DNA of 64,000 bases from Carcharhinus amblyrhynchos. Lineage: Eukaryota. Of this stretch, positions 1 through 64,000 are shown in pieces. The position numbers and the translations under genes are program-made. The stretch lies in the NCBI GenBank assembly GCA_965287045.1, contig OZ336877.1:66712001-66776000 (forward strand), written 5' to 3'. The stretch's first letter is position 1. Each line of letters starts with the position of its first letter. The notes under the pieces are model-generated. The model saw nothing but the letters and a program-made list of their open reading frames with translations. It did no database searches and was not told the origin of the DNA.

Positions 1-189
1 AGATACCATCACAGTAGTGATGAGAGAGAGCACTGTCACTTTATCTGACACTTGCAGTCACCAGATCAGATACTGAGCCTTAGAGACAGTATAGAGTCAG
101 GATCTGCACCCAGTGAGTCACCTGGCACAGGAGCTTGTAGGCAGGCAAGGGAGATAGGACAAGCCATGTATCCAGCTCACTGGAAATGA

Positions 190-862
190 AGTCAGTTCTG
201 GACACTGCACTTTAGGAAGTATGTGAAGGCTTTAGAGAAACTGTATAAAAGATACATAGAAATGGTACCAGAGTTGAGGGGTTTCAGTAATGCTCAAAAT
301 CATTAAGGGTCTGGATAGGGTAGCTAGAAAGAAACTGTTACCTTTGGAGGAAGGGCTGAGAACAAGAGGTTGCTAATATTTGGCAAAAAGGACCAACGGT
401 AATATGAGGAAAAATAATTGCATGCAGTGACTGGTGAGGAATTTGAACACAGTAAAAAGTCTGACAACACCAGGTTTTAGTCCAACCTATTTATTTGATA
501 ATATACTCGCAAGCTTTCGAGGGGTTACCCTCGAGGGTAACCCCTCGAAAGCTTGCGAGTATATTATCAAATAAATAGGTTGGACTAAAACCTGGTGTTG
601 TCAGACTTTTTACTGTGTTTACGCCAGTCCAACGCCGGCATACCCACATCATGAGGAATTTGAATGCATTGTTTGAGAGTATGGTGGAGTCAGGTTCAAT
701 CATTGCTTTCAAAAAGGCACTATTAGATGAGCACTGGAAGAGGAAAACTATTGCAGGGTAAAGAGAACGGGAGAGTGGGACTAGCTGAGCTTCACTTGCA
801 GAAAACTGGCACAGACAAGACTGGTCAAATGGCTTCTTTTTATGCTAAAATCATTCTATGAT
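190..862 (+). mobile_element. Old CR1 LINE 3' fragment, interrupted by a Penelope fold-back insertion
   Basis: Decayed CR1 RT C-terminal sequence (cagttctggacactgcactttaggaag..., equivalent to QFWSP..RKD..ALE) and a CR1-type tail ending attctatgataccatgattcta. Confidence 0.75.
446..650 (+). mobile_element. Short Penelope-derived fold-back element
   Basis: Perfect palindrome at 446-619 plus a 31-nt unpaired tail matching the Penelope terminus at 18941. TSD TGAGGAATTTGAA at 435-447 and 652-664. Confidence 0.9.
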
Positions 863-2735
863 ACCATGATTCTACTGTCACTGTTGGTTACCTTTGTTGA
901 AGCGGATAATCAGGAAGTGGTTATAGCTGCGAAATCTGAACTCATACCTGCAGAAGTATAATTATTAACCTGAGCTAACTCATTGATTATGTTATTGATG
1001 GAATAGAATCAATACACAGGGTATGTTCACGCTTCCGTGAAATCAAGCTGCGTCAATGATGGGAAACATAAACTAGTAACTGGGTTGCATGAACGGCCCT
1101 CCTTCATCTCAGTAGCCTGCAAGATTGAAATCAGGCTTATTCTCTAACTATACCCCATGAATAAGATTAAATACATAATACATGCTGAATATTTCATAAT
1201 GAGTTATAGAAAATGCTCAATCATTTATCTCTTAATAGAACTCTCATCAACTTCAAATAGCATAAACAAAATAACTATTTACATTTTGGACACATAGGAG
1301 GCGCATGGCTCTCATAGTGAGCATTCCTTCCAGATATACCGACTCTATAGAAAAACTGAACATTAAAGCACTCTACAGAAATTTAAAATATCGCAATAGC
1401 ACAGTATCATCATATTCTTCAATTGAAGGAAACTTTTGTTTAGAAATTTTTTTTTTTCTAGTTCTTACGCAGGGGAAGAGACATGAGAAGAAATGTTAAT
1501 TAACTCCTTAAAGCTTTAAAAAGAGTGAGAATAAAGGTTAGAATTGCATTTGAAAAGTTATGAATCTGAAAATAAAAATGACCTAATAGCAGGGGAGTAG
1601 AATAGAAGAACATTGAAGGAAACTAAATAACTGGATGAATACAGGTAAAGGGTTTAATTTTAATATTTTAAATGTTAAATTCTATTGTTAATGTTTATTA
1701 TGGCATTTAGAGTTAATTATTTTAGCAGTAAAATTATTTCAGTAGTTTTAGTTCTTTGACATTCCTGGTTATTTCTGCAGCATAGATTAACATTCATAAA
1801 ATTCCAGAATTGTCCCAAAATATCTGCACAAATGAAATCTAGATTATTATCACCAGAAGTACAAGTGTTTCAATCCAAAGCATATTTTTTGTGGGTGTAA
1901 AGATTACAGGGGATTGAGTATAGCTTTGATCATGTGAATTAGTATAGGTCTTGTATCTGAGACTCAAGGAGGCTGCATGCGTTGGGTAACTGACAATTTT
2001 CTTTGTGTAACAAGCCTGTGGTAATCTCAGTGATCAAATTGTAGGATTAAGCACAAGAGTTAATATTATCACAACTCTGACATGTGTTCCTGCTTTGGAA
2101 TGCATGTCTGAGCCTGTTATTTAATGCAATGTGGTTCATAGGAATGCAATAATTTCTTACAATTTTACATCCATTGTTTTGACTTTTGCTTCCCCTGTCA
2201 TTAGAGATTACTCAGTGAATGATGGGCATGACAGCATCTGGAAAAAAAGCACAAGTCAATGGCCAGCTGATATTTCCCTTTCTGAATATTCATTTGACAA
2301 CACTGGTGAACTTTGCTGCAATTGAAACATGGAACTTCACAAGCAGAAATATCAAAACAATGACTTCACACATAACATCATACCACATAACTTTGACTGC
2401 TTTTTGGACACTGGACATGCTCAGCCAAAATGGAATGGGACTCACTCACCCTTTCTCTTCCCTAATCTGACTAAATGCAATTTTAATTTGCAAATGGCAA
2501 GTACACCTGCCCCCAGCGAGCAGTGTCCATTTTAAATATGCGCTCTGATGACACAATTGAGGCCTGATCTGTTACTTTAATCTGAGGCCTGAGCAGGCGA
2601 GCAATGGTGCCTATCCAACCAGCAAAATCTGCTGGGAACAGCAACTGGAGCCAGAAGGGACCAAGTTTTCTTCACCCTAGTAAGGAAATTTTGACCGCCC
2701 CAATTCCTGGTAGGGGATTTTCCTCTTCCTGTATT

Positions 2736-4077
2736 GAATCATAGAGGTTTACAGCATTTGGTCCAACTTGTCCATGCCACCCTTTTTTTTAAAACCGAAG
2801 CTAGTCCCAATTGCCCAAATTTGGCCCATATCCCTCTATACCCATCTTATCCTGTAACTGTCTAAATGCTTTTTAAAAGACAAAATTGTACCCACCTCTA
2901 CTATTACCTCTGGCAGCTTGCTCCAGACACTCACCACTCACTATATGAAAAAATTGCCCCTTAGGCACTTTTGTATCTCTCCCCTCTCATTTTAAACCTA
3001 CGTGCTCTAGTTTTAGACTCTCCTACTTTGGGAAATGATATTGACTATCTTGCTGATCTATGCCCCTCATTATTTTATAGATCTCTACAAGATCACCCCT
3101 CAGTCTTCTACACTCCAGAGAAAAAAGTCCCAGTCTATCCAGTTTTTCCTTATAACTCAAACTATCAAATCCTCGTAGCATCCTAGTAGATCTTTTCTGC
3201 ACTCTTTCTAGTTTAATAATATCTTTTCTATAATAGGGTGACCAGAACTGTACACAGTATTCCAAGTGTAGCCTTACCAATGTCTTGTACGATTTCAACA
3301 AGACATCCCAACTCGTGTATTCAATGTTCTGACCAATGAAACCAAGCATGCTGAATGCCTTCTTCACCACTCAGTCCACCATTAATTTACTTTGTCTAAA
3401 TTAAACTCCATCGGCCATTCGTTAGTCCACCAGCCGAATTGATCAAGATCCCGTTGCAATCCGAGATAACCTTCTTCGCTGTCCACTGTGCCACCAATCT
3501 TGGTGTCATCTGCAAACTTGCTAACCATGCTCCTATATTCTCATCCAAATCATTGATATAAATGACAAATAACAGTGGACCCAGCACTAATCCCTAAGGC
3601 ACACCACTGATCAGGGCCTCCAGTTTGAAAAACAACTCTCTACAATCACCTTCTGGCTTCTGTCATCAAGCCAATTTTGTATCGATTTAGATACCTCACA
3701 CTGGATCCCGTAAAATTTAACCTTATGCAATAACCTATCATGTAGTATTTTGTCAAAGGCCTTGCTAAAGTCTATGTCGACAACATCACGTGCACTGCCC
3801 TCATCTGCCTTCTTGGTTACCCCTTCAAAAACTCAATCAAATTTGTGAGACATGATTTTCTACTCACAAAGCCATGCTGACTGTCCCTAATCAGTCCTTG
3901 CGTCTTTAAATACCTGTATATCCTGTCTCTCAAAATTACTTTCCAACAACTTACCCACCACAGATGTGAGGCTCACTGGCCTATATTTCCCAGGCTTTTC
4001 CCTTTTTAAACAAACGTACAACACTTGCCACCCTCCAATCTTCAGCTATCTCACCGGTGACTATCGATGATTTAAAT
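2736..4077 (-). mobile_element. CR1 LINE, 5'-truncated, frameshifted RT
   Basis: ORF pieces LGPLLFVIYINDLD (3396-3587) and YKTLVRLHLEYCVQFWSPYYRKD (3023-3370) are collinear with the intact CR1 at 42408-43775. Confidence 0.92.
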
Positions 4078-4485
4078 TTGAACATGGCCTCAATTTTGCA
4101 TGACTTCAGTGGTTGGGCAATTACCTCCCACCAGCATCAGGGTCTCGTTGATCAGGAAGTGCTTGCCATATTAATTAGACAAGTTTCTGTGCTGTCATTC
4201 TGGGATGGGCATGTGACTCCCAATGGGGCATTGGCACCCGAAGTAAAAACTGATGTACACAAATCTAATCCAGGGATTGAAACTAATAAGCAGAAAAAGA
4301 TTTTTTTTCAAGCTTGAGCCCCCAGTGTAGTTTCACTTGATAGGAAAGGATGCTAAGGTGTGGAAGTCATCTGCACAACCATGTTAACGTCCCCACCTCT
4401 GGAATTGTCAAGTTATTAATGTTAGTGCAGGGATTCTCCTCAACTGCCTCCTCCCAATGACTGATAAATTCCTTCCACATCCCAT

Positions 4486-4729
4486 TGTGGTTTTTGCCAT
4501 TGAGAACATAAAGGTGAACTTTCACAGACTTCATTAGTGAACACAAAAGGGATTTATTAATAAGAATTGTATAGCAGTCACCTGGCTGTCACTAGCTCCC
4601 AGAGTATCTTTCTCCCGAGGAACCTTTCTCACCAAGGGGTGATTCCACGCCAAGGTGATTCCACACTGAGTCCTGGTTGGTCACCCAGGAGAGGTGACAT
4701 TTACAATGCTTAAAGGGACAATCACCACA
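4486..4729 (-). mobile_element. Probable solo LTR
   Basis: TGTGGT...ACCACA inverted termini and a minus-strand AATAAA near 4555. No clear TSD, and the left boundary is uncertain. Confidence 0.45.
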
Positions 4730-4766
4730 GAGAGGCACCAGGCCAGATCTTGAGCAATTTCATCAG

Positions 4767-5310
4767 GATTTGATTTTGATTTGATTTATTATTGTCACAT
4801 GTATGGGGATACAGTGAGAAGTATTGTTTCTTGCGTGCCATACAGACAAAACATACTATTCATAGAGTACATGGGGAGAAGGAAAGGAAAGGTTGTAGAA
4901 TATAATGTTGCAGTTACAGATAGGGTGTAGAGATAGATCAGCTTAATATATGATAAATCCGTTCAAAAGCCTGATGGCAGCAGGAAGAAGCCATTCTTGA
5001 GTAGATTTGCATGTGATCTCAGGCTGTTGTATCTTTTTCCCGACAGAAGAAGAAAAATAGAGTATGCCCAGGGTGCGTAGCGTCCTTGATTACCCTGGCT
5101 TGCTTTTGTGAGGCAGCTGGAAGTATAGATGAAGTCAATAGATAGGAGGCTGGTTTGCGTGATTGACTGGGCTACATTCACAACCCTTTATAGTTTCTTA
5201 CAGTCTTGGTCAGAGAAGGAACTGTGCAAAACTGTGGTACATCCGGAAAGGAACGGTCTTTGATAATGCTGACTGCTTTTCCAAGGCAACCGGAAATGTA
5301 GATGGAGTGA
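4767..5310 (-). mobile_element. Rex1/Babar-type LINE 3' fragment
   Basis: ORF 4963-5181 (NVAQSITQTSL..IYTS.CL) matches the copy at 9632-9901; (AATCA)n-like tail at 4767-4790. Confidence 0.8.
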
Positions 5311-6387
5311 ACACACAGTGGTGAATTTGACGCACCGAGCGAGCACAAAAATGATTTTACTTGCTCCTACAAGGACTATCTGCCCCAAAAGTAGCAGAGG
5401 ATGCAGATCATGCATTGGACTGATCGGCCATCCCAGAATCCATCAAACTGGAAAAGGGATTTTCAAGTTATCAATCTTATTACTGAAAATTGGGAGAGCT
5501 GTGAATAAAACACACTGATCTCCATATCTGATTGTTCTGACTTTCTTTCCTGCATAAAACAGCACGTGATGAGTGTAAACATGAAATAGCTACCTCAAAA
5601 ATACTGTGCAGCAGCAATCCAACATTTATAAAGTGAACAAGAACAAAACTCAAGGTTGATACGCCCTGGAGTATGTATCTTATTAACAGGTACTTGAATA
5701 TGACTAATTTGCAGTGCAATGGTGTAAAAGTTGGGTGTGTGGAACAAATTGGACTGATCTTTCAAAGAGCAGGCACTGATACAGTGGACTGTAATGGACT
5801 TCGTCTGCGCTATAATATTCAAAAATTCTACAAAGGATAAAAGAAGTGGGGATCGACTGCACAAGATCCCATTAACAGCACAGTGTTCTTACTTGGATTA
5901 CTGTGCACAGATTAACCAACAGGTTTCGGCTGCTTTTTTGTTAATGTTTGCTGTCTTATATTAGTCGCAGTACGAGATGGAGTGTGATCAAGGCCAGAGC
6001 AGGTATCAGCAGAACGTCATAAGCAAACAATGCAGATAGCTGATTGTACATCATGGTGTAATTGGAAGCCAGTCACAAGGCAGCACAAAAACAACTTAGC
6101 GGCGTGCTTGGGTGATGTGCTTTCTGCCTCTGATATCAATCAGCTACTGCTTCAGCCCCCAGCTGATTAGCTGAAATGATCAATAAAATACTGTTGCAAT
6201 GGTCAGATCCTCGCTTTGAATTGCCCAGTTGTTTTTTATTCTGCCAGTTTTTCAACATTATTTTTAAATTGTATAAATCAACCGCAAAAATCATTGTTAG
6301 ATCAATACTTCACTTTAAATTCATTGGGAGACAACATTACTGTGAGATCATTAATCATATGCTAATCATTTTGCTAAGGTACTTAAT

Positions 6388-6769
6388 TTTATTCATTCAC
6401 CGGGCATGGGTGTAGCTGGCTGGCCGGCCAGCATTTATTGCCCATCCCTAGTCGCCCTTGAACTGAATGGCTTGCTAAGCCATTTTAGGGGGCAGTTGAG
6501 AGTCAACCACATTACTGTGGCTTTGGAATCACATATATGCCAAACCAGGTAAGATTTCCTTCCCTAAAAGACATTGGTGAACCAGATGGGTTTTTCTAAC
6601 AATTGACAACAGTTTACAGTCATCAAAAGATTCTTAATTCCAGATATTTTTTATTGAATTCCAATTCCACCATCTGCTGTGCCCGAATTTGAACCCAAGT
6701 CCTCAAAACATTTGCTGAGTGTTTGGATCAACAGTCTAGCGATAATACCAGTAGGCCATCACCTCCCCC
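6388..6769 (-). mobile_element. tRNA-headed SINE (5' head + 3' tail of the LINE family at 12660)
   Basis: Minus strand: A-box TGGCCTACTGG, B-box GGTTCAAATT, core AACCCATCTGGTTCAC..TTTAGGGAAGGAAATCT, and tail GGGCAATAAATGCTGGCC..GAATGAAT. Confidence 0.85.
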
Positions 6770-6814
6770 TTCACTGCATGCACGCAAACGCCACCTGACT
6801 GTAACTTGAAGATT

Positions 6815-7090
6815 GCATAGAATCATACAGTGCAGAAGAGGCCCTTTGGACAATTGAGTCTGCACCAACATGTGAGAAATGCCTGAACTCCCACCTAATC
6901 CCTATTGTCCATAGCCTTGAATGTTATGACGTGCCAAGTGCTCATCCAGGTACTTTTTAAAGGATGTGAGGTAACCCACCTCTACCACCCTCCCAGGCAG
7001 CATATTCCAGACAGTCACCACCCTCTGGGTAAAAGAGTTTTTCCTCACAACCCCCCTCAACCTCCTGCTCCTCACTTTGAACCTGTTTCT
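6815..7090 (-). mobile_element. CR1 3' fragment
   Basis: ORF 6902-7129 FTQRVVTVWNMLP..FKKYLD followed by a CR1 tail. Confidence 0.88.
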
Positions 7091-7241
7091 TCGTGGGTTG
7101 ATTGGGAAATTGCAGGATAACAGCTGCATTTTTCAAAATATTAATTTAACTGGATGCAAAAGTCTGGTCTGGAGGAGTCTGATTTGCAAAATACACCACC
7201 CCCTCTGCTTGCAAGCACCGTGCCTTATTTCATGAATAGTG

Positions 7242-7520
7242 TCCTGCACAGTGGATAATAAACGTGTTTATTTTGGAGCATCTTAACCTGGGCTTCAGTA
7301 ACATAGATTGAAGATCCTTCACATGCCAAAACATTGAATGTATTGAAGAGGCAACTGGGTATAGCACTTAGAGTGAATGGGATCAAAGGTTATGGGGAAA
7401 AAGCAGGATTAGGCTATTGAGTTGGATGATCAGCCATGATCATAATGAATGGTGGAGAAGGCTCGAAGGGACAAATGGCCTCCTGCTCCTATCTTCTCTG
7501 TTTCTTTGTACGTTTCTATG
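7242..7520 (+). mobile_element. Chimeric retroposon: 83-nt unknown head + CR1 tail (copy 1)
   Basis: Head 7242-7324 is 76/83 identical to 28725-28807, with the same junction into a CR1 3' end. Confidence 0.75.
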
Positions 7521-9559
7521 TCCATTCAGGCATTAGGTCAGCTCTGCGACTTTATTTTTGAACTTGAGCCTCAACGGTAGGAAAAAAGGAAACGCACAAC
7601 AGCTCAATAAGCATCTGGAACAGAAAAATTATTTATGTTTTGCGTGCAGTGCTTCATTAAAGTTGGCATGGTCATACAGGAGAAGCACCTTCAATCGGAC
7701 TGGACAAACATGTCAGAACATGCCCAAGAACTAAACAAAGAGGTGAGAGCAAAACAACAGGTAGAGATAGTTAAAATCTACTTTCAGAAAGAGGCAATTA
7801 GAAAATTTGATAATCGACCAACCTAAAAATCCAAGGCAGAGGAGCTTGCGGTGGTGGCAGTGTGTGACAAGATTGGAAGTGCTCCCTGTATGTAACTTCA
7901 GATGGGACAATAGAATTAAAAAAAAGCCACAATGAGGGTCAAACTGGGTCAAATTGCCAGATTTCAAATGTGAGAACTTTGGTTAGCTCCAACATCCATT
8001 ATCTGCGGCTTCAGCAATTTGTGGAAAAGATAAAATGAATGCATTAGAGTAACAAGAACAAAAATAACAACAACTTGCATTTATATAGCACCTTTAACAA
8101 AGTAAGACCATATGGAAATGTTTTTGGCCACATTATAAACACTCTATAATTTAAGTCAGCTACATAAATCACTCTACATAAATCATTAAAATCATGGCCT
8201 GAATTTTTCATCCATTAGGTACATACAGTCGGTGGGCCTGGAAGCAGCCAGGGCGAAGTGCATGCTGAGAAAGGTTCAGCAATGCTGGGGGAAATGGAAT
8301 GAGGGCAGGCACTGAGAAAAGGGAGGGTGAGGGCTGATACTTCCAATGTGCTGCTTCAGGGGGACAGCTGTTGCAGGTCTGTCTCAGGCAGCTGCAGGCC
8401 TGTTTGAAAAGAAATTGCGACAGTAAATCTCTGCACAGAGTGTCTAACTGGCAATGTTCAGACACAAAACTTCAGTCTCCAGACACAGTTTAAAATTATA
8501 ATTCAGCCCTGACATTTCACCCTGCTCTGGATCGAGGTTGCAGCTAAAACGTAAAGGTTGCATTGCCAATTGACCCACCCACCTACTCTAAAAGCAGATG
8601 AGCCACATAAAATTGCATCTAGTTGACCCTTTAATGAGTTAAATTGCCTGCTTGATTTTTGACTCTCACACACACCCACCAACTGAAATATTGCGCGAAT
8701 GTACAATGACCTTGGGATGCATGCCTGACATCTTGCCTGATTTCACGTGCTTTTAGGTGGGACACGCACCTGCCTGAGCAACATAAAATTCTGGTTTATA
8801 TATTGAGATAAAAACCTTTAAATCAATGGCCCCTAATAATAATTCTAAGGTGCAACCTAAGTGAGAAATACAATATCACATGGGAAACCCAGAAGAAGCT
8901 TCTATGCATCTAGTTACAGTGTTTTGGCACATTCTCGTATTGCTTCTGGCTTTGTGGTTTAATGCACAGTAGAGGTACAGACTTGTATGACATGATGTTA
9001 ACTAGAGCATTTTAAAGGGTCGCTGAATGATGGATTTTGAAGTTAGGAGTTTGAAAGAGGGAGAGATTTCAATGTGAATTCAAGAGATCAATAGTAACAC
9101 CTTGATTGAATGATGCTTCATTCCTCAGTGTGGCATCAGAAGCTCTGACTTGAAACATTGGCTCGACTCTGTCCCCGCAGATGCTGTCAGACCTGCTGAG
9201 ATTTTCCAGCATTTTCTGTTTTTGTCTTTCCCAGCAAGAGGAGGAAGAAATAAGAAAGTGTAGCTGGAAGTGGCTGAGGCAGTTAGCAACAAGAGCACAA
9301 CACCGGTCTCCTGGGTTCTGTGAAGAAAGTACTTTAATGGCCCAACCATGTCAAGAAAGGTGTGCTGGTTGCACATTCACCAATACCCTGCAGTGTCCTA
9401 GTGATATCAAACTGCTGCCTTATCAAAATTACTCTATCACATCAATCATTGCTTACGTTACAGGAACGCCATTTGTGTCTACACAATTCCTCATATTCTC
9501 ATTTATCGATGCAGCGCTGTTGATGTCTCACACTGATAATCACCCTTGCCAAATGTATT

Positions 9560-10052
9560 GCATCCATATACAGATGCACCATAGAAAGCATTCTTTCTGG
9601 TTGTATCACAGCTTGGTATGGCTCTTGTTCTATGCAAAACCACAAGAAACTACAAAAGGTTGTGAATGTAGCCCAATCCATCACACAAACCAGCCTCCCA
9701 TCCATTGACTCGATCTACACTTCCCGCTGCCTTGAAAAAGTAGCCAGCATAATCGAGGACCCCACACACCCTGGACATTCTCTCTTCCACCTTCTTCTGT
9801 TGGGAAAAAGATACAAAAGTTTGAAGTTACATACCAACCAACTCAAGAACAGCTTCTTCCCTGCTGCCATCAGACTTTTGAATGGACCTACCTCATATTA
9901 AGTTGATCTTTCTCTACACCCCAGATATGACTGTAACACTACATTCTGCACTCTGTCATTTCCTTTTCTGTGAACAGTATGCTTGGTCTGTATAGCATGC
10001 GAGAAACAATGCTTTTCACTGTATACTAATACATGTGACAATAATAAATCAA
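9560..10052 (+). mobile_element. Rex1/Babar-type LINE 3' fragment
   Basis: ORF 9632-9901 LQKVVNVAQSI..DPTHPGHSLF..KNSFFPAAIRLLN is the typical Rex-Babar RT C-terminus; ends TGTGACAATAATAAATCAA. Confidence 0.85.
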
Positions 10053-11054
10053 GTATACACATGCCAGACTAGTCACTTTTGATCTGTTCATTTGTAGGAA
10101 ATGAGGTCACAGAGCACCAGAGCACCCAAGGCAGCCATCAGCTGCAGAGGGGGAAACACTGGAAAACAATAACATCTTGAAATCCCTGGACCTCAGTGAT
10201 GAGGATCTCCCAGCTACTTGGTGACAGAATTAAATATCATCCACCTCCAAGCTGGCAGGCAGGATTTGCTGGGGACTGCTGGTCACTTCCTACCTGTGAG
10301 AGCTCAAATGGACTGATGGTATGTTTGTGAGGTTGAAAGTTAAAATCACCCAGGCCAGATTTCTGCTGCAATGAGTTAGCTGCAAAGTCAGATTTAGAAA
10401 GTTTCTTATAACTGTAATTATTGTTCAATGACTATTTCTTTAGGCTGCCAGTGCAATTCTATACGTTTCAAGTGCTTTTCAATTCTTGTTGAAAGTTTTA
10501 ACAATCTACAAGGAACGGTCTGGTTGGTAGTATTGAATTAACTTTTTGGTAACTTAGAGGATTGGGCGTAAATCAGTTGTGTCCAGACATGGGTGGCCTG
10601 TAAACCTTCCTCTTGGCATTGAGTGGAAGAATGAGCAGAGCTCAGGCATAGCAGGGCAGGGTTCAGGAAGAGGGAGGGGAGAGAAGGAAGGGAAAAACTG
10701 GCTCTTGGCAACAGACAATATCCATGACAGGCCTTTAAGGAGCAGATCTATTGGAGAACAGATTGCAGGAATGCTGTCATGCCCTTTGCCCGTTCCATGA
10801 TGGGCTTCAACCATCATTTAAATTAGATCAGTGATCTGCGAGTACCCGTGGCACAGCCCCAAAATCAAATTTAAACGTTGGGTCACTGTGTTGCTGATGG
10901 CAGCTCTCAGATATGTGCTGAGAGAAGGGATGACAATCGGGTGGGAGGACAATTAACAGCATCTCTACCAGTGTGGGGTGCAACACGTGCTCACATACCA
11001 TATTGAACATATTAGCGTAAAAAGTGCATGATGGAAACACATTTCTTACGCTAA

Positions 11055-11347
11055 ATTTATTAGTCACAAGTAGGCTTGCATCAACACTGCAGTGAAGTTA
11101 CTGTGAAAATCCCCTAGTTGCCATACTCTGGAACTTGTTCGGATACACTAAGGGAGAATTTAGCATGGTCAGGGCACCTAACCAGCACATCCTTGGAGTG
11201 TGGGAGGAAACTGGAGCACCCAGAGGAAACCCACACAGACATGGGGAGAATGTGCAAACACCACAAAAACAGTGACCCAAACCTGGAATCAAGCCTGGGT
11301 CCCTGGTGCTGTGAGGCAGCAATGCTAACTACTATGCCATCGTGCCA
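11055..11347 (-). mobile_element. HE1-like tRNA SINE with a non-CR1 (Rex-like) tail
   Basis: tRNA-type head and body shared with 13277; the tail ends CTACTTGTGACTAATAAA. Confidence 0.85.
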
Positions 11348-13118
11348 CCTTAATTCCACTAGGATGTGTTTTCCTTATTTATCTGAAGAAAGATTCACAG
11401 AGGTTGATTACAATCTCACCTGCACATTGGAAACCAGAAAAGTGGGCTGTCAAATACATATAGGTTACTGACCAGATTGAAAATCAACCCATTTACACTG
11501 GTCCCCATTTTAACAAATACAATTTTGCAGGTGAATGAGGCACTTGCCAAAGCTGTTGGGAATTTGGTACATTTGTGCAAACTGGAGTCTCACTGTATTA
11601 TTTTCACTGCAGCTTCAGCAGGGAAGCTGCTGCTCTGCAGACAGAGAGGCAATCCCAAATAAGTGTAAAACTTCCCTCTGTGGGACCAAGACAAGCAGGA
11701 ATGAAATGTAAAGTAAGTTGGGCTGTAAAATGAGCATTCGACCTGAACTCACCAGACAGGACTACGGATGTGTAATTGTGCAGTACTGAACAATTGGAAG
11801 CAACAGAGCTTGATAGCTTATTGATTATTTCTGATTAATGATAAAAATCTATTTTTTTTGTGGTAACAAATAACAAAAATATTATTGAAGTTTTAGTTTT
11901 ATTTTGAATTGAATTGATTTGATTCAATGTTCACATTGAGGAAGCAATGTTTGCACTGTAATTCAAGTTGAACATGGTACTAACTGAACATTAGACATCT
12001 GCACTTCCTTCATACTTTAAAATCAATAACTGAAGAACTATGGCAGGGCAGACTATCCATTTTTGGGAAATATAAGAACACATGAAACTAATAATTTTAG
12101 ATATAAACAGCTTATAATTATGCATTACTTCTCGACTTCTTTTCTCCAAAGGTTTATTAATGAGCTGATGATTGTGAGATTGGAATATTGTGTACCATAT
12201 TAGTCTTCTTATTTAAGGAAAGCTGTAGGGTCAATTTATCCTGAATTGGGTCTAAGTGCCCACACTGATTGGAAAACGAAGATGTTTTCCACTAGCAGCA
12301 TCTTTCAAGAGGGATTCACCCACCTGGAAGATATTAATAAGCTCATTTCAAGCAATGTGGTGGCCACTCCTGCTGCTCCAAGACGGGGCCTTCCTTTTTA
12401 AAGAGTATTCTGGTCTCCATGCTCAGAGATAGGCTGGTCTACCTCCAAAAAATGAAATAGTTCCCCTCTCCTCACTGACCAGGGGAAAACCCTTACGCAC
12501 AAATAATGCCCCCACTCCCCCTCCCCCATCACACTGCAATATAGGTGACCAGACTCCCCATTCAGGCCCCCTTCCTCCTCAGAACCCATACTTAGCCACC
12601 CTTCACCTCACGTATCTTAACAGTGCCAACGGTTCACTGCCCCAGCACTTGGCACTGACACCCTGGCTCAGTGGTAATATCAGCAGACTGGTGTCGAAAG
12701 ACCCAGGCTAATGTTCTGGGGACATGGGTTCAAACCTCACCATGTCAGCTAATGGAATTTAAATTTGATTAATAAATCTGGAATTACAAGCTAGTCTGAG
12801 TAAGGGTCACAATGAAACCCCATTCTGGTGATAACCCATCTGTTTCACTTCCCTTTAGGGAAGGAAATCTGCTCTCCTTATTTGGTCTGGCCTACATCTG
12901 ACTCCTGACCCACAGCAATGTGGTTGATTCTTAAATGCTCTTGGAAAAATCCTAACAAACCACTCAGTTGTATCAAACAGCCACAAAATGTAACAAGGAA
13001 TGAAAGTGGATAGATCACCTGGCATTGACCGAGGCACCAGAAACAACAGAACAAAGCTCGTCAATCCTGCAAACATCGGCCAAAATTAGGAGAGCTTCCC
13101 ACAGACTAGTCAATCAAC

Positions 13119-13807
13119 TATAGTATAAGGGTCCTGCACACATAGGGTAATGTGGAACTGAGTACAGTACCATCCACACAAATAATGTCCCAACTCCCCA
13201 CACTACATAGGCATGAGGGTGACCCAACTGCCTTCCCTCTTCCCCCTCAGTGATGTAAAAGAGCACAAGACTTTTTGGGGTGGCCCGGTAGCACAGTGGC
13301 TAGCACTGCTGCTTCACAGCTCCAGGGACCTGGGTTTGATTCCTGGCTTGGGTCACTGTCTGTGTGGAGATTGCACATTCTCCTCGCGCCGGTGTGGGTT
13401 TCCTCAACGTGCTCTGGTTTCCTCCCACAATCCAAAGATGAGTGGATTAGTTGATTGGCCATGCTGAAATTGCCTCTTAGAGTCCTGAGATGCAAAGGTT
13501 AGAGGGATTAGTGGGTAAATATGTAAAGATATGGGGGCAGGGCCTGGGTGGGATTGTAGTTGGTGCAGACTTGATGGGCCAAATGGCCTCTTTCTGCACT
13601 GTAGGGATTCTATGATTCTACTTCCAGGGTCAGTGTGTGGTGTTGGAGAAAGCTCCATATAGACCTAAGCATAAAGATTGTGCCTAGCTTGTACCCTTTA
13701 CGATATTGTAAATAGCTCCAGCAGTTAATAAAGACTTACTGTTAACTTCCAAAAGATTATAAAGACTTCATCAAACCTACTGAGATGTAACCAACACCTG
13801 ACAATCA
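13119..13807 (+). mobile_element. Solo LTR (Gypsy-like) inserted in the LINE
   Basis: 4-bp TSD CAAC (13115-13118 and 13808-13811), TA(TG)...CA ends, AATAAA near 13727. The LINE sequence resumes exactly after it. Confidence 0.75.
13277..13620 (+). mobile_element. HE1-like tRNA SINE with CR1 tail, nested in the solo LTR
   Basis: A-box TAGCACAGTGG, B-box GGTTTGATTCC, tail GATGGGCCAAATGGCCT..ATTCTATGATTCTA. Confidence 0.9.
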
Positions 13808-15312
13808 CAACAGCCTGGCATACTCATATTCACTGAATCCGGAACGTCTCGAGATACCATTGTCCCTGGGTTTTTCCTGTCCCTGCAGGACAGACCCTCA
13901 CTCCTCACCCCCTTCTCCCTATTTAGAGACAGTGCGGCATAATCATCAGGACAGAATTGTTATGGGAGTCCTCAACATTGATGCTGGACCCTATGAAATT
14001 TCATGGCATCACATCAAACACGGGCAAGTAAGCCTTCTGCTGATTCCCACCTACCCCATCAGCATCCATCCCCAGTCAGCTGATGAATCAGTACTCTTCC
14101 ATGTTAATAATCAATTGGAAGAAGCACCAAAAGTGGTAAGGGTACTGAAGGTACTCTGGGTGGGGATCTTCAATGTCTGTCATCAAGAATGGTGAGCCAT
14201 AGTGCTGCTATTAAAGGACATAAATGCTACACTGGGTCTGTGGCAGGTGGTGAAGGAACCAACAAGAGGGAAAAAGCTACTTGACCACCTGTTCACTAAT
14301 TTTTCTCTCACAAATGCATCTGTCCATGACAGTATTAGTAGGAGTGACCACAGTCTTTGTGGAGGTAAAGTCCCATTTTCATATTGACTTATAAGTTCCA
14401 CCATGTTGTGTGGCACTACCACCATACTAAATGGAATAAATTTCGAACAGACAGTATAACTGCATAAGGCAGTGTAGGCCATCAGCAGCAGCAGAATTGT
14501 ACTCAACTACAATCGGTAACCTCAACATATCCCCCCGTAAGCCAAGAGATCAAGTCCGCTCTGATGAAGAGTGCAGGAGGGCATGACAGTAGGGATACCA
14601 AAACAAAAATGAGGTGGCAACTTGCTCAAGCTACAATGCAGGACTACGTGCAAACCAAACTCAGGAATTCAGCAAACATTTGGCAGAGCTAAGCTATCCC
14701 ACAACCATTGGATGAGTTCTAAGTCCTGCCATATCCAGTTGTGGATGGAGTTGAACAACTAAATAACTGGCAGATGGAGAAAGCTCCATAAATACCTCTA
14801 TGCTCAATGGTGGGGGAGGCCAGCACATTAGTGTTACAGTGAGGACTTCAAACCGTCTTCATCCAGAAGTGCCATTTCAGCCTCCTCTGGAGATGCCAGT
14901 TCCAGCCAATTTGATTCATTCTACAATTGATGGCTGAAAGAACTAGACACTGCAAAAGCCATGAGCCCTGACAATGTTCCAGCAATAATATTGAAGTTAA
15001 AAGTGCTCCAAAACTTGCTGTGCCTTAACTAAAGAGGGAGCCCCAAGCTGTTCCAGGACAGCTACCATACAGGCATCTAAATGGCAATGTCAGAAATTGT
15101 CCTGGTATGGCCTGTCCACAAAATAGATGACAAATCCACCCTCAACAATTACTGTTCCATCAGTCCACTCTTGAACATCAACAAAGTGATGAAAAGTATC
15201 ATCGATTGTGCCATCAGTGAGACACTCACGCAGCAATAACCTGCTCGCTAACACTTAGTTTGGGTTCTGCCAGGGTCACTCAGCTCTTGACCTCATTACA
15301 GCCTTGGTTACG

Positions 15313-15440
15313 TAAGAACATAAGAAATAGGAGCAGGAGTAAGCCATCTACCCCTTTGAGCCTGCCCCGCCATTCAATAAGATCATGGCTGATCTGATCA
15401 TGTTTCAGTTCCACTTACCTGCCTGTTCCCCATAACCATG
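15313..15440 (-). mobile_element. Short CR1 tail
   Basis: taagaacataagaaataggagcaggagta is a CR1 3' terminus in reverse. Confidence 0.75.
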
Positions 15441-16228
15441 CCTTATGGTTCAAACATGAACAAAAAAGTTAAATTCCACAGATGAGCTTAGGGTGACTGC
15501 CCTTGACACCCAGGCAGCATTTGACCGAGCGTGGCAGCAAGAAATCCTAGCAAAACTGGATTCAATGGGAATTGGAGAAAACCCTCCCCAAAAATGCCAG
15601 TCTAGCTGATGAAGCCTGGAAAAAAATCACAAACAACTGTTTCCCAGTTACCTGTTCACATTTAACAACACATGATCAATGCAAAGATATGAAGTTAACT
15701 GAATGATGCCTCTGATGATGGTCTTATCAGTGTCAATTCACATGAATGTACAACATTGGTTAATTTTCTCTATTGCAGCTCAGGGTGTAAGTTAGAATGG
15801 CATTCAGATTAGACAATTCGAATATCCTTAATGGGTGCTTTCTCATAGGTCTATAGTAATTTTGTGACGGATGAAGATCTTTCATTATAGAATAACCAGG
15901 ACTGATTGAGGACAAAGAAAGGTTGATGGTGATAGTGCCTGGAGAGAAAAGATAATAATGTAATGAAAAATAACTCTGAGCAATGAAAACAACAAAAGCC
16001 TTCAGTCATGCAATTGTCTATGTTGGGAGAAGGTGACATACTGGTGTAACCTCCTAGAATTTTCTATTAGAATCAGACTGGATTTCAAATTGACATGGCC
16101 TTGAAACCTTTGGTCTGAATTTTTGGTCCTGAGTCAGAAGTGTAGAGTCAGGAAAATACCCGTCTCCGCAAACCCAAGTCTGGAAAAAATGTCTGAAATT
16201 TTCAGATTATCTGTGTGGGGATGGGAAT

Positions 16229-16471
16229 GATGTGGAGATGTCAGCGTTGGACTGGGGTAAACACAGTAAGAAGTCTCACAACACCAGGTTAAAGTCCAAC
16301 AGGTTTATTTGGTAGTAAATGCCACTCGCTTTCAGGGTTTGCCCCTTTGTCAGGTGAGTGGGAGTTCTGATCACAAACTCACCTGACGAAGGGGCAAACC
16401 TCGAAAGCTAGTGCCATTTACTACCAAATAATCCTGTTGGACTTTAACCTGGTGTTGTGAGAGTTTTTACT
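16229..16471 (-). mobile_element. Penelope-derived fold-back element
   Basis: Penelope terminus GATGTGGAGATG.., inverted arms of about 100 bp around a 17-nt spacer, TSD GGGATGGGAAT / GGGATAGGAAT. Confidence 0.9.
16378..16413 (+). ncRNA. Minimal type I hammerhead ribozyme motif
   Basis: CAC-CTGACGA-A-GGGG(caaa)CCTC-GAAA-GC-TA-GTG: conserved core, stem II, stem I CAC/GTG, palindromic AGCT in place of stem III. Confidence 0.75.
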
Positions 16472-17159
16472 TGGGATAGGAATAACAGGCTTGAGTTCAC
16501 CAATCCAGGAAGTACTGCTGAAGTGAAGACAAGCCTACAGTGGGTTAACAGACCTAATCCATTTAAAAGACAGGTCAGTAAGAATTTCCTACTAGAAAGC
16601 AGGAAGCACATGGAGTCATCATTCATCAGTCAGGTGAAAGCAAAATGTATTAGTTGCTGACACTGGAAGAGATGGCCCATCATAGCATTTCCATAGGAAA
16701 ATATAGTAACTGCTACTGTCTATTCACATTGTAATTAAGGAGCACACTCTTTCATGTGAAGGTCGGACAAATGTCACAAGACAGAGATAACCGTGGAGTT
16801 GGCAGCATCTTGACGCCATCAGCTGCTTATAGTATTCTGCATTGATTCAAGTCAATGTAATGTCTCGGGGGAGTGACTAATACACACCACATTTGTCATA
16901 ATCCTTTGCCCTCCTTTCTCATCTTACAGGATGCCGCCATGCAATTGAGTCATGACCAGGAATCTCACAGCAGCAGTCTGTCATGGCAGAACAGTCTGTC
17001 TTACAGGGAGCAGGCCAGCAGGGTAGTGTTCAAGAGCAGAAAACACCATCTGGAAGTAACAGGAGAAAAGGCAGAATACCATGCATTCATCCAGCCCCAT
17101 CTCCTCTCCACACCCCCAACATTAGGCATTGATAAGAGGGAGAACATGATTTGCATATT

Positions 17160-17975
17160 TTTTTATTATACATTCTTGGGATGTTGGTGTCACTGGCTAG
17201 GCCAACATTTATTATCCATATCTAATTGCTCTTGAGAAGGTGATGATGAGCTGCCTTCTTGAACTGCAGCAGTCCATGTGGTGTAGTAGGCACACCCATA
17301 GTGTTGTTAGGAAGGAAGGAAGGAATGACAAATTATTTCAAAGTCAAAATGGAGGGTGATTTGGTGGGGAATCTCCAGCTGGTGGTGTTCACATGTATCA
17401 GCTACTCTTATCCTTCTAGATAACAGTTGTCATGGGTTTAGAAGGTGCTGGGTAAGGAAACTTTGTGAGTTCCTGCAGTACATCTTGTAAGTGGTACACA
17501 CTGTTGCCACTGTGAGTGAATGGTGAAGGGAGTAACTGTTTGTGGATGGAGTAGCAATCAAGTGGCTGCTTTGGTCTGGATGATGTTGAACGTGTCAAGT
17601 GTTGTTGGAACTACACTCATCCAAGCAAGTGGAAAATACTCTCCAACACACCCTTAACTTTGCCTTGTAGATGTTGGACAGGCTCTGGGGAGTCAGGAGA
17701 TAAGTTACTTGTCACAGGATTTCTAGCCTTTGACCTGCTCTGGTAGCCATAGTATTTATGTGGCTAGTTTATTTCAGTTTCTGGCCAATGGTAATCCGCA
17801 AGATGTTGATAGTGAGGGATTTAGTGATGGCAATGTCATTGAATGCCAAGGGGCTTTGTTGGAAATGGTCATTTTTTGGTACTTATGAGGTGCAAATGTT
17901 ACTTGTCACTTGTTAGCCCAGTCATGGATATAGTTCAGGTCTTGCTGCATTTGGAAATGGACTGTTTCTGTCTAT
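17160..17975 (-). mobile_element. 3' part of an old LINE, probably the same family as 12660
   Basis: Tail CCTTCTCAAGAGCAATTAG..AATAAATGTTGGCCTAGCCAG..CATCCCAAGAATG is shared with the SINE at 6388; collinear with 47470-48200. Confidence 0.75.
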
Positions 17976-18074
17976 GTAAGCAGACATTATTTTATTAGAC
18001 CTTTCTGAGTTGGAGCCCTTGCCTGTTTTTGAAAACTTTTCACATTTCTCATGCCAGTAAGTCTCAAAGAGACA

Positions 18075-18660
18075 ATGTGTGAAAGAAGACCAAGGGCCCT
18101 GCCTAGATTTAATGACCAAGATCTGCAGATCCTGGAGGAGGAGGTGCTAAGAAGGCACTTAATTTTACACTCCCTTGACTGTTGCAATCTTCACAAAATG
18201 ACCAAAAGGATATCACTGCTGTGAGTGCAGTGGGATCCATCCATTCTTGGATGTAGTACAGGAATCAGTTCCATGACCTATGGTTCTCCAGTAAGAGGAG
18301 ATGTTTGACACAAGCAATTTGAGGACCAGTTGATGATTCACATTTGAATGCTGCACTCATGCTGGGATACCTGGCATATACTTCTCCTGTAGAAAAGATT
18401 TATATGTCCCGGGCACTCCTGGAGATGCACACAGTAGAGATACTAATGTACTCTGTATTATGTTGTCAGGAGCAAGATATTTGTCCCTGGCAACATTCTG
18501 TGTTGGACTAACAGCACTCTTACTGATGCACTTGCAGGTCAAGAAGGTACATAATGCCAGGGAGATGGCACAGCCTGGAGATCAGTCCGCAAGACTATGG
18601 ACAATCCATAATGTGGAGGAGACAGCAATGGAGGTTTCCAGCATGCCTGACTGGCACATT
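18075..18660 (+). pseudogene. Harbinger/PIF Myb-SANT accessory ORF, decayed, with an intron
   Basis: ATG at 18075 gives MCERRPRALPRFNDQDLQILEEEVLRR; after a frameshift AVSAVG..SWM*YRNQFHDL; donor GTAAG near 18290; acceptor TTGCAG near 18537 then VKKVHNAREMAQPG. Confidence 0.7.
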
Positions 18661-18940
18661 GTTGGAGATAGAGAACTGACCGTGCTGAAGGCAGTGGTAG
18701 TGGTGAAGGTGATCTTGTTACTTCATGGAGCTAAGAGGATGTTGTAAAAAAAGGGGAGAGCAAATATTGAGTTACATGATAAAGACATAACAATTATGAT
18801 TAAATGTAATGGTGTGTATCGGAGCATGTTCTAACAATGTAAAAGGATGAACTCCTTTTGTGAATCATGCACGTCGCACCACTGCTCGCCAGCCACCCCC
18901 CATCCCCTGGATCATCTCATCCCTCTGGCATCAAGGTAAG

Positions 18941-20447
18941 GATGTGGATGTGCCGGCGTTGGACTGGGGTAAACACAGTAAAAAGTCTGACAACACCAGG
19001 TTTTAGTCCAACCGATTTATTTGATAGTAAACTCACAAGCTTTCGAGGGGACTGCCTCTTCATCAGGTGAATGGAGAGTTCTGGCCTCGGACAGAGCATA
19101 TAAAGCACAGACAGTTTACAGATTACTGATTAGAATGCGAATCTTTACACCTAACCTGCTGTTCAAGCCTTAAAGTGGCCGACAATGTGTGTGGAAGGAG
19201 CACTGATCACAGGTTAAAGAGATGTGTATTGTCTCCAGACAGCACACAGTGAGTGAGGTTTTGCAAACCCAGGCAAGTCACAGATGGTGCGACATGAACC
19301 CAAGATCCCTGTTGAGACCATCCTCATGTGTGTGGAACTTGGCTATCAGTCTCTGCTCAGCGACTCTGCGCTGTCATGTGTCATGAAGGCCGCCTTGGAG
19401 AATGCTTACCCGAAGGTCAGAGGCTGAATGCCCGTGACCACTGAAGTGTTCACCAACAGGAAGGGAACAGTCTTGCCTGGTGATTATCGAGCAATGTTCA
19501 TTCATCCGTTGTCGTAGCGTCTGCATGGTCTCCCCAATGTACCATGCTTCGGGACATCCTTTCTTGCAACGTATCAGGTAGACAATGTTGGCCGAGTTGC
19601 AAGAGTATTTACCGTGTACCTGGTGGATGGTATTCTCACATGTGATGATGGTATCCATGTCGATGATCCGGCATGTCTTGCAGAGGTTGCTGTGGCAGGG
19701 TTGTGTGGTATTGTGGTCACTGTTCTCCTGAAGGCTGGGTAGTTTGCTGCAAACAATGGTCTGTTTGAGGTTGTGCGGTTGTCTGAAGGCAAGAAGTGGG
19801 GGTGTGGGGATAGCCCTGGCGAGATGTTCGTCTTCATCAATGATATGTTGAAGACTCCGGAGAAGATGCCGTAGCTTCTCCGCTCCAGGGAAGTACTGGA
19901 CAACGAAGGGTACTCTGTCCACTGTGTCCTGTGTTTGTCTTCTGAGGAGATCGGTGCGGTTTTTCGCTGTGGCGCATCAGAGCTGTCGATCTATGAGTCG
20001 AGCGCCATATCCTGTTCTTATGAGGGCATCTTTCAGCGTCTGGAGGTGTCTGTCACGATCCTCCTCAACTGAGCAAATCCTGTGTATACGGAGGGCTTGT
20101 CCATAGCGAATGGCTTCTTTAACATGTTTAGGGTGGAAGCTGGAGAAGTGGAGCATTGTGAGATTGTCTGTGGGCTTGCAGTACAGTGAGGTGCTGAGGT
20201 GACCGTCCTTAATGGAGATGCATGTGTCCAAGAATGCAACCGATTCTGGGGAATAGTCCATGGTGAGTCTGATGGTGGGGTGGAATTTGTTGATATTGTC
20301 ATATAGTTGTTTCAGTGATTGTTCACCATGAGGCCAAAGGAAGAAAATGTCATCGATGTATCTAGTGTATAGCATCGGTTGAAGATTCTGTGCAGTGAAG
20401 AAGTCTTGTTCGAACCTGTGCATGAAGATGTTGGCATATTGAGGTGC
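18941..20447 (-). mobile_element. Penelope-like element, 5'-truncated (partial RT + GIY-YIG endonuclease)
   Basis: RT APQYANIFM..YTRYIDDIFF (19977-20447). GIY-YIG domain with CCHH spacing, NIVYLIRCKKGCPEAWYIGET..RMNEH (19374-19922). TSD CAAGGTAAGG / CAAGGTGAGG. Confidence 0.95.
19033..19070 (-). ncRNA. Minimal hammerhead ribozyme in the Penelope 3' pLTR
   Basis: TCAC-CTGATGA-A-GAGG(cagtcc)CCTC-GAAA-GC-TT-GTGA, on the element's sense strand. Confidence 0.75.
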
Positions 20448-21039
20448 AAGGTGAGGAACAGATGTCCAAGGAGGCAGTGCCCATCTTATTAGCCCATACT
20501 CCATCAATACAGATATCAGCACATGGGAGGGATAATATGGAAGGTGATTAAAGTTGCTCGTATAACACAGTTGTGGCCTGGCCATGCACAATGTGTGTTC
20601 ACTGCAATAGTGTTAGCACATATGATTTGTAGGTCGTGGGAGTAAAGTCCTGCCTCCTACTGGCAGTCTTGGCATAATGAGTGTGATTTGAGTTGACACA
20701 GCGTGGCATCTTGGCCATTTCTTTGGCAATTACTAACAGATATGTGCCAGGACCAGGTTGTGAAGTATTTCCCAAGATCTATCTGTGCACTGCATTGACC
20801 CCAATGGTTATGATGGTCACAGTTTTATCCATGATTATGACACTGACCTTCAGTAAGTACAATTGTATTTCTTCCTTGTTGGGGATGGGCATTTCCCTGA
20901 GGGTATATGGTTTCCACGTGAAAAGTTTATTATGTGAAAGTTGCTCACCAAGGACTGGCTGATGTAAATTGTGAGCTTCCAGGGTCCTAGATCAACTTGT
21001 TCTGGATTAACAGATTTCCGGCAATGACATCTTGGAGAA

Positions 21040-21700
21040 AAGTTAACCATGGCTAACATTGCCCTGCCCACAGCTGATCTGCAGTTGCCACCATCTTTCT
21101 CCTCTGTGTGTGAAATCTAGGTGCTTCCACATCCTGTTCCACATCTTCCTCTCATTTTCCTCCACCTCCTCCTCAGAAGGTGTAGCCATTAACCCGCCTT
21201 TTTCCTCCTCTAACTGTAGGTCCCTCCTCTGCACCATATTGTGCACAACACTACTAATCTATGCTAATTATGATCCCAGATTTTGTTGGATCATGGCATA
21301 CATGTAAGTGATCTACTCCCTGCTTTACCTTTGACACATTCTGCATTGGTTCTCAATCATATTAAGATATAACACCTGCAGTTGGCAGACCTTTATCTTG
21401 GGATAAAACCTAGTTGTTGTCCTCTTTCTCCTTGATATGTATTACATTGAGTCTAACTCCTGCTTTGGTCCCCTTTTTCGCCCATTGCTGCTATGCCACA
21501 AATGTGTGAAGTTGCCATTCCAATGTTACAGTCTCTTAACCACAATGTGCATTTTTCTCTTCCCTGGAACACTTCATCCTACCACCTGTATGCCAGAGTC
21601 ACAATGGGCAGAAATATATGCCCTTCCAATACCAAAGGCCCTTGGATGGCAGCCACAGACCTGTGAAATATTTTGTTGAGGTTGCATAGCATTTGGTGAA
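21040..21700 (-). pseudogene. Harbinger DDE transposase (HARBI1-like) C-terminal remnant
   Basis: VVHNMVQRRDLQLEEE plus an acidic tail (LHN motif) and a decayed GDKGY-like motif near 21400. Convergent with the Myb ORF; TIR-like GAAATTCAGGCC near 21990-22001. Confidence 0.55.
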
Positions 21701-22849
21701 TATTTTTAAAGCTGATATCACCAAAAGCTTATCTGACCTCAAGGAATTCCACTAAATTCAAATCCTCTCCTCAAATGTGTAAATCTCACGAGTTGTGATG
21801 AAACTTGCATGTAGTTGAAGGCAGTTTCACTTTTAACCGTGTAGCTGCCTCCATGAACCAAAATGTGCAAATTACAATCCACCCCCAAACCCCCTCCCAA
21901 ATGAAAATAGTGGGCCCTGGGTTCGAGGGTGGGATTCCAGAATTGACGGAGGCGTTTTGGCTGAGGCGTGGGCTCCTTCCGTCGTGGCAGAAATTCAGGC
22001 CTTTGTATAGCATTTTATCATATTTCCTATCTTGACACAAAGCCCATATCCTTGAACTTGCTGTTGAATCAGAAATCTGCCCTTGAAGTTTTCTAATTCT
22101 CAAGTTGAATTTGCCTATGCTGCACCATGCAGTAGTGTATTCTATAATTCAATGGTTACAAATATGATGCTTAATTTTTTCTTCAGCTTTTGATGATGAT
22201 GGTTTTGGTTTAGCTCTTAAAGCTTCTTCCCTATTCCTTACATGATCTAAAAAAAAACTTGAATTACACTGGGGTGTTTATATCATAAAGAACAGATTCA
22301 ATTTTCTTAATTTTTCTTGGTAATTCATTAAACCCTTTTTAAATAACTCCCTTTGTTGTAAGTGTGGTGTCTAAATCTTGAGACAATACACCCAAGGAGA
22401 AGCTGACTGTTGCTCAGTCAATATTATGACTTTTAATCTACACGAACAATCTAACATTCAGGGTACCTGGTGCGTAACATTAACTTTTACCTTAAACTAT
22501 GTGGAACACATATTGCCCATTGACAAAGAGCTGTTATTTAAAAAATGAGTATTTACAGGTAAAATTCTTCTCTAAATATATTTTGAAATTGTATTTAATC
22601 TCATCAATGTGGGAGGGAGCTGCCAGTTAATGAAAATACTTTTATATATTTCTTATCCAACATATTTTGAACAGCAAGAAGCTTGGTGATAATTTGTTTG
22701 TTTATCGAGGAATGAAATAAGGATCATTAAAGATATCCAATGCCATTTTGAGAACAGGTATTTTAAATGAGGATAGCATTTAATTCTGAAGAAACTTTGA
22801 ATGTTCTCTCAACTACAGGAGCAATGCATTGTGGCCACTTTCAGATGAA

Positions 22850-22982
22850 AGGCAGAATTCTCTGGTCTGGTCGCATTGATCTAAAGCTGGAAATTCCCGC
22901 CCCACTGTCAATGGGCCTTCACATTGTCTGTAACCCGTGCACTACTATTGCAGTGGCGGGCAGAGTGGGAAAATTCCTGCCT
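22850..22982. mobile_element. Small MITE (Harbinger-like TIRs)
   Basis: AGGCAGAATT...AATTCCTGCCT inverted termini. Confidence 0.65.
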
Positions 22983-23051
22983 AAGAGAGAGTTTCCTAAA
23001 GTTAGGCCTCCCTGTTGGTCGAATCTCGCATTGAGAGATTGAAATTAGGGA

Positions 23052-24171
23052 GGGGGGCGATGGTATTCTCCCAAAAGTGCTGAATTGGCAAGAAAAGTGA
23101 TCTAAATCCCAACTGTTTTTTCTGTTCAATTTCAGATAAACATGTCACTATCGTGAATCTCATTAAAAGCACAGGGGCAGGGTCTATTCATACTGAAGAT
23201 TGACAGCTCCAGAACTCTGTGCATGGGCAGTTGTTCCGATCTGTCAGTCTCCCGTTTGCTGGCCAGCTCAATCACTGGCCAGCCCAGGACCACTGCACTG
23301 CTGCCCGTCTAATCCACGCATGGCCCAATCACATCCCCCACAAGCAATCCCAGGCCAGCCCCGAAACCACTCCCCTCCCCATCCTGGAGCACACCAATGG
23401 CCAGCGCACCCCCACCTCCTGGCAGACCCCCACTCCATGGAACCCCCCCCAAGGCACACCCCTCTCCCTGGGGAGAGAAGCTCCCCTCCCCCCACAAGCC
23501 CGCCCCAATCACTGGCTTCCCTCCAGCTCCGACCAATCTCAGTGTAGAGTGGCAGTGGGACCCCACCCACATCCCCAACCGATCGCCCTTAGGAACCACC
23601 CACAATAGGCCCCACCTCTTGGACGCACCCACAATATGCCTCACACCCCAGTCTCTGCCTCATTGGCACTGCCTGATTCCTGGTCGGCAGTGCCAATGTG
23701 CCCCTTGGGCATTGGGAACTTTGCCCCTTGGGGAATGCCAGGGCGTGTAGACTAGCACTGCCAGTGTGCCCATGCCCGGGGGCACCACCTCCCTCAGTGC
23801 CCGGCCCTCTGCGGGATCCCAATTGCCTCCCCTTCACTCCGGTGGGGTCTCCCACTAGTTTCCCGCAAGTGGGGAGCTACTTTAAACTCCGCCGGAGTGA
23901 AGTACTCCTGGCTGGGTGGGAGATGCTATTAGGCCCGGAGAATTCAACCCTGGGCCTGATAATCACATTTAAAATACCTTTTAAAAAGATTTAAATCACT
24001 GAATTCTCTTCCTACCAGTTTCCAGTGCACTCCCGATTGCACCTGTTCTCTGGCTGCAGGAGATGAGCGTGCAGCGGGAACACATGCATGAATCCTGAGA
24101 AATGGCCACACGTGATTCTCCCATCCTGATGTGCCAAAAAACGTGCATGCCGGGATGGGAGAATCATCCCC
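23052..24171 (+). mobile_element. Non-autonomous TIR element of about 1.1 kb with a C-rich interior (Harbinger-like)
   Basis: GGGGCGA..ATTCTCCCA / TGGGAGAATCATCCCC termini. Interior is homologous to 30465-32230 (inverted) and 51530-52470. Accounts for the many overlapping GC-rich spurious ORFs. Confidence 0.75.
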
Positions 24172-24206
24172 TGCCTTCTCTATTTGGCTGCTGGATAAAA
24201 CACTAG

Positions 24207-24442
24207 CGGGCAGGTTTTTCCAGCTTCCCCACGGCATGTTAGCCGGTGGCTGAGACTGCTCGCTATCGGCAATTGGCAGGATCCTCCAGTCCCGCTGACG
24301 TCTATGGCGTTTTGTATCTCTCGCCTATCAGGAAACCCGCCGGGGCTTGTGTGGGGGAGGGAGGGGAGATGGAAAAGGGGGTGTCACCTTCTGCAGGGAC
24401 CGGATGATTCCCATCAACAGGAAGGACCAGAAATTCCTGCCC
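24207..24442. mobile_element. MITE
   Basis: GGGCAGGTTTTTC...GAAATTCCTGCCC TIRs. Confidence 0.7.
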
Positions 24443-24625
24443 AGTTTTACAAAAGGTCAGGTAGTTATTGGAAAAAAGAAAAACTGAATGTGCCATCCTG
24501 TACTTCAATTTACAGAATAAAGGGTGACGCGAGGTTTCAGTGAGGTACAAAAAATAGAAAAGTTTTATTTGGAAATATGATATATCAGATCTGTGAGTTA
24601 TGAGGCCACTTTAATAAAAGCGACA

Positions 24626-24679
24626 GACACACACACACACACACACACAAGCGACAGGCAGGCACACACACACACACAC
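24626..24679. repeat. Interrupted (CA)n microsatellite
   Basis: Two AAGCGACAG-(CA)n units are directly visible. Confidence 0.95.
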
Positions 24680-25414
24680 TGTGAGTGAGTTATAGTGGCT
24701 TTTGCATGAATGAATGAACTTTTGTGATGGCTTGATATTTTATTCATTTATTTATTGTTTTAGCTTTTAAACGCATTCGGGAACATTAAGTGTGGAATGT
24801 ACTGCTAAGTAATTCACTGTGATGAATTAGCATCTTAATTTTACTACAACATGCTCCTGAGCTGTGACATTAAAATTAACACCCTTGAGATAAATCTAAA
24901 TGAAGAGAAAGACAGAAACACACTCGTGTTTCCCCATTCCGATACAAACATTACTGAGAAGAATCAGATAGGTGAAGCTGACTGACTTATCAGATTGCTG
25001 ATCTAAAACATAAATTGTATATAATGCAGCAAACACTACATCGTCTGCCATGATGCAGAAAAGGACCACTGCACAATATGAATAAAATCATAGTGTTGGA
25101 TAGCAACACTGTGACCAAAAACATAAACATTACGTAAGAGCAGATTACTACACTGCTAATACCTCATTTGCTGCTTGCTCATAATTGACCTGTCAACTTC
25201 CCTGGGCATGTTTATTTTGAAAAGTCATTTTTTCTTGGGCTATTTTTCTTCTCTCCTCTCTGGAATATTTCAGGAGTATGGGCCCACAGAAACGAATAGC
25301 CCTTTGGGACAGTATTCGGTCAAGTGTCCATTCTTCAAGCAACTGCCTTGACTTTGAATGTCAGGAGTACATTCATTCATGGAGGTTGGGTGTAATTTTA
25401 TCTCCATCGAAAGA

Positions 25415-25772
25415 AAGAACTTTCATTTCTATACCACTTTTCACAACTTCAGGATATTGCAAAGTTATTTACTACCAATTAAGCACTTTTGAAATGTAAC
25501 CACTGTTGTAATGTAGAAAATGTAGATAATTTGTTTTAGCAATTGTTGAGGGATAAGTATTGGCCAGTACAGTGCAGAATTCCCATGTTCTTTGAACTAA
25601 TGCTATGTCTTATATCCACCTGAGAAGGTTTAACCTCTCATCCAAAAGACAGTCCATAAGACTGTGCAGAATTCTCTCTGCGCCAAAGCATAATCGAGAT
25701 TATGCACTTCAAGTCATTCAAGTGGGACTTTAGCAAACAACCTTTTGACTCAGAAATAAGACTTCTACCAGG
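25415..25772 (-). mobile_element. Old Deu-type SINE (SacSINE/AmnSINE-like)
   Basis: Decayed reverse-complement similarity to 54710-55122 (head, Deu core, L2-like tail). Confidence 0.6.
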
Positions 25773-26241
25773 AACAAAGGCCGAGGCCAAAATCAGCACC
25801 TGTTGGTTTTCCAGCAGGAGTCATTGGATGGCAGCCATGAGCAGGAATCCTGGGTGATTTTTTTTCCCCCTCCCGAACCAGGGGGCACTATGGCAAACTG
25901 TAGAACCCCAGTAGTGTTTCTAACCTAATTAGCAAGGTTCAAAAATCAGTTGGGATTTCCTGAGTTTCCATGAGGATTGTCCTGATATCTCAGTATAATG
26001 TCAGCAGGGGATCAGTAGAACCATGAGAGAAATAGCATAGATGTCATTTTTCAGTTGTAAATGTTGTCTCTCCAAAGATTCCACTGATCTCCCATTGCAT
26101 TACAACAAATTGCAACTGTTCCCATGGAAATGAAGCACTGGGATTCTCTGGTTTGTATCATTTGATAATTCACCAGCAATATCTTCACCCCAGTCCTTTA
26201 GGAAAGTTGATAATTTTTAAATTCTTAGTGGCATGCCTCAG

Positions 26242-26577
26242 ATAGAACCATAGGATAGAACCAAATAATCCCTACAGTACAGAAGGAGGCCATTCGGCTC
26301 ATTGAGTCTGTACTGACCATAATCCCACTCAGGACCTATTCCCATAATCCCATACATTTACCCTGCTAATTAATCCCTCTGACACCAGGGTCAATTTTAG
26401 CATGGCCAATCAACCTAACCTGCACATCTTTGGACTGTGGGAGAAAACTGGAGCATCTGCAGGGAACCCACGCAGATTTGGGGAAAATGTGCAAACTCCA
26501 CACAGACAGTAACCAAGGCTGGAATTGAACCCGGGTCCCTGGCGCTGTGAGGCAACCACTGTGCCACCATGGTGGCC
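26242..26577 (-). mobile_element. HE1-like SINE, CR1 tail
   Basis: tRNA head (GGCACAGTGG, GGTTCAATTCC) and CR1 tail. Confidence 0.88.
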
Positions 26578-27664
26578 ATCACTCTAATAATAGAGGAATT
26601 AGAGATGATTTTAAAAAACACAGAGAAATTGAATGCCATTCATTCTCAGCAACTGATTCACCTGGCTCTTAGTAGTTAAAGTAACTGTCCAAAAAAATAG
26701 TTAAAAAAAAGTCCAAGAATTGGAAACATAATTTCTATTGCTACAATCCAATGAAATTTAGAAACATATACTCAGTCAAAATTCAAAAAGAGGATTTTCA
26801 ATTGGACTTGTTTTAATTTCTGAAAAATGGATCATAAGCAAATTGCCATAATTATATATTATAGTAACTCCATAAATGTGTTCACGAAGATTTCTCCCAC
26901 TTCATATTTCCAGCAACATTGTAGTAATACTTCAGGACTTGCTTACAATGCTGTGAGAAATACTGAGCCAGGAATTTTCACATAAATATTCATGTTATTA
27001 TACATAAGGGGGCTGCTTTTCCTTCCCTCTCATAACCAGTACTATATCTGAAACGTCTTACTATTGTTCAGACAGGATTGTGGTGTTTCCTGCTGTGATT
27101 TGTTTAGATGTGGGCTGCCTCCTGGCAGGGCTTTGGCACCATCAGAAATGGGGTAGAAGCATAAGATACAATAACAGTTGAAGTCCAAATTGGAATCTAG
27201 GATCCAAGGTCCTCTAAGGGATTTGAACATGATTGAATTTGGCCACTTTCATATCATCAACTTTCCACCCGGGGCCACTGCTGAGCATCTGGTCAGATGA
27301 CTTCTGGGCAGGCTACAGTTCCATTTTTTCTGATCATCCTTCATATTGAGGCATCTACGAAGTCTCGGGATCAGAAAATGAACTGGGGGACCAAAAATGC
27401 TATCCTCCCAGGAAGGTCCAGATTTTCAGGGGTAATGGTAAAATGGCAGAGGCTGAGGGCTGAATTTTCATATTAGGTGTGGGAAACAAGAGTCAGAACT
27501 GTTTCTCGGTTCTAAATATCCTCTGGGATTTTGTGTGGGTGGGTGGATCTGGGATTTTCATTGAGGTACCCTTTAATTAGCACAGAGACAGGCTCTCTGT
27601 CCAATGGACAGTGGTATGCAGATTTTGAAGTTGAAGGGCTAATCAGAGGATTTTCAGCTTGAGA

Positions 27665-27914
27665 GAAGTCGGGGTAAGTTTTTCGCTCAGAGGGTGGTGA
27701 GTGAGTGGAATCGGCTGCCGTCGGTGGTGGTAGAGGCGAACTTGCTGGGGTCTTTTAAGAGACTTCTGGATGAGTACATGGGATTTAATGGGATTGAGGG
27801 TTATAGATAGGCCTGGTAGGTATGGTTATGATCGGCACAACTTGTGGGCCGAAGGGCCTGTTTGTGCTGTAGTGTTCTATGTTCTATGTTCTATGTTCTA
27901 TGTTCTATGTTCTA
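27665..27914 (+). mobile_element. Young CR1 3' fragment with (TTCTATG)n tail
   Basis: FFAQRVVSEWNRLP sequence with CpGs retained and five TTCTATG repeats. Confidence 0.9.
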
Positions 27915-27946
27915 GAAACAACACAGCCTGTAATGAACATGTATGT

Positions 27947-27947
<1 letters not shown>

Positions 27948-27979
<32 letters not shown>
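27948..27979. repeat. (GT)n microsatellite
   Basis: Directly visible. Confidence 0.95.
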
Positions 27980-27981
<2 letters not shown>

Positions 27982-28724
27982 GCCGGAGAGACAGGGTGGG
28001 GAGACAGTTGGAGGGAATCACTCTGTACAGGGTGGCCTTTGACTGCATTTACACTCACACCCAGGCACCTGTAGCTGGGTGTCTGCTTCCAGGCAATTAA
28101 ACAGCCACTTGCCATGGTGAAAACTGGAGGCCAACTGGAAACTCCCAGTCAGCCTCCTTTCAATACGCTATGGCACTTAATGACTCTAATTGGTCACTTA
28201 TCTTGGGGGGTAACCCTCATCACCAAAAAGATCGGTGTTGAAAATGGCATTAGAACACAGCCGTGCTTACCACCACCTTTATTTTTGGGCCATGTCCACC
28301 TATCTCCCTAATCTTGGCAGGACCCTAAAATTCAGCCCTCAGGGAGCAAGGATCAGAAACTCAAGTAATAATGAGTGAAGTAATTTCTATTACCTGTTGT
28401 GGACAGGGATTGATTCACCTACGATGCCCTTCATGGTAGAATAGCTTGATTAGGCTCATATACAAATGATGTCATTTAGATGATTGCAGATGCCTACTAA
28501 ATTGAATCCCTGTACCAGTCATAATCTTCAAGAGTAGAGAGAGAGAGAGAAGCCAAAAAATCCCTACAACACATAACAGCAAAATGTAAGTAACATCATG
28601 ATGACCGTGTAAGATAAAACTGTAATTAATGTGATACAGGGTAAAGTTTGGAAACTGTGAAATGAGACAGCAGCAGACAGGCTGTACATGGATTTGGGTT
28701 TGGTAAGAAGATACACATCAAACT

Positions 28725-28990
28725 TCCTGCACAGTGGACAATAAACGTGTTTATTTTGGAGCATCTTAATCTGGGTTTCAATAACATAGATTGAAGGTTC
28801 TTCACGTGCCAAAACATTGAAGATATTCAAGAGGAGGCTGAATATAGCACTTGGGGCGAATGGGATCAAAGATTATGGGGACAAAACAGGATTAGGCTTT
28901 GATGATCAGCCATGATTGTAATGAATAGTGGAACAGGCTTAAAGGGCTAAATGGTCTCCTCCTGCTCCTATCTTCCATGTTTCTATGTTT
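28725..28990 (+). mobile_element. Chimeric retroposon: 83-nt unknown head + CR1 tail (copy 2)
   Basis: Same head and junction as 7242-7520, with unrelated flanks. Confidence 0.75.
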
Positions 28991-30109
28991 CACTTTTGGC
29001 AGCTGATTTATTTATCTGAAGAAGAAAATAAAAACTGTGTTATTTGCTAAGTGGCAAAATTGATTTTCAGGCAATGTCGTTGAATGGGCTGGTTCATGTT
29101 TCCCCCAGTGCGATGCCATAAATGACCACAAAATGGGCTGTCTGTGGAGACAAATGAGCCAAAATGGCAACCTGATAAGATCAGACACATGCTGTGGTAA
29201 TACATTTCATTGTGATTTTCAACAATGGTTAATGCATCTAAAAAAAGTGAAAAGCAGGCTTGTCAAGTTTTAATGAAAATGGTTCTCCTGTGATATATCC
29301 CCAGCCATTTCTACAGTAGCAGAGCAACAATTTAACATTCCTCCTTGAAGACCATCTGAATTAGTTCTGAAAATCTTTATTGCCAAGTACTATCCATGAA
29401 AAGCTTTATTTTGTTCATTACTGATGAACAATCCATTTCATAAAAAAATTCCGAGTAAGGAAAGCAAGGTGGGATCAATGCGACTTATGTCATCGGTAGC
29501 TCAATTGGTAGTACTCTCACCTCTGAATTTTGGACTCAAGCCCCACTCCAAGATTGAGGACTACAGATCAAGGCTGGCACTGAGAGAGTATTGCATTGTC
29601 AAGTATACTCAGTGGAATTCTACCATCCCATCCACAGCGAGCTTGTTTTAAGTTAAGTTTCTTTATTAGTGTCACAAGTAGGCTTACATTAACACTGCAA
29701 CAAAGTTACTATGAAAATCCCTTAACCGCCACACTCCGGCACCTGTTTGGATACATGGGAGAGAATTTAGCACGCTCATTGGTGGGTGGGAACAGAGAAT
29801 CGAGCGAGAATCAAAACGCCAGAAATCCACTGGTATAAAAACAAGTTGAATTCTCCCAATGGCAAGTCAATATTGGGTTGGTCTATCTGCTGGCTAATTG
29901 CATGAATGCCACCTGCATTCATTTGCATCTCATGAATTCTTATTAAAACAACTGGCTGCAGGAACGGTCAGGCATTCCAATTGTGTGTCACGCCAATGGG
30001 ACATTATGTCTGTCTACAACCTGACTGGTAGAGTGGTATGCACAAGGTGGTCCTCAGTTCACAAGAGACTTTAAGGCATTTCCAAAAAATCCATCTGCCA
30101 TAGTGCTGC

Positions 30110-30465
30110 GCTGCTTCTGATGTGCTTTCCGCCAATTATAAAGCCCTGGGTGTTTAACGCTTTGTTAACCATTTTCTCAATCTGTTCGACCACCTTTAAA
30201 AACTTACAACACATACACATAGGTCCCTCTGTCCCTGCACCCTCTTTAGAGTTGTGATCTTTAATTTGTATTGTTTCTCTAAGTTCTCCCTACCAAAATG
30301 TATCACTTTGCACTTCTCTGCATTGAGCTTTATCTGCCAGTTGTCTGCCCATTCCATCAGCTGTCTATGTCCTTTTGAATTTCTACACTGTTTTCCTCAC
30401 AATTCAAAATGTTTCCAAATATTGTCTGCAAAGTTTGAGTTTGTGCCCTGTACACCAAGTCCTAG
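30110..30465 (-). mobile_element. Old CR1 RT fragment
   Basis: Decayed WAD.WQIKLNAEKCKVIHFG similarity on the minus strand. Confidence 0.7.
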
Positions 30466-30775
30466 GTCATTCTCCCATCCAGGAAATTCACACGGAATGC
30501 GATTCATGGGGTTCCCACAAACATTCACATCCTGCTAATGTCTCCCAGCGCCAGATTTTAAATATCATTTAAGTGCTATGAGCAGGGCTGACACTGAATT
30601 CTCTGGGCCTGCTAGCGTCTCCCACCCTGCCAGAGTGTTTCACTCCAACGGTGTTTAGAGTAGCTCCCCACTTTCGGGGAGGTGGTGGCCTAATCCTGCT
30701 GGAGTGAAGGGGGCAATCAGGGCCCCCCTGAGATCAGGCAGTGGGGGTTGGTGCCCCCTGAGCATTGGCAACCTT

Positions 30776-31707
30776 GATGTGGAGATGCCGGCGTTGAACT
30801 GGGGAAAACACAGTAAGAAGTCTCACAACACCAGATTAAAATCCAACGGGTTTATTTGATAGTAAATGCCACTAGCTTTCAGAATGCTGTTCCTTCGTCA
30901 GGTGAGTGGAGAGTTCGGATCCCAAACAGGGCATATAAAGGCACACACAGAATACTGATTAGAATGCGAGTCTTTACAGCTAATTTGCTATTCAAGGCTT
31001 AAAGGTGCAGACAATGTGAGTGGAGATGGCATTAAGCATAGGTTAAAGAGATGTGTATTGTCTCCAGACAGAACAGTAAGTGAGATGTTGCAAGTTCAGG
31101 CAAGTCATGGGGGTTACAGAGAGTGTGACATGAACCCAAGATCCTGGTTGAGGCCGTCCTCATATGTGCGGAACTTGGCTATCAGTTTCTGCTCAGCGAC
31201 TCTGCACTGTCATATGTCGTGAAGGCTGCCTTGGAGAATGTTTACTCGAAGATCAGAGGCCGAATCCCTGTGACCGCTGAAGTGCTCGCCAACAGGAAGG
31301 GAACAGTCTTGCCTGGTGATTGTTGAGCAGTGTTCATTCATCCGTTGTTGTAGCGTCTGCATGGTCTCCCCAGCGTACCATGCCTCGGGACATCCTTTCC
31401 TGTAGTGTATCAGGTAGATGAAGTTGGCCGAGTTGCAAGAGTATGTACCGTGTACCCGGTGGATGGTGTTCTCACATGAGGTGATGGCATCCGTGTTGAT
31501 GATCCGGCATGTCTTACAGAGGTTGCTGTGGCAGGGTTGTGTGGTGTTGTGGTCACTGTTCTCCTGAAGGCTGAGTAGTTTGCTGCGGATAATAGTCTGA
31601 TTGAGATTGTGCAATTGTTAAAGGCAAGAAGTGGGGGTGTGGGGATGGCCCTGGCGAGATGTTCGTCTTCATCAATGACAAGTTGAAGACTCCAGAGAGT
31701 CTTCTCC
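30776..31707 (-). mobile_element. Penelope-like element, 5'-truncated (GIY-YIG region + pLTR)
   Basis: ORF 31210-31614 is highly similar to 19374-19922, with the same terminus. TSD GGCAACCT at 30767-30774 and 31708-31715. Confidence 0.93.
30870..30904 (-). ncRNA. Minimal hammerhead ribozyme motif
   Basis: CAC-CTGACGA-A-GGAA(cagca)TTCT-GAAA-GC-TA-GTG. Confidence 0.7.
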
Positions 31708-32399
31708 GGCAACCTGGCAGTGCCAGTCTGTGACTCTGGCACTACCCAAGGGGCAAAGAGACAATGCCCACAGGGCACCTTGACACTGCCTACTGAGCAT
31801 GGAGCAGGGTCTATAGGGTGGCGAGGCCTGGAGATGATGGTGGGGGTGGGGGTCCTGCCGCCACTCTGCCATTGGGATCGATGGGGGCAGGAGGGAGGCC
31901 AGCAATCGGGGTGGGCTGGGGGGTTTGTCTGCACTGCGGGGGTGTAGGGGGATATTGGTATTGGGGAAGACTGGAGTTTGGGGCAGTCTGGAAAGGGGGA
32001 TGTGCGAGTGGTTGAGGGGCCGCGATTGGGCCTTTGAGGGTTGGGCGGGAGCTGGCCCACTGGTTTCAGCCTCCTGGGTGGGAATAAGCCCTGCCCCCGC
32101 TGTGAAATTATAATCATGCATTGCACAGAATGCAGAAGATTCTCATGTGAACTCCCACTGAAAAAACCAGCGTGAATTACTCTAGTCTTCCTGTAAGTTG
32201 AACACAGAATTTTATTGGAAGAATTCCACCCATTATATTCCTCTTTGTTCTCACACTGTAAATTAGAATTTAGTTATACAAATGAATGCACTGGACTGAT
32301 ACTCCAATTTTTCAAAATTTAGTTTTACAATGACAAACACAAGTCTATTAAAACATTTTACAAATGTATATTTTTATATTGTCAGTTTCTCTACTATTC

Positions 32400-32670
32400 A
32401 GTTTATTTATTAGTAGGCTTACATTAACACTGCATCAAAATTATTGTGAAAATTCCCTAGTCGCCACACTCTGGCACCTGTTCAGGTACATTGAGGGAGA
32501 ACTTAGCATGGCCAGTGCACTTACCAGCATGTATTTCGGACTGTGGGAGGAAACTGAAGCACCCAGAGGTAACTCACGCAGGCGCAGGGAGAACATGCAA
32601 ACTCCACACAGATAGTAATCCAAACCTGGGTTCCAGGCACTGTGAGGCAGCAGTGCTAGCCACTGTCCAC
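32400..32670 (-). mobile_element. HE1-like SINE with Rex-like tail
   Basis: Collinear with 11055-11347; a partial tail copy also occurs at 29655-29772. Confidence 0.85.
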
Positions 32671-32789
32671 TGAGCATAGAATTGTCCTGAAACTGGTGAT
32701 TGCACTGTTAGTTAACTGCAAGTAAAAACCACAATGCTTCAGAATTTTGATTGTTATAATCTTTTTCTTGTCAAATCATTGTAGCATCC

Positions 32790-33069
32790 AGTGTGGCACA
32801 GTGGCCTCACAGACAGCCGGGTTCGACTCCAGCCTCGGGTGACTGTCTGCATGGAGTTTGCACATTCTCTTCATGTCTGTGTGGGTTTCCTCTGGGTTTC
32901 CTTCTGGTTTTCTTCCACCATCCAAAGATGTGCAGATTAGGTTGATCAGCCATGCTAAAATTGATCCTTGTAAGTGGGGTTACGGGAATAGAGCCTTGGG
33001 TGGGTTTTTTGTCAGTGCAGGCTCAATGGGCTAAATGGCCTCCTTCTGTATTGTGGGGATTCTATGATT
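32790..33069 (+). mobile_element. HE1-like SINE, CR1 tail
   Basis: TGGCACAGTGG and GGTTCGACTCC boxes; tail ..GGGATTCTATGATT. Confidence 0.85.
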
Positions 33070-33416
33070 GAGTGTCTTGTGTCCAGAAGCCATGTTTGAA
33101 GTCAGGACCAATCAAATAAATGAAAGTTTCAGAATATCAGTAGTGCTGCTCAGGCCAATCAGCCCCACCCCAACTTTCATAGGAAACACTGAGCTTCCGA
33201 TATTCGTGTGAGGTACTGAAACCTACAGACACATCAACTGATAAGTAGAGCAAAATCAGACTGTTCCATGTTTAACTGTTGATTTATGATGACCTCTGAG
33301 AGCAATGCATTGAAGGTTTGTTTCACAATTCGAGAAAATTGAATAGTGTTAATGAGCAAACTGTCCAATAAATCTCATAAATTATCTCAGGAAAAGATTG
33401 GTGGAGTTTAGTTTTG

Positions 33417-33493
33417 TGTCTTTTGTCCATCAGTATCTGAGACCAAGATAAGGTTGATAGCAAGGTCATGACTGCCACTATTCGTTTCATATG
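33417..33493 (+). repeat. 77-bp dispersed direct repeat, copy 1
   Basis: 76/77 identical to 34714-34790. Confidence 0.95.
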
Positions 33494-34713
33494 TCTATTC
33501 CAGTGGGTGGAGAACAAAATTAGTGTTCAGTTACGAGTAAGAAAATGGACTCAATTTAGCACCAGACTGAATATTTCCCTCAAATATATTTTATGTTTGG
33601 GCAGACCGTGATCTGGGAGGAAACGCTTTAAAGTATACAATTATACTTATAATTAAGTGGTGCTATCCTTATTGAAACCCCATTTAAACTTCTCTGGTGA
33701 TATGGACCTACTGGAGGTCATTAAGTGGAAACCTGCAGGAGACGAATAAACAAATACTTAAAATCTACACTCAACTCTCTACAATGGAACAAGTTCATAG
33801 AGGAAATAATAAAAAGTGGATGATGCACTTTCAGCAATTTGCAAATCATTTTTTAAGTGTAATATCACAGTAGATGAAATTAGATCCATTTCTGCACTTA
33901 ATAATATCACAGAACACGTTAACTACTGAATATGTTCAAATAAAGCTCTCGTTCAAAATATTTCAAGAAAATAATGTAAGAGCATAGTTTAATGCTCAGC
34001 TTTTGGAATTATACAAATTTAAAGTACGCGACCTCCACAATTTATTGCCTCAAGAAACAAACTTAACTTATAATTTTTCCCTCTGTATGAATAAAGCAGA
34101 AAAGTGATTTGTCATTGTTATTTCTGACCTAGTAATAAAATTGCAAGGTTGCTTGATTTAGATGTGTGAGTCTTGAGAATGCAATATTCATTCCTGAAAA
34201 TGAAATAAGTATCAATGGCAGACCAATAAGAATGATCTTTCAACATTTCTTATGTAGTTAAGTTACATTCAACTGGTGTAAAAGTCAAAATGTTCTTTAA
34301 ATGGCTCTAAATATTGGTTTTGTTTAATTTTGTTTTATTTCTAATTTCAAATTCACCTTGTTTAAAAAAATGTCACTTTAACTTGATGGGACACAAACCA
34401 GCTTTCCATTTGGGGCTTGCAGACTAAGCATCCAGCAGATCACTACAAAATATCCTTACAAACTCCACACTCAGCCTATTCAGCACCTGGGATTTGCCTC
34501 TCAATGGCTCATGGGGGGTACCATTCAGCCCATCCAGCCCTGAAGATTTCCCAGAGCAGATGGAGGACAATGGTCAACTCCACCAAGCTTTACAGCACTT
34601 CAAGCCACCCTCTGAGTTGGTCTTTGGTAGGTCCTCCTTCAAAACTGTACAGACATCCTTGATAGATAGATTAGGAGACAACAGTGCTTTGCAGAAACTG
34701 CCGGCCACAACAT

Positions 34714-34790
34714 TGTCTTTTGTCCATCAGTATCTGAGACCAAGATAAGGTTGATAGCAAGGTCATGACTGCCACTATTCATTTCATATG
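34714..34790 (+). repeat. 77-bp dispersed direct repeat, copy 2
   Basis: 76/77 identical to 33417-33493. Confidence 0.95.
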
Positions 34791-35599
34791 AGAACATGGA
34801 TCTGTCATCAGCCAGCAGCCCTTGGAGCTATCCGGCATATCTTTGCCTTTTTAGCAAATGAGTTGAAGATGGGGTCGTGATCTGGGTCTCAGAGAAACTG
34901 GAACTGTGATCGTATATACATGACTTGTGATCCAATGGGTTGCTGATCCATGAGTGGTCTTCTTCTCTTTGTACACCCATTGGACCACTGGAGGGCCAGC
35001 TACTTGACAATTTGACCAACAAGGGAATCATTCTACAACCGTGTATGATGAATGATATCTATGGCCTTAAGTTAAGGTACATAACAATTTTACTATCTTC
35101 TGATCCTGGGTAAAACTCTGTACACAGAAACATTAAGAGCTTTTTTTTTTAATTCATTCATTCTATAGAGTTGGGCATCACTGACAAGTTTATTGGCTAT
35201 CTCTAGTTGCCCTTAAGAAGGTGGTGGTGAACTGCCTTCTTGAACTGCTGCAGTTGATGTGGTGAAGCTAATCTCATACTGTTGTTGGCAACTCCCTTTG
35301 TCCTTCTAGGTGATGGAAGATATAAGATTGTCAAAGAAGCCTTGTTGAATTACTGCAGTGCATCCTGTAGGTATTATGCACAGTAGCCATGGTGTGCACT
35401 GTGAAGGGAGTGAATGAGTGGATACGCTTTCAACTGAACAGACTTCTAATGCAGAAGTAAACCACGACAGAAGCTGGAGATCTGATATACAAAACAGAAA
35501 ATGATGGAGATTCTCAGGAGGTCTAGAAGCATCTGTGGGATGCATCAGTGGAAACAGAGTTAACATTTCAGATCCATGACTTTTCAGCAGTACTTGAAA

Positions 35600-36428
35600 A
35601 AGAATAAAGAACAAAGAATAAAGAAAATTACAGCACAGGAACAGCCCCTTCAGCTCTCTAAGCCTGCACCGACCATGCTGTCCAACTGAACTAAAACCCT
35701 CTACTCTTCTGGGGACCACATCACTCTATTCCCATTCTATTCATGTATTTGTCAAGATGCCCCTTAAAAGTCACCACTGTATCCACTTCCACCACTTCCC
35801 ACAGCAACAAATTCCAGGCACTCACTACTCTCTGTGTAAAAAATATGCCTCGTACATCTCCTTTAAACCTTCCCCCTCACACCTTAAACCTGTGCTCCTA
35901 GTAATTGACTCTTCCATCCTGAGAAAAAGCTTCTGACTATCCACTCTGTCCATGCCTCTCATAATCTTGGAGAATTCTATCAGGTGGCCTCTCGACCTCC
36001 GTCGTCCCAGTGAGAACAAACCAAGTTTCTCCACCTCTCCTCATAGCCAATGCCCTCTATATCAGGCAACATCCTGGTAAATCTTTTCTGTACCCTCTCC
36101 AAAGCCTCCACATCCCTTGGTAATATGGCAATCAGAATTGAACATTATATTCCAAGTGCGGCCTAACTAAGATTTTATGAAGCTGCAACATGGCTTGCCA
36201 ATTTTTAAACTCAATGCCCTGGCCGATGAAGGCAAGCATGCTATATGCTTTCTTGACTATCTTCTCCACCTGCATTGCCACTTTCAGTGACCCGTGTACC
36301 TGTACACCTAGATCCCTTTGCCTATCAATACTCTTAAGGGTTCTGCTATTTACTGTATGTTTCCTATCTGTATTAGACCTTTGGTTCTGCCATTTACTAT
36401 ATATTTCCTATCTGTATTAGACCTTCTA
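35600..36428 (-). mobile_element. CR1 3' fragment with a 43-bp tandem duplication at its 5' end
   Basis: ORF 35825-36034 LGLFSLGRRR..G.LIE; duplicated units at 36339-36381 and 36383-36425. Confidence 0.9.
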
Positions 36429-39094
36429 AAAAGTTGGAAATATATTAGGTTTTGAGCAAGCCAGTTAGGGGAGGAGAGTAAAAGGGAAGTTCTGTAATAA
36501 AATGGAAAGCAGAAGAGATTGATGAGAAAGATGATGATCCAAGCCAAAGGAGGTGACAATAGGACAAGTAAAGGAACAAAAGCTTTGTCTAGAGTAGGTG
36601 TGAATGGCAGCATCCTGAATAGCTGCTGTTTACCTAATGTCAATGTTCTCTGAGGCAGCATAGAGCCTTGTGTAGAGAATGGATGACTCCAAATATGGGG
36701 TCTATTCTGCAGTATTTCAGGCATATTGAGCAGTTGAGTTCATCCATTCAATGAGTGTTCAAACCCATAGAAAACCATATGAGGCAATGTGCTGGGTGAA
36801 TGCAGGAACATCATGCTGACGTGCACAGAATGTAAGCCACATTCTGTCACATTGACTGGTCAGTAGCACCGATGGTGCAAAGATGTATGGATGGGCTATC
36901 AGCTGTACCCCAGCTTTTGCCCCTTGGATGCGCATATGTATCATGAAAAGGCTGGAGAAGACAAGGAAATGTTTGAGGGGTTCACCCCTCACAAGACACC
37001 TTTAGGAGTCCGGTCACCTACTCTCGGTTGGTCATTGCGCACAAGTGCCAATGCCATTTCTACAACACACAATCCTTGTCCCCTGGCAACATTGTCGCTC
37101 TGTTGCTGATTGCCTTAAGATAAAGGTGTCATGGTAACTGCCAGCAAACTGTGCACACAGCTGCAGAAGACGTTAGAGGTGGCAGAAATCTATGCCACTG
37201 AGAGTGAAGTCAAGATTATAAGAAGTTAATTGGGTACCCTTCAGTTTTTGCCCCTTTGTCAGCTTTGTGCCTGTGCAATTAAAGGTTAGATTATGATGCC
37301 ACAGTAATAACAGGGGTAGCATTATTCTAATTGCCACACAGTGAGTCCATAAAGATTGATGTACATAGTGATGAGGACAGTTCTGCCTGACCAGTATCAT
37401 CAATAAGTAAATAATAATTTCTAAATTATTTACTATTATTATAGTTTTCATTGTAATTTCTTTAGCAAAGATGCTTGCTAAAATAAAATGCTGAACTCAA
37501 ATCAATATAAAATTTGTTCCAGTAAGATGGGCAATTCCCTTTATGTGATTGTCAAGCTTTGTTTACTACTGTTGTGTTACTCCCTCTGAATATGCATGTT
37601 CAGAGATACTCCTGGGACACCAGACCACTTTGAGTTGTAAATATGTTTCCCTCTGCCCCATTGCCAGTGTTCCTGAGTTTCAAGTCACAAACAGCACTCA
37701 GTTCCTTTTGTCTCCTCCCCATAAAGTCTCGAGGTTGGTAGTCAGTAACATTACTGCATCGCAACAGGAAACTGTTTGCACACTAAAACAACTTTTCAAA
37801 GCCACAGATTAGTAAAGCTTGAAGTGCAGAATATATTGAAGGATAAGTTCTTGACTACTGATTGCAATGCCAAAATTAGTATTTCAAACGCCAATATTAT
37901 TTAACAGGTTTTGTTTGCTTCTCCATGAAGATCTTCCCTTTCCCATGTCATCTACCAACTGAGGTGGTGGATAAGTAGCTTTATCCTAATACTGGCTCTG
38001 TAAGTGACCCTGAAGGAAAATGAATGCATGAGGAGTTCAGGCTGAGTCTTTCCTGTTGGGAAGTACCTATCTTCTGCTTGGAAAACCCCTCTAATGACTC
38101 AGCTGACGTTGCCAATTCACATATGAAGATTCACATACAAACTTATTAGAAATTATAAGGATAGATTTCCTTATTGTGAACACACACAGTCAGTAAGCAA
38201 TTTATTACAGTGATATTCATTAAATTAACCATATTCTGTTGCAAAGCCTTCAACTACTAACAAGTCACCCAGAATAAGTACAGCATTTGCAACCTGTGCT
38301 TCAGGGACACATGAAATAGAAGCAGGAGTAGGCCACTCAGCCCTTCAAGTCTGGTCTGCTATTCAACAAGATCATGGCTGATCTTCCTCACTGCCATTTT
38401 CCTGCATTATCTCCACATTCCTGCAAATTTTTAATATGCAGAAAGCCATTTTCAATTTTTCATTGATTTGCAAAGTAAATTTACATATCCTCCATTCCCA
38501 GCAAGAGGGTATGATCTGAAAATGGGTGAGTGGATAGGGTTATTTTAACCTCAGAACTGGATCAAGTGAGATGTATTATTTTTTAAATTTCCAACAACCC
38601 CAATCCACCTGCAATATTCCCGTTTCTGGGTTTAATGAGGGCAGGATAGGGGGTGGGCAGCCAGTCCAGGAAGCAGGTCGACTATTTAAATATTATAATG
38701 AGGTTGTTAGCCTCTGATTGAACACTAAACAATTCAATATCACAAGCCTCAGGAAACACAGCAACTGGTATTTTATGATCTCGCTCGGGTGAAGCTCATA
38801 AAATCCCGCCCGAGAATTCCATTCTGTGAACCTTGCCACCCTGATTCCAGGGCAGGCGAGGCTATAAAATTCCGGTCAGCATCTCAAAGAAGGTAACTTC
38901 AGGAAAAAGCTAAATGCCTTTACAGCACTGTTTGTAAGGCAAGAGGAGCGAGAGTGCTTCCCCTCAACACCCCAAAAATGCCTTCTTCCCTTCTTTTGAT
39001 ACCACTTCTCCTTGGCAATCAGGCCCCACTATCCAACTGCATCAGACAACTCCATTAAATTGGATCTGCCTCAGAAGCTGAACCTGTCCCAGGT

Positions 39095-40260
39095 CAGTTA
39101 CGGTGCAGAAGGATGCCATTCGGCCCATCATGTCAGCACTGGCTCTCTGAATGAGCCTTTCACCTATGGTCATTCACCTGCTTCTCCCCATAATTTTGTA
39201 ATTGTTACATTTTAAATAATCATCTAATTCCCCTTCAAATGCTTTGATTGAATATGCCTCTGCCATACTCTCAGTCAGTGCATCCCAGATGTTAACAACT
39301 CACTTTGTGAAAAAGCTTTTCCTCCCATTGCCTTTGCTTTTGTCAATTATTTTAAATCAATGCCCTTTGTTCTCAATCCTTTCAAGAGTGGGACAGTTTC
39401 TCCCTATTTTCTCTGTCCAGATGCCTCATGATTTTGAATGCCTCTATCAAATCTCCTCTTAGTTTTCTTTTTCCCAAGGAAAGGAGTCCCAGCTTCTCCA
39501 ATTTTGCTTCACAACTGAAGTTTCTTATCCCTGAACCATTCTCATAGAACTTTTCTGCCCTCTCTCCAATGCTTTCATTTCCTTCCTAAAATGTGGTGCC
39601 CAGAATTATATGCAGTACTCCAGCTGGGGTCTAGCTTGTGTCTTGTACAAGTTCAACGAAACTTCTTTGCTCTTAAATGCTATCCCTCTATTAATAAAGT
39701 CTAGGATACTGTATACTTTATTAACTGCTCTCAACTTGTTCTGCCACCTTTAATGACTTATGCACATATTGACCCTGGCCCCTCCGCTCCTTCCCCCCTT
39801 TTAAAATTGTGCCCTTTATTTTATATTGTCTCTCCATATTATTCCTACTAAAATGTATCACATCGCACTTCTTCTTGTTGACTTTCAACTACCACCTATC
39901 TGCCCAGTCCACAATTTGTCCATATCCTTTTAAAGTTATATACCTTCCTCCTCGCAGTTTACAATGCTTCCAAGTTTTGTCATCATCCGCAAACTTTGAA
40001 ATTGTTCCCTATACACCAAGGTCTAGATCATTAATATATTAGGAAATGCAAGGGTCCCAATAATTACCCACCCCAGGGATCTCTAGCATAAATCTTACCT
40101 CAGCCCAAAAAAAAATCCATTAACGATTACTCCCTGCTTCCTGTCACTCAGTCAATTTTGTATCCATGTTGCTCCTGTCCCTTTTATTCCATGAGCTATA
40201 ACCTGCCTCACAAATCCACTGTTCTCCATGATAGCAAATGTTTTTTAGAAGTCCAAAAGC
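39095..40260 (-). mobile_element. Old CR1 fragment
   Basis: Decayed but collinear with CR1 RT (ADDTKL, KCDVIHF, LEYCI.FWAP). Confidence 0.82.
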
Positions 40261-40845
40261 CTTGTGTACCTTCAAAGGCTACCAGCAAATTCCTCACCCA
40301 CACTTGCCCCAGCTCTAGCTTCTGTTTCTGTTGGTGAACTCCTCCAGAGTGTTACCTGCCCAACAGCCTATCAATCCTCCTGACTCCTGGGCAGGTAAGC
40401 TGTTGAAAACTAAAAGGCAGAGACACTCAGAGGTAAAACTCAATAACATGCAAGAAACTCAGCCTTCTGGGTTTTCTAACCAAAGCTTCAGCCCCTCCAA
40501 GTCTACCTACACAATCTGTCCCTGTCAATATTGGGGCATGAGAACCAATGCTGTAGTTTAATCACCAACTTGCAACCCCTTTTAAAAATACCCCTATACT
40601 GGAGTGCAGGATCAGCAAATCCTTATTGTTAAAAATTCAATTGTTGTCAGATCATAACATATGTTGAATTAATGATCTTAATACAACATATTTAAATGCG
40701 TAATTTAGTATAGATTTTAACTTATCGGATTTTATTGGGGTTGTTTTTATAAGGGTTGTTAGCCTTATAGGGTCAGTAAATCTGATGTGGCCAGTGCCGT
40801 TTTGAAAGGAGTCTATAGATGTCTGAAGGACCAAGTAGTGAGCAT

Positions 40846-41155
40846 AGGGTGGCATAGTGACATAGTGATTAGCACTACTGCTTCACAGTGCCATAATTCT
40901 GGCCTTGGGTTACTCTCAGTAGAGTTTGCATATTCTCTTGATATCTGTGTTGGTTTCCTCTGGGTGCTCTGGTTTCCTCCCACAGTCCAAAGATGTGCAG
41001 CTTAGATTAATTGGCCATGCTGAATTTCCCCTTCGTGTCAGAGAGATTGGCGGGGTAAATACATGTGGTTATGGAATAGGAGCTGGGGTGGGATTGTTGT
41101 CTGTGCAGACTCAATGGGCCGAAAAACATCTCTGCCCTGTAAGGATTCTATGCAT
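40846..41155 (+). mobile_element. HE1-like SINE, CR1 tail
   Basis: Body GGTTTCCTCTGGGTGCTCTGGTTTCCTCCCACAGTCCAAAGATGTGC is shared with the other copies. Confidence 0.85.
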
Positions 41156-42315
41156 CACAGTCCAATCTGAAAATCAAGATCCTATGATCTTGATTGCCAT
41201 ATTAGATTGGAAATGGTTGGAGTGCGTGTGTCATGCATTAGAGATGCGGCGTTAGAGATGAGAGCCAACAGAGATAAGTTTGGAATTATTTTTGTGGGGT
41301 CAACAGATGTACTCTTGCCCATGGTGTTAGAAAAATTCTCTGGATTACAATTAATTTGATAACTGCTCTCATCCTCACTTTCAAATCCCTTCCTGGCCCC
41401 TTCCCATCCTCCGTCAGTGATCTCACTCCAGTCATAAAATCACTGAATCTTACACATTTCATTGTGTTGCTCCAGTATTAACTCATTCACTGATGATCCC
41501 TGAGGATTGATAGCTGCTTGAGGCAGAGCATTACTAGGCCTGTCCTCAGTCTTCCTAAGGCTGCAGCTGTCACTGTCTCTTGCATGTCTATGCCATGCTC
41601 ACTGGCTGGTATCACCCACCCCAATGTCATAGATGTGACAGCAGCTCCACTGGTGAAGGGTTCATTAGATTAAAATGATGGTAACTCTCCCTCTGAGATC
41701 TCAAGAGTGTCTGATATTCTTGACAGCGCCTATTGCTTCTGACCCTACCAGAGAGACAAGAGTGCTGCTAATAATGTGCATACTCTTGGCTGTCCATGGT
41801 CAGGAGTTACATGCAGTCATCAGGATCACATAGCGACCATTGTAAACATGCTTGGGAAGGTTTGGCGCATGCAGCCATGATTCTTGTCATCCTCTCTGTG
41901 CTCAACAAGCTTGTTGTCCTTTGTGACAAGTTGGTCTGCTGCATTTCCTCCTCCAACAACTTTACTGGAACAATGAAGGGTGCACCTCCTCCCGTGTGTC
42001 TCTACTCCCTAGCACTATGATCAAGCTCCTGCAATGATGGAAATACACAGTATCATACATTATTGTCTCATGGCCCAGCTATGCTCATCCTAACGTGCTA
42101 CTTTAACTGGCCACAATGATATTACTTGGAAGTATTCGGAAAGTGAACTCTCAAGCTTGCTACTGCAGTGAGCAACTCTAACTGATGATAGTCCACTCGT
42201 GTGAGGCTGCTCTCCATCTCACTTTACATAGTTGTCTGTTTTGGGCCTTTGGTGGGAATCTAGAACAAACAAAGAATGGTTGTCTTAAAAACGGAGATCA
42301 TTTCTTGGGTTATGT

Positions 42316-43807
42316 AGAACATAGAACATAGAACATTACAGTGCAGAACAGGCCCTTCGGCCCACGATGTTGCGCCGACCAATTAAAAAAGCAATGACCC
42401 TCTAACCTTAAACCAATCCCTTTCCATCCATAAACCTATCCACGGATCTCTTAAACGCCCCCAAACTAGGCGCATCTACAACTGCAGCAGGCAGGGCATT
42501 CCAATCCCTCACCACCCTCTGGGTAAAGGACCTACCTCTGACATCCGTCCTATATCTACCACCCCTTAATTTAAAGCTATGCCCCCTCGTGGTAGCTTTC
42601 TCCTTCCGAGGAAAAAGGCTATCACTGTCCACCCTATCTAAACCTCTAATCATCTTATATGTTTCAATAAGGTCCCCTCTTAGCCGCCTTCTTTCTAACG
42701 AAAACAACCCCAAATCCCTCAGTCTCTCCTCATAGGACCTTCCCTCCATACCAGGCAACATCCTGGTAAACCTCCTCTGCACCCTCTCCAATGCCTCCAC
42801 ATCCTTCCTATAATGTGGGGACCAGAACTGCACACAATACTCCAAGTGCGGACGCACCAGAGTTTTGTACAGTTGCAACATGACGTTGCGGCTCCTAAAT
42901 TCAATCCCCCTACCAATAAATGCCAAGACACCGTATGCCTTCCTAACTACCTTATCTACTTGATTCCCAACTTTCAGGGATCTATGTACACATACACCTA
43001 GATCCCTCTGTTCATCCACACTATTCAGAGTTCTACCGTTAGCCCTATACTCTATACATCTGTTATTCCTGCCAAAGTGAATTACCTCACACTTTTCCGC
43101 ATTAAACTCCATCTGCCACCTCTCAGCCCAGCTCTGCAACTTGTCCAAGTCTCTCTGTAAACTATGACACCCCTCTTCACTATCTACCACTCCTCCGACT
43201 TTGGTGTCATCAGCAAATTTACTGATCCACCCAACTATATCCTCATCCAGATCATTAATAAAAATTACAAACAGCAGTGGCCCCAAAACAGATCCCTGAG
43301 GCACACCACTCGTAACCGAACTCCATGACGAATACTTACCATCAACCACCACCCTCTGTCTCCTATCTGCTAGCCAATTCCTGATCCAATTAACTAAATC
43401 ACCCCCAATCCCATACATCTGCATTTTCTGCAGAAGCCTTCCATGGTGAAACTTATCAAACGCCTTACTAAAGTCCATATATACCACGTCAACTGCCTTA
43501 CCCCCATCCACCTCTTTGGTCACTTTCTCAAAAAACTCAATAAGGTTAGTAAGGCACGACTTACCCTTCACAAAACCGTGCTGACTATCTCCAATCAACA
43601 CATTATTCTCTAAATAATTATAAATCCTATCCCTAATAATTTTTTCTAAAACTTTGCCCACAACAGAAGTAAGACTCACCGGTCTATAATTCCCGGGGAA
43701 GTCTCTGTTCCCCTTCTTAAACAATGGGACAACATTCGCTATCCTCCAATCCTCTGGCACTATACCTGTGACCAACGACGACCTGAAGGTCAGAGCCAGA
43801 GGCTCTG
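42316..43807 (-). mobile_element. Young 5'-truncated CR1 LINE
   Basis: Uninterrupted RT ORF, short 3'UTR, (TTCTATG)n tail at 42316-42335. Confidence 0.97.
42408..43775 (-). CDS. CR1 ORF2 reverse transcriptase, C-terminal 455 aa (N-terminally truncated; the called start is not the true start)
   Basis: NYRPVSLTSVVGK, QHGF, YMDFSKAFD, GVPQGSVLGPLLF, FADD, HLEYCVQFWSP motifs, no stops. Confidence 0.92.
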   Translation of the reverse strand: MVTGIVPEDWRIANVVPLFKKGNRDFPGNYRPVSLTSVVGKVLEKIIRDRIYNYLENNVLIGDSQHGFVKGKSCLTNLIEFFEKVTKEVDGGKAVDVVYMDFSKAFDKFHHGRLLQKMQMYGIGGDLVNWIRNWLADRRQRVVVDGKYSSWSSVTSGVPQGSVLGPLLFVIFINDLDEDIVGWISKFADDTKVGGVVDSEEGCHSLQRDLDKLQSWAERWQMEFNAEKCEVIHFGRNNRCIEYRANGRTLNSVDEQRDLGVCVHRSLKVGNQVDKVVRKAYGVLAFIGRGIEFRSRNVMLQLYKTLVRPHLEYCVQFWSPHYRKDVEALERVQRRFTRMLPGMEGRSYEERLRDLGLFSLERRRLRGDLIETYKMIRGLDRVDSDSLFPRKEKATTRGHSFKLRGGRYRTDVRGRSFTQRVVRDWNALPAAVVDAPSLGAFKRSVDRFMDGKGLV

Positions 43808-45155
43808 TGTCAAAGTGCTTGTAGTCCTACCTGATCCAACACAGCTTTATATCGAAAGTGTACAAAGAAACATGTTGAACTTCAGACTATTGATGTAATT
43901 GCATGAGCAATACTAAACCCATTAACATTTAGAACAATGAAAAATGTTTTTCTAATGACATTAATATATTAATTATAAAAGAAGTAATTTGCGATAATGT
44001 GTTAAAAGGTTGAAGAAAACCATTTTGATTTATGAGTTGATGCACACACTTACTTCACTTAGGCTCCAATATCATGCCAGTATAACATAAAGATAATAAG
44101 AATAAATTCTTTCTAAATTCTTCCCCCTTTTAGTTTGTAGATTCAATACCCTCTTTCCTCTATTTTAATGTTAACAATAGATTCAATATCCTGTTTATGC
44201 TGTGATTAATTATATTAAAAAAATCTCTTGCATGTAGCAGGAGTTGTTAGAGGAAATATTGCAAAGTAATTTTCAGAATTGTTGTCCTTGCTTGTACTGT
44301 TCTACATATCATTATAACTGCACTGCTTGCACAAAGGCGCTATGTAGATTTACTTTGATCTATTTATAACACACTGCCAAATATCTGTCTCATTTGACAT
44401 TTTCATTTCATCATTTTCAGTGACCTTGTTACGTTTTAATACCATTTGTCAAAGTTTTCATCTGGATCCACCCGATTTTGTGGCAGCAATTGCATGGGTA
44501 GGGGTGGGGCAGTAAATGGAACAAGGATCCACTACACAGGATCCCCACCCTTTCTTGTTCTAATATCTAGCAGCCCGTGGAAGCATCTGCTCAATTTTGG
44601 ACAGCCATACGTGACAACGGCATTAATGACATGATGGTGCCATATATCATGTATTACTGAAAGACATAACAGTTTAAAGGGATAAATTTGTACATTAATA
44701 CCTATATTTTAAAATGACACTGTGCTTATTTATTTTTAATTTTCTTGGTCTTTCATTTTGTCATGTACCTGCGAATTTGCTGAGGTGCTGAAATCCTTTC
44801 CTCCTTATCAGCCAGGAAACAAAGTTGCAATAGTTGGGAATCTCCTTCCAGCTTTGCTCCTTGGAAGATAGTTAACTAGAGCAATTAAAAGGAAACCTGG
44901 CTGTTGAGGTTGCACTTCAAGCAAATGGCATCCACCTACCAATAAATCATTCTCAAACGTATAGGAAAGCACACTGTATCCTGCATCTAATATGAAAGCA
45001 GCAGTATTATTATGGACAGAGGAACAATGTGGGACCATTGTCCTCTTTTCCTACCTCTTGACTGACTGCAGCAAGCTGTATTCCAGCAAATAAATGTCTT
45101 AATTCCTTGAGTGCTGGGATTTCTATGGATTATTTTTCACAACACCCCAAAACGC

Positions 45156-45632
45156 TGGGCTAAATTTTGCGGAAGTGAGTGGGAGGGGTTGTGTTTGCTC
45201 ACATATTGTTCACACCCTACCCCACCCAGGAAGAGGTCAATCCCAGATTGACCAATTCTAAACAAAATTGCCCCACAGCCATACACATGCTGGATAACAT
45301 TAATGAGGTAAGAATTGGACTTCTGCTCCTCAGTGGGAGGAGTTCCCACCCTTGAAACCTGCCAGCCAATTTGATACACAGTGTAGCCCCTAAAGGAGGT
45401 AATCCCCTTACTTCCTCCCTTTCACCATAGCTGGAGATTGGGGGCCTTAAGTGGGCAATAATTAACAACCTAAAGGCCTAAATAGGCCTAAGTGCAGGCA
45501 GTCTTATCAATCCCTTTATTATGGAGACAGGGTCAAGAGTGGGTAAGAAGGTGGTGTATTAGCCAACTGACATATTTTCAATGCCACCCCTCACCAAAAA
45601 CATGCCCTGCAGTGGGCTAAAAAATCCCGCCC
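45156..45632. mobile_element. Harbinger-like MITE
   Basis: GGGCTAAATTTT...AAAATCCCGCCC termini. Confidence 0.55.
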
Positions 45633-46031
45633 GTATTTACAGGGAAAACTCACTCCTTATGCACACAAAAAAATATATTTTCTAAAGATGTAGCATGTAC
45701 TTAGACTATTCTAAGGATCAAAAATGTCCCTTTTATTGTCAATCCTTAAGATGTTAATTGAAATGTCATGGGCCTGAAGAATTTTCTCTTGATTCACTCA
45801 GGACAATGGAAATTGAAAGTTTCTGGCTTTTTCCATAGAACCATAGAAAATTGCAGCTCAGAAACAGGCCTTTTGGCCCTTCTTGTTGGTGCCAAACCAT
45901 TTCACTGACCTGCACTTGGACCATATCCCTCCACACCCTTCAATGGAAGATGTGATTGAGCTCCTGTAGTGAAGATATATTTCTGAAGGTGAAACCAATT
46001 AGCCCCACTTCTCTGGCTGTGGAAGAGTTTT

Positions 46032-46210
46032 GATGTGGAGATGCTAGCGTTGGACTGGGGTAAACACAGTAAGAAGTCTCACAACACCAGGTTAAAGTCC
46101 AATCAGAACCTTCCACACATCTGATGAAGGAACACCATTTCCGAAAGCTTGGGGGATTACTATCAGACAAACTGGTTGGACTTTAACCTGGTGTTGTGAG
46201 ACTTCTTACT
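46032..46210 (-). mobile_element. Penelope-derived fold-back element
   Basis: Penelope terminus, inverted arms of about 43 bp, 15-bp TSD CTGTGGAAGAGTTTT at 46017-46031 and 46209-46223. Confidence 0.9.
46116..46154 (+). ncRNA. Minimal hammerhead motif (stem I decayed)
   Basis: CTGATGA-A-GGAA(caccat)TTCC-GAAA-GC-TT. Confidence 0.6.
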
Positions 46211-46990
46211 GTGGAAGAGTTTTCCAGACAAGGTTATTTTCCCTCAGTGAGATGGTCACCCTCTGAGGCCTTTTTCCAGACTGTCTGCTCTAGGCTGCTC
46301 TTGAAATTATAAGGCATTTGTTTTCTCAAGTCTGTTTCACTCAAAGGACCACAGAATCAATGCTCTAATTATCCACACAAATGATTTGCCACCATCATCC
46401 AGTAGGGAATGAATAAAGGCCATTCACAACCTCTTGTGATAAGGTCCTTTCCTTCACACCCATCTTTGTTGGATTTCAAGTTTGAACATACTGGCTAGGA
46501 TCTTACAGCCTCGCGTGTCCCAAAACTATAAAACCCCTCCGCCAACATCAACTGACCTTTTCATGGTCTGCCCCTTGCCCACTCCAATTCCTGTAGCAAG
46601 TGGGCAGTAAAATTCTGGCCACCAAGTTTAAGGTGACCATTGTATTTCAGTTTCTGTAAACATCCGGATAATAGTAACTACTAAGTCCACAAGCAATGTG
46701 TCACATTCCGATGTTTCTTTAATGGAAGGGCCCCCCAAAAGGTCATTTACATTTTAATTACTTTTGAGAGGCATGTAAAGGCACACGTAAGTGTACAGCA
46801 ACCAGTAAAAGTTAATTTGCCCCCTCACAACATCAGCCTGCTCCCCCACCAATCCCAGAAGATCCATTTAGTCGAGGTAAATTGTCCATGATGCTTTTTA
46901 AAAGTAACAATGTCGATGTTTTCCAAAGGAAACTGTAATAGATTTGCAAAATTTGCTGTAAGCACATTGCAGAACACCTTCATCATACTC

Positions 46991-47065
46991 ACTTGATTAC
47001 TGAAGGCCTTGTTGGGGCTTATGCCAGTCTCAACTGGCACGAGTTCTGTTGAGGCCTTTGAAGAA
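46991..47065 (+). repeat. 75-bp hairpin-forming unit, inverted-repeat copy 1
   Basis: Reverse complement of 48772-48847, with 2 substitutions and 1 indel. Confidence 0.95.
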
Positions 47066-47469
47066 GTATTATGGCCATTAGTATTATGGGGATAAGTTCC
47101 TTAAACTTTATACCATGAAATATGCTAAACTTCCACTGGAGCCATCAGTAGTATAAGTTCAGTTATGTTCACAGATACTTTGAGCAAGTGATGGATGCAT
47201 TTTTCTTTGGAGCTGGTAATTTCATTCAATTCTCCAGTTTGCCAATAAACTTCAAGTTTCAGGGGTCATTGTATTCACATAAACATATATATGAAACTTT
47301 ATGAACAGCAAAAGATATCACTGACTCAATATGCAACTTATTTATGACCAATAGAATATTATTCAAGCGAATGCTCACTTCATTGGGAGCTACTTTCAAT
47401 ATAGTGGACCCTGAAAGACAATTCCCTCTGTGAGTCATTGGTGACTTAGATTATCCTCGACAGACTTTT

Positions 47470-48205
47470 GTTTTTATTCATTAAAGGATGTGAGCATCGC
47501 TGGCAAGGTCAGAATATATTGTCCTTTAATTGCCCTTGAGGAGCTGATTGTGACTACTTTCTTGAATTGCTGCAGTCCATGTGGTATAGATAAACTCACT
47601 GTGCTATTAGGCAGAGTGTTCCAGGATGTTGGCCAAGTGTCAATAAATGAATGGTGAAATATTTCAGGATGGTATTTGACAAGGATGGCAACTTGCAGGT
47701 GTTGGTGTTCCCATGTATCCGCTACCTGTTCTTTTCAGCTTTAACAGTCTTAAGCTTGTCAAAGAAACATTGGTGAGTTGCTGCAGTTCCTCCTTTAGAT
47801 AGTACACACACAACTATTGAGTGCTACTGGTGGAGGAAATTAACATTTTGCTGGATGGGGTGCCATAGTAGGCTGCTTTGTTCTGGATGATGTCAACTAC
47901 CTGAATGTTGTTGGAGCTGGGGAATATCCCATCATGCTCCTGATTCATACCTTGTAGGTGGTGGGAAGGTTTTAGGGAATCAGGAGGTCTTACTGCAGAA
48001 TGCCTAGCCTCTGAGCTGCTCTTGTAGCCACAGTATTTATGTGGCTGGTCCAGTTAAGTTTTAAGTTAATGGTAACTGCCAGGATAGTGTGGGAATTTGA
48101 CAATGATAATGCTGTTGATGGTTAAGAGAGGTTGTTAGATCCTTCCTGACTGGAGACTGTCATTAACAAGAACTTATCAGTTCAAGTATGGATATTGTTC
48201 CACTC
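47470..48205 (-). mobile_element. 3' part of an old LINE (family of 17160-17975)
   Basis: Collinear with 17160-17975 and has the same tail; further tails at 35145-35430 (-) and 61845-62085 (+). Confidence 0.75.
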
Positions 48206-48771
48206 CTGCTGTTGATTTATTGGAGCTGCAACCTTTATTCCCCGGAATCCAGACTTGGACTGAATCATCAAGCTGAATGCGAGAGCTACTGTTCTCATTT
48301 AGCCATCTCCTGATCCCGGCCCAACTCTATCACCCAAGCCAAAGAACTAGGAACTACAATTGTTTCGAGTCCTGGAGTTCAGGTTTGAATGTGGCAGATG
48401 GGTCAGGATTTTTGGCCCTTAAGTCTATAAGGACAGGACTGCCAATGATTTTCCATTCACTAATTTCAATGCTTGGAAAATCATAGGCAGCCTGCCTTCA
48501 ATTTCTTGACATATATCTATTAATAAACTATAAAATAATCTAGTTCAGCAAATGCTATTGTGTTAAGATCATACTGAAGGAGTATATTGGTTAGATTTGC
48601 ACTGACCTATCATGCTTTTTTACACTTTTTGAAGTTGAATTTCTGCAGGGAGTCTCCAATTGTGCTTCATAACTTTGTTGGAATGCCTTGGAGAAATGTC
48701 ATAGGCATCAACTATCTTCTCTCCCCACATCAACGGAGTATATTAGGAAGTTGGAGTGGGTGCATTGCCAA

Positions 48772-48847
48772 TTCTTCAAAGGCCTCGACAGAACTCATGC
48801 CAGTTGAGACCTGGCATAAGCCCCAACAAGGCCTTCAGTAATCAAGT
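48772..48847 (-). repeat. 76-bp hairpin-forming unit, inverted-repeat copy 2
   Basis: Reverse complement of 46991-47065. Confidence 0.95.
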
Positions 48848-49366
48848 TGTGATGGCAGAGATTATCTTTCCTTGTTGGAGTAGGTCCAATCAGACTGATG
48901 GCTTTCTTCAGCTTAATTAGCCTATGGAAAGACAGCACCAATGAAGAAAAGTTGATTGACGCGGAGGGGTGGGGGAGGGGGGGTGGTGGAGGTGGTTGTG
49001 GGTTGAGGGGCATCAGGAACATATTCTTACAGGCACTGCATAATGTTTGAGATACAAACAGCCTCAAAAATAGTTCAGAAGTGAGAGTTTTTTTCTATTA
49101 AAAGGATGTAACTTACTAAATGAGAATGCATTCTCAGAGGTGTTGGCAAACACAGGTTCTGCTTTCAGGTGTTACCAAATTTATCATAAATGAAAAGTAC
49201 AAATATTTATATGTATCTTAATCAATGATTTGCCTGTGCACATTTCCACCTTCTACATTTTGACTTCCTGTTGTCACATTTATTTTCACTATCAGCTTTT
49301 CTCCTTATAAATTCCTATGTCCACATTGCTAATGGAGGTCAACGAGGTAAAATCATCACTCTAGTG

Positions 49367-49446
49367 CAGTGGTCTCCAAACTCTAATTCCGATGCGGCCC
49401 ACCGCGGGCTGGATGTGGCCTACAGGCTATAGTTTGGAGACCCCTG
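49367..49446. mobile_element. 80-bp hAT/Charlie-type MITE
   Basis: TIRs CAGTGGTCTCCAAACT / AGTTTGGAGACCCCTG, flanked by TCTAGTG on both sides (Charlie-type TCTAG target). Confidence 0.85.
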
Positions 49447-49699
49447 TCTAGTGGTTCACCTTTGCCACTATCTTCTCATAAATGACTCAAAATGTTTTTC
49501 AAACATTTTGCTAATCACACTTCTTTTCAGTAACTAAATCTTCTCATGTTCAAAGTAAAGATTTCAACAAGCAAGCCACTCCGTTCAAAAGTAATCAGGC
49601 ACGAGCAATAAATGTCGGCCCAGCCAGTGGCACTCCCATCCAATGAATGAATGAACAAAAAGTACAATGGATTGTTGTTTGGTGTAACAGAGTGCTAGG

Positions 49700-50042
49700 G
49701 CATTTATCATGGAATTCCTAAAGTGCTGAAGGAGGCCAGTCGGCATATCGAAACTGCACCGACTCTCCAACAACAATTCCACCCAGGGCCTATCACTATA
49801 ACAACATGTATTTACCCCGCTAATCCCCCTAATCTACACATCTTGGAGCAATTTGCATGGCCAATCAACCTAACCTGCACATCTTTGGACTGTGAGAGGA
49901 AACTGGAGCATCTGGAGGAAACCCATGCAGCCACGCGGAGAACGTGCAGACTCCACACAGACAATCAACCCAAGGCCAGAATTAACCTGAGTCGGTGGCG
50001 CTGTGAGGCAGCAGTGCTAACCACTTGGCCACCCTGCCACCC
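49700..50042 (-). mobile_element. HE1-like SINE, CR1 tail
   Basis: Head, body and tail are collinear with 26242-26577. Confidence 0.85.
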
Positions 50043-51189
50043 CCAAGAGGGCACCAGCTGTAGTGGAATTTGAACCCGTGTGCCAAGAGCCTTGGCCTTT
50101 GGATTACAAGCCCAGTTACATTACCACTATATCACCACTTCCCCCTAAACTTATTAATGTTTCAGTTTGGTATTAATTTCCTATGCATTCGCATTCAAAC
50201 TACTAGAACTACATTTTTTTGGAAGATTAACTCATTCTTTTCGCCCATTTTTATCTTTATTTAAAAGCATTTTTTGACTTCTATCTGTCTCTTTCTTTCC
50301 CTTTCTCCTCTGATATATGTTCTCACTATTTCAAACAAAAAACATGTTTATAGAGTGTCAAGTCGTGACATCAGGGAGCGTGCGCAAAGTTAAGAGTTTT
50401 AATATTGCGCAAATATACATGAGGGGCAAAATGAGAAAGCGTACATGAAAATGAATATCAAGAAATAAGAACCAAAATGAGAGAAAAGCAAGGAACATGA
50501 ATTTCCAAAGAAAATGGAAGAAACAAAACAGCTTCAGGAAAGGAAATGAAAAATGTAAAACAATAATGGGGCAACAAAGGAAGTGAAGCAAGTAAATGTT
50601 GGGGAGGGGGGCAACACAAGAGGAAATGAAGATATACATCAATAATAAAAGGAAACAAAATAATAGAGTGAAATATAAGAAAGAACAAAGTGAAGGGGAA
50701 GGGATGAAAACTGCAGAAGGAATATTGCTAAAAGGGGAAATCTAAAAAACAAACACTGCATATTAGATATTCAATAAAAACAAACATCACTTCCGGTTTC
50801 TCACTAGCAAAGGTTAGAAGTTATGATGTGGTACATTTCTTTGGCACTATAGAGTGAAACATACATTACCTGTCATTACTGACTAAACTTCAAAGGTTTG
50901 CTCCTGTTTCCATCCTGTCACTGTGTTCTTATATTTGAAATATTGGGCAGCAACCCTTTGTGCTGGTTATTCAAGACTAGCTCACCTTTTAGGAATGCAA
51001 TACAGAACCATGTTTGCAGCTAAAAGCTTACTTCTTGATCTGTGGGAACAGTACATTTTGGCAATTAGACTCTAATAACATCACTGAGTACAGTACAATG
51101 TATACTGGTTAATGACTGGGTGCTTCATGAGAACATCCTTTTAAGTGGAACATGTGCTCTGGCAAAAGTTGTTTCCCTACACATTCTAC

Positions 51190-52470
51190 GGGTTGAGTTT
51201 TCACCGAGTTGGGATGATTTGGGATCCTTTTGAAAATGATGAGTGGGTCACGATTCCAGGATTCCTGAGCTCATTCCCACACTTTCTAATATTCAGCAGT
51301 GTCTTTAAAGGGCACTGCAGGTTTGCCCTGTCAAGAGCTCACATGGAGCCCTTCCAATCGCCATAGCCAACTCCATTACAGTGAAAGGCATGTCTTACTG
51401 CATTAATTGTGAAGCCCGGCATGGTTTTTAAAGAACATTATTCACAGTCCCTCAAAGGAGTGATCAACTTTAGTCTGATTGAGGGGACCTTTTAAAAGTT
51501 GAATTTGAAAGGGTCTGCTCATTCCCTCTATGTCAAGATTAAGCCTCACCCACCCACCCACCTCCCCATGGCCACTCATGCCCTTAATGCCAAACTATGC
51601 CCTTCTACCCACTCCATTTGACCTTCATGTACACTATGCCAGAACAATTCCCAGGCTAGCCTTGACCACCACATCGCACCCCCCACCCCCCCATCCCGGA
51701 GCGCTCCAATGTCCAGTCCACCCCTCCCAGCAGTGGAAAACCGCCCCACCTCCCTCACCACAGCAGACCCCCCTGCTGACCTCCCCCCAGGGTCAGACCA
51801 CACCGGCAGGCAGGCCCTAACCCCGCAGGCCACCAACTCCCCAGCCAGCCCCAAGTGCTACCCTCCCTCCAGCCCAGACCATTCCCAATGTAGAGTGGCA
51901 GCAGAACCCTCCACTCCCACAATCACTGCCTAGGTCCCACCCATAATAGGCCCCACTCCTTTGGCACTGCCCGATGCCCACTGGGTTGTGCTAAGGTGCC
52001 ACCTGGGCATGGGCACTTTGTCCCTTGGGCAGTGCCAGGAGCATATGCTGGCACTGCCAGGGTGCCCATGCCCAGAGGGCATCACCTGCTTGGCTCCCGA
52101 CCCCTGAAGAGGGGGCCCTGATTGCTTCTCCCTTCATCTCCTGCTAGTTCCATGAACATGGGGAGCTACTCTAAACCCCGCCGGAATGAAGTACTCTTGG
52201 TAGTTTGGGAGATGCTATCAGGCAATTTCTATGCCAGGCCCGAAAATCACATACAAAATATGTTTAAAATACATGAAAAAATGATTCAAATTACTAACGT
52301 CTCTTCCTGCTGGTTTCCAGTGCGATCTCAACTGCGACTGTTATCTGGCTCTGGGAGATGCGCATGCATTCCTGGCCCACTCACAAATCCCGGAAAAAGG
52401 CCAACACACAATTCCCCTGATCGGACTCGCCAGAAAAGTTGGGGGTCACAATGGGAAAATTGGGTTCTAC
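51190..52470 (+). mobile_element. Non-autonomous TIR element(s), C-rich, family of 23052
   Basis: Interior 51700-52460 is collinear with 23330-24160. Confidence 0.6.
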
Positions 52471-54709
52471 AAACCCTTGAAACCATTAACCTTGTATAAA
52501 GAAACATTGTGTAACTGACAGCAGAAATCAGAGACACAGCTGTCAATCGAGCAATGTTTTCCCTGGGGTGCAGCTCTTTCCACAAGGGCAATGGATGGCT
52601 GGGCTCTCAGCCAAGCACACATGATGAGAAATCATGCATAAATCTTTCTTAATGCATTTTTGTAAACAGATCCTACCTCATTACAAGGGGCATTGATTCT
52701 ATACACTGTATAGTGGATTCATGGGCACTGAAGTCACATAGCTTCACATGGAGTCATGGGGATTATAGATGGGCATACTTTGGCCTTAGGGAGACAGGGG
52801 ATCATGGGGTTGGTTGTGGGACCTGATGTGGCATGGATGGGATCTGGGGAATGTGTGTGTGGGGAGGGGGTGGTGGTAGGAATATGAGGGTTTAAGGCTG
52901 TATTTTTTTAACCGGGACAGATTCCTACAGCACTGAGATGGGACTTTTAAACAGCATGTTTTGGCACCCAGAGCCCCTGTGGCAGCCTCTGATTTATTTC
53001 CCAGATCAGCTTTCCGAACTCCAGTCTGCATTTACCCCCAGCAATGAAGATCTCACCCTTGCAGTACTTTCTCCCAAGGCAAGTAGACTGAGCCAAAAGT
53101 TTTCTTGACCCCCATTACCCATCACGGTGATGAAAATTCTGGCTTACAAATTTGTATAAATGCTTTAGACAGGGAGCCGCTTCTTTAATATTTTCCTAAT
53201 TGGTGTTTATTTTCTACATTGAATCAATCCATGTTATTAATGAAGTAGTGTAACTATTTTGTGATGATTACTGAGATGCTCTCGGAGAAGATATTGTTAA
53301 TTTGACTGTGTAGATTGAGCATAGTTTGCGTTTCTCAGTAAAGTAAAAAGACACTAACACAACACCATGGGTGGTTGGGATTCTTGGGATTACCACCCAC
53401 AGAATCCCCTGATCCTATCAGAGAAGTTCTTGTTTTATGCACCTCTCTGCTGCTAGGGAACCCATGATGGGTGTTAACCATCGATGAGACTAGAATGTCC
53501 CACCAGTGATAATGTTCAGAAAATTCAGCTCATACCTTTTGCCTACTATTCCAAAGATTTAGATCTACACTCCACCTCAAAGACATTAAATTACTGCCTC
53601 TAAAGGTTTTAAAGAGTTGCAAATGATATAAGAGATAGGAACCAAATAAGCATTGGTAAAACCAGTAGAGAAGAATCCACAATGTCAAACTGCTTCTTAA
53701 CAACTCTCTCAGCTCTGTCTTCTGCAATGCAACAGTGACCGCATTTCAAAAGTATTTCACTGGATGAAGAATGTTTTGGTACTTCTTGCAGTCGTGAAAG
53801 GCGCAATATAAATGCAAGTTCTTTAATTTTTTTTCTAAGTAGCCAAGGATACGGCAGAATGGAAATATTAACAATCCACATTGAAGGTTGCTCCTGTCGG
53901 ACAAGCGTAGATTTTTCTTGTGCTTTTAACCTTTGCCAACAGCTTACATCTGGTTTTATAATTGTCACTCATTGCTGAAGCAGAACTTTCCCTGCAGAAC
54001 TGTCAACCGTTTCCCTGAAGCCACTGAAAGTACCACCCATCGAACTGCTCTTGAATACTTTTGAATGTTTAATGCCAGAACAATCCGGGCCAGAGGTTGA
54101 GTTTATATTTCGCAATTATTATGGTCTTAAAGGCTTGTTGCTAAGTTGAAATGTCTATGTGTATGTAACAATAGCTGTAACACATTGTAGAAATAGCATG
54201 TTAAAGGAAATGAATTGTAATACAATTGTGAAAGTTCCCTATTCATTTATCAGTGTCTTCCAGTCACCCCTGTTGCTGCGGCTCTTTTCTTGTTTGACAG
54301 ATGTTGAATATAAGGAGAAATTTAAGCAAAAGAAGGCACTTTCTTTTTTTCTTTCATATTTTCAGATTACCAACCCTATCATCTAGTCCATGTAGAATTT
54401 TTTTTATGCCAAGGCCGGGGTGAGCTGTGGTATCCTTCTGTGCAGATTGTCCTCTGCACCATCATCCTGACCCAACTTTGACGTTGACCCATTTTCATAG
54501 CATGGGATCATTGATCTTACAGGATCAAAATCCTACGCCATCTTGTAACTCCAGCCTAAAACAGTTTTGTACAAGATTAACCTTACCTCCCTGCTTTGTA
54601 TTCCATTGTTTTAACTTTAAGCCATATGTTTTGTCAGGGTAACAACACACCAAGGGCCCTTCTTCCTCTATTCAATTTAGTGATTTGATATTTAAGACAT
54701 CTTTGTGTC

Positions 54710-55122
54710 ATCCCTGGCTCAGTTGGTCACATTCTTGCCTCTGACTTACAAGGTTCAGAGTTCAAATCCAATCCCTGGTCTTAAATACAAAAAAAATACT
54801 AATTGAGGGAGTGCCGTACTGTCAGGGATGCCATTTTGTGTACGCGATGTAGAACTGAAACCCCATCAACCTGCTTGGGTTGATGTTAAAGATCCTACAG
54901 CATTCTTTTGAAGAAGAGCATGGGATATTTATCTGTCAATCAACCTCACAAAAAAGCACATTATCTGGACATTATTACATTGCTGTGGGATCTTGCTGTA
55001 CACACACTGGTGTGCTATTTCCTAAATTACAACTGTGAAGACACTTCAAAAGTACTTCATTGGCTATAAAGAACTTTGAGACACCCAGTGATCATGTTTC
55101 ATACTATATAAATGGAATTCTT
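54710..55122 (+). mobile_element. Deu-domain tRNA SINE (SacSINE1/AmnSINE-like)
   Basis: A-box TGGCTCAGTTGG, B-box AGTTCAAATCC, Deu-like core GATGTTAAAGATCC..TTTTGAAGAAGAGCA, L2-like tail ACTTCAAAAGTACTTCATTGGCT..CTATATAAATG. Confidence 0.75.
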
Positions 55123-55625
55123 TCCTAGTTGTTTCTATTCTATTATTACTAATGCAATGTCACATGTTTGGCATTTCCAACACTCCCAGGTTGCTGGAAA
55201 ATCTCTAGGAATGTGGCCTGAATCTACAGGGTACTCCTGCAAGCGGCCAGGAGAACTGCACCCTTACAACTTCTCACTGCTGCAGCAGCTATCTTGCTCC
55301 ACCACGTCACCAACTTTCACTGTAGAGAACTGGGCCTGAATGGGGCTGACCAGAAATAGCACCAGCTTACGGAGCTTCCCACAGTTGAGTGAGGTGGAGT
55401 GAGAGAGAGAGAGAGAGAGAGAGGATGGCGAGGAAAAGAGTTGTTTGGAAGAGAGCAAGTAGGGACTATGGGTCATGGCTCTGCAGGAAACAGTTTGGGT
55501 GAGGGGGGTTTCAATGTACTGAGGCATGGGCAGGGGTAGTGACAGTGAACTGGAGACCAGGGGAGGGAGTGACAGGAATGTAGTTGAAGGAATGATTGAG
55601 TGAGGGAGATTGATGAAAGAGGTCA

Positions 55626-55875
55626 AAGGTCTTCACTCAAAGGGTGGTGAATCTCTGGAATTCTCTGCCCGTTGAAGTGGTGGAGGCTACCTCGCTAAAT
55701 ATTTTTAAGACGCGGGTTGATGGGTTTTTGATAAGTGAGGGGATTAAGGGTTATGGGGAGAGGGCGGGAATGTGGAACTGAGCCACGACAGATCAGCCAT
55801 GATCTTATTGAATGGCGGGGCAGGCTCGAAGGGCTAGTTGGCCTACTCCTGCTCCTATTTCTTATGTTCTTATGT
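55626..55875 (+). mobile_element. CR1 3' fragment
   Basis: FTQRVVNLWNSLP and a tail ending TTCTTATGTTCTTATG. Confidence 0.9.
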
Positions 55876-56705
55876 TTTTAATGGGATTCTGAAAAAACAG
55901 ATACCAGAGTTTTACGGCCTCACCTGCCCAAGGCTCGTAAGATCCCGCCTGAGGCCAACGGAGAATGCTGTTCTGCAAACCTCACCCGCCCGATTGTGGG
56001 GCGGACAAGGTGGGAAAATATCTGCCAGAGAGATTGGAAAAGGGACTGGCAAGAATGGGATTCACAGTAAGAAGTCTCACAACACCACGTAGAGGAACAG
56101 AGAGAGACTGGATAATAAGATGGGGTGTGTTAGGAGACCAGTTTTTTGTAGAGCCAGGATCATTGAAAGGAGCAGCACTGAGCTGGAAGCAACTGGTAAA
56201 GTGTTTCGAGGAAAACAGTGAAAGATTATTTCCACTGATGGGTGAATGGGGAACAAGGTGATTGAGATTCAGGAACTTCACTGGAAGAACCAAAACAGAA
56301 GAAGGGTTTGCTGTGAGAATGTTAGATATTGAAGTTGCAACTAAAGCATATTTTCTAAATGAATGGAATAAGTATTTTAAAAGGAGGAATATACAAGGAT
56401 CTGGGTTGGGGAAGGATATGGGAGCACCAGGGTTCTCTTAGGCAAAGTGGGCTTCATGGCCTTCTCTTCTGCTGTGATCTCTATTGTTTGATGAAAGGTT
56501 CTCCTTTATTGAGTCCAGCAGGAAGTGGTTTATAAATGTTAATGCTGAGCTTAAGATGATGTACTCTATGAAAAATGCCCCAACACTGAGCCCAATTGTA
56601 GGAGCTTTCCGTTTGGTTCAGATCAGTCTGTGCCAGTCAATTTTGACATGTGAAGTCTAAGCACAAATCTGCTCTGAGCAAGTCTTTCATTCCAAACCAA
56701 AGTCC

Positions 56706-56831
56706 ACGGCAGAATTTTACAGCCCCTCCACCGGTGAGATTTTCCGGTCCTTCTGAAGTGAATGGACTTTCGAATGGCTGCCACACTTTCAGGTTCCGCC
56801 CCCACAGCGTCGGAACCAGAAAATTCCACCC
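56706..56831. mobile_element. Small MITE
   Basis: GGCAGAATTTT...AAAATTCCACCC; related small MITEs near 38765, 46493, 55905, 57575, 57865 and 62320. Confidence 0.6.
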
Positions 56832-57497
56832 CAAGGAGATAAGGAGGGAGATCAGGCCTGTTAAAAGTGGTATTGAGTGGGGAGGCTGGGCAGACCTATT
56901 ATAATGCAGAAGGATTTTTGTCTAATTATAGGGTGAATATCAGCAGCTTACAAGATAGCTGGTAGTTACTGGTAGGAGATTAAACCTATTACCACCAATT
57001 CCATGTAGATTGTCAGTGAGTCATTGGCATTAATTATGAAGGGAATCTGAGTGTTAACAGTATTACTAAAAACTATAGGTGCTACAAGATGTTACTGATT
57101 ACTGATGGAATCCAAGTTCCTCCTATCTCTAGTTCCTCCCTGTGAATCCTTCCCCTATCTTTGGTTCTCTTCTTTGCTGCCTCCTCACTGCGTCATTCTG
57201 CTTCTCAAAAATTCTTTCACAACAGCCACTGAGCTGAAACCACAAGCAAAGATACTGAACCACATAAACTCCAATAAGGCACTCGTAACAACGTTCAGAT
57301 ACCAGATAGTCAAAATATTGTGTGTTAAACCTTTGAGGAATTGCTCCAAACAAAGTTACCAACCCTAATGTGTACAGAAATGCTCTTCGACACCTTAAAT
57401 CAGAATGAGATTGTTTTGACTTAAGATTCAATTTTTAATTTACCCTTATGGTTCTGAATCTCTGGGGGATATTCAAACATTCTTCCAGCAGCAAGAT

Positions 57498-58336
57498 AGT
57501 GCAGATGCTGGAAATCGGGAATGTTGTAAATATTCAGCAAGTCTGGCAATAATGGTGGAGAGAGAGACAGAGGATGGGATTCTCCGGCCACATGCACCCC
57601 AAGACCAGAAATTCCCACTCGAGCTGGACAAACCTTCAAATGGTCTGCCAAATTTTCTGGTTACAGTTCCTGTGGTGGGTGAGGCGGATGAGTTTCAGCC
57701 AGAGTTAAATTTTCAGGCTGACGACATTTCATCAGAACTGGGAAAAGTTAGAGATGTACAGGTTTTAAGCATGAGAGGAAGGAGGGTGGGAGGTACAAAA
57801 GGGAAATCCGCGATCAGATTGACATGAAAGATTGAGTGACAAAAATATTGAGTGCGAACTCTTCAGGCAGCATATTTTTCTCTGCCCACTGCCCGGATCA
57901 TCCAATCCTGCTGAACGTCAATGGACTTTTGGCTGGCCCATACCACGTTGCCCACAGCAGTCCTGCCACGGTGGAGTTGAGAAATTCTGGCCAAAGAATG
58001 TGGTAGTAAGACAAGTAAAGAAACAAAAGATTGGTCTAGATGAGGAGAAGTTGGCAGAATGATGAACAGCTACTGTCTGAAATCAGAACAAAAGTGAAAA
58101 TAAAACAACAAAGGAAAAAGAAACAAAAGGGAGGCAGGGTTTACAATCTGTAATTATTGAACTTAACGTTGTGTACAGAAGATAAGTTATTTCTTTGAAG
58201 GATAGGGTGCTGCATCTGGAGTTTAAATTGAGTTTCAGGGAATAGTTTAGAACGTCAAGGACAAAGAGGTCAGAAAGGGAGCAAGGTGGAGAATTAAAAT
58301 AACAGATCAATGGAAGCTTTAGGTCATGTTTGCAGA
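57498..58336 (-). mobile_element. Older second Penelope-like family 3' end with decayed hammerhead, interrupted by MITEs
   Basis: GCAGATGCTGGAAATC.. terminus; minus-strand AGTT-CTGATGA..GAAA-AT-TT-AACT at 57702-57739. Related pieces at 9140-9230 and 35470-35595. Confidence 0.55.
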
Positions 58337-59067
58337 CATAGAAACATAGAAATTAGAAGCAGGAATAGGCCATTTGGCCCTTCAAATCTTCACTGCCGTT
58401 CATTTTTATCATGGCTGATCATCTACTTCAATATCCTGATTCCCCCTTCCTCCCATACCTGTTGATCCCTTTAGCCCCAATAGCCATATCTAATTTCTCC
58501 TTGAAATCAGACACTTTCCTGAAAACTCTTTCCTGACAAGGTCTGCTTTTACTGCCCCCATTAATCAAGTGCAGAGATCTCGTCCTTTTAACAATCAGAA
58601 TTATAAGACTTCAGTCATCATTCAAAACATTAAGAGGAAGAGATCTAAGGAAGAGAGAGAAGTACAGAATGGTTACTGGTCTCAATTACTGCCTCAATGT
58701 CTTGATGCTACCTAGACAATATAAAAGCATAATTTTTAACAACCAGCCCTGGGATATGAATGCTGGATACTTCCAATGAAATCAAGATTTTAGTCATTTG
58801 AATTGATGTACAATGATTATTCTCACAACAGATCAATGGAAGCTTAAGGTCATGTTTGCAGACATAGAAACATAGAAATTAGAAGCAGGAGTAGGCCATT
58901 CGGCCCTTCAAATCTTCACTGCCATTCATTTTTATCATGGCTGATCATCTACTTCAATATCCTGATTCCCCCTTCCTCCCATATCCCTTGATCCCTTTCG
59001 CCCCAAGAGCCATATCTAATTTCTCCTTGAAATCAGACGCTTTCCTGAAAACTCTTTCCTGACAAGG
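58301..59067 (+). repeat. 241-bp non-tandem direct duplication (58301-58541 and 58827-59067) containing a CR1 tail
   Basis: Two nearly identical blocks offset by 526 bp. Confidence 0.95.
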
Positions 59068-60677
59068 AAAAGAGTTGTCTCTTAAATATAAGCAGATAAA
59101 TTATCATTGTAAGAAAGGTTATTGATAATATTATTTTCATCATGTCAAAATTAATACCCCAATGAAGTATAAGAAAAATCAATTGGAATTGTTTATTTTT
59201 TGTCAAATTATGAGAAATAAATCTGCACCAAAAGCATTTTACTCTGTAAGAGTCACATGGTTAATCATGGAATTCCCAAGAAAGTAAGAAATGTTTTCCT
59301 TTCCCAACCATCAGACATTATGTGGAGACCTAATGGTTGCCAATGTGACAGAATGAGGCTGAAAGCCGGACAGTTTGTATTGCAGCCGTGAGGACAGGAA
59401 GTATTCTGAATTTCTGTTGCTGTAGTTGGCCTCAGATAATACTATTGTATAACCAGGCTGAGTGACCTCTCCCACCATCTAGAGTATAGAGCCTGGCGTC
59501 TGACTCCTTGGCTGCTTTCCAGCTTTAAGCTCTCTTGCACAAGGTGTGTCCATTTCATACAGTCCCATACACTTAGTGTAGGCCACACCTCACCTTGCAG
59601 AGGAAATCTGGCCACAACTCCAGACTTCATGACTTTTTGTTTAAATATGGGCAGCAACATTTTATTCACACTGAATTCAGGGGGAGCTATTTTAAACTCC
59701 TCAGCAATAAAATAGTTGATGACAGGATTATTGTAGGCGTCCGATTATCAGTATGGCTTAATGCTAACAAAATCCTATTTTCTTTACTGATGATACTTTT
59801 CACCATTTTGAGCTATTCATTTAAATTGTTCTTATAAATTGGGCAGTTGTATTATCTTTATTCAATATGTACCATTTATTTATTTCAATAAATAATGGGC
59901 CCGATTCTGCAACCTCCTCAAACGGCCAGCAGGAAACCCGTTGCCCTGATGAATGGGGTGTCGGCCAAAAATCAGGATTCCCAAAGGGCATGACAGCTCT
60001 CGGGTTCAGCCACCCCGCCAACCCAATCAGATTTTCATCAAGGGAAGACGGCAACCCAATAGTTCCCCCTAATTTGAATGTTATTAGCGGGTTTGACAGG
60101 ACACCAATCCCTGCCGTTCACCTGGCCTGCTAATGGGAATGGCGCTGGGTAGTCTTTACGCTTGCTACCCACAAGTGAGGACATGGCGTGCGGACCTCAA
60201 GGGTCCAGTGGAGCACCACCGATCCTTCAGAAAAGAGACGCATCCTTCCCCATCTCCCATCAGTCAAATCACAGGTCACTTCCCCCACAAACCATGCACG
60301 CATGTGGGTGACCCAACCTGACTCCCTCAGCCCCCTTCCCATTCAGATCACTCACAGCCATCTCTCAGACCCTCCACTCATGCCCCCTTCAGGCCATGCA
60401 CCTTGGCAGTGCCAGATGTGCACTGCTCCCTGGCACCCATATTGTGGTCTGGCATATTGAACCTTGAGGAGGCTGAAAGAGGTAGGTCCAGTGGCCATTT
60501 GCCCCTCTGCTGCTGCCAGATTGCAGAGGAATTGTCCCTCAAGGGTCCTGGAGTTTGGGTGGGCTCAGGCTGGGGGCAAGAGGATGACCTCACCACTCTC
60601 CACTGGGAGGGGGTGTCATGGCTGGACTGTCCTTTCTAGCCAGGGCAGACCTGAATATCCCCCTGGCATGGTGATTT

Positions 60678-60808
60678 CAGTAAGAAGTCTCACAATACCA
60701 GGTTAAAGTCCAACCAATTTATTTGATAGTAAGTTGGTTGGACTTTAACCTGGTGTTGTGAGACTTCTTACTGTGTTTACCCCAGTCCAACGCTGGCATC
60801 TCCACATG
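60678..60808 (+). mobile_element. Penelope-derived fold-back element lacking the hammerhead
   Basis: Inverted arms of about 40 bp plus tail; TSD ATGGTGATTTCAG / ATAGTGATTTCAG. Confidence 0.88.
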
Positions 60809-61329
60809 ATAGTGATTTCAGGCAGCCCTGTGATCAATATCTGCATTCCTGCCTGTCAGCTGTGAAAATTCTAAAGTGGCCGGGTCATTTTAATCTTCAT
60901 GCCCTCCAGTCACCTGGTAGGTTTTTATATCATTGCAGCACTCTATTGTGCAGCAGAAATTTTCTTTTCTCTTTGTCAGAAACTGCAGGTGAGAACTAGC
61001 CCCTTTGAAGTCCTCTGACAGAGAGTCAACTTCACCTGGTTGTGGGTAGGGGGTGGGAGGGAATTTCCATTCTGCAGAGCAGTACACTCACCCCAAATGT
61101 ATGCACACAGCTTTGGTTTGAAGTTTCTGAGGCTTCCTAGCAAGTTGAATTCTTTGATAACTTCTCCATTCTAATGGAGCCCTTTGATCTCAAACAAGGT
61201 GTAGTGCTTTGCGAAAGCTTCCATTGACAGCTCAATGGAGCTTAAGAGTGTGATAAAATATTTTCCACTTGCTCGGTTGAGTGCTGCTGCGAGAACACAA
61301 GATGCTCAATGTGCTTCTCCAGATGAAAC

Positions 61330-61830
61330 TGCACCTGAAGTATTGCATGCAGTTTTAGTCTCCTTATCTAAGGAAGGATATACTTGCCAGAGATTGAGTG
61401 CAATAGAGGTTGACAAGACTAATCCCAGGGCTGGTCTGATTATGCCATGAGAAAAGATTAGAAGACTGGCCTATCCTCTGGAATTTCAAAGAATGAAAGG
61501 TGATATCATTGAAATTTACAAAATTCGTACAGGGTAGCTGTGGAGAAAATGCTTCCCCTGGCTGCTGAGTCTACAACCGGCAGGATAAGTGGTAGGCCAT
61601 TCAAGAGGGACTTCTTTGCTCAGAGGATGATGAATCTATGGGATTCTATACCACAGAGGGCCTTGGAAGCTCAATAATTCAGCATGTTCAAGACAGAAAT
61701 CAAAAGATTTCTGGACTATGATGGTATCTGGGGAAATGGGGATAGCATGGAAAAATGGCATTGAGGTAGATGTGATCTAATTGAATGGTTGAGCAGACTC
61801 ATTGAGCTGAATGGTCCAGTCCTGCTCCTT
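61330..61830 (+). mobile_element. Old CR1 3' fragment
   Basis: Decayed HLKYCMQF.SPYLRKD and FFAQRMMNLWDS similarity, followed by a CR1 tail. Confidence 0.78.
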
Positions 61831-63126
61831 GGACAAAGATATTACTTGCAAGGGAATAGTTCAAATGCAAGTTCCCCTCCAAGTCATGTACATACTGCCA
61901 TTCCTTAATCACCACTGGGGCAAAATCCTGTAAGATCCTACATAACAGCACCATGGGATGAACTAAACCACATGCACTAGCTTAAAAGACTGCCCACCAC
62001 CACCTTCTTAAGAATAATAGGGTATGGACAACAAACATTGGCTTTTCCAGAGATGTCCACATCACATGAACAAATTAAAAAATACAGCAAAATGGAAGTA
62101 CATCCTCATGCGCCTGACTTCCTAATCAAAGCATTGCACAGAAGGAAATTAGAGTTGTGCTCAATCTATTTTACAAGAGTGGTTACTGATGACATGGTAT
62201 TATGGACCATCATTGCCAGTCAAATTTGATCATTAATTTGTGCAATTGTGAGGATAATATCAGATTTGGGGCAAATCCAAGTCCTTTAGTTCTGGTATAT
62301 ATACCACCACATCACAAATTAATTGGCTTAAAAATGATCATAACAAAGTTCTGTCCCAGTATTTCTCAGAAAATTGTAGTGGGCGGGATGGAAAATTTGG
62401 CAGATCGCTTAAAGGTCTGTTGAATTCAGGTGGGAATTTCCGATCTCTGGCAGACACAACCGGAAAATCCCATTCATAATGTTTCTAACATAATGGAACA
62501 CCTAAGGTTCTTCACAGGAGTATTATAAAGTATGACACCAAGCCAGGTCAGATGACCAAAGGTTTAGTCAAACTGGTAGCTTTTAAGGAGTTTCTTGGAA
62601 GTGGAAAGTGAGATAGAGAGGCAGAAAGCTGTGAGGTAGAAGTTGACCATTAAATTACCTGTTTATGTTTATTATGTTGCATGCCATTTAAGCAAACAAC
62701 TTCTCCTAATAAAGACCAGCTGAACAGGACTAAAGAAATTGTTGTTGGGTGTTTCTAATGCTACTAAAAGCCTTACTCAGCTTATCACTGTTAATTTGCT
62801 GCTGAAAATAGATTGCATGTGACGAGGTCTCCTGAAACACATCAGGAGACTTCACTTACACTCTATCAACTTTCATTTCAGAAATTCTCTGAAGACTTTA
62901 CCTAAAAATGTATGCTCTGTGCTTTCTAAAGGTCTAAAAGGAGTCACCAGGACAAAAGAAGTATACAGTCAAAGCAACTTTGCCAAGGATTTCCCTTGGT
63001 CTGAGGTGTAAGTAGGAGGAGGAGATGTAACCAGGCAATGCAGCTTAAATTGCAGAATAGAGGAGTAGGAAGAGTAGAAAGATGGGGTAGGCTCCAAACC
63101 CCAGGCACCACATCCTTCACTCCCAC

Positions 63127-64000
63127 AATGGTATAGGATATCCCTCCTTCTCTGAGCTTCCTTACCAGTGGGTACAGTACTGTCCACACAGTGATCTATG
63201 AAGGCACATGACCCAAAGCCAGGGTCAGTCTAGAGATAGACAGACATGTGTAAGGGCTTAGATGAAGTCAGCTCCATACCTGCACCCACTGCTGTATATA
63301 TGCATATCAGAATGAGTTGTTAATAAAAATTTGCTGTTACTATACTCAAGACTATGAAGCATACTTCCTGGGGTCTGAAGCAGGATTCTTCATGCCAGCG
63401 GTGTCCAGATCAAAAACGCTTATCCTCACAAGAATGCAGAAGAACTAAAAAAAAGGGCACCTTCAATAGTTTCTGAACCGAACCAAGTTCCCAAATGAAG
63501 TGAAAGACATGGAGAAAATTCATACCAGAAAGTTAAAGTTTCAGAAAAAGAGCCTGGAAGCAAAAAGGTACAAGTTTTACCCCAGCACAAGACTCAACTG
63601 AATCTTCCTTGGAAGTCCAGCTTCAACAAGCAGAGTTCACAGAGTGAGATAATTTTTTTGAATTCCAGGCCAGCCAGTCCTGAGAAACTCCTTTGCATTA
63701 ATGTGGTTCGAAACAGCAGAGCTACTTCACAGTCAGAGATAACCTCCTGGTCAATGATGAACAGTTGTTCATTCCAGCTTCTCTGCATGAGGATGGCATT
63801 TAGCAGAGCCAGGGGATCTCTAAGTGCAGGGAACGGGCCATGGTAGACGGGTTAAGAGGAAATGTAAATTGGCAGATTTGTGCATTGCACCACCAAACCC
63901 AAAACTGGCAAAATATCGAGGCAGAAATAAATCATAAATTTCCAACAAAAACTAAATTCAGAAAAAATAAGTCTCTACTTTTAGCAAAGTAAATTTTCAG
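63127..64000 (+). mobile_element. Probable LTR retrotransposon 5' end: LTR (about 63127-63392), PBS-like motif, decayed interior
   Basis: Shares GTACAGTAC..TCCACACA and CCAGGGTCAGT with the solo LTR at 13119. AATAAA near 63322; ends ..TTCA followed by TGCCAGCGGTG, resembling the tRNA-Leu PBS TGGCAGCGGTG. Confidence 0.55.

What the first reader, a model, noticed from the sequence alone, without database searches (positions are those of the whole stretch)
12660..15590. LINE that starts with a tRNA-type Pol III SINE head, with no visible ORF1
Seen: A/B boxes and a SINE body of about 310 bp (12660-12970) run through about 110 bp of linker into the start of an APE domain (PKLGELPHRLVNQQP once the solo LTR is removed), followed by GDFN/SDH-like motifs and an RT start. 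From memory, the core AACCCATCTG..TTTAGGGAAGGAAATCTGC..GGTCTGGCCTACAT.TGACTCC resembles the Meta/MESC SINE domain (unverified). Established: LINEs normally use Pol II 5'UTR promoters, and CR1/L2 elements usually have ORF1. Inference: either an autonomous or semi-autonomous retroposon driven by a captured SINE head, or the LINE from which this SINE body derives.
Basis: partly seen in the sequence, partly recalled or inferred. Interest (0 to 1): 0.7.

Follow-up and report, generated by a model that had tools for sequence, protein, structure and literature searches.

The report
Shark Zenon LINE with tRNA head
This is a dead copy of an abundant shark and ray jumping gene that encodes its own copying enzyme, yet starts with the tRNA-like promoter of short non-coding repeats and avoids the T-runs that stop RNA polymerase III, so that polymerase, thought to make only non-coding RNA, likely transcribes it (untested).

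Summary
Observation confirmed; not chance adjacency. Window 12660-15586 is a decayed, 3'-cut copy of a 3.29-kb family: tRNA-like A/B-box head, body, linker, one 935-aa APE-RT frame, poly(A), no ORF1. Searching with ORF DNA alone, 23 of 30 copies carry the whole head, 7 are 5'-truncated, none has another 5' end. The head-linker junction occurs exactly 615 times, the SINE form (head+body+same tail) 3047 times. The family is elasmobranch Zenon (Stuart 2026, PMC13343379): all 7 shark/ray consensuses begin with this head, but the main text never mentions tRNA or Pol III. The sense strand lacks T-runs: T3 observed/expected 0.16, against at least 0.57 in 77 control LINE ORFs; its single T4 is CpG decay. 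SINE and LINE heads share age-diagnostic sites (14 by age, 0 by type), so the SINE is likely a recurrent deletion derivative. No in-frame AUG precedes the endonuclease. Not supported: the Meta/MESC assignment and TSDs. Best reading: a Pol III-transcribed autonomous LINE (0.55); transcription and translation are untested. This scan has noted the family before, on other DNA.

The parts
12660..12752 (+). tRNA-derived head with A box (12664-12674) and B box (12727-12736); the first ~10 nt of the family 5' end are eroded in this copy
   Evidence: best of 13 isotype/anticodon classes tested is tRNA-Ser(AGA) for the family majorities, not decisive
12753..12969 (+). Body shared by the LINE and the free SINE (family positions to 317)
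12970..13067 (+). LINE-only linker: A-rich stretch, conserved out-of-frame AUG at 13000-13002, then an Arg-rich stretch open in the APE frame in the family
13068..13118 (+). Start of the APE endonuclease frame (family: KVLLTNIWGLVPKLGELSHRLV), with small deletions in this copy
13119..13807 (+). Later insertion: solo LTR-like repeat with 4-bp duplication CAAC (13115-13118 / 13808-13811)
   Evidence: 40 scored relatives; several are followed by a PBS-like TGGTGGCAGC
13279..13620 (+). SINE nested inside the LTR (HE1/V-SINE-like; name recalled, not tested)
13812..15309 (+). Rest of APE domain, linker domain and start of RT, frameshifted and stopped
15310..15437 (+). Later ~128-bp multi-copy insertion, family not identified
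   Evidence: 68-89% hits in 7 of 29 other loci
15438..15586 (+). RT continued (LRVTALDTQAAFDRAWQ), ending at family position 2222
17160..17976 (-). Family positions 2440-3294 with tail and A-rich end on the opposite strand: the inverted 3' part of this copy or a separate 5'-truncated copy
6387..6768 (-). Free SINE: family positions 1-317 joined to 3220-3290

Best explanation
The window holds a dead copy of the shark and ray Zenon LINE, a 3.29-kb single-frame endonuclease/reverse-transcriptase element that starts with a tRNA-derived A/B-box head, and whose full-length RNA was likely made by RNA polymerase III from that head. SHOWN: the head-body-linker-ORF-tail unit in many copies; a sharp common 5' end at the tRNA-like first base; no ORF1; loss of sense-strand T-runs over 3.3 kb; no in-frame AUG before the endonuclease; a SINE made of the two ends. 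INFERRED: an ancestral Zenon gained the head before sharks and rays split, probably by template switching onto a tRNA or SINE RNA. TFIIIC would bind the boxes, Pol III would read the T4-free 3.3 kb and stop at the first T-run in the flank, and selection would purge terminators even inside the coding frame. The uncapped RNA would be translated by a non-canonical start: a non-AUG start just after the A-rich linker, or a -1 shift from the conserved out-of-frame AUG about 25 codons upstream. The protein would bind the 3' tail for target-primed reverse transcription. Internal deletions would repeatedly yield the SINE, which keeps promoter and tail.
For: Unit: 29 of 30 head+ORF-start hits run into the ORF from one 5' end with unrelated flanks; the 30th was mis-oriented by my script and is LINE-type. 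17 of 20 extended copies reach the same tail and poly(A). ORF-only query: 23 of 30 full head, 5 cut within head/body, 2 cut in the linker, no alternative shared 5' sequence. T-runs: whole element T3+ 5 against 22.7 expected (0 of 200 simulations as low), while A, C and G runs are not depleted. The one T4 sits at a decayed CpG: 9 of 20 copies were readable there, 3 TTTCG, 2 TTTCA, 4 with T4. ORF T3 observed/expected is 0.16, against median 1.01 and minimum 0.57 in 77 control LINE ORFs (77 of 80 loci had at least 1 kb aligned); none of the 77 is T4-free, median 6.8 per kb. The two controls inside the same RT clade have 0.92 and 1.17. The older subfamily majority also has 0 T4 in 1574 nt. Old versus young majority ORF: 39 synonymous to 39 non-synonymous non-CpG codon changes in 387 codons, above the roughly 1:2-3 of neutrality (noisy, 10 loci). 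All 7 elasmobranch Zenon consensuses start with the head, B box included; the hagfish (2) and coelacanth (1) ones do not in the 400 nt visible (by eye). The lepidopteran Zenon-derived Persaeus lacks a Pol III promoter (PMC6740152). Heads split by age at 14 sites, by SINE/LINE type at 0, crossed at 2.
Against: There is no transcript evidence: no start site, polymerase, cap or terminus was observed. SINE-type Pol III RNAs are 100-700 nt, and Kojima argues that Pol III processivity forces autonomous partners to use Pol II (PMC10886601, passages). An uncapped RNA with 10 upstream AUGs and no in-frame AUG until codon ~137 has no known route to translation. The body is not more folded than shuffles (z -0.78; linker -0.02), so an IRES has no support. 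The element is C-rich and prefers C-ending codons at Tyr and His as well as Phe; shuffling with its own codon usage leaves T4 unremarkable (1 vs 2.2, p 0.31). The T-run figure comes from a majority sequence, the controls are single sequences; single copies give 0.2-0.67. The age groups were drawn from the same tree, which is partly circular, and the old LINE group has only 4 copies. No intact copy was seen.
Confidence: 0.55

Rival explanations
1. Split labour: Pol III makes the full-length RNA that is copied, but the protein comes from capped Pol II read-through transcripts of intact copies and acts in trans on the shared tail.
For: It explains head retention and T-run loss without translating an uncapped RNA. 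Trans action on the tail is needed anyway for the 3047-junction SINE.
Against: The missing in-frame AUG and the upstream AUGs remain a problem for capped RNA too. Purifying selection on the ORF of head-bearing lineages is easier to explain if each master supplies its own protein.
Confidence: 0.22
2. The LINE is an ordinary Pol II transcript. The captured head is a passive 5' UTR or acts as a Pol II promoter or ribozyme, and the low T content reflects codon or composition bias or escape from host silencing.
For: Established rule that LINEs use Pol II (PMC10886601). C-ending codon preference extends beyond Phe, and the own-usage codon shuffle is not significant. AATAAA occurs in the tail.
Against: TTT is depleted beyond dinucleotide expectation (6 vs 16; A 72 vs 75, C 56 vs 73, G 50 vs 62) and below all 77 controls. 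The boxes are kept across sharks and a ray while the sequence between them changed. The 5' end coincides with the tRNA-like first base.
Confidence: 0.2
3. The head-ORF junction is a chance adjacency, or a non-autonomous chimera amplified once.
For: None found.
Against: 615 exact junctions; at least two age classes; the same architecture in 7 published consensuses; no alternative 5' end in 30 ORF-anchored copies.
Confidence: 0.02

Closest known systems
Elasmobranch Zenon LINEs (CarCar, ScyCan, RhiTyp, HypSab Zenon-1; SquAca Zenon-1/2/3), Stuart et al. 2026, PMC13343379
   Same: Same 5' 400 nt by eye, similar length (3244-3314 nt for the five Zenon-1 consensuses, against 3294), single APE-RT frame, no ORF1, poly(A).
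   Different: Same family. The paper's main text has 0 occurrences of 'tRNA' and 'polymerase III', so the head, the T-run loss, the missing AUG and the derived SINE are not remarked there.
Lepidopteran Zenon and its deletion derivative Persaeus (PMC6740152)
   Same: About 3.3-kb Zenon with a short 5'+3' derivative of 300-390 nt.
   Different: Persaeus has no tRNA homology and no Pol III promoter, so it is a SIDE; the shark derivative carries A/B boxes and looks like a SINE.
RTE-1_DAn and relatives (Kojima 2018, PMC5786205)
   Same: A LINE reported to contain a tRNA-like sequence (one sentence in Methods).
   Different: RTE clade; position and function of the tRNA-like part are not described in the parts I read (2-3 of 5).
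Crocodilian Tx1 families with U1/U2-derived 5' ends shared with SINEU (PMC4494074; cited in PMC4758252)
   Same: Coding LINEs with a small-RNA-derived 5' end shared with a short element.
   Different: U1/U2 are Pol II genes with no internal promoter; different clade.
Bipartite SINEs such as Bov-tA and SINE2-1_ACar
   Same: tRNA head plus the 5' and 3' ends of a LINE.
   Different: There the head was added to a non-coding deletion product; here the coding LINE itself carries it.

Membership tests
Zenon (CR1 group) | Single ORF with APE and RT domains | tested here: met
   935-aa frame; Pfam Exo_endo_phos and RVT_1 above cut-off in natural copies
Zenon (CR1 group) | No ORF1 | tested here: met
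   Only about 425 nt precede the APE frame, with stops in all frames
Zenon (CR1 group) | Poly(A) 3' end | tested here: met
   15 full-length ends shown are A-rich
Zenon (CR1 group) | RT groups with named Zenon references | tested here: inconclusive
   My RT tree puts it in a clade (support 0.99) apart from this genome's three CR1-like RTs, but held no named Zenon. Membership rests on the 5' match to the published consensuses, by eye
Canonical CR1 / L2 with esterase ORF1 | Esterase ORF1 and no poly(A) tail | tested here: not met
tRNA-derived SINE (SINE2) | tRNA-like head with A and B boxes | tested here: met
   ARAGORN and Rfam do not score it as a tRNA
tRNA-derived SINE (SINE2) | Short and non-coding | tested here: not met
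   The 3.29-kb form codes APE-RT; only the ~390-nt derivative meets it
tRNA-derived SINE (SINE2) | Transcribed by Pol III | not testable with these tools
   Indirect only: T-run loss
MetaSINE / MESC | 66-bp Meta domain after the head | tested here: not met
   By eye, no likeness to the full BivaMeta-SINE1 and BivaMD-SINE1 sequences (PMC4824008 supplement part 1 of 4). The core 14-mer is absent from the hagfish SINE supplements. Domain bounds are in a figure I could not see; no alignment was computed
TSD-generating non-LTR insertion | Target-site duplication around full-length copies | tested here: not met
   0 of 15 convincing; best matches short or A-rich; copies are about 9% diverged

The most novel reading that the evidence does not exclude
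A protein-coding, self-mobilising retrotransposon transcribed by RNA polymerase III and translated from an uncapped 3.3-kb RNA without an AUG start, kept across sharks and rays, and throwing off SINEs directly by deletion: an 'autonomous SINE' that bridges the LINE/SINE divide.
Probability: 0.45. Interest if true: 0.85.

Novelty: new variant of a known kind. Interest (0 to 1): 0.62.

Why it matters
The working rule is that LINEs are Pol II mRNAs and SINEs are Pol III non-coding parasites. A coding LINE with a tRNA promoter and a terminator-free 3.3-kb body would break that rule. It would give a natural case of a translated Pol III RNA, and a direct route by which a SINE arises as a simple deletion of its own LINE. 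It is testable with a standard retrotransposition reporter plus box and terminator mutants. The family sequence itself is already published.

Tried and rejected
Meta/MESC domain and UCON3 domain: no match. TSD search: none convincing. IRES-like structure: body z -0.78, linker -0.02, head -2.2, ORF controls -0.4 to -2.0; one natural 5' region z -2.0. Rfam: 0 matches in 3 loci. ARAGORN: 0 genes in the window. Source tRNA unresolved: Ser(AGA) z 5.7 and Gln/Thr 4-5 for the family majorities, Thr best for the window copy; only 13 classes tested. RNA: no RNA holder listed; contigs of four guessed-RNA runs cover both forms but cannot show strand, start or expression. Homologue search with the APE piece found nothing; a second gave 6 proteins, the named ones from sharks. 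The first metagenome scan was empty. PDB gave nothing significant. Alignment A1 was misaligned; A1 and A2 were not used. My first LTR boundary (13770) was wrong and was corrected. No structure or complex prediction was run. Literature searches that listed no paper describing a tRNA-headed Zenon or a Pol III LINE. Repbase, Dfam and subscription journals could not be searched.

Full report
OBSERVATION. The window is G000:C8:66712001-66776000 in a 2.9-Gb genome; named protein relatives are from sharks. The A box (12664-12674), B box (12727-12736), body to 12969, linker and decayed APE-RT frame are all present. Two later insertions interrupt the copy. One is a solo LTR-like repeat, 13119-13807, with a CAAC duplication and a nested SINE at 13279-13620. 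The other is a 128-bp repeat at 15310-15437. Without them the copy matches family positions 11-2222 at 79%, with 57 indels. It is dead and 3'-cut; positions 2440-3294 lie on the opposite strand at 17976-17160.

IT IS A FAMILY. A head+ORF-start query gave 40 of 40 scored hits nearly end to end, the 39 non-self ones at 83-87%. Of the 30 fetched, 29 run from one sharp 5' end into the ORF with unrelated flanks; the 30th was mis-oriented by my script and is LINE-type. Of 20 copies extended to 7 kb, 17 reach a common tail and A-rich end, giving a 3294-nt element with one 935-aa frame (Pfam APE and RT). Several of these 30 overlap earlier loci. Exact junction counts are 615 for the LINE (control 4) and 3047 for the SINE (control 0); both are lower bounds on copy number. 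No TSD was convincing in 15 full-length copies. Copies diverge about 9% (young) and 17% (old, 4 copies) from their majorities, and no intact frame was seen.

THE SINE. The short form is positions 1-317 plus 3220-3294; other joins (1-290, 1-304, and 1-361 plus 3178) also occur. Across 54 LINE heads and 37 SINE heads (7 unclassified heads dropped), 14 sites split young from old regardless of type, 0 split SINE from LINE and 2 cross. So the SINE was re-derived from, or exchanged heads with, the contemporary LINE. The grouping came from the same tree, so this is partly circular. Zenon is known to spawn such deletion products in Lepidoptera (Persaeus; PMC6740152, passages). Whether a SINE donated the head in the first place is open.

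IDENTITY. All 7 elasmobranch Zenon consensuses begin with this head and body. The two hagfish and one coelacanth consensuses do not in the 400 nt visible (the coelacanth 5' end is low-confidence lower case). The comparison was by eye. The paper defines Zenon by no ORF1 and a poly(A) tail, and its main text has no 'tRNA' or 'polymerase III'. My RT tree (109 sequences, none a named Zenon) separates the family from this genome's CR1-like elements. The head is therefore likely a gain in the shark-ray ancestor (inference). The Meta/MESC guess fails against the BivaMeta and BivaMD sequences (PMC4824008, passages and supplement part 1 of 4). The source tRNA is unresolved, Ser(AGA) being best of 13 classes.

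POL III SIGNATURE. Runs of four or more T on the sense strand terminate Pol III (established knowledge). The majority element has 5 runs of T3+ where 22.7 are expected, with no such deficit for A, C or G; its single T4 is a decayed CpG. TTT is low even given the TT frequency (6 vs 16). In 77 control LINE ORFs from metagenome contigs, T3 observed/expected is 0.57 or higher (median 1.01) against 0.16 here, and none is T4-free; the two same-clade controls are normal, and the one with upstream DNA shows no A/B boxes in 700 nt. Six other LINE pieces in this genome carry 3.6 T4 per kb. The older subfamily is also T4-free over 1574 nt, and old versus young ORFs differ by 39 synonymous and 39 non-synonymous codons. 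Against: shuffling with the element's own codon usage is not significant (p 0.31); C-ending codons are favoured beyond Phe; single decayed copies give 0.2-0.67; and nothing here observes a transcript.

TRANSLATION. The first in-frame AUG lies about 137 codons into the endonuclease; 10 AUGs lie upstream of an out-of-frame AUG at position 349, seen in 19 of 30 copies, which opens a 36-codon frame overlapping the APE start. The APE frame is open upstream through an Arg-rich stretch, like the N-terminus of an unnamed relative (P0047). The A-rich stretch before it varies in length by non-multiples of three among the published consensuses (by eye), so initiation should lie at or after it. A non-AUG start or a -1 shift are the candidates; neither is tested, and folding gives no sign of an IRES.

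PRECEDENT. [quoted passage not shown] Tx1 LINEs with U1/U2-derived 5' ends are known (passages). Kojima 2024 states that LINEs use Pol II and SINEs Pol III (passages). PMC5499810 (parts 1-2 of 6), PMC7245038 (passages, section 8, supplement search) and PMC1513397 (passages) describe other shark or hagfish repeats. Nine searches listed no paper on a tRNA-headed Zenon; Repbase and Dfam entries could hold such a note unseen. This scan has recorded the same family many times; those notes gave a lead, not support.

VERDICT. A real, multi-copy, published LINE family with an unremarked SINE-type head and a strong indirect Pol III signature. New variant of a known kind; interest 0.62; Pol III-made coding RNA 0.55.

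Noticed in passing
window 17160-17976 (-): The missing 3' part of the family (2440-3294) lies 1.6 kb away on the opposite strand, nearly continuing from 2222: a possible inversion with a ~220-nt deletion, or a separate copy.
   Followed up: partly
window 19374-20612 (-): Two frames of 200 and 211 aa that look like a Penelope-type RT and GIY-YIG endonuclease (label recalled, not scanned); T3 and A3 runs are both low.
   Followed up: no
window 16265-16471: A 95-nt inverted repeat at 92% with a 17-nt spacer; a related copy lies at 18935-19031.
   Followed up: no
window 35189-35376, 47468-48085, 61897-62082: Further 5'-truncated pieces of the same Zenon family.
   Followed up: no
L093, L099, L107 (contig C26, within 80 kb): Three related deletion derivatives joining position ~361 to ~3178, a second short form distinct from the main SINE.
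   Followed up: partly
L077:2619-5035: A young CR1-like element with long open APE and RT frames inserted into a Zenon copy.
   Followed up: no
P0001, P0003, P0004, P0005: Shark gene models (aldo-keto reductase, sushi-domain, GPR139, storkhead-box) include Zenon ORF pieces as exons: annotation artefacts or exonisation.
   Followed up: no
PMC13343379 supplement, SquAca_Zenon-1 head: Two near-identical anticodon-arm-like hairpins in tandem between the A and B boxes suggest the long A-B spacing arose by duplication (by eye).
   Followed up: partly
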